A DNA stretch of 32,000 nt, from NCBI GenBank assembly GCA_964400415.1, contig CAYNTP010000021.1, positions 40,218-72,217 on the forward strand, given 5' to 3'. Position 1 is the stretch's first letter; each line of letters opens with the position of its first letter. This DNA is from an uncultured Parafilimonas sp. (GTDB taxonomy: Bacteria > Bacteroidota > Bacteroidia > Chitinophagales > Chitinophagaceae). A model generated the notes under the pieces. It worked only from the letters and a program-made list of their open reading frames with translations, did not search any database and had not been told where the DNA came from. Positions 1 to 32,000 of this stretch are shown here, one piece after another. The position numbers and the translations under genes were made by a program.

Positions 1-402
1 TGGAAAGGAAAATTAATGTTGAAAGGAATCGTCAATGAAATTGATGTTGAAAAATGTATCCAAACCGGTATTGATGGCATCATTGTTTCCAATCATGGAG
101 GAAGACAGTTAGATGCAGGAGAATCAACCATTCATTCATTAAAAAAGATTGTTGAAAAATATAAAGGCAAAATAAAAATAATGATGGACAGTGGGCTCCG
201 TTCAGGACCAGACATAGCAAGGGCGCTTGCTACCGGAGCAGAGTTTACATTTTTAGGAAGGACATTTATGTATGGTGTTGCTGCATTAGGCAATGAAGGC
301 GCAGATCATACGATGGTTATTTTAAAAAGACAATTAAGGCAGGTAATGGAACAGCTTTGTTGTGAAAGCGTAAAAGATTTTCCATCATTCCTGGTTAAGT
401 AA
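1..402 (+). CDS. FMN-dependent alpha-hydroxy-acid dehydrogenase/oxidase (LldD / glycolate oxidase family), C-terminal fragment; 5' end lies outside the window
   Basis: Frame 1 is open from base 1 (WKGKLMLKGI...). It carries the family active-site stretch GIIVSNHGGRQLD and the downstream DSGLRSGPDIARALATGA FMN-phosphate-binding region. Stop at 400-402. Confidence 0.85.
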   Translation, partial: WKGKLMLKGIVNEIDVEKCIQTGIDGIIVSNHGGRQLDAGESTIHSLKKIVEKYKGKIKIMMDSGLRSGPDIARALATGAEFTFLGRTFMYGVAALGNEGADHTMVILKRQLRQVMEQLCCESVKDFPSFLVK

Positions 403-431
403 AAAATTCTCAGTTCATATTGATTAACTAT

Positions 432-460
432 GCAAGAACTTTTTTATCTCTTGCGTATTT
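432..460 (+). terminator. Possible weak intrinsic terminator after the LldD-family gene
   Basis: GCAAGA (432-437) pairs with TCTTGC (449-454) around an 11-nt loop, followed by GTATTTTA. The stem is short and the loop large. Confidence 0.3.
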
Positions 461-513
461 TATGACTATACAGTCATATTATTTGCCTGTAAAAATCTAT
501 GAAGCACATCACT

Positions 514-3500
514 TCATTTCGATTGCAGGGTAATCGTTGTCCCACATTCTGATGAAATGAGTGTTAATTGATATGCAATTTGTTCAGCCCGCATTTTCAT
601 ATTCCTGAGACCTTCACCAGGTGTTATCATTTCTTCAATAAATCCCTGTCCATCATCTTTTAAAACCATGATTACAACATCTTCCGATACATCAAAATGC
701 ACTGAAATATTTTTACAACCTGAATATTTAATACTGTTATTGACTGCTTCCTTTGCAATCATCAAAAGGTTTCTTTTTACTTTCTTATCCAGGTCAATAT
801 CATGTTGCAAAACGAAACTGATGTTTATTCCTTTTGCAAATGCTACCGGCCTTGTCAATCTTTCTATTCTCGCAAATAAATTTGATGCCTTATCATTTTT
901 ATCATCCAACACCCAAATCATATCCCGGATGCCTTCCGACATATTTTTTAATGAATCTTCAATCTGCAAAAAATAAGGTTGCTTATCTTTTGCATTTTCT
1001 GCGAGGTGTGTAAAAATTTTCAGTCCATTCAGCGTACTCCCAATATCATCATGCAAGTCACTGGCAATTTCTTCCCTCACTTTTTTCAACTGTTGCTGTT
1101 GTTGTTTTACCTGTGCAATTCTGTACCTGTAAAAAGCATATAATAAACCGGCTGTTACAAGTACAATCAATGTATAAAACCACCAGGTCTGGTACCACAT
1201 AGGAAGGATAGTAAATTCAAAGACAGCAGAACTACTGTCTGAATTGTGCACATTGTCCACCTTACCCTGTAAATGATATTTACCCGGCGGCAATCCGGCA
1301 AACGTTATCTGGTTATTGTTGCCCAGTTGAATCCAGCCATCATTTAATTCCGGGATCCTGTAAGCATAAGATATCCTGTTATGGTTTGAATAATCCGGTG
1401 AAATGATATAAAAAGTAATTGGGAAAGATTTAAATGAAAAATGTGAAGCGCCCAAAGTATTGACCTCTTCTGTTTTCCCATTATCATTCAGATAATCAAT
1501 TTTACCTACATATACCGGCTTTTTTACTGGTACCACAAAATGATTATTCCTGGATATCCTGGTAAAGCCATCAATACCACCAAAAAAAAGATCATTACCG
1601 ATTGTACAACCCGACCTTTCATCAAACGCATTTGATTGCAATCCATCTTCCTGGTAATATGCAGATGCTTTGCCGGAGATTAAATTAAACCTTGTCAAGC
1701 CTTTATTAGATGATATCCAGATAACAGAATCACTTTCATTAAGGATATTATAAGTGGCATTTGAACTAAGCCCATCCTGCTGTGTAAAATATGTACAGGA
1801 GTTATTTTGTAAATTAAATTTTATTAAACCATAACCATAAGATGAAATCCATAAATATTTTCCATCATTAAAAATATCAAAAAAGAAATGTGGCGGTGCA
1901 GGGTGGTTGTTACCGGGGAAATAGTTATGAAAAGAATCAGTTAATGGATCAAATAATGTGATGCTGTTATCACTGAGCAACCATACATTTCCAAAATTAT
2001 CAGTCTTGATATTATGATAACTATTTTCAAACGGGCCGTTTACATTACCATCCCTGTTTTTAAATACTTTGACATAATGATTTTTAATATCCCATTTTAC
2101 AAATCCCTCTTCATTCATACTCCCCATCAGAATGATACTGTCATTATATTTCATGCATGTGCTAAAGAAAAAATACTGTATTGGCTGCAGCTCTTTGAAT
2201 ACAGCAGATGCATTTTTTACATTAAATTGATCACCCACCTGTTCCATGTAAAGTAATTTTTGATTGGAAGAAACCAGCAAACCTTTCTTATCGATCCGCA
2301 TCACAGATTCTATTTCACCATATTTTTTACTCTCTAAAATTTCAGTTTCACTGTTTGTCCTGGTATTGATTTTAAATAATCCCGATGCTGCACATGCATA
2401 GATGATGGAATCATTATCAGCAAACAAAACATTAACCGATTGTATTTTACTCAAATCACCTGCTTTTGCATTAAATGCATAAAATTCAAACTCCTCATTG
2501 ATTAAATGATTAAGCCCTTTTGTAGTGGAAACCCAGATATTCCCAAACCTATCTTTGAAAAGATAATTGATGTTATCATCTAAAATAGTGTTGGAAAAAA
2601 AATTGGAATGTTTCACCGTATTTACTTCTTCATTGCTGTCAATCACTTTGATCCCATTAGCAGTTGCCAGCCACAACTCACCTTTATGCCCATACATTAT
2701 TCCACGGATATCTTCATTTTCAAATGCTTTAAAACGGTGATCTGTATTTGAAGAAGCATGATAATTTTTTCCATCGGTTTCAATACATTTAATGCCTTTA
2801 TCAGAACACAGATAAATTTTCCGTGAAGCATCAATAAAAATACTTCTTACAGAAAAAGTACTGTTGGCATTTATCTTTAATTCCTCTTTTGAAATTTTTG
2901 AAATCAGCTTTTTGGTTTCACTGTTATAAATTAATACACCTTCACCTTCAGCAACAACCAGCATATTCCGGAATGAATCGAGAGCAATAGTGCAAATATT
3001 GAAGTCATGCTTTTTATTGAAAGGGTTTTCAGTAACAGCAATACTTTGATTTGTTCTTTTATCCAAAACATTAAAACCATAATAAGTACCGATCCACAAA
3101 TTATTTCCAGGATAGTCCCAGGCAAGACACCTGACCCAATTAGTTATTAAATGACTTGTAACTGCATTATATCTTTTCTCAACTGTTAAACTTCCTGTTT
3201 CAAATACATCAATGCCACCCAATGCAGTTGCTATCCACAACTTGCCATTTTTATCAGGCACCATATCAGTTACAAAATTTTCACTAAGGCCGGTATTGCC
3301 AACCGGATCTTTTTTTACTGTAATAAAATTTTTCCCATCAAAACGGTTAATACCTTCCTGTGTTGCCACCCAGATAAAGCCATATTTATCCTGTATTATT
3401 TTCCCTGCATTATATGAACTCAAACCATTATTAAATGAATAAGTCCCGAACTGGTATTGCTGTGCACATACTGTTTTAAAACATATCATGCAAACCTGGG

Positions 3501-3591
3501 ACAGTATTATTAAAAAGAAAGCCTTAATATATTTTACAGTTAGCATGCTTATGAAATGTCCTATTAAAAATATTGGAAATTTTAATAACAT
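514..3591 (-). CDS. Sensor histidine kinase with periplasmic beta-propeller repeats + Y_Y_Y-like region, one TM helix, HisKA_3 and HATPase_c domains; no receiver or DNA-binding domain
   Basis: 1025-aa ORF. The true start may be the Met at 3546-3544 (MLTVKYIKAFFLIIL..., signal/anchor-like). Repeated propeller-type motifs: FIWVATQEGINRFDG, KLWIATALGGIDVF, NLWIGTYYGFNVLD, ELWLATANGIKVID, NIWVSTTKGLNHL, VIWISSNKGLTRF. TM helix WWFYTLIVLVTAGLLYAFY, QQQQQLKK linker, H-box SDLHDDIGSTL, N-box EAVNNSIKYS, G-boxes DDGQGF and GEGLRNM. Confidence 0.85.
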   Translation of the reverse strand: MLLKFPIFLIGHFISMLTVKYIKAFFLIILSQVCMICFKTVCAQQYQFGTYSFNNGLSSYNAGKIIQDKYGFIWVATQEGINRFDGKNFITVKKDPVGNTGLSENFVTDMVPDKNGKLWIATALGGIDVFETGSLTVEKRYNAVTSHLITNWVRCLAWDYPGNNLWIGTYYGFNVLDKRTNQSIAVTENPFNKKHDFNICTIALDSFRNMLVVAEGEGVLIYNSETKKLISKISKEELKINANSTFSVRSIFIDASRKIYLCSDKGIKCIETDGKNYHASSNTDHRFKAFENEDIRGIMYGHKGELWLATANGIKVIDSNEEVNTVKHSNFFSNTILDDNINYLFKDRFGNIWVSTTKGLNHLINEEFEFYAFNAKAGDLSKIQSVNVLFADNDSIIYACAASGLFKINTRTNSETEILESKKYGEIESVMRIDKKGLLVSSNQKLLYMEQVGDQFNVKNASAVFKELQPIQYFFFSTCMKYNDSIILMGSMNEEGFVKWDIKNHYVKVFKNRDGNVNGPFENSYHNIKTDNFGNVWLLSDNSITLFDPLTDSFHNYFPGNNHPAPPHFFFDIFNDGKYLWISSYGYGLIKFNLQNNSCTYFTQQDGLSSNATYNILNESDSVIWISSNKGLTRFNLISGKASAYYQEDGLQSNAFDERSGCTIGNDLFFGGIDGFTRISRNNHFVVPVKKPVYVGKIDYLNDNGKTEEVNTLGASHFSFKSFPITFYIISPDYSNHNRISYAYRIPELNDGWIQLGNNNQITFAGLPPGKYHLQGKVDNVHNSDSSSAVFEFTILPMWYQTWWFYTLIVLVTAGLLYAFYRYRIAQVKQQQQQLKKVREEIASDLHDDIGSTLNGLKIFTHLAENAKDKQPYFLQIEDSLKNMSEGIRDMIWVLDDKNDKASNLFARIERLTRPVAFAKGINISFVLQHDIDLDKKVKRNLLMIAKEAVNNSIKYSGCKNISVHFDVSEDVVIMVLKDDGQGFIEEMITPGEGLRNMKMRAEQIAYQLTLISSECGTTITLQSK

Positions 3592-3639
3592 GAATTATAT
3601 TGGCTGATAAAAAAATTTTCAAAACACCAAAAACAACTT

Positions 3640-5145
3640 ATGAAAGCAGCCTGGACAATCATGTTGTACATGAATGTAGAACCCGAAGGATTTGATACAG
3701 GGTTCAGAAAAAATCAATGGGAAATGTTGCTAACCGGCAGTACTGAAAAAGTTCAGATCATTGCGCTTGTTGACAGGAACCCTCCCAATAAAAAAGTTAG
3801 GCGTAGAGAAAAAGAATTTCTTTATCCATCTATTTACAGGATAGAAAAAAATATTGAAATAAAATTGTCAACAAAACCATTACACATTATCAAAGATGAT
3901 GACATTGGTAAACATACAGTGTTGAAACAATTCCTGGATTATTGCATTGAAAATTTTCCTGCTGAAAAATATATGCTGTCATTCTGGGATCATGGTCTTG
4001 GCAATGGTGTTACTGCCAGTCCTGAAAAACCAGAAAAGAAAGACGTAGAAGAATTGAGTCAAAGAAAAAACCTGTCTGTTTTAGGTCGCAGGCATGTGAA
4101 TGCCATCAACCAGCAAACATTTTCCCGGGTACCTGTTGGCAGTACTTTTCATTTTGCGAATACTGCTTTATTAAAAAAGTTCACCCTTAGTAACAAGAAA
4201 ATATCAGGATTAACATCAAACAAACCTGACACCAAACAGGATTATCTCTATGCCAAAGAAATCAGTACAGCCATCAAAAAATCTTTTGGTAAAGAAAATA
4301 AAATTGACATCATCGCATTTGATGCCTGCTGGATGCAGACATTTGAAAATGCATATGCACTCAGGGATGTAGCAAAATATATGGTGGCCAGCGAAAACCT
4401 GATCTCACTTCAGGGGTTTGGCTATTATCTGTTTTTTAAATATCTCTCAGCAATGCCAGATGCTACACCTGAAGATATTGCAGCTTTATTAATCAAGTCA
4501 AGTTATTTAAAAGTTTCAGACACACTGGAAGCAAAAACACCTGAAGAACTTGTAAAGCTTTACTACACCAAAATATATGATGATAATAAAATGACTTTAT
4601 CCTGCATTGATTTATCAGTTACAAAAATGGTTGCGGATAAAATTGATGCATTAGCAAGGTTGCTCGAAAAAGGATTGGATGATTATTTTGATTACATCAG
4701 GATAGCCCGTTTTTTATGCTTAAGTTTTTTTGATGAAGAAGATCCTGCAGGGTATGATTTAAAAGTTATAGACCTGGTTTATTTTTTAAAAAAGCTTTCA
4801 GAAAACCTGCTCACAGCTTTACATTCAAAAGATAAAAATGATCCTGACATTTATTCGCCAGTCATAAACCTCTGCAATGAAATATCGGATATAGCAGAAC
4901 TACATTTTGTGATTTATAAAGAAATGGGGCCGGCCATGCGGGAAGAGAAAGAAGCAGATAAACGATGGGGCACACATGGCTTCTCAATATTTTTTCCTGA
5001 ACATTATTTTGAATGGAAGAATTATAAAAATTCAGAAGGCTGGTATTTTGAAACACATAAAAGCATACAGATGCCATTTGCAGTAGAAAATTATTGGAAA
5101 GAATTCCTGAAAAAATATTTTGCGATGCTGAATAAGAAGGTGTGA
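3640..5145 (+). CDS. Clostripain-like (peptidase family C11, clan CD) cysteine peptidase homologue, apparently cytoplasmic
   Basis: 501-aa ORF that starts directly with the family's first strand, WTIMLYMN. His118 sits in FWDHGLG (codon 3991-3993) and Cys230 in IIAFDACWMQ (codon 4327-4329), matching the His-then-Cys dyad order of clan CD. No signal peptide or lipobox. Confidence 0.7.
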   Translation: MKAAWTIMLYMNVEPEGFDTGFRKNQWEMLLTGSTEKVQIIALVDRNPPNKKVRRREKEFLYPSIYRIEKNIEIKLSTKPLHIIKDDDIGKHTVLKQFLDYCIENFPAEKYMLSFWDHGLGNGVTASPEKPEKKDVEELSQRKNLSVLGRRHVNAINQQTFSRVPVGSTFHFANTALLKKFTLSNKKISGLTSNKPDTKQDYLYAKEISTAIKKSFGKENKIDIIAFDACWMQTFENAYALRDVAKYMVASENLISLQGFGYYLFFKYLSAMPDATPEDIAALLIKSSYLKVSDTLEAKTPEELVKLYYTKIYDDNKMTLSCIDLSVTKMVADKIDALARLLEKGLDDYFDYIRIARFLCLSFFDEEDPAGYDLKVIDLVYFLKKLSENLLTALHSKDKNDPDIYSPVINLCNEISDIAELHFVIYKEMGPAMREEKEADKRWGTHGFSIFFPEHYFEWKNYKNSEGWYFETHKSIQMPFAVENYWKEFLKKYFAMLNKKV

Positions 5146-5155
5146 GGGGGGATAT

Positions 5156-5193
5156 AAAAAACCTGGCGCAAGAAGCGGGCACCAGGTTTTTTT
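5156..5193. terminator. Bidirectional intrinsic terminator between the convergent C11 gene and the 646-aa gene
   Basis: AAAAAA-ACCTGGCGC...GCACCAGGT-TTTTTTT. ACCTGG (5161-5166) pairs with CCAGGT (5182-5187), with two extra G-C pairs after one mismatch. It is flanked by an A-run on the left and a T-run on the right. Confidence 0.7.
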
Positions 5194-5264
5194 AGATAAA
5201 TCCATTACTCAAAAATTGAATATTGACTTAATAGACAAAGATGTTGTTTATAAAATGAAAATAT

Positions 5265-7205
5265 TTAGCGCGCTGTAAAATTGTATGAGACACCAAAAAA
5301 CCAGCTACGTCGAGTATCTGTAATTGTCGGCACTAAATTATCAGTTGTGGTATAAAAAATTGGTGTTGAATTTGGATTTGAAGAATCTCTCCTGTTTACT
5401 CCCGTTTTTACAGTATTACTAAGTTTTTTTACTTTACCCCAAATCAAGCCACCTGAAATAACAAACCTCCTATTAGAACCCAATAGTAAACTACCACCTA
5501 ACATAAAATTTAATTCTGTTTCTGTATTAACTGCGAGACCTGCCGTTAGTGAAATATTGCAGTTACTACTGATCCTCGGATAAGCATGTACCAAAACCCC
5601 AAACCCAATTTTACTTTTACCAGAATTTTCTCTAATCACAATTTTACCAGTAGTATCCACAAGGGTTTGAATAGAATTAGTTGTATCATCTGGTCTTCGA
5701 TATTTTACTGTTGAATCAATAAATACATAATTGGCATCTTTCAGACCTGTAAGAAAAATGCCAGTGCTGAAATCAATTTTAAAACCACCAAACAACCGCA
5801 TTTCTTCAGTTTTGATATCATTGCCTTTTTTGTCTTTAAATGTCATTGTCAGATAATCATAATTCTTTAATTTCTGCGCAAGAAAAGAATACGTTTGCAT
5901 ATTAAATACCCGGTTATACAACTTATCAATTTCTTTAATAAGCTTATTCAGATCATCATCTTCTTTTTGATCTGTTTTGTATTTAGATATCAATTCTGAA
6001 ATTGACATCCTGAACACTTCCTTCACTTTATCATTGATATATTGAAGGTTTTTCAAATGTCGTTGCATAGTGGCTGAATTAAAATTGAAATTTGCATTGT
6101 AATAAAACAAATCGTTTCTTAATTTAATAAGATTTTCAGCATTTGAATTTGCTACTGAATCTTTATCCTTTGATTTTTGTAATTCTGTTTTGTTTGTTTT
6201 TCCAATATCTTTTTTCGATGTATCACTGGCATTTATATTTCCGGTTTTTTCAAGAATTGATTTAAAATTTGCTTCATCTTCCAGGAAATTATCTTTATAG
6301 GTAAAAGATAAATTAATAGAATCATCAGCGCTATAATTCATTAATTCCACTTTAAATTGGGATCCTACCGGCGGTGTGTACCACATTGATTTTTTCCATT
6401 TATAATATTCAATACCTATGCAACAATTCTTGCATTCGGGGCTATCCGGGCAACCTTGTTTATTTGGGTTGGCAGATATTATAGGCTTTCTTACTTTTTT
6501 CTTCAAAGTGTAATAATCCCCATTTTTCATATCATACAACCAAATATATTCACCAGGCAATTGCTTATCATATTTATTATTCATACAATGTTGTAAGTTA
6601 CCATAACCAAAAGTTTGCAAATTGTTGAACATTTCTTTAGTAATGAATACAAATGATGGATTCCCTAATGAAATTCCTATTGATTTAAGTTTTTCAAGAA
6701 CCAAATCCCTTTCTGTATTATCTTTCACAACATCATCCTTGCCATTAGCCTGCTCTTCATTACTCATTTTTATTGCTTTACCCGGTTCATTATTTTTCGA
6801 TTTTAAGTTCATTGATACATTTTTTATATTCTTACCTGAATCTTTCAATTTATTTAAGTAAGTTTTAATAGGAATTTTTATTTCCATGCCATCCTTCATT
6901 TTCTTAAGATGCTTTTCTACGATTTTTAATGAATCAAATAAATCCTTCAAAGTAATCGGCTTAGAGAGTTTATTTTCTTTATCTTTTTCTTCTGTATAAG
7001 TATATCTTAATGTAGAAAGTAAAATGATACTATCAAAGTCTTCTTTTGGAAATTTAGTTATTAATATTTCATCAATGTTAAGTGAATCACTAAAAACTTT
7101 TGCGGTATCATTCCATTTAATTTCCATAGACACTAGTTTTGAAGATTGACTCATTGCATAATTGCTTGCAAGCAGGAATACAATAAACAGGATTGTGTTT
7201 TTCAT
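5265..7205 (-). CDS. Secreted hypothetical protein: signal peptide, Lys/Asn-rich coiled-coil-like middle, Cys cluster, probable C-terminal outer-membrane beta-barrel
   Basis: 646-aa ORF. N-terminus MKNTILFIVFLLASNYAMSQ is SPI-like. Cys cluster CPDSPECKNCC. The last ~180 aa show alternating hydrophobic beta-strand patterns (FGGFKIDFSTGIFLTG, KIGFGVLVHAYP, ISLTAGLAVN, LNFMLGGSLLLG, FVISGGLIWG) and end in WFFGVSYNFTAR. I recognise no family. Confidence 0.6.
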   Translation of the reverse strand: MKNTILFIVFLLASNYAMSQSSKLVSMEIKWNDTAKVFSDSLNIDEILITKFPKEDFDSIILLSTLRYTYTEEKDKENKLSKPITLKDLFDSLKIVEKHLKKMKDGMEIKIPIKTYLNKLKDSGKNIKNVSMNLKSKNNEPGKAIKMSNEEQANGKDDVVKDNTERDLVLEKLKSIGISLGNPSFVFITKEMFNNLQTFGYGNLQHCMNNKYDKQLPGEYIWLYDMKNGDYYTLKKKVRKPIISANPNKQGCPDSPECKNCCIGIEYYKWKKSMWYTPPVGSQFKVELMNYSADDSINLSFTYKDNFLEDEANFKSILEKTGNINASDTSKKDIGKTNKTELQKSKDKDSVANSNAENLIKLRNDLFYYNANFNFNSATMQRHLKNLQYINDKVKEVFRMSISELISKYKTDQKEDDDLNKLIKEIDKLYNRVFNMQTYSFLAQKLKNYDYLTMTFKDKKGNDIKTEEMRLFGGFKIDFSTGIFLTGLKDANYVFIDSTVKYRRPDDTTNSIQTLVDTTGKIVIRENSGKSKIGFGVLVHAYPRISSNCNISLTAGLAVNTETELNFMLGGSLLLGSNRRFVISGGLIWGKVKKLSNTVKTGVNRRDSSNPNSTPIFYTTTDNLVPTITDTRRSWFFGVSYNFTAR

Positions 7206-7270
7206 GTGTTTATTTTTTTAACGATTATTATATTTCAACTTTAATTCATGTTTATTTAACCATTTTTTCT

Positions 7271-8413
7271 CTAAAATGAAATACCTTTTATATGATGAAC
7301 CGGAATTATGTAGGAATAGTTTTCATCATCGCCTGCAAACACAAAACCAATAAGCAGGTTATCCTTAACAACAGGAGCGCCTGAATCACCAAATGTTGAC
7401 ATTCTGGTAGTCATAATAATATTCTGAAAACTTTTTCCACTTATCTCACAGGTTGTGGATGTAGCAAGTATGGTCCCTGTTTGAAGACCTGAAACCCTAC
7501 CGATTGACTCTACCTCATGGTTCAATAAAAGGTTTATGTCACCTTCATCTGCTATATCATTAATAAATCTTCCATTAAAAAAATTTTGCATTTGCATATT
7601 TTCATCCGCATCTGCCAAAGCATAATCTGATGATATTTGACAATTTGACCATGAAACTTTTAATGTATAATTTACCTGGTTAAATAAATCGGGAACTACA
7701 ACTTCAACTTCAGAATTACTAAAATTTTCATTTCTAAAATTTATTTCCTGTGAACCCAACATCATCACATGGCAACAACTTAAAATATACTTTTTATTTC
7801 CTTTTTTAACGATTGCAGTTCTTGTACCATATTCTTTTGAGTGGTTCTGTTGAAAAATTTTTCCACCCATCTGCAAAGGCGAAATATTGTCGGGATCAGG
7901 ATTTACAGGGTTATTTTCAATTGCCAACTGAAAATTTGATTCTTTAACTTCTGTAACATCGGTTTGCATTTTTACTCCTTTATGCACTATGAACTCTGGT
8001 ACAGGGTTTTGAAGATTTTCAATTTCATTTTTTGTTGCTACAAAAAATATCAGGGATATAGTATTTTTTTTATCAAAATTCTTATAACCAATTCCACATC
8101 CTTTATACCCTTCAATTTTTTTTGAATATTCGAAATAATGATTGTTTTGAATGTCTTTTGCAATAGCAAATAACAAGTATTCATTTATCACCTGGTTTTC
8201 TAATTCAAATTCAATTTCTGAAATACCTCCACTCCAGTAAAAGCAATTATCATCTTTACAATGATACCATATTGAATTACCATCAATATTTGAGCCTGTA
8301 ACTACTTTATCAATATCCAAATTATCTCCAGGCATTTTATATGTATTACAAACGGCGTTTGTGGATGGTTCACCAATACGTGTATTCAGGTATTTATTAA
8401 CGGTTAATATCAT
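7271..8413 (-). CDS. Chymotrypsin-fold (S1-like) serine peptidase with N-terminal SH3b-like domain and a middle domain of unknown function; no signal peptide
   Basis: 380-aa ORF. Putative triad: His215 (ILSCCHVMM), Asp263 (SSDYALADA), Ser344 (FGDSGAPVV; Ser codon TCA at 7384-7382 on the minus strand). Residues ~6-65 (LNTRIGEPST...GDNLDIDKVV...GNSIWYHCKDDNCFYWSGGI) resemble bacterial SH3 domains. The ATG overlaps the upstream stop (TAATG at 8415-8411). Confidence 0.75.
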   Translation of the reverse strand: MILTVNKYLNTRIGEPSTNAVCNTYKMPGDNLDIDKVVTGSNIDGNSIWYHCKDDNCFYWSGGISEIEFELENQVINEYLLFAIAKDIQNNHYFEYSKKIEGYKGCGIGYKNFDKKNTISLIFFVATKNEIENLQNPVPEFIVHKGVKMQTDVTEVKESNFQLAIENNPVNPDPDNISPLQMGGKIFQQNHSKEYGTRTAIVKKGNKKYILSCCHVMMLGSQEINFRNENFSNSEVEVVVPDLFNQVNYTLKVSWSNCQISSDYALADADENMQMQNFFNGRFINDIADEGDINLLLNHEVESIGRVSGLQTGTILATSTTCEISGKSFQNIIMTTRMSTFGDSGAPVVKDNLLIGFVFAGDDENYSYIIPVHHIKGISF

Positions 8414-9729
8414 TATCCTACTCTTTTGGGAGTTGATGAATTATTTTGATTTGATGTACCTGATGTGCTTACATCTCCAGTAATTGATCCCGATGAGTTG
8501 TTCCCATTATTTTTTATTGAGATAAGTTTACTTAAAAGATCGAACCAAAATGATGCACCAAGAGAAATTGCAAATGCGGTTAATAACCAACCTACCAGCA
8601 TTGTTCCTTTTTCCTGGTATGGGTTACCATCACAATGAAATTTCTCATTACATTTTTTAATCTCATTTTTCAGCTGTTTTAATTTTGTGGTGTCATCAGG
8701 GCTGCAACATGATAGTCTTTGTTTTAATGAATCACAGATTTTGCAACTATCTTTATTTGGCCATCCTAACCCTGCTATATTATTAGCCTTATCAATATCC
8801 GACATCACAGTATTTTTTGCAGTTTCTAAAATGCTATCAGGTATTTTCGATATTATACTTCTGGTAATTGTATCTTTAATAATCACTGTATCTTTTTTAG
8901 CACTATATGATGTGTCTGAGTTTTGATGTGCAGATAAAATCTGCGAAGTGTCAGATAGTTGTTTTACCAAATCTTTATATTTTGGTACTGAGACAGTGGC
9001 CAACTGAACAAGGTTTTCCCTGGCTGTTTTATCTTTTGCAAGAATTTTATATATGGCAATTGTATCCACATTAAAATTTATTGCAAGAAAAAAACCTATT
9101 AAAAACAGCATAAGCCTATTTTGCCTTTTATACCATCCCGTAGTTCTATCCATTGTATTATTGAACCAACCATCCAATGCGCTTTCGAATTTATCAATAT
9201 CATTATTAGCATCAAGGAATGTTTTTTGCAAATGGTTCAAGGTATCAGGATCAATAGAAATTTCCGGGCCATTTAGAGGCCGGAAAGTTTTCAAGCTAAA
9301 CAATGCCTCCCTTAGCAAATTTATTTTGGGGGTTAAACCATCATAATTGTTTCCTATAAGAAGATATATTAATGTGGATGAAAAATCAACGGCATTAATA
9401 TATGCAGGTTTACTATTCCACTTACTTTCACTGAGATATTTTATCGTCGGATAATTGAAAAATGCCTTTGTAAAATTGCTTTTGGACTTGTATGAAGGGT
9501 TAAAAAAACGAACTAATGAAAACCATATTTCAATAAAAGCATTGGTGATTGTAAAATCAAAATTTTTATTGTCATCTTCCAACATCCTCCTTATTCCTTT
9601 TTGAAGCATCCTGCCTCTTAAATTAAACCATCTCGCTAACATCTCCTGCAGTATCGTCGCCAGCAAACTATACAACAAATAAATAAATACCAATCCGATA
9701 AATACATCGAGGGCAACATTGTTAAACAT
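8413..9729 (-). CDS. Three-TM membrane protein of unknown function with a six-Cys cluster and a Ser/Asn/Gly-rich tail
   Basis: 438-aa ORF. Hydrophobic helices at ~5-28 (ALDVFIGLVFIYLLYSLLATIL), ~205-228 (LMLFLIGFFLAINFNVDTIAIY) and ~376-398 (MLVGWLLTAFAISLGASFWFDLL). Cys329/332/341/342/360/366 follow C-x2-C-x8-CC-x17-C-x5-C. The tail is NNGNNSSGSITGDVSTSGTSNQNNSSTPKRVG. Confidence 0.7.
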   Translation of the reverse strand: MFNNVALDVFIGLVFIYLLYSLLATILQEMLARWFNLRGRMLQKGIRRMLEDDNKNFDFTITNAFIEIWFSLVRFFNPSYKSKSNFTKAFFNYPTIKYLSESKWNSKPAYINAVDFSSTLIYLLIGNNYDGLTPKINLLREALFSLKTFRPLNGPEISIDPDTLNHLQKTFLDANNDIDKFESALDGWFNNTMDRTTGWYKRQNRLMLFLIGFFLAINFNVDTIAIYKILAKDKTARENLVQLATVSVPKYKDLVKQLSDTSQILSAHQNSDTSYSAKKDTVIIKDTITRSIISKIPDSILETAKNTVMSDIDKANNIAGLGWPNKDSCKICDSLKQRLSCCSPDDTTKLKQLKNEIKKCNEKFHCDGNPYQEKGTMLVGWLLTAFAISLGASFWFDLLSKLISIKNNGNNSSGSITGDVSTSGTSNQNNSSTPKRVG

Positions 9730-9845
9730 AGGTGAGCTTTTTTAGTTGACAGTGAATAAAAACAACATGTCAAACTTAAAATCAAACATCACCTTATGAA
9801 ACGGGAAAATCTGCAATTCTTGTCGTGATTTTTCACAATGGTACT

Positions 9846-9861
9846 ATGGGAAAATTCCCAT
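9846..9861. promoter_or_regulatory. Candidate operator palindrome upstream of the membrane-protein/protease operon
   Basis: ATGGGAA-AA-TTCCCAT has perfect 7-bp arms and lies ~120 bp upstream of the 9729 start codon. A half-site-like GGGAAAAT recurs at 9803-9810. A possible Bacteroidota -7 box (TAAGTTTG on the minus strand, 9778-9771) lies between it and the ATG. Confidence 0.25.
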
Positions 9862-9968
9862 GCTTATCATTCTCATGTAAACGCAGTATTACATTTCAGA
9901 AGAAGTAATTATTCCTGCTTTCAATAAAATATATTGAAGTAAAAGAAGTAGAAATTTTTCAGAGGAGT

Positions 9969-10316
9969 TTATCTTATCTCACCAAAACATTCATAATGCT
10001 GTACTGTGGGTTCAAGTTCTAAAAGATATTTTTTGTCTTCGGCATAATACTTTGCCTTTTCATAGTTCTTCCCTGCAAATGCTTTAATACTTTCTACATT
10101 TACCCACCACGATACAGACCAGATATGTGTGATATCACCTTCCTGTTTTTGCCACACCTGTGCATTCAGGTTGCCGGGTGTTGCCCGATAATCTTTCACA
10201 CCTGTCTGCATTACATAATTCATGTATGCTTCTGCATTTTCAGTTGATGTTTTTCCATGCCATATCCTGACAATCATAATCGTAATTTCAAAAGTTGAAG
10301 CCGGATATATTTTCAT
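9969..10316 (-). CDS. Small dimeric alpha/beta-barrel (ABM / antibiotic-biosynthesis-monooxygenase-like) protein
   Basis: 115-aa ORF; the real start may be Met14 at 10277 (MIVRIWHGKT...). The pattern IVRIWHG...AEAYMNYV...GNLNAQVW...HIWSVSWWVNVESIKAF is typical of ABM-fold proteins. It lies 18 nt downstream of the permease gene on the same strand. Confidence 0.6.
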   Translation of the reverse strand: MKIYPASTFEITIMIVRIWHGKTSTENAEAYMNYVMQTGVKDYRATPGNLNAQVWQKQEGDITHIWSVSWWVNVESIKAFAGKNYEKAKYYAEDKKYLLELEPTVQHYECFGEIR

Positions 10317-10333
10317 ACCCGGCTATAAATTAA

Positions 10334-11584
10334 TTATACCATTTCAATGGCTTCAGCCTTTACTTCACTGCGTTTATCATCCCTGAATAAAATAATAAAC
10401 AATACCAGCACTACAACAGCAATACCACCGGGAATTACCCAGATTGCTTTCCAGTCATGTCCGCCGTTTGCTAAAGTATGTTGGTCAACAATTTTACCCG
10501 AAAGGATGGTTCCGATCAACATTCCCACGCCATAAGTTGCCAATGTGATGAAGCCCTGTGCTGCACTCTGAAACTTAACTCCTGCATTGTTATCAGTATA
10601 AATCTGGCCGGTAACAAAAAAGAAATCATAACAAATACCATGAAGTAAAATACCACCAAGTAACATCCAGTCAAGACTTGTAGTATTGCCATACGCAAAG
10701 AATGTATAACGGAGCGCCCATGCAAGCATCGCAAATGCCAGCATTTTCTTAACTCCCAATCTTGCAAAGAATAAAGGCATCAGAATCATAAACAACACTT
10801 CAGACATCTGTCCGAAAGTTTGTTTACCTGCAGCGCCTTTCATTCCTATTTCATTTAAAAACGGGTTGGTGAAATTATAATAAAATGAAAGCGGGATACA
10901 GATAGCAATTGATGCGAGAAAGAAAATCAGGTAAGAGCGTTTCTTCAATAAACGTATTGCATCCAGGCCTAAAATTTCTCCGACAGAAGTCTTGACACCT
11001 TTTTTTGCAGGTGGTGTCTTTGGTAAAACGAAACTGTATAAACCTAACAAAGCAGCAGCACCCGCAGCCATTTTAAATGTGAGCTGCAATTGTGTAAGTT
11101 GGGTGGTAGCATCTTTTTGTTCCCATCCAAGCCAACCTATGATTAAACCAGCAACAATCCAGCCTATACTTCCCAGAACACGAATTAACGGGAATTCAGC
11201 ATTCGGGTTACTCATCTGTCTTAAACAAATTGAATTCACCAACGCAAGTGTAGGCATATAAAGGATCATATAAATCATGATATATGTAACAAATGAACTA
11301 TAGTCAGTAGCAGTTGAACATAACCACAACATAACCGCTCCTGCAAAATGCAACACACTCAATATCCTTTCAGCATTAAAAAATTTATCAGCAATTAAAC
11401 CAACAATAAACGGCGCAATTACTGCCCCGATACTTTGACTTAAATAAGCTGTTGCAATTTCACTTCCGTTTGCATTAATTGCTGCGCTTCCAAGGTAAGT
11501 ACCCATTGTAACAAACCATGCACCCCAGATAAAAAACTGAAAAAACATCATGATAGCCAGCGAAACCCGAGTTGTTGCTTTCAT
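10334..11584 (-). CDS. MFS nucleoside:H+ symporter (NupG/XapB family)
   Basis: 416-aa ORF with ~12 hydrophobic helices. The N-terminus SLAIMMFFQFFIWGAWFVTMGTYL matches the family-typical LSFLQFxxWGSWxxTLGxY start of NupG-like permeases. Confidence 0.8.
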   Translation of the reverse strand: MKATTRVSLAIMMFFQFFIWGAWFVTMGTYLGSAAINANGSEIATAYLSQSIGAVIAPFIVGLIADKFFNAERILSVLHFAGAVMLWLCSTATDYSSFVTYIMIYMILYMPTLALVNSICLRQMSNPNAEFPLIRVLGSIGWIVAGLIIGWLGWEQKDATTQLTQLQLTFKMAAGAAALLGLYSFVLPKTPPAKKGVKTSVGEILGLDAIRLLKKRSYLIFFLASIAICIPLSFYYNFTNPFLNEIGMKGAAGKQTFGQMSEVLFMILMPLFFARLGVKKMLAFAMLAWALRYTFFAYGNTTSLDWMLLGGILLHGICYDFFFVTGQIYTDNNAGVKFQSAAQGFITLATYGVGMLIGTILSGKIVDQHTLANGGHDWKAIWVIPGGIAVVVLVLFIILFRDDKRSEVKAEAIEMV

Positions 11585-11766
11585 ACTTTTTTATTTAATC
11601 GAATGATTGATTGAAAAATGATTGTTTATAATAACCGATTGCAAATGCTCCAAAAATATTCAAATGGCTCATTTATATCAAGAAGCAATAATAACTAAAT
11701 TTTATTTTCCCACATTAATAATTACAGAAATTCGATAATTCGCTTTCTTTGTAAAAACAAAAACCT

Positions 11767-12264
11767 ATGTTATCAAAAACAATACAGGAAGCATTAAACC
11801 GCCAGGTACTGGTAGAGGCGCAGTCATCACAGGCATATCTTGCAATGGCAAGCTGGGCTGATATACAACCGGGTTTAAAAGGTGTAACACAATTTTTCTT
11901 TAAACACAGTGATGAAGAAAGGATACACATGCTGAAGCTCATCCGTTACATCAATGAACGTGGTGGGTTTGCAGTTATACCGGCATTGGCACAACCTACA
12001 CTGACTTTTGTTTCACTGAAAAAAGCATTTGAAGAATTATTCAGGCATGAAGTAAGTGTGAGCAACAGCATTAATGAATTGGTGGATATAGCCCTCAATG
12101 AAAAAGATTATGCAACACATAATTTTTTGCAGTGGTATGTAAACGAACAGATAGAAGAAGAAAAACTGGCAAGGGAATGCAATGATAAACTGGAATTGAT
12201 AGGCGATGATAAAAGCGGTTTGTATTTATTCGACCGTGACATCATGTTGATGGGTAATGAATAA
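11767..12264 (+). CDS. ftn: Non-haem ferritin
   Basis: 165 aa. Ferroxidase-centre context LNRQVLVEAQSSQAYLAMASWA, HSDEERIHMLKLIRYINERGG, EVSVSNSINELVDIA, HNFLQWYVNEQIEEE. Confidence 0.88.
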   Translation: MLSKTIQEALNRQVLVEAQSSQAYLAMASWADIQPGLKGVTQFFFKHSDEERIHMLKLIRYINERGGFAVIPALAQPTLTFVSLKKAFEELFRHEVSVSNSINELVDIALNEKDYATHNFLQWYVNEQIEEEKLARECNDKLELIGDDKSGLYLFDRDIMLMGNE

Positions 12265-12283
12265 AATTTGTATGCATAAAACG

Positions 12284-12318
12284 ACAGGAACGGATAATGA
12301 GCATACATCCGTTCCTGT
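12284..12318. terminator. Strong bidirectional intrinsic terminator between ftn and carB
   Basis: ACAGGAACGGAT (12284-12295) pairs perfectly with ATCCGTTCCTGT (12307-12318) across an 11-nt loop. TATTTATTT follows on the plus strand and CGTTTTATG on the minus strand. Confidence 0.8.
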
Positions 12319-12329
12319 TATTTATTTGA

Positions 12330-13976
12330 TTATCCTTCAAACGAACTATAGAAGTAAGGGGTCTTTGCTTCAAACTCTGCACTACATGTGTCCACCATTT
12401 TATAAACCCTGGTAATACCTAAAGCTTTACGTTTTTCATACACCTGTTCTGCAGTACAATTATTTTTTACAATACGTGCAATTTGTTCATCACTGAAGCC
12501 ATTGTGTTTTGCTTCTTTCAACAGGTCTTCTGTCAAATCTTCCAAAGTATGATGAGCTAATTCTTTTTCGATTCTTACTATTTCCTGTATCTGGTAAATA
12601 AACCAACGGTCAATATAAGTTTCCTGCACAATAGTTTTAGCGGTAACACCCTGCATCAAAGCATCTTTGATACGGAAGATGCGGTCCCATTTTGGTGTCT
12701 TGATATATTCAATCAACTCATCACTCTTCATGAGGCTTTTCCCATAATAACCTAAACCGACAGCTTCATTTTCCAAACTCTGACAAGCTTTTTGTATAGC
12801 TTCATTAAAGCTCCTGCCGATAGCCATCACTTCACCCACGCTTTTCATCTGCAAGCCAAGCGTATCATTTGCTCCTTTGAATTTGTCAAAATTCCAGCGC
12901 GGCATTTTTACAATCACATAATCCAATGCAGGTTCAAAATATGCAGACGTTGTTTTTGTAATCTGGTTTTTTAATTCATCCATTGTATAACCGATAGCCA
13001 GTTTTGCAGCAATCTTAGCAATAGGATAACCGGTTGCCTTGCTCGCCAATGCAGACGAACGGCTAACTCTCGGATTTATTTCTACAGCAATGATTTCTTC
13101 AGTCTCAGGATTCAATGCAAACTGCACATTACAACCTCCTGCGAAATTGCCAAGGCTGCGCATCATCTTCATTGCCTGGTTGCGCATCTCCTGGTAAGCT
13201 GTATCGCTTAATGTCATCGCCGGTGCTACTGTTATTGAATCACCTGTATGAATGCCCATCGGATCAAGGTTTTCAACTGTGCAGATGATAACAACGTTAT
13301 CATTTTTATCACGCAACAATTCAAGCTCAAATTCTTTCCACCCCAACACAGCTTTTTCTACTAATACTTCATGAATGGGTGAGGCCTGCAAGCCACGTTG
13401 CAATGCATCATCTAATTCTGATTTATCATGTACAAAACCACCACCTGTTCCACCTAAAGTAAATGATGGACGAATCACTAATGGGAAACCAATCTCCTGT
13501 GCAAATTCTTTCCCTTCTAAAAAACTATTGGCAACATGACTTGGCGCTACACTGATGCCGATATCAATCATCAATTCCCTGAATTTTTCCCTGTCTTCAG
13601 CCACTTTAATAGCATCAACATCAACACCAATCATCCGCACATTATTTTTTTCCCAAACACCTAACTCATCTGCTTCAATGCAAAGGTTCAATGCAGTTTG
13701 TCCACCCATTGTCGGCAACACAGCATCAATTTCATTTTCCTGCAGGATCTGTTCAATGCTCTCTACAGTCAATGGCAATAAATACACTTTATCCGCCATC
13801 ATCGGGTCGGTCATGATAGTAGCCGGGTTACTGTTGATGAGTACAACTTTTATTCCTTCTTCACGTAAACTTCTTGCAGCTTGTGAACCACTGTAATCAA
13901 ACTCGCAGGCCTGCCCAATGATGATTGGACCGGAACCAATAATTAAAACAGATTTAATAGAATTATCTTTTGGCAT
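12330..13976 (-). CDS. carB: Carbamoyl-phosphate synthase large subunit, N-terminal half only (first ATP-grasp + oligomerisation domain)
   Basis: 548 aa. VLIIGSGPIIIGQACEFDYSGSQA, PTMGGQTALN, VIRPSFTLGGTGGG, NVQFALNPETEEIIAVEINPRVSRSSALASKATGYPIAKIAAKLAIGY. It ends ...EFEAKTPYFYSSFEG*, where full-length CarB continues into the second ATP-grasp half. Confidence 0.88.
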   Translation of the reverse strand: MPKDNSIKSVLIIGSGPIIIGQACEFDYSGSQAARSLREEGIKVVLINSNPATIMTDPMMADKVYLLPLTVESIEQILQENEIDAVLPTMGGQTALNLCIEADELGVWEKNNVRMIGVDVDAIKVAEDREKFRELMIDIGISVAPSHVANSFLEGKEFAQEIGFPLVIRPSFTLGGTGGGFVHDKSELDDALQRGLQASPIHEVLVEKAVLGWKEFELELLRDKNDNVVIICTVENLDPMGIHTGDSITVAPAMTLSDTAYQEMRNQAMKMMRSLGNFAGGCNVQFALNPETEEIIAVEINPRVSRSSALASKATGYPIAKIAAKLAIGYTMDELKNQITKTTSAYFEPALDYVIVKMPRWNFDKFKGANDTLGLQMKSVGEVMAIGRSFNEAIQKACQSLENEAVGLGYYGKSLMKSDELIEYIKTPKWDRIFRIKDALMQGVTAKTIVQETYIDRWFIYQIQEIVRIEKELAHHTLEDLTEDLLKEAKHNGFSDEQIARIVKNNCTAEQVYEKRKALGITRVYKMVDTCSAEFEAKTPYFYSSFEG

Positions 13977-14365
13977 ATCAAAACAAATTGTGCAAATGTA
14001 ATTGCCGGCAGGTTATTTTTTGTTTTTAATCTGATAATGTTAATTACATGGTAACAGTTTTTATAAAACGAATGATTGTTTTCGAGTAATGTGAAAGGTT
14101 CATCTGATGATAGAAGTGTAAAAAGGAAAAATTCAATTAAAGCATTTTCCTTCACTGATTATAGATTAAATTCAACTAACAACTGTAAGTATGGAGCTGA
14201 TGAAAAATAAATCATTAAGGGAAAAGAAATATCATTTTACTTTTATTTCTACAAAATGTTTATTTTTCAAACCGGACATTTAGTACTTGTCATATTATTT
14301 TCTTTTGAAGACAGGTTTAATAAATGTTTGACTCAAAAATTTTTTAACTATTTAAAAAAAATCTG

Positions 14366-15277
14366 ATGCGCAGAAGAACATTCATTAAAAACTCAGGTTA
14401 TGCAACTTTAGGTTCACTGTTAATTTCAAATAAGATGTTCGCAGGATCATACTCTTCTCAACATGCAATCGGTTTGCAGCTATTTACTTTCTTCAACGTT
14501 ATTGATGAAGATGTCCAGGGCACTTTACAAAAAATTGCTGATGTTGGTTATAAAGAAATCGAATCGGCATTCAGTAAGAAAGGCGGTTATTATGGAATGA
14601 AGCCAAAGGAATTTGCAGCTATGTTAAATGGTATGGGTATGAGTTGGAAATCACATCATGTATTGGGTGCACCTTTCAAATTACCAAAAGGAGCAAAATT
14701 GCCAACTGATGCAAATGGGAAACCCATCACTATTCCACCCATGAGAAACCTGGAAGAAAATATGCAGGAACTGGTAGATGAAGCAGCAGATGGTGGTGTG
14801 GAATACCTGGTTTGCGCTAATATACCAACCGGCACTTTGGATGAAATCAAATCTTCTGTTGAAACATTGAACAAAACTGATGAAGCCTGTAAGAAAGCAG
14901 GAATCACATTTGCCTATCATAACCATGATATGGAATTTCATGAAGTGGAAGGAAAAATTCCTTATGATATTTTACTTTCAGAAGGAACAATGCAGATGGA
15001 ACTTGACCTGGCATGGGCAGTAAAAGGCAAAAGGGATCCTGTTGAAATGTTTAAGAAAAATCCTGGTCGCTTCCCGCTTTGGCACGTTAAAGATCTTGAT
15101 GCTTCACTTGAAAACATAATGCCCGTTGGAATGGGGACAATTGATTTTAAAAGAATTTTTGAAAACGCATCTAGTGCGGGCATGAAACATTTTTTTGTTG
15201 AACATGATATGCCTAAAGATCCGATGAGCAGCATCAAGGAAAGTTATAATTACCTGGCCAATGTTTTGAAAGTGTGA
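14366..15277 (+). CDS. Sugar-phosphate isomerase/epimerase (xylose-isomerase-like TIM barrel) with twin-arginine signal peptide
   Basis: 303 aa. The N-terminal MRRRTFIKNSGYATLGSLLIS fits the Tat consensus RRxF[LI]K. TIM-barrel family motifs: IGLQLFTF, GYKEIE, FAYHNHDMEF, LDLAWAVKG, WHVKD, FFVEHD. Confidence 0.72.
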   Translation: MRRRTFIKNSGYATLGSLLISNKMFAGSYSSQHAIGLQLFTFFNVIDEDVQGTLQKIADVGYKEIESAFSKKGGYYGMKPKEFAAMLNGMGMSWKSHHVLGAPFKLPKGAKLPTDANGKPITIPPMRNLEENMQELVDEAADGGVEYLVCANIPTGTLDEIKSSVETLNKTDEACKKAGITFAYHNHDMEFHEVEGKIPYDILLSEGTMQMELDLAWAVKGKRDPVEMFKKNPGRFPLWHVKDLDASLENIMPVGMGTIDFKRIFENASSAGMKHFFVEHDMPKDPMSSIKESYNYLANVLKV

Positions 15278-15308
15278 AAGGAAATACATTAATGTTTTAA
15301 ATTAAAAA

Positions 15309-15340
15309 AGTGCAGTTGAATGAATGATTTCAATTGCACT
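15309..15340. terminator. Bidirectional intrinsic terminator between convergent genes
   Basis: AGTGCAGTTGAA (15309-15320) pairs with TTCAATTGCACT (15329-15340) as a 12-bp stem with one G-U pair. An A-run sits on the left and TTT on the right. Confidence 0.65.
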
Positions 15341-15384
15341 TTTGATGTATGATGGATTGAATCAAAATTTCACAATACAATTTC

Positions 15385-17682
15385 TTATTGTATCTCACCT
15401 AACACTTCATCCAGGTTATCTGCTAATGCTTTCGCATTTTCTTTATTAAATACAATCGGCGGTTTTATTTTGAGCACATTGTGCAATGGCCCATCTGTAC
15501 TCAACAAAAATCCACGGTCTTTCATTTTTTCTACAATAATATCTATTTCAGGTATTGCAGGTTCTTTCGTTTGATGGTCTTTTACCATTTCAGCGCCAAT
15601 GAACAAACCATGTCCGCGCACATCACTGATGATCGGATATTTTCTCATTAACAGCTTTAATTCTTCCATTAAATAATTCCCTGTCTCCAATGCATTTTCC
15701 TGCAATTGCTCATCTTTAATCACATTTAAAACAGAAAGGCCTGTTACCATCGAAACCGGATTACCACCATAAGTATTGAAATATTCCAAACCATTATTGA
15801 ACGCATCAGCAATTGCATCGGTTACTACAACTGCTGCTAAAGGATGACCGTTTCCAATTGGTTTACCCATCACCACAATATCAGGTTCTACATTCTGTAA
15901 TTCAAAGCCCCAGAATTTTTCACCAACACGACCAAAACCTACCTGCACTTCATCAGCGATACAAACACCACCAAAACTGTGAACATGTTCATACACATTT
16001 TTTAAATAGTTTTCAGGCAATGGTATTTGCCCACCCACACCTAAGAGTGTTTCACAAATAAATGCAGCAGCAGGCGTTTTCTTTTCTTTTAATTGCTGCA
16101 AAATTTCCAAAACAGATGCAGCATATTTTTCACCGGCATCTTTATCATCATACTGAAATTTTCCGCGATATAAATCCGGTGATAGCGCTTTGTGTATATA
16201 TGGTTTTTGTCCACTTCCACCTTTGCTGTCAAATTTATAAGGGCTCATTTCAATCGCAAGTGTTGAAGTGCCATGATAAGCATGATCAAGCACAATCACA
16301 TCATTGCGTTGTGTGTAATGCCGTGCCATCCGGATTGCAAGGTCATTGGCTTCACTACCTGAATTGGTAAAATAACAAACCTTTAGTTTTGATGGCAATG
16401 TTGCAGTCAATGCTTTTGCATAATCAATGATAACATCGTTCAGGTATCTTGTGTTGGTATTGAGCTTAGCGATTTGTTTTTGCATAGCACGAACAACAAC
16501 AGGATGGCAATGCCCTACATGACTAACATTATTTACACAGTCTATAAAAGTATTTCCTTTATCATCATATAAATATTGCAAAGCGCCACGCACAATCTTC
16601 AGATGTTTTTTATAACTGATGCTGAGGTTGCGGCCAATAAAATTATCCCTTTCCTGTAATAAATTTTTATAATCATCATTCACATCAATGAGCGGTGCAA
16701 AGCCACACACATTCCTGAATGCATCAGCAGCTTTGATTGGGTTGATTTGAATAAGTTGAAACAATAATTTCCATGCTGGTTGTTCTGTAATAAAATGATG
16801 TTCATTATTACTATTTAATGAAGCATAAAAAGCAGATTGTGTAACACTGATACAGAGACGGGCTGCAATGAGATAATACAAAATATCTGTTTCTTCAACA
16901 GTGAGCGGGTTAACTTCATGATAACCTTTCACAACCTGCTTTGCAACAGTAAGTGGGTCATCTGAATGCAACATAGAATATGTGCACGCAACAGCTACAT
17001 TATTAATCAATGCAGAATATACCATATCACCAAAGTCAATCAAACCTGTAACTGCATCATCATTCACCAGCACATTATAATCGTTGGCATCATTATGAAT
17101 GCATGCTTTGCGAAGTCCCTGCAATACGGGCAAAGCTTCTATTTGAAACTGCAATAAAAAATAATTGGCAATCCTCCTCTTTTCATGGTCTTTAATAAAA
17201 TGTAATTTTTTTTCAGCCAATGTTGCTTCGCTGATGTCCCACAAGTAATGCCTTTCAATTACCGGATGAAAATATCCTTTCATGGCTACATCCATTTTTC
17301 CCAAAAAACTTCCAAGACTTTCACAGAGCGTTGTTGTTTTATTTTTTTCATCCACCCAGAATTTTCCTTCCAGGAATGAAAGGACCCGAATGAAATATTT
17401 TTTTCCATCACTTTCAACAATCGTAATGGACTCTCCATTTGCATTAGGAATTTGTTTTTGAAAAATATTTTTCAAAAATGAATTTGCCAGCAGGCCCAAT
17501 ACTTCAGTTTGTGCTTCGATAAAAGGAAAATTATCCTGGGAAACTTTTAAAATAAATTTTTCCCGGGCAGGTGTTTGCAACAAAAAATTTTGTTCATCAT
17601 AACCTGCAAGCCAGGAAATGTTGGCATCTATGTTATAGAACTCTTTTACAAGTTGTGTAATCTGTTCGATGGAGAAAGTCAT
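15385..17682 (-). CDS. Fusion protein: N-terminal APH-type (aminoglycoside/hydroxylysine-kinase-like) kinase domain + C-terminal class-III aminotransferase-fold domain of the phospho-lyase (ETNPPL/PHYKPL-like) subfamily
   Basis: 765 aa. Kinase motifs ACIHNDANDYNVLV (HxDxxxxN) and GLIDFGDM. PLP-domain motifs NSGSEANDLAIRMAR, IADEVQVGFGRVGEKFWGFE, PDIVVMGKPIGNGHPLAAVV (Schiff-base Lys). Confidence 0.8.
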   Translation of the reverse strand: MTFSIEQITQLVKEFYNIDANISWLAGYDEQNFLLQTPAREKFILKVSQDNFPFIEAQTEVLGLLANSFLKNIFQKQIPNANGESITIVESDGKKYFIRVLSFLEGKFWVDEKNKTTTLCESLGSFLGKMDVAMKGYFHPVIERHYLWDISEATLAEKKLHFIKDHEKRRIANYFLLQFQIEALPVLQGLRKACIHNDANDYNVLVNDDAVTGLIDFGDMVYSALINNVAVACTYSMLHSDDPLTVAKQVVKGYHEVNPLTVEETDILYYLIAARLCISVTQSAFYASLNSNNEHHFITEQPAWKLLFQLIQINPIKAADAFRNVCGFAPLIDVNDDYKNLLQERDNFIGRNLSISYKKHLKIVRGALQYLYDDKGNTFIDCVNNVSHVGHCHPVVVRAMQKQIAKLNTNTRYLNDVIIDYAKALTATLPSKLKVCYFTNSGSEANDLAIRMARHYTQRNDVIVLDHAYHGTSTLAIEMSPYKFDSKGGSGQKPYIHKALSPDLYRGKFQYDDKDAGEKYAASVLEILQQLKEKKTPAAAFICETLLGVGGQIPLPENYLKNVYEHVHSFGGVCIADEVQVGFGRVGEKFWGFELQNVEPDIVVMGKPIGNGHPLAAVVVTDAIADAFNNGLEYFNTYGGNPVSMVTGLSVLNVIKDEQLQENALETGNYLMEELKLLMRKYPIISDVRGHGLFIGAEMVKDHQTKEPAIPEIDIIVEKMKDRGFLLSTDGPLHNVLKIKPPIVFNKENAKALADNLDEVLGEIQ

Positions 17683-17893
17683 TAGCTATGAGATATTTTA
17701 TTTAATTATTCTATAATTTCAATTATTTTCAATCAATCTTTTCAAAAATAATCTTTAGATATTGATATACCTGTTAAACTATTTTTCGAGGATTAGTAAA
17801 CTCCATATCAAGAAACAAAATGCAGTATTGATAAATGTTTTTATTAAAAAATCGAACTATATCATCTAAATATTTTTAAAAAGGATAAATTCT

Positions 17894-17966
17894 AATGTTC
17901 CTTCAGGAACATTTCGTGTGTAGATAATCATTTTTCAATCCATTGATCAGCGTTCCGTAGGAACGC
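17894..17966. repeat. Two REP-like palindromic elements on the 3' side of the RayT gene
   Basis: AATGTTCC-TTCA-GGAACATT (17894-17913) and GCGTTCC-GTA-GGAACGC (17950-17966). Each is the reverse complement, with extended flanks, of a REP copy on the other side of the gene. Confidence 0.75.
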
Positions 17967-17972
17967 ATGATG

Positions 17973-18443
17973 CTATTCCAGTTGTTTAAAAATATATTTT
18001 TCATCCCATTCAATTTCAAACGCATCCAGGAACCTTTTATATTCATCTAAAAATGTTTCTTTTCGGTGATGTATTTCCTGGTTTTGTATATAACGGATTA
18101 CATTATCCACATGGCTTTTTGAATAGGAGAAAGCTCCATATCCTTCCTGCCATGCGAAAGGGCCAGAACATAATTTTTGCTCTTTGATCCATTTGCTGCT
18201 TTCTGTTTTTACGTTTTGAATTAATGATGATATTGATTGATGTGGTCTCATACCAATAAAAATATGGATGTGATCAGGCATTCCGTTTATTTGTAACATT
18301 TTGTGTTGATTATTCTGGAAAATACCGGTTATGTATTGATATAATCTTCCTTTCCACTCATTCTCAATTAGCGCTGCCCTGTATTTTACTGCGAACACAA
18401 ATTGGATATGGATCTGTGTATATGTATTTGCCATAAAAATCAA
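17973..18443 (-). CDS. REP-associated tyrosine transposase (RayT / IS200-family Y1 HUH transposase-like)
   Basis: 156 aa; the likely true start is MANTYTQIHIQFVFAVKYR at 18434. HUH motif PDHIHIFIG; C-terminal region QEGYGAFSYSKSHVDNVIRYIQNQEIHH with the catalytic-Tyr region. It is flanked by inverted REP hairpins. Confidence 0.85.
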   Translation of the reverse strand: MIFMANTYTQIHIQFVFAVKYRAALIENEWKGRLYQYITGIFQNNQHKMLQINGMPDHIHIFIGMRPHQSISSLIQNVKTESSKWIKEQKLCSGPFAWQEGYGAFSYSKSHVDNVIRYIQNQEIHHRKETFLDEYKRFLDAFEIEWDEKYIFKQLE

Positions 18444-18477
18444 TTTTGTGTTGATGTAATTTAATGTTTTGCATCAA

Positions 18478-18706
18478 ACGTTCCTACGGAACGCCATGGA
18501 TTTTTATAAAATCATTTTTCTACCCATCAAATGTTCCTACGGAACATAATGGAACATTTATCGGGTTTCTACCAATCAAATGTTCCTACGGAACATAATG
18601 AAATATTTAACGGGTTTTCACCTATCAAATGTTCCTACGGAACAATACCTTGTTCTGGTTATCCATCCTTTGTAAATTCTACCCATCAAATGTTCCTACG
18701 GAACAT
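18478..18706. repeat. REP cluster: one CGTTCC-TAC-GGAACG hairpin plus four copies of ATCAAATGTTCC-TAC-GGAACAT, three of them in ~49-bp tandem units
   Basis: Hairpin cores at 18478-18494, 18531-18547, 18580-18596, 18629-18644 and 18690-18706. The inter-core segments are themselves similar (AATGGAACATTTATCGGGTTTCTACC vs AATGAAATATTTAACGGGTTTTCACC). Confidence 0.85.
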
Positions 18707-18792
18707 TGCATTGTTCTGTATTAATTGCCATAATATCGTGAACACATACCATTTATTAAATTTTTTATGTCCCTTAGAATTGAATACTCTTC

Positions 18793-20814
<2,022 letters not shown>

Positions 20815-20992
20815 TTACCGCAAAAACACTAAGTCAGGAAGCTTCACAAAGGTCTTTTCATTTTTTTGTCGCAGTACTCCCTGATTTCTTCAATTCTTAG
20901 TGGTAAAACATTTGTTTTTTTCAATTTAATCTCAATGCTACTTTGAAGAGATAGACTCAATTATTTTACTTTTGTCACTTATAAATATGTTT

Positions 20993-23900
20993 CTACTTCT
21001 TTGCAACTTCCACCACATCCTCTCCTGCAAACACCGGCCTCAACGTAAACGAATATGAATAATTCCTGTAAGGCAACTGGTATTCCGAATGTGGCTTTGC
21101 CCCCCAGGCATTATCACCACCAACACCACATTGTGCATAATCAATATTCCACCAGATTAAATTATCATTATTCATAGAACCACCATGATTATTTTCTGGT
21201 GCATAACGGTCGAAGTTAAGCCGGTTCATGTTGAAATGCAGAATGCCTGTACTGATAAGAGAATCTGCCACAGCCACCAATCCATCTCCTTTTTTATTGA
21301 GCAAACCCACCCACCGGGTATCCGTACGATAACCACTTTCCTGTGCCCGTGCATAAGGATGAAACAATGAATCAGCAGGCATCGCAAATACATCAACGTT
21401 AGCTGCATATTTCCTGTCGGAATAATTATCAAACGGCCCCTTGCCCAGCCATTTTGCTTCATCATACCCACTGTTTAAAATCACCCTCATGCCAAAACGC
21501 GGCAACTCAGGTAATGAAGAATCACCAGCCAGCATGGTAGCATTTATTTTTACATCGCCATTTGCATTTATAATGTATGAAGTGATATACTTTGCATCAA
21601 CAGATGGTAGCAAATGAATAGTTTTTATTTCATACGCCAACTCATTGGATGTATCAATAATAAATGAAGTAAGCTTTGCATCATCAAATGCATGTTGCCA
21701 TACAGCGCAACGAACCTGCTGGCTGTTGCCGATATCATTATCTGTTGCTGCCCGCCAGAAATGTGGCTGCAATGCTTCCTGTATTAATTCATTTTTATTT
21801 ATACTGTATCCATTCAACAAACCTTTGTCCCTGTCAAAAGAGACAGAAAATTTTTCTCCCTTTATGATGATATTATTTCCATCTTTTTCTTCATGCAATT
21901 GTTGAAAACCCATTATTGATGGTAAATATGAAGCATCATAATATGGCAACCTGAATTGTTCAGTAGCTACAGTGAAACCTGCAGGAACCAATGGAGCCGC
22001 ATCTTTTGTAATTGCTTCAAGATTCAAAAAATATTCTGTGCGTGGCTGCACATTTATTTTTGGAAATGGTATGACAACAATCGTTGATTGACCGGGTGAT
22101 AAATTGATTGAAGGCAATTCACCCTTTGAAATTATTTTACCATCAGCTTTTATATTCCAACGGATGATATATTTATTTAAATTGGTAAAATCATACCTGT
22201 TGGTGATTTTTATTGCATTGTCGCTGAGTGGCACTGTTTCAAAATAAACATTCTGATAAACTTTTTTCAATTCAAAAGCCTGTGGATGTGGTGTACGGTC
22301 TGCAGCAAAAATTGCATCTGCAGGAAAGCTGGTATCACTCGTTGCGCCAACGATGCCCATATCACGTCCATATCCCCATATATTCCTTCCTTTCTTATCT
22401 TTTATTTTAAAAGTCTGGTCCACAAAATCCCAGATAAAACCACCCTGCAACTGGTCATGTTTATATATTAAATCCCAATCATCTTCCAGGTTGCCACCAC
22501 TATTTCCCATCATGTGTGCATACTCACATTGAATAAAGGGCTTAGGCCGCCACTCTTTTACATACTCCATCATCACACCCAGGTTTTTATACATCGGGGG
22601 AATGATATCGGTGTAAGGTGTATTCTGTGCTTCTTCATATTGCACTGGTCTGGTGTTATCATTCTCTTTTAAATATTTGTAAGTAGCAATAAAATTTTCA
22701 CCAAAGCGGCTTTCATTTCCCAATGACCAGGTTACAATGCAAGAAAAATTTTTATCTCTTTCAAACATGGCTGAAGTCCTTGCGAGGTATGCAGCTTTCC
22801 ATTCCGGTTTATCAGATAAAGTTTTTAACGGTGAAAAACTCATGCCATCACATTCAATATTGGCTTCATCAACCACATAGATTCCGTATTGGTCACAGAG
22901 CTCATACCACTTTTCATTATTTGGGTAATGGCTGGTACGTACTGCATTGATGTTATATTGTTTCATCAGCTCAATATCTTTCAGCATCAATGCCGGTGTT
23001 ATCACATTTGCAGTAAACATATCATGTTCATGACGATTAGCACCTTTTATTTTTATCGCTTTGCCATTTACCAAAAACAATCCATGTTTTATTTCAACAG
23101 TCCTGAAACCGGTTTTATGTACAATGGATTCTATGATGTTCCCATTTTTATCAAACAGGTTGATAACAACAGTATAAAGATTAGGAGTTTCTGCAGTCCA
23201 TTTCCGAACATCAGTTATTGTTGTATTGAAATGAAAATTTTTTTGTGTAAGAAATTCCTTTTTATCATACAAAGGCTTTTCATTAATACCATCCAACAAT
23301 TTTACCTGCAGCGATTTTGATGCATCTTCTTTTTCAAGACGGTTTAATTCTATATCCAGGCTGAAAATTCCGTTTGTATAATTTTCATCTAATCCTGCTT
23401 TAATAAAAAAATCACGAACGGAAGTTTTTGGTCTTGCAATAAGATAAATACTTCTTTCAATACCGCTGAGTTTCCACATATCCTGTCCTTCAAGGTATGT
23501 GCCATCACTAAACCGGAACACCTGCAATGCAACAATATTTTTCCCTGGTTTTATGTACGGTGTTATATCAAATTCACCGGGTGTTTTACTGTCTTTGTGG
23601 AAACCGACATATTTTCCGTTAATCCATAAATAAAAAAAAGAATTGACTGCACCCAACCTGATGAATACATCTTTTCCTTTCCAGTTTTTCGGTAGCTCAA
23701 AGTTTCTTTTATAAGAACCAACCGGGTTAAAATCTTTTGGCACATACGGCGGGTTGGGTGGAATAGGATATTCCACATCAGTAAAGATGTAACTATCATA
23801 TCCTTCAGTTTGCCAGTTGGCAGGCACTTTAATATTTTTCCAACCACTTACATCAAAATCATTTTTATAAAAATCAAGCGGGCGGTCTCCGGGATTTTTT

Positions 23901-24115
23901 ACAATATTAAATTTCCATACACCATCCAATGACATGACAAAAGCAGATGTGTCTGCTTTCAATGCTGCTTTTTCAGATTCATAAGGAATAAAATATGCAT
24001 GCGGCTTCACTGTATTGTATGAAGGCAGCTCTGGATTTTCCCAATCATTTTTTTGGGAATGAGCATTGGTATAAATAAAAGGGAAGAACAATAAGAATAA
24101 TAAAAATCTTTTCAT
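20993..24115 (-). CDS. lacZ: GH2 beta-galactosidase (LacZ-type), secreted
   Basis: 1040 aa with signal peptide MKRFLLFLLFFPFIYTNAHSQ. LacZ-type N-terminus NDWENPELPSYNTVKPHAYF. GANRHEHD, VRTSHYPN, WSLGNES (acid/base Glu), IQCEYAHMMGNSGG (nucleophile Glu), C-terminal small-chain domain. Confidence 0.92.
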   Translation of the reverse strand: MKRFLLFLLFFPFIYTNAHSQKNDWENPELPSYNTVKPHAYFIPYESEKAALKADTSAFVMSLDGVWKFNIVKNPGDRPLDFYKNDFDVSGWKNIKVPANWQTEGYDSYIFTDVEYPIPPNPPYVPKDFNPVGSYKRNFELPKNWKGKDVFIRLGAVNSFFYLWINGKYVGFHKDSKTPGEFDITPYIKPGKNIVALQVFRFSDGTYLEGQDMWKLSGIERSIYLIARPKTSVRDFFIKAGLDENYTNGIFSLDIELNRLEKEDASKSLQVKLLDGINEKPLYDKKEFLTQKNFHFNTTITDVRKWTAETPNLYTVVINLFDKNGNIIESIVHKTGFRTVEIKHGLFLVNGKAIKIKGANRHEHDMFTANVITPALMLKDIELMKQYNINAVRTSHYPNNEKWYELCDQYGIYVVDEANIECDGMSFSPLKTLSDKPEWKAAYLARTSAMFERDKNFSCIVTWSLGNESRFGENFIATYKYLKENDNTRPVQYEEAQNTPYTDIIPPMYKNLGVMMEYVKEWRPKPFIQCEYAHMMGNSGGNLEDDWDLIYKHDQLQGGFIWDFVDQTFKIKDKKGRNIWGYGRDMGIVGATSDTSFPADAIFAADRTPHPQAFELKKVYQNVYFETVPLSDNAIKITNRYDFTNLNKYIIRWNIKADGKIISKGELPSINLSPGQSTIVVIPFPKINVQPRTEYFLNLEAITKDAAPLVPAGFTVATEQFRLPYYDASYLPSIMGFQQLHEEKDGNNIIIKGEKFSVSFDRDKGLLNGYSINKNELIQEALQPHFWRAATDNDIGNSQQVRCAVWQHAFDDAKLTSFIIDTSNELAYEIKTIHLLPSVDAKYITSYIINANGDVKINATMLAGDSSLPELPRFGMRVILNSGYDEAKWLGKGPFDNYSDRKYAANVDVFAMPADSLFHPYARAQESGYRTDTRWVGLLNKKGDGLVAVADSLISTGILHFNMNRLNFDRYAPENNHGGSMNNDNLIWWNIDYAQCGVGGDNAWGAKPHSEYQLPYRNYSYSFTLRPVFAGEDVVEVAKK

Positions 24116-24465
24116 TTTTACCAGGTCTTAATTTTTTTCAAGTAAAAAATTTATTATTGAAAAAATACAATAATCTCAAAGTATGCCTATGCAATTTAAT
24201 GAAATGAACATCTCAAAAAGATAATACATTTCATGGATAATAGTTTACTGATATACCAGGTTAACTTAAATATACCATCCGGCTTATTAATTTTATTCTT
24301 TGCCAAAGTTTTTAATTGAAATGCTGAGTATAAGTAATAAAAACGTTGTATTGAAAGTAAAATGGATTTTTTAAAAACTTGTTTGCCTCAACTCATCCAT
24401 AACATGGATGAACAAAAAATGAAATATTGTTGCTTATCATTATTTTTACTGATAAATATTCAGAC

Positions 24466-24960
24466 ATGAAACCAATCCACTTTTTTATTTTTTGTGCAGC
24501 CCTGTTCATCAGTGCATGTAGCAACCCGAAAGATTCATCATCAACTTCAGACTCTACATCTTCAGTTGCTGAAACTACACCGGCAACAATGATGGCGGCA
24601 GCCGTTGACAGTGGTATCACTGGCAAGAAATGGAAACTGGTTGAATTAATGGGTAAACCTGTTGCAGATTCTGTGAATGGCAAAGAACCTTTCATTATGT
24701 TTAATAAAGAAGACAGTAGTTATGCTGCCAGTGGTGGTTGCAATGGCCTTGGTGGCAAGTTTGAATGGAATGAACAAACACTACGTATCCGTTTCAAACA
24801 AGGAATGTCAACCATGATGGCCTGCCCTGATATGACTGTGGAAGATGGGTTAAAAAAAGTATTAAGCGATTGTGATAATTATTCGCTTGGCGGCGACAGC
24901 ATCCTGACTTTAAACAAAGCAAGGATGGCTCCTCTAGCAATATTCAGGGCTGAAAAATAA
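24466..24960 (+). CDS. META-domain (HslJ-like) lipoprotein
   Basis: The track ORF starts at 24427, but MKPIHFFIFCAALFISACSNP (lipobox ISAC) begins at 24466. META-domain pattern: KKWKLVELMGKPV, GGCNGLGGKFEW, STMMACPD. Confidence 0.75.
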   Translation: MKPIHFFIFCAALFISACSNPKDSSSTSDSTSSVAETTPATMMAAAVDSGITGKKWKLVELMGKPVADSVNGKEPFIMFNKEDSSYAASGGCNGLGGKFEWNEQTLRIRFKQGMSTMMACPDMTVEDGLKKVLSDCDNYSLGGDSILTLNKARMAPLAIFRAEK

Positions 24961-25080
24961 TTCTACAACCTGTTTATGTTTAACGGAGTTATTTAAGGTA
25001 CTGCTGTTGAAATGATGCAACCTCAATCAGTCAGCACTCAAAAAAATATTTTATTCGAAAATGCCGGTACGTTAGATAAG

Positions 25081-25830
25081 TTATTTATTGCTCCACTGGA
25101 ATTTCTTAATACCGACAGCAAAAAACACTGCTGCATAACCAATTGTTGCCAGTAATGCTTCTGTGGAAGTGCTTGTCCATTTGGAAGGGTCAACAGCATC
25201 GGCAATGATTGTTTGCACTGTGCCATAAGGCGACCATATAACATATTTTTTGACGTAATCACCGAGTACTCCCAACTGCCCTAACATTCCCACCATAATA
25301 AAAATAAAATACACTAAACGCGTGGTGGACTGTACCACTTCAGGGTTTTTTATAAGCCCTACAATCACCTGCCCCATTGCGAGGTAAGCTGCAGCACCGA
25401 CAATGGCAGCCAAAAAGGCCAACGCATAACCAACTGAAGGTATCACAATGTGGTCTGCAAAATATCCCACTAACAAAACTGCAGCAGTAATAATAATTAT
25501 CATCAGCAACTGTACCAGCAGGCGGCTGGCCATGATGCTCCATGCAGGCAATGGAGCAACCCTTAACCTTTGAAAAACTCCTTTATCCCTGTCCCTAGCA
25601 ACACTATTGGTATAACCCATTAAACCGGTTGCCATCAGGCCCACCGTGATACAAGTGCCCAATGCAAATGCGCCACCAACCTGGTTGATTATTTCACGCC
25701 AGGAAAAAAGTATTATCACAGGCACCAATACGGTAAGCGTTACAGCCCTCCTGTTGCGCCATTGTGTGCGCAAGTCAGCGCGTAATAAAGATTTTAAAAC
25801 AGCAGAGGTGGTTGGTACTATTGCTTCCAT
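25081..25830 (-). CDS. ABC-2-type transporter permease
   Basis: 249 aa with six predicted helices. It lies immediately downstream (9-nt gap) of the ABC ATPase on the same strand. Confidence 0.75.
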   Translation of the reverse strand: MEAIVPTTSAVLKSLLRADLRTQWRNRRAVTLTVLVPVIILFSWREIINQVGGAFALGTCITVGLMATGLMGYTNSVARDRDKGVFQRLRVAPLPAWSIMASRLLVQLLMIIIITAAVLLVGYFADHIVIPSVGYALAFLAAIVGAAAYLAMGQVIVGLIKNPEVVQSTTRLVYFIFIMVGMLGQLGVLGDYVKKYVIWSPYGTVQTIIADAVDPSKWTSTSTEALLATIGYAAVFFAVGIKKFQWSNK

Positions 25831-25839
25831 CTTATTTAT

Positions 25840-26616
25840 TTAAATGCGGACTTCACGTCCGGTTAAACCGATAAATACATCTTCCAGGGTTATCTTACCC
25901 TTTCTCGAAACAGCTATTACTTCAGGGTCATTGCGGTGTAGGTCCATCAAAACCTGCGGCTCATCAATGGCAATGATTTTGCCATGGTCAATGATAGCGA
26001 TACGGTCGCAAACAGCTTCTGCTTCTTCCATAGAATGGGTAGTCAGCAAAATGCCACGGCCTTTTGCACGGATAGATTCCATCCTATCCCACAACTGCCT
26101 GCGTGACTGAGGGTCAAGGCCGGTTGTTGGTTCATCAAGCAATAATAATTTAGGATTATGCAATACGCATAAACTTAATGAAACACGTTGCTGTTGTCCC
26201 CCGGAAAGCTGACTGAACCTTTTATCTTTTGATTCGAGAAGATTATTCTCTGATAAAATTGTATTTAATTTTTCATCCGTTAATTCAACACCGTAAATAC
26301 CTGCATAGAGTTCAATAATTTCTGTAACTTTTAGTTCAGGTTGAAAGTTGGTGGACTGTAGTTGCACACCCATTGATGATTTTGCATATAAAGGTTTTTT
26401 CAGTGCATCATAACCGGCTACGAGGATAGTTCCGGAATGTGGTTTTATCAAACCTTCAATAGCGCTGAGTGTACTTGTTTTACCTGCGCCATTCGGGCCA
26501 AGCAAACCAAAAATTTCACCGCGCTTTACATGAAAAGTAACATCTTTTACAGCCTGGAAACTACCGTATTTAATGTTGAGGTTTTCTACATCTAAAATAA
26601 AATCATGATGATTCAT
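25840..26616 (-). CDS. ABC transporter ATP-binding protein (ABC-2 / DrrA-CcmA-like exporter ATPase)
   Basis: Walker A GPNGAGKTS, signature LSGGQQQRVSL, Walker B LLLLDEPTTGLD, H-loop TTHSMEE. Confidence 0.9.
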   Translation of the reverse strand: MNHHDFILDVENLNIKYGSFQAVKDVTFHVKRGEIFGLLGPNGAGKTSTLSAIEGLIKPHSGTILVAGYDALKKPLYAKSSMGVQLQSTNFQPELKVTEIIELYAGIYGVELTDEKLNTILSENNLLESKDKRFSQLSGGQQQRVSLSLCVLHNPKLLLLDEPTTGLDPQSRRQLWDRMESIRAKGRGILLTTHSMEEAEAVCDRIAIIDHGKIIAIDEPQVLMDLHRNDPEVIAVSRKGKITLEDVFIGLTGREVRI

Positions 26617-26953
26617 TGCATTTATTTTTTCAAAAGTAATGGCAGAGGCATGAGTGCAGGAAATTGAAAAAGGCTAACAGGTTCAGCATATCGGTAAATG
26701 CAGGATAAAAGCAGGTAAATCTTTTTTATAACAGAATTATAAAATCAATTTTTATAAAGCATGTTTCACATAAATAATTTCTTACCCATGTATTACCGGA
26801 ACATTATTAAATAAAAAATTTATTGCGCAATGATTTATTATCCTCGAAAAAATCAATCAATTTTTTAAAAGATAGCTACAAAACAAATCATGCAATCTGC
26901 CACTATGTTCATTTAGTATTTCAAGCTTAACTTTGCTGCTTCAAAAATAAATT

Positions 26954-28378
26954 ATGGACTACCGTATAGAAAAAGATACATTAGGCGAAGTAAAAGTTCC
27001 TGCCAATGTTTACTGGGGCGCACAAACACAGCGCAGCATTGAAAATTTTAAGATTGCACAAGACATTAATAAAATGCCCAAACCTATTATACATGCATTT
27101 GCCTTTTTGAAAAAAGCGGCTGCACTTGCCAATAATGAATTAAAAGTTTTACCCGATAACAAATGCATGGCTATCGGCCAGGTGTGTGATGAAATTTTGG
27201 AAGGAAAATTAGATGACCAGTTTCCACTGGTTGTGTGGCAAACAGGAAGTGGTACACAAAGTAATATGAATGTGAATGAAGTGGTGGCTTATCGTGCACA
27301 TGTTTTGAATGGTGGAGCATTAAGTGATAAAGAAAAATTCCTGCACCCGAATGATGATGTCAACAAATCACAATCATCCAATGACACTTTCCCTACAGCG
27401 ATGCACATTGCTGCATATAAAATGCTTGCTGAAACAACTATTCCCGGTATTGAAAAACTGCGGGATACTTTAAGAGCAAAGAGCAAAGAATTTATGCATG
27501 TGGTAAAAATAGGCCGCACACATTTTATGGATGCAACTCCACTTACTGTTGGGCAGGAATTCAGTGGCTATGCATCACAGTTAGACCATGCATTGAAGGC
27601 TATCAGAAATTCATTATCACACTTAAGTGAACTGGCATTAGGTGGCACAGCAGTTGGCACCGGCATCAACACCCCAAAAGGATATGCAGAACTGGTTGCG
27701 AAAAAGATTGCAGATTTAACTGGGCTGCCTTTCATCACTGCAGAAAATAAATTTGAAAGCCTGGCAGCACATGATGCAATTGTGGAAGCACATGGCGCTT
27801 TAAAAACAACAGCAGTCAGTTTAATGAAAATTGCCAATGATGTGCGTATGTTATCATCAGGGCCACGTGCAGGCATTGGCGAAATTTATATTCCAGACAA
27901 TGAACCCGGGTCTTCCATCATGCCGGGAAAAGTGAACCCCACACAATGTGAAGCATTAACGATGATTGCAGCACAGGTGATGGGCAATGATGTAGCAATT
28001 AATATTGGAGGCGCTACAGGCCATTTTGAATTGAACGTGTTTAAACCGGTAATGATTTATAATTTTTTACACAGCGCAAGGTTGATAGGTGAAGGCTGTA
28101 TTTCTTTCAATGATAAATGTGCAGTAGGCATAAAACCAATTGAAGAAAATATTAAAAAACATGTTGATAACAGCCTGATGCTCGTTACTGCCCTCAACAC
28201 AAAAATCGGTTATTACAATGCAGCAGCGATAGCCCAGGATGCACACAAACGCGGTATCACATTAAAACAGGCAGCGCTGGAATATGAATTAAAAGGGCTT
28301 GATTTTAAACATATCACTGCGGAACAATTTGATGAATGGGTGGTTCCAAAAAATATGGTTGGAGAAATAAAAGCATAA
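26954..28378 (+). CDS. fumC: Class II fumarate hydratase
   Basis: 474 aa. [34 protein letters not shown], signature [16 protein letters not shown] (FumC-type rather than the AspA-type PAKVNPVVPE). Confidence 0.92.
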
Positions 28379-28444
28379 TGCTTTAAAGAATAAAACAATT
28401 TCTAAGGCAGCCTTACGTTATTAGAGCTGACCAAGTGTACGACC

Positions 28445-29365
28445 ATGAACAAAACTTTTTTCTATTTAATTTTTGCCTGTTGTATTACAACTTTTTTTTC
28501 CTGTGAAAAAGAATTGAGCGAAGAACATGATACAGCAATACAGTCTGAAGGTAGTTTATGGGATAGTACCGGAAGTTGTTTACCTTATACAGTTTATGGC
28601 ACGGTGTATGGCGGCATTACACCGGGTTCAGATACAGCTTATGTAGAAATACAGGTGGATGTAACTTCAACCGGTTCATATAAAATTGAAAGTGATTTAC
28701 AGGACGGTTTCCAGTATTCAGATTCAGGATTTTTCAGCAATACAGGTTTGAATATTGTTCATTTAAAACCTATAGGTACACCTATTATTCCCGGAACGTT
28801 TACATTTAATATCAATTACGACAGCACCTATTGTTCATTTACTATAAATGTACAAGACAGCACCGGTACTGGTTTGGGAGGTCATGACACGACAGGTAGA
28901 TCTGATTTAGATGGTAGCTGGCAGTTTACCACCGGCGATGGAACATTCTCCGGCAGTTTTGATACAGCATTTATTGAAACTGATACTACCATTTGGGGAA
29001 CAGGTGGCAAGATGCTCACCTTACAAGGTTTTAAATCACCTTCACTTGATACAGTGCTTGAACTACATTTATATTTACCTACAGACACAATACAGGTTGG
29101 CGCATATAATACCACTGACCTGCCTCCAAACAACTCAGCATTTTTTGCATTGGTTGATTATGATTTGAATACAGGTATTGGCACACCCATTTACCAGGCT
29201 TTGCCAAATGATACTGCAGCTACAATAATTACCTTTAATATCACTTCTTATGATTCAATAACACATATTGTTTCAGGGACATTCCTTGGTACAGCAGGTG
29301 ATGTAAATGATGACCCCATAGTCAACGTTGTCAATGGCAGTTTTACTGCAACTGTATCGCCATAA
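28445..29365 (+). CDS. Hypothetical lipoprotein (Thr/Gly/Asp-rich)
   Basis: 306 aa with lipobox TTFFSC. C-terminal pattern ITFNITSYDSITHIVSGTFLGTAGD...VNGSFTATV. I recognise no family. Confidence 0.55.
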   Translation: MNKTFFYLIFACCITTFFSCEKELSEEHDTAIQSEGSLWDSTGSCLPYTVYGTVYGGITPGSDTAYVEIQVDVTSTGSYKIESDLQDGFQYSDSGFFSNTGLNIVHLKPIGTPIIPGTFTFNINYDSTYCSFTINVQDSTGTGLGGHDTTGRSDLDGSWQFTTGDGTFSGSFDTAFIETDTTIWGTGGKMLTLQGFKSPSLDTVLELHLYLPTDTIQVGAYNTTDLPPNNSAFFALVDYDLNTGIGTPIYQALPNDTAATIITFNITSYDSITHIVSGTFLGTAGDVNDDPIVNVVNGSFTATVSP

Positions 29366-29373
29366 ATATTTTG

Positions 29374-29395
29374 AAAAAATAAAGCCGGTTGGCTT
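29374..29395 (-). terminator. Possible intrinsic terminator for lspA
   Basis: On the minus strand: AAGCC-AACC-GGCTT followed by TATTTTTTC. The stem is only 5 bp, and the site is ~110 nt past the lspA stop. Confidence 0.35.
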
Positions 29396-29502
29396 GCATA
29401 CTATTGCTTCAATCATTTTGTGATAAAGAAACACTGAATTATTTGATAAAAAATTCAGGAGAATAAGAGATGAAATCTCCAAACAAAAAGTTTCTTTTAC
29501 AA

Positions 29503-30195
29503 TTACATTGTTTTCATCTCATCTTTTATTTCAGGAGTATTTACTTCTGTAGCTGATGCAGTAGTTATAGAATTATTAGCATTGTTTTTTGCCGGAAAGA
29601 ATTTTTTCTGCCAAATCAGCAAAGCAATTACACCGATAGAGATTGATGAATCTGCAAGATTAAAAACAGGTGCAAAGAAATCAAAATCCTCACCTCTCCA
29701 GGAAGGTATAGGAAACCATGAAGGATATTGTGTATGGATTAACGGGAAATAAAGCATGTCCACCACTTTTCCATGGAAGAATGTTGCATAACCGCCGCCG
29801 GCAGGAAATAAAGTTGCAATGGTAAAAGGGTTGCTATCAGAAAAAATCAAACCATAAAACATACTGTCAATAAGGTTGCCAAAAGCGCCTGCATAAATCA
29901 ATGCTGCACAAATAATAAAACCCTTGTGGTATTTCTTTTTAATAATCATCCTTAAATAAAAAGTGCCAAGGATGACTGCAACCAGCCTGAAAAGCGTAAG
30001 AATAATTTTTCCAAAGCCACCACCAAATTTCAAACCCCAGGCCATGCCTTCATTTTCAACGAAGTGCAGCCGGAACCAGGGGCCCAAAACATTATGTTCC
30101 TCACCAAGAGTGTAATTGAGTTTGATGTAAAATTTGAGGGCCTGGTCTGCAATTAGAATCAGGATTATTAACAGCGCAATATTTCTTCCTTTCAT
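29503..30195 (-). CDS. lspA: Lipoprotein signal peptidase (signal peptidase II) with a C-terminal extension
   Basis: 230 aa. VENEGMAWGL, AFGNLIDSMFYG, GKVVDMLYF, FNLADSSISIGV (catalytic Asp regions). Four hydrophobic helices. Confidence 0.85.
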   Translation of the reverse strand: MKGRNIALLIILILIADQALKFYIKLNYTLGEEHNVLGPWFRLHFVENEGMAWGLKFGGGFGKIILTLFRLVAVILGTFYLRMIIKKKYHKGFIICAALIYAGAFGNLIDSMFYGLIFSDSNPFTIATLFPAGGGYATFFHGKVVDMLYFPLIHTQYPSWFPIPSWRGEDFDFFAPVFNLADSSISIGVIALLIWQKKFFPAKNNANNSITTASATEVNTPEIKDEMKTM

Positions 30196-30795
30196 TGAAA
30201 ACTTAATTTGGAAAAATTGAGAGCCGCAAATATAGGATTTAAAGATGTGAGCAATTGGTTAAGTTACAAAATTGGGTAGAAGGGCATTTCCGGAGGAAAA
30301 AATACAGGGAAAACAATCAAATGCTTAACTGATGTAAAAAGTTTCTGCCTTGGAGGTGGAATGAATTTTCAATGGCATACCATTAAATTTTTAAAAGATA
30401 ATTCCAGGATAACAATTTCATATAAATGAAATCACATTGCAAACCGATTTGACTATGGAACAATTAAAAGTTATTGCGGAACAACTTTTTATTAAAAAAA
30501 TCAGGCTGACAAAGAACCTGCAATAGCATTTTACACCCTATCGAAACTAATAAGTACAATTACCTGCAAATAAAATCGCCCGTTAATAAGTATATTTGAA
30601 TTTGACCGAACAAATCAAAACCTAAACAATAAGAACTAAAAATAACTGAAGCACAAATACTTTTCTGTGAATTAAATGAAAATCACCCTAACTGAAATGA
30701 AAGAACAATGCTAAACTATCCCCATTACTTTTTTGAAGAAATGAAAACGAAGAATAAAAAAGCTTGAAAAAGTTTCAATCTGCTTTAAAATTTAA

Positions 30796-31671
30796 ATGAA
30801 GATGAAAGAAGAAATTATTTTATATCGCATAGGTAACAATGTGACACACCTGGAGGTTAAGGTGGAAAATGACACTGTTTGGCTCAACAGGCATCAATTA
30901 GCCATCTTATTTGACAGGGATATAAAGACAATTGGAAAACACATTGTGAATGTTTTACATGAAGAACTATCTGGATATTCAGTTGTCGCAAAATTTGCGA
31001 CAACTGCCGCCGATGGTAAAATTTATCAAACTGAATACTACAATCTTGATATGATTATTTCGGTTGGTTATCGTGTAAAATCACAGCGCGGCATTCAATT
31101 CAGAATTTGGGCAAACCAGGTTTTAAAAGACTATTTATTAAAAGGCTATGCCATCAATAACAGGGTGAACAGGCTGGAGGATAATTTTGAAACTCTAAAG
31201 AAAAAAGTGAATGAAATAGACCTGCAAATCAATACCCACCTCATCCCCACACAAGGTGTATTCTTTGATGGCCAGGTGTTTGATGCTTATGAACTGGCAT
31301 CTAAAATTATCCGCTCAGCAAAAAGCGAAATTATTCTTATTGACAATTATATGGATGAATCCACACTGACCCATTTATCAAAAAAGAAAAAGAATGTAAA
31401 GGTATTGCTGCTTACAAAATCTATCAGTCAGCAACTGGAATTGGACGTACAAAAAGCCAACACCCAATACGGAAATTTTGAAGTAAAAATTTTCAACAAA
31501 AGCCATGACCGGTTTTTAATAATTGACCAAAAAGAAATTTATCATTCAGGTGCTTCACTGAAAGATTTAGGGAAACGGTGGTTTGCATTTTCTAAGATGG
31601 ATAAAGAAAGTGTACGAATTATGGATAACATAAAAATGATAATGAAAAGTAAAATGACAAATAATTCTTAA
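30796..31671 (+). CDS. RhuM/ORF6N-type DNA-binding-like N-domain fused to a C-terminal PLD-like-looking module (HDRFLIID...GASLKDLG)
   Basis: 291 aa. N-terminus IILYRIGNNVTHLEVKVENDTVWLNRHQLAILFDRDIKTIGKHI...YYNLDMIISVGYRVKSQRGIQFRIWANQVLKDYLLKGY. C-terminus SEIILIDNYMDESTL...SHDRFLIIDQKEIYHSGASLKDLGKRWFAFSKMD. Confidence 0.7.
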   Translation: MKMKEEIILYRIGNNVTHLEVKVENDTVWLNRHQLAILFDRDIKTIGKHIVNVLHEELSGYSVVAKFATTAADGKIYQTEYYNLDMIISVGYRVKSQRGIQFRIWANQVLKDYLLKGYAINNRVNRLEDNFETLKKKVNEIDLQINTHLIPTQGVFFDGQVFDAYELASKIIRSAKSEIILIDNYMDESTLTHLSKKKKNVKVLLLTKSISQQLELDVQKANTQYGNFEVKIFNKSHDRFLIIDQKEIYHSGASLKDLGKRWFAFSKMDKESVRIMDNIKMIMKSKMTNNS

Positions 31672-31689
31672 TCATTCAAATACTTCAAA

Positions 31690-32000
31690 ATGAAAAACGA
31701 GATTGTTCTTTACTACCCGAATGAAAATACCGAACATATTGAAGTAAGAATTCATGAAGAAACTGTATGGTTAACACAAGAACAATTAGTTTACTTGTTT
31801 CAAAGAGACCAATCTGTTATTTCACGTCATATTCGAAATGTTTTCAATGAAGGTGAACTGGAAGAAAAAAGCAATATGCAAAAAATGCATATTCCAAATT
31901 CAGATAAACCTGTCGCTTTTTATAATCTCGATGTTATTATATCAGTAGGCTATCGGGTGAAATCAAAACAAGGCACACAGTTCAGAATCTGGGCAACAAG
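31690..32000 (+). CDS. RhuM-family protein, N-terminal fragment (runs off the window); paralogue of the preceding gene's N-domain
   Basis: Not in the ORF track because it is open to the window end. My own translation from the ATG at 31690: MKNEIVLYYPNENTEHIEVRIHEETVWLTQEQLVYLFQRDQSVISRHIRNVFNEGELEEKSNMQKMHIPNSDKPVAFYNLDVIISVGYRVKSKQGTQFRIWAT. Confidence 0.75.
   Translation, partial: MKNEIVLYYPNENTEHIEVRIHEETVWLTQEQLVYLFQRDQSVISRHIRNVFNEGELEEKSNMQKMHIPNSDKPVAFYNLDVIISVGYRVKSKQGTQFRIWAT

Follow-up and report, generated by a model that had tools for sequence, protein, structure and literature searches.

What is the function of an operon that encodes an integral membrane protein, a serine protease lacking an export signal and an exported protein, when none of the three has an above-threshold match in Pfam, NCBIfam or PADLOC? 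The question is raised by the window, the 32,000-nucleotide stretch of DNA from an uncultured Parafilimonas sp. that we analysed. We conclude that the operon is one form of a bacterial module that is widespread and had not been annotated before. At its core, the membrane protein (MEM) is translationally coupled to, or fused with, a hydrolase that has no export signal and attacks the cell envelope.

Layout and recurrence of the cassette

The first-pass annotation had described a three-gene operon, and its ORFs, coordinates, overlap and gap were all found. The three ORFs lie on the minus strand (Table 1), the MEM stop codon TAA and the protease ATG overlap by one base (TAATG), and a 65-nt gap (7206–7270), in which no terminator-like site was found, separates the protease from the third gene. 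The cassette of MEM, SH3–S1 protease and third gene recurs, with unrelated flanks, in at least seven genomes that belong to different genera, which supports the view that the three genes form a functional unit; MEM–protease fusions also exist. The three genes travel together from one genomic context to another, unrelated one. The S1-type cassette is uncommon (word searches gave 7 and 15 clusters), and the context differs in each genome.

The genes that flank the operon in the window are cellular. Around MEM loci generally, the neighbours are mostly ordinary, with a defence-like minority, and defence-island enrichment of the flanks appears weak. The earlier statement that no named defence system has this composition held: no component model in PADLOC-DB 2.0 matches the three proteins or the C11 neighbour, and no named anti-phage system was recovered.

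Table 1. Features of the three-gene locus (window coordinates; residues are those of each protein).
Feature	Coordinates	Strand	Basis
MEM, 438-aa three-TM inner-membrane protein	8413..9729	-	ORF; AF2 model; large homologue family
MEM TM1 (residues 5–34), most conserved segment, MFNNVALDVFIGLxFIFLLYSLLATILQE	9628..9717	-	Family alignments; AF2 helix 5–34
MEM conserved helical domain (residues 35–205), predicted cytoplasmic	9115..9627	-	Charge bias, Cys count, many invariant residues
MEM TM2 (residues 206–227)	9049..9114	-	Hydrophobic; invariant G212, A216, D222; within long AF2 helix 178–219
MEM variable domain (residues 228–376), predicted periplasmic, holds six Cys	8602..9048	-	Length variation; Cys enrichment
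MEM TM3 (residues 377–399), conserved GWLLTALAISLGAPFWFDLL, small-xxx-small motifs	8533..8601	-	Alignments; AF2
MEM cytoplasmic C-terminal tail (residues 400–438), low-complexity, end ...PKRVG; proposed SH3-like docking peptide	8416..8532	-	Tail/SH3 covariation
Leaderless serine protease, 380 aa, translationally coupled to MEM	7271..8413	-	ORF; TAATG overlap; triad
Protease N-terminal SH3b-like domain (residues 1–66), constant adaptor of polymorphic hydrolases	8216..8413	-	Invariant motif; relatives' SH3 matches
Protease middle domain (residues 75–165)	7919..8191	-	Alignment of homologues
Chymotrypsin-fold (S1) catalytic domain; H215 (7769–7771), D263 (7625–7627), S344 (7382–7384)	7289..7831	-	Invariant triad; Trypsin_2/Trypsin sub-threshold
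Exported partner protein, 646 aa ('A2-type' third gene)	5265..7205	-	ORF; AF2; 1,391 clusters at E<=1e-3
Third protein signal peptide (residues 1–21), MKNTILFIVFLLASNYAMS followed by Q	7143..7205	-	Typical signal sequence; equivalent N-terminus in homologues
Third protein beta-rich C-terminal domain (residues 436–646), probable outer-membrane barrel	5268..5900	-	AF2, beta-signal-like end, period-2 hydrophobicity

MEM and its interchangeable enzymes

MEM serves here as the founding member of a large family that lacks annotation, with homologues in more than 1,140 protein clusters and loci in at least 577 GTDB species, mostly Bacteroidota, many of them lytic or gliding. Plasmid copies occur in Proteobacteria, including an apparent cross-phylum transfer between Hymenobacter and Caballeronia, and solo MEMs are syntenic within Chitinophaga. 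None was found among 50,697 phage genomes, and the 2.9 million viral contigs of IMG/VR yielded two weak matches. MEM had no match in Pfam, NCBIfam, PADLOC or PHROG, and its AlphaFold2 (AF2) model, which is confident (pLDDT 87.6, pTM 0.81), had none in Foldseek searches of PDB and BFVD.

The three hydrophobic helices of MEM are predicted to adopt an N-out/C-in topology, which is supported by charge bias (a family mean of 4.9 K+R vs 0.1 D+E in the 20 residues following TM1, and a basic post-TM3 segment) and by the distribution of Cys (median of 3 in the variable, predicted periplasmic domain vs 0 in the cytoplasmic domain). Across the family, the variable domain ranges from 62 to 266 aa. The six-Cys cluster noted earlier is present (residues 329, 332, 341, 342, 360 and 366; window 8632–8745), but only C329, C332 and C366 are conserved (in 53–68% of 117 homologues), which suggests that the cluster is partly lineage-specific.

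At about 60% of 80 loci, a leaderless hydrolase follows MEM within a few nucleotides or is fused to it. Specifically, an SH3-tagged hydrolase starts -11 to +11 nt from the MEM stop at 36 of the 80 GTDB loci (mostly at -4, -1 or +1 to +3), five loci of the 80, plus two in metagenomes, encode MEM–S1 fusions, and four of the 80 carry SH3-less Tle1-like, papain-like or alpha/beta hydrolases; at two loci, an SH3-less S8 protease lies ~200 nt downstream of MEM. The catalytic domains at the partner position comprise S8 or S1 proteases, GH25, GH46-like and GH19-like glycosidases, Amidase_2, DUF900 or Tle1-like lipases and papain-like peptidases, with above-threshold Pfam matches to Peptidase_S8 (122 bits), GH25 (129), GH46 (37), Amidase_2 (105), DUF900 (44), YdjC (104), Peptidase_C1 (46) and the Tle1-like domain (PF09994; 292 bits, E = 6.8e-87). 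Their substrates are mostly extracytoplasmic, yet none of these enzymes has a signal peptide.

RefSeq annotation of genomes from other phyla independently places MEM before an N-acetylmuramoyl-L-alanine amidase and a peptidoglycan-binding/GH19-like protein on a Caballeronia plasmid, before an amidase and a trypsin+S8 protein on a Hymenobacter plasmid, and after a cell wall hydrolase in R. phaseoli. At three loci, the order MEM, GH25, S8 and exported protein forms an inner-membrane, wall and outer-layer series. Because muramidases, amidases, lipases and subtilases take the same position and MEM also occurs alone, we regard the protease as one interchangeable cargo or effector and MEM as the constant gate, anchor or sensor. 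Additionally, ~40% of MEM genes have no adjoining hydrolase, which implies that MEM acts, or once acted, independently.

The window protease has the His-Asp-Ser order and the GDSG motif of S1 serine peptidases, and its relatives match the profile. As had been annotated, its triad is His215/Asp263/Ser344, invariant in nine homologues, and its N-terminus lacks a hydrophobic signal sequence. The window protein itself scores below threshold against Pfam Trypsin_2 and Trypsin (E ~0.01; 17.3 bits vs a 27.6-bit cut-off) and matches PHROG 20754 'protease' at 2e-11; a relative matches Trypsin_2 at 4.6e-08, and P0139 and P0141 carry a precomputed PF13365 assignment. A sequence similar to the middle domain, judged by eye, appears to precede the protease domain in MEM–S1 fusions.

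The N-domain motif YLNxRxG...DGNxxWY...YWSGG is invariant among aligned homologues, and an SH3-like N-domain is common to S8, GH46, GH25, DUF900, YdjC and S1 partners. The probable SH3b identity of residues 1–66 rests on relatives, in that 3 of 45 homologous N-domains match the SH3_3 or SH3_5 profile (5.7e-05 to 1.7e-03) and the window protein itself does not. This domain covaries with the MEM cytoplasmic tail, which ends in Gly. Tails ending in x-[V/K/A]-G occur in hydrolase-linked MEMs and are absent from solo or fused MEMs: the tail GEEAVG accompanies the SH3 class 'KLNKRS..GKWYKD..YWGGG' and the tail (N/K)R(V/K/A)G the class 'YLNxRxGxPSxNAP..YWSGG', with S8 enzymes found with either class. 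Solo tails are short and Lys-rich, and MEM–protease fusions have neither the SH3 domain nor the terminal Gly. We infer that the hydrolase is held on the MEM tail via its N-terminal SH3b-like domain. The terminal Gly could instead reflect nucleotide constraints at the overlapping start, because GG lies directly upstream of the ATG, and the covariation could partly be due to shared ancestry.

The exported partner and readings of the module

The family of the third protein comprises 1,391 clusters (E<=1e-3); its conservation is concentrated at profile positions ~250–614, and the C-terminal domain is the most conserved part. In its AF2 model (pLDDT 72), ~11 beta strands span residues 436–642 (strand pLDDT ~72–92); the domain has a hydrophobicity period of 2 and ends in WFFGVSYNF, a beta-signal-like motif. 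The C-terminus is a probable outer-membrane barrel. Its best Foldseek matches in PDB are the outer-membrane barrels FadL, OmpA and OmpX, none of them significant (E at least 0.19), and no OMP family in Pfam matched. The earlier placement of the three products in three compartments (inner membrane, cytoplasm and envelope) is therefore reasonable, with the barrel to be read as probable.

Protease variants of the module are always associated with a Sec-exported partner that has a beta-rich, barrel-like C-terminus. Conversely, at MEM loci the third gene is confined to protease variants: fam3 accompanies S8 or fused S1 enzymes, and the A2-type accompanies split or fused S1 enzymes. Elsewhere, the 83 genes adjacent to A2-type homologues include six for Trypsin_2 proteins, five for M10/astacin metzincins and two for caspases; at one locus, a third-gene homologue has U49 and C1 peptidases beside it, and the family is also found in RM, TIR, RT and Lit-like contexts. 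The metzincins paired with the family are exported and carry signal peptides, which points to periplasmic proteolysis. The first-pass annotation had proposed, by analogy with conflict systems, that the protease cleaves either MEM or the secreted protein. The idea of a protease encoded next to its target fits, because the third-gene family associates with peptidases and conflict-type neighbourhoods; cleavage of MEM is weakened, as the enzyme can be swapped for non-proteases.

The module in the window most likely controls envelope breaching. We assign a probability of roughly 0.4 to its being a non-phage suicide or lysis module of holin/endolysin-like type, in which MEM gates the docked enzyme and the protease cleaves its outer-membrane partner. 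A trigger would be sensed by MEM, in either the conserved cytoplasmic domain or the variable periplasmic one, and MEM would then let the docked enzyme reach the periplasm, in the way that holins let endolysins through. In muralytic or lipolytic variants, the enzyme would act directly on the wall or membrane, and the protease variant would cleave the exported 646-aa partner, so that the outer layers are breached or permeabilised. The outcome would be programmed self-lysis, most plausibly as abortive-infection-type suicide, or alternatively as regulated lysis or release. It is possible, and on balance doubtful, that MEM represents a new class of non-phage envelope-breaching machine and the 646-aa protein a new family of protease-triggered outer-membrane effectors. 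If so, a sensor-gated MEM would store SH3-tagged lytic enzymes on its C-terminal docking peptide and release them on demand, and an outer-membrane effector family of ~1,400 clusters would serve many bacterial immune systems.

Some observations count against parts of this scheme. MEM–S1 fusions tether the protease covalently on the predicted cytoplasmic side; a fused protease could therefore be released into the periplasm only by cleaving itself or by some other mechanism. As for the likeness to holins, no known holin resembles a 438-aa protein that has two large soluble domains, and the absence of MEM from phages and the lack of a structural match also weigh against it.

The predicted cytoplasmic location of both the MEM tail and the fused protease is accommodated by trans-envelope signalling, in which the outer-membrane partner senses an event (phage adsorption or damage) and acts through the MEM periplasmic domain on the protease, which is activated or released and cuts cytoplasmic targets without ever crossing the membrane. 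Defence systems such as Kiwa and Zorya use sensors embedded in the membrane. The restriction of the third gene to protease variants also agrees with this reading, as does the periplasmic domain, which is the variable part of MEM and tends to be longer where a third gene is present (median 134–189 aa vs ~107–110 aa without). We nevertheless consider it unlikely: the muramidase, amidase and GH46 variants, which have periplasmic substrates and no third gene, are left unexplained, and the pairing with exported metzincins argues for proteolysis in the periplasm.

Quite unlikely is a dedicated route that exports antibacterial or predatory enzymes without lysis, similar to polymorphic toxins or type 10 secretion, with MEM as a translocator that reads the SH3-like tag and the third protein aiding outer-membrane passage or anchoring. 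A protein with three TM helices is an improbable channel for folded enzymes, and the putative barrel of the third protein is small. Secretion apparatus is absent nearby, and the muralytic or lipase variants are not followed by a conserved immunity gene, even though the combination of a constant N-terminal domain and a polymorphic C-terminal enzyme typifies polymorphic toxins, the repertoire of amidases, muramidases and Tle1-like lipases equals that of T6SS effectors, and many hosts are lytic or gliding.

A housekeeping role in envelope remodelling or quality control, the second hypothesis of the first-pass annotation, would agree with the wide distribution of MEM, its well-conserved TM and cytoplasmic parts, the many housekeeping genes in its flanks and the synteny in Chitinophaga. 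It is disfavoured, and in our judgement improbable, because enzymes of unrelated classes take each other's place as the catalytic domain, the distribution is patchy and mobile (a rare S1-type cassette, plasmid copies and apparent interphylum transfer) and genomic contexts vary; the enzymes also lack export signals. Very improbable is gasdermin-like cleavage of MEM itself into a pore, for which there are precedents in protease-activated pore formers (bGSDM, EACC1 and Pepco; bioRxiv 10.1101/2025.11.14.688446) and in the adjacency, coupling and occasional fusion of the two genes, but glycosidases, amidases and lipases that replace the protease cannot cleave MEM, which is a constitutive integral membrane protein dissimilar to gasdermin, EACC1 and Pepco, and protease variants specifically have another candidate substrate in the third gene.

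Comparison with known systems

Like polymorphic toxins, MEM-linked hydrolases keep one N-terminal module and exchange the enzyme at the C-terminus, and the enzyme classes are those of T6SS envelope effectors (Tae, Tge and Tle), including a bona fide Tle1-like domain. Unlike either, they are coupled to a three-TM protein and lack immunity genes and nearby secretion machinery: no downstream immunity gene is conserved at GH46-only and DUF900 loci, and the third gene tracks proteases only.

Adaptor-coupled effectors that include lysozyme-like and papain-like enzymes have been described in EAD systems. As in the protease–effector conflict modules (bacterial gasdermin, Pepco/Trypco, EACC1 and MBL; Evans et al., bioRxiv 10.1101/2025.11.14.688446; Kaur et al. 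2020, PMC7159879), the window protease adjoins a non-enzymatic protein that is its probable substrate, and the third-gene family lies near diverse proteases (trypsin-like, caspase and metzincin). MEM and the 646-aa protein have no Pfam or PADLOC match and no homology to any named effector. In contrast to such modules, the window protease carries no fused STAND, NTPase or other sensor that can be recognised, its putative substrate resembles an outer-membrane protein and is exported by the Sec route rather than being a cytosolic pro-toxin, and the constant partner is the integral membrane protein MEM.

Phage holin–endolysin(–spanin) lysis cassettes have domesticated forms, among them tailocin and GTA lysis modules and type 10 secretion, such as Serratia ChiWXYZ. 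Holins are small (~70–220 aa) membrane proteins with one to four TM helices and a charged C-terminus; those of class I span the membrane three times, with the N-terminus outside and a basic C-terminus in the cytoplasm. MEM shares with class I the three TM helices, the predicted topology and the basic post-TM3 segment. In its relatives, it adjoins signal-less muralytic enzymes of endolysin architecture (GH25, Amidase_2+PG_binding_1 and GH19-like), and some loci have inner-membrane, wall and outer-layer components in series, as holin–endolysin–spanin cassettes do. Unlike holins, MEM is three to five times larger, has conserved cytoplasmic and variable periplasmic domains, and has no match among the holin families of Pfam, NCBIfam or PHROGs. 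The window also differs from such cassettes in its cellular flanks, with no phage, prophage or tailocin context, and in its enzyme, which is an S1 protease rather than a muralytic one; across the family, the cargo of MEM extends to proteases and lipases and appears to be docked by the SH3/tail pair.

Layout of the cassette and its membrane protein

The three minus-strand open reading frames (ORFs) described in the first-pass annotation are all present, with exactly the coordinates it had reported, in a window that is low in GC (about 29–44 per cent) and Bacteroidota-like. The stop codon of the gene for the three-TM inner-membrane protein (MEM) and the start codon of the gene for the leaderless SH3b-like/S1 protease have one base in common (TAATG). 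The gene for the exported protein (the third gene) follows the protease after 65 nt; because this spacing is only -4 to 13 nt in relatives, we regard the three genes as an operon. A promoter and terminator scan performed no better than chance, Bacteroidota promoters lying outside its models. The same locus, identical in sequence, occurs in three metagenome assemblies. Public gene calls there (P0001; L081–L083) start MEM 29 codons downstream, and the resulting 409-aa product loses the most conserved TM helix; the 438-aa start is backed by homologues.

Positions of the cassette genes and of other features discussed in the text
Sequence	Feature	Position	Strand	Description
Window	MEM	8413-9729	-	438 aa, ORF calling
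Window	Protease	7271-8413	-	380 aa, ORF calling
Window	Protease residues 52 and 57	8216-8413	-	Two Cys in SH3-like hairpin WYHCKDDxCFYW
Window	Third gene	5265-7205	-	646 aa, ORF calling
Window	Sensor kinase	514-3591	-	Reg_prop/Y_Y_Y/HisKA_3
Window	Peptidase_C11	3640-5145	+	Signal-less, clostripain-like
Window	Carbamoyl-phosphate synthase large-subunit-like ORF	12330-13976	-	548 aa; CPSase_L_D1/D2/D3
L086	MEM homologue and following gene	7992-10671		Short 278-aa MEM homologue, then 513-aa lipoprotein-like protein
L091	Third-gene homologue	1432-3648		Distant
L094	Third-gene homologue	6001-9138		Distant
L096	Third-gene homologue	6001-10377		Distant
L107	Trypsin-like protease	2632-4089		N-terminal TM helix
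L119	Trypsin-like protease	2082-3416		N-terminal TM helix

In Pfam, NCBIfam, PADLOC and PHROGs scans, none of the three proteins reached a curated threshold, the sole exceptions being weak trypsin matches and a match to a PHROG 'protease'; PDB sequence and profile searches found nothing. MEM homologues form more than 1,140 clusters, every one labeled 'hypothetical' and none carrying a Pfam domain. They are encoded by at least 577 GTDB species genomes, mostly of Bacteroidota with some Ignavibacteria, and tblastn also located copies on proteobacterial and cyanobacterial plasmids. MEM is not a phage gene: no match was obtained in 50,697 phage genomes, and 2.9 million viral contigs gave two weak ones. 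In a neighbor-joining tree, which is star-like and lacks clean clades, MEMs coupled to a hydrolase (linked) and those with no adjoining hydrolase (solo) are intermixed.

Conservation is high in the TM helices and the TM1–TM2 region, and the TM2–TM3 region varies in both length (62–266 aa) and sequence. The AlphaFold2 model (117 sequences) is confident and all-helical (pLDDT 87.6, pTM 0.81), and Foldseek found no significant neighbor for it in PDB or BFVD. Because positive charges prevail after TM1 (K+R 4.9 versus D+E 0.1) and after TM3 (3.6 versus 0.8), and Cys residues are enriched in the TM2–TM3 region (median 3 versus 0), MEM is predicted to be N-out/C-in with a cytoplasmic tail. The six-Cys cluster noted earlier does exist at residues 329–366, but only three of these Cys are conserved across the family.

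Two sets of short MEM homologues have other settings. The pair on the high-GC IMG/VR contig L086 has ParB-like DNA methyltransferases on one side and a terminase-like gene on the other, a place in which lysis or moron genes of phages are common. On Rhizobium, Agrobacterium and Paracoccus plasmids (L177, L181 and L182), the MEM homologue is the last gene of a conserved operon comprising three hypothetical genes and a 'vanadium-dependent haloperoxidase' (PAP2-like), an enzyme partner unlike those in Bacteroidota.

Interchangeable hydrolases and the MEM tail

MEM is tightly coupled to, or fused with, signal-less enzymes, most of whose substrates are extracytoplasmic, and these enzymes are interchangeable. 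At 80 GTDB loci, the gene directly 3′ of MEM recurrently encodes an SH3b-like N-terminal domain of ~70 aa (LNxR...G...WY...YWxGG), whereas the C-terminal domain varies. Clustering of the C-terminal parts combined with a Pfam scan assigned the latter to Peptidase_S8 (19 loci or genes), S1 of the window type (nine), GH46-like (seven), DUF900 alpha/beta-hydrolase (four), GH25 muramidase (three), Amidase_2 + GH19-like (one) and YdjC-like (one) classes. Neighbors without the SH3 domain include a Tle1-like phospholipase (PF09994, 6.8e-87), a papain-like peptidase and alpha/beta-hydrolases; four loci carry tandem hydrolases (GH25 or GH46, then S8). About 48 of the 80 MEM genes are hydrolase-linked, in most cases with a 4- or 1-nt overlap or a gap of at most 3 nt, and MEM is directly fused to S1 (SCWHVLKGD...GDSG) at five GTDB and two metagenome loci. 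A 'protease family' delineated with Jackhmmer was rejected as a catalytic family, since its common element is the SH3-like domain and not the catalytic one. In the subfamily of the window protease, H215, D263 and S344 are invariant, and the enzyme is therefore probably active.

RefSeq annotation in other phyla independently confirms the pattern. MEM precedes an N-acetylmuramoyl-L-alanine amidase (with a PG_binding_1-like C-terminus) and a peptidoglycan-binding/GH19-like protein on a Caballeronia plasmid, and an amidase and a 984-aa trypsin+S8 protein on a Hymenobacter plasmid; in Rhizobium phaseoli, it lies between a cell wall hydrolase and a metallophosphoesterase. The MEM and amidase pairs of the Caballeronia (Betaproteobacteria) and Hymenobacter (Bacteroidota) plasmids (L176/L178) are strikingly alike, down to the tail ...DGCEV...LPAA(Q/E)GGV(I/A), which suggests a recent cross-phylum transfer.

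Hydrolase-linked MEMs have longer tails (median 33–48 aa versus 22 aa); solo tails are short and Lys-rich. The linked tails end in x-[V/K/A]-Gly; GG nucleotides just 5′ of the overlapping ATG could account for this Gly, although all four Gly codons are used for the terminal residue. Both the terminal Gly and the SH3-like domain are lacking in MEM–S1 fusions. Tail class covaries with SH3 class regardless of the catalytic domain, although shared ancestry could inflate this covariation: GEEAVG tails accompany 'KLNKRS...GKWYKD' SH3 domains (in GH46, GH25, S8 or unknown enzymes), and (N/K)R(V/K/A)G tails accompany 'YLNxRxGxPSxNAP' SH3 domains (in S8, S1 or DUF900 enzymes). From these sequence patterns, we infer that the MEM tail is the ligand of the SH3-like domain. 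The hairpin of this domain in the window protease contains a Cys pair that is kept in the closest relatives and not in L002 or L050; the two residues may form a disulfide or bind a metal, which would be odd in a cytoplasmic domain.

The exported partner and genomic setting

The third gene is associated with proteases: a large protein with a signal peptide follows protease variants only. Such proteins belong to two families, fam3 (about 650–870 aa, 25 loci), which accompanies S8 or fused S1, and the A2-type, which is found with split SH3-S1 in the window and at L002, L050, L084, L085 and L088–L090, and with fused S1 at L098 and L169. HMM and hhalign comparisons detected no similarity between them beyond the signal peptide, and a crude period-2 hydrophobicity scan gave a weak signal of beta-rich C-termini in both. 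The AF2 model of the window protein (pLDDT 72) has mixed N-terminal domains, a helical bundle (348–434) and ~11 strands (436–642), and the chain ends in WFFGVSYNF; outer-membrane barrels rank top in its Foldseek search of PDB, none significantly.

A full HMM search recovered 1,391 clusters of the third-gene family at E<=1e-3 (802 at E<=1e-10), the conserved part being the C-terminal two-thirds. Away from MEM, relatives lie between HsdR and HsdS, beside RT, HNH, LRR-TIR, pYEATS-metzincin and SMEK genes, or ahead of U49 (Lit-like) and C1 peptidases. At metagenome loci, the 83 immediate neighbors include six Trypsin_2, five M10/astacin, two caspase and two pYEATS genes, and the metzincin partners have signal peptides. 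The family is therefore peptidase-associated, and it probably meets the peptidase outside the cytoplasm. The distant homologues at L091, L094 and L096, set in a type I R-M operon, among pYEATS-metzincin, SMEK, RT and LRR-TIR genes, or ahead of Lit-like (U49) and papain-like peptidases, may represent independent, undescribed peptidase–effector defence modules. On the metagenome contigs L107 and L119, the gene immediately 5′ of a third-gene homologue encodes a protease that may correspond to the MEM–S1 fusion in a minimal, membrane-anchored form.

The S1-type cassette with a third gene occurs in other genomes too, each time in a different neighborhood. Its flanks are a beta-lactamase and a GDSL lipase in Mucilaginibacter, two TIR genes, AAA_15 and LD_cluster3 in Chitinophaga dinghuensis, and metabolic genes in another genome. 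Because of these heterogeneous flanks, we consider the MEM module to be self-contained and mobile. A flank scan (113 proteins, 40 loci), which lacked a proper background, contained defence-like GmrSD (two), AAA_21 (two) and patatin (three) among mostly metabolic genes.

The divergent sensor kinase and C11 peptidase genes lie downstream of the cassette in the window and upstream of it in its closest relatives, L084 and L085, which additionally have a LuxR-type response regulator. They were rejected as core parts, being beside the cassette only at these three loci and missing at L002, L088, L089 and L090; the pair may reflect mere synteny or a lineage-specific regulator. The carbamoyl-phosphate synthase-like ORF is only about half as long as usual and may represent a split carB.

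A model of the module and its place among known systems

We propose that the enzyme is stored on the cytoplasmic tail of MEM and that, upon a trigger, MEM would let it reach the envelope in a holin-like manner. In the window, the S1 protease would then cleave the exported, outer-membrane-like protein, the outer layers would be breached and the cell would lyse itself. To this model as a whole, we assign a probability of about 40 per cent. Its main difficulty is the fusions, which tie the protease to what is predicted to be the cytoplasmic face of the membrane. Signaling across the envelope to a protease that stays in the cytoplasm is an unlikely alternative reading of the same arrangement, and export of the hydrolases as antibacterial enzymes by a non-lytic route is slightly less likely still. 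Housekeeping remodeling of the envelope, one of two earlier proposals, is improbable, and cleavage of MEM by the protease, part of the other, we consider very improbable.

Two sizeable and wholly unannotated families, MEM (more than 1,100 clusters in at least 577 species) and its exported partner (~1,400 clusters), would be given a context and a function open to testing. If the storage-and-release model is true, regulated passage of lytic enzymes without signal peptides through the inner membrane is encoded by cellular genomes and not by phages alone, a simple peptide/SH3 docking code permits swapping of the catalytic 'warhead', and protease-activated death effectors have an outer-membrane counterpart in bacteria. 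This would be relevant to programmed lysis and abortive infection, to the release of vesicles and eDNA in Bacteroidota, and to engineered controllable lysis modules.

The searchable literature yielded no description of MEM, the tail/SH3 pairing or the third-gene family. The logic of the module resembles that of holin–endolysin cassettes, but there is no holin-like protein and no phage context; that of protease–effector conflict modules (bioRxiv 10.1101/2025.11.14.688446; PMC7159879), but there is no homology to named effectors; and that of polymorphic toxins, but the immunity gene is absent. The module thus lacks at least one defining trait of each of these three kinds. We doubt that the module is a categorically new machine, and conservatively place it with systems for the gated release of lytic enzymes or with protease–effector modules.
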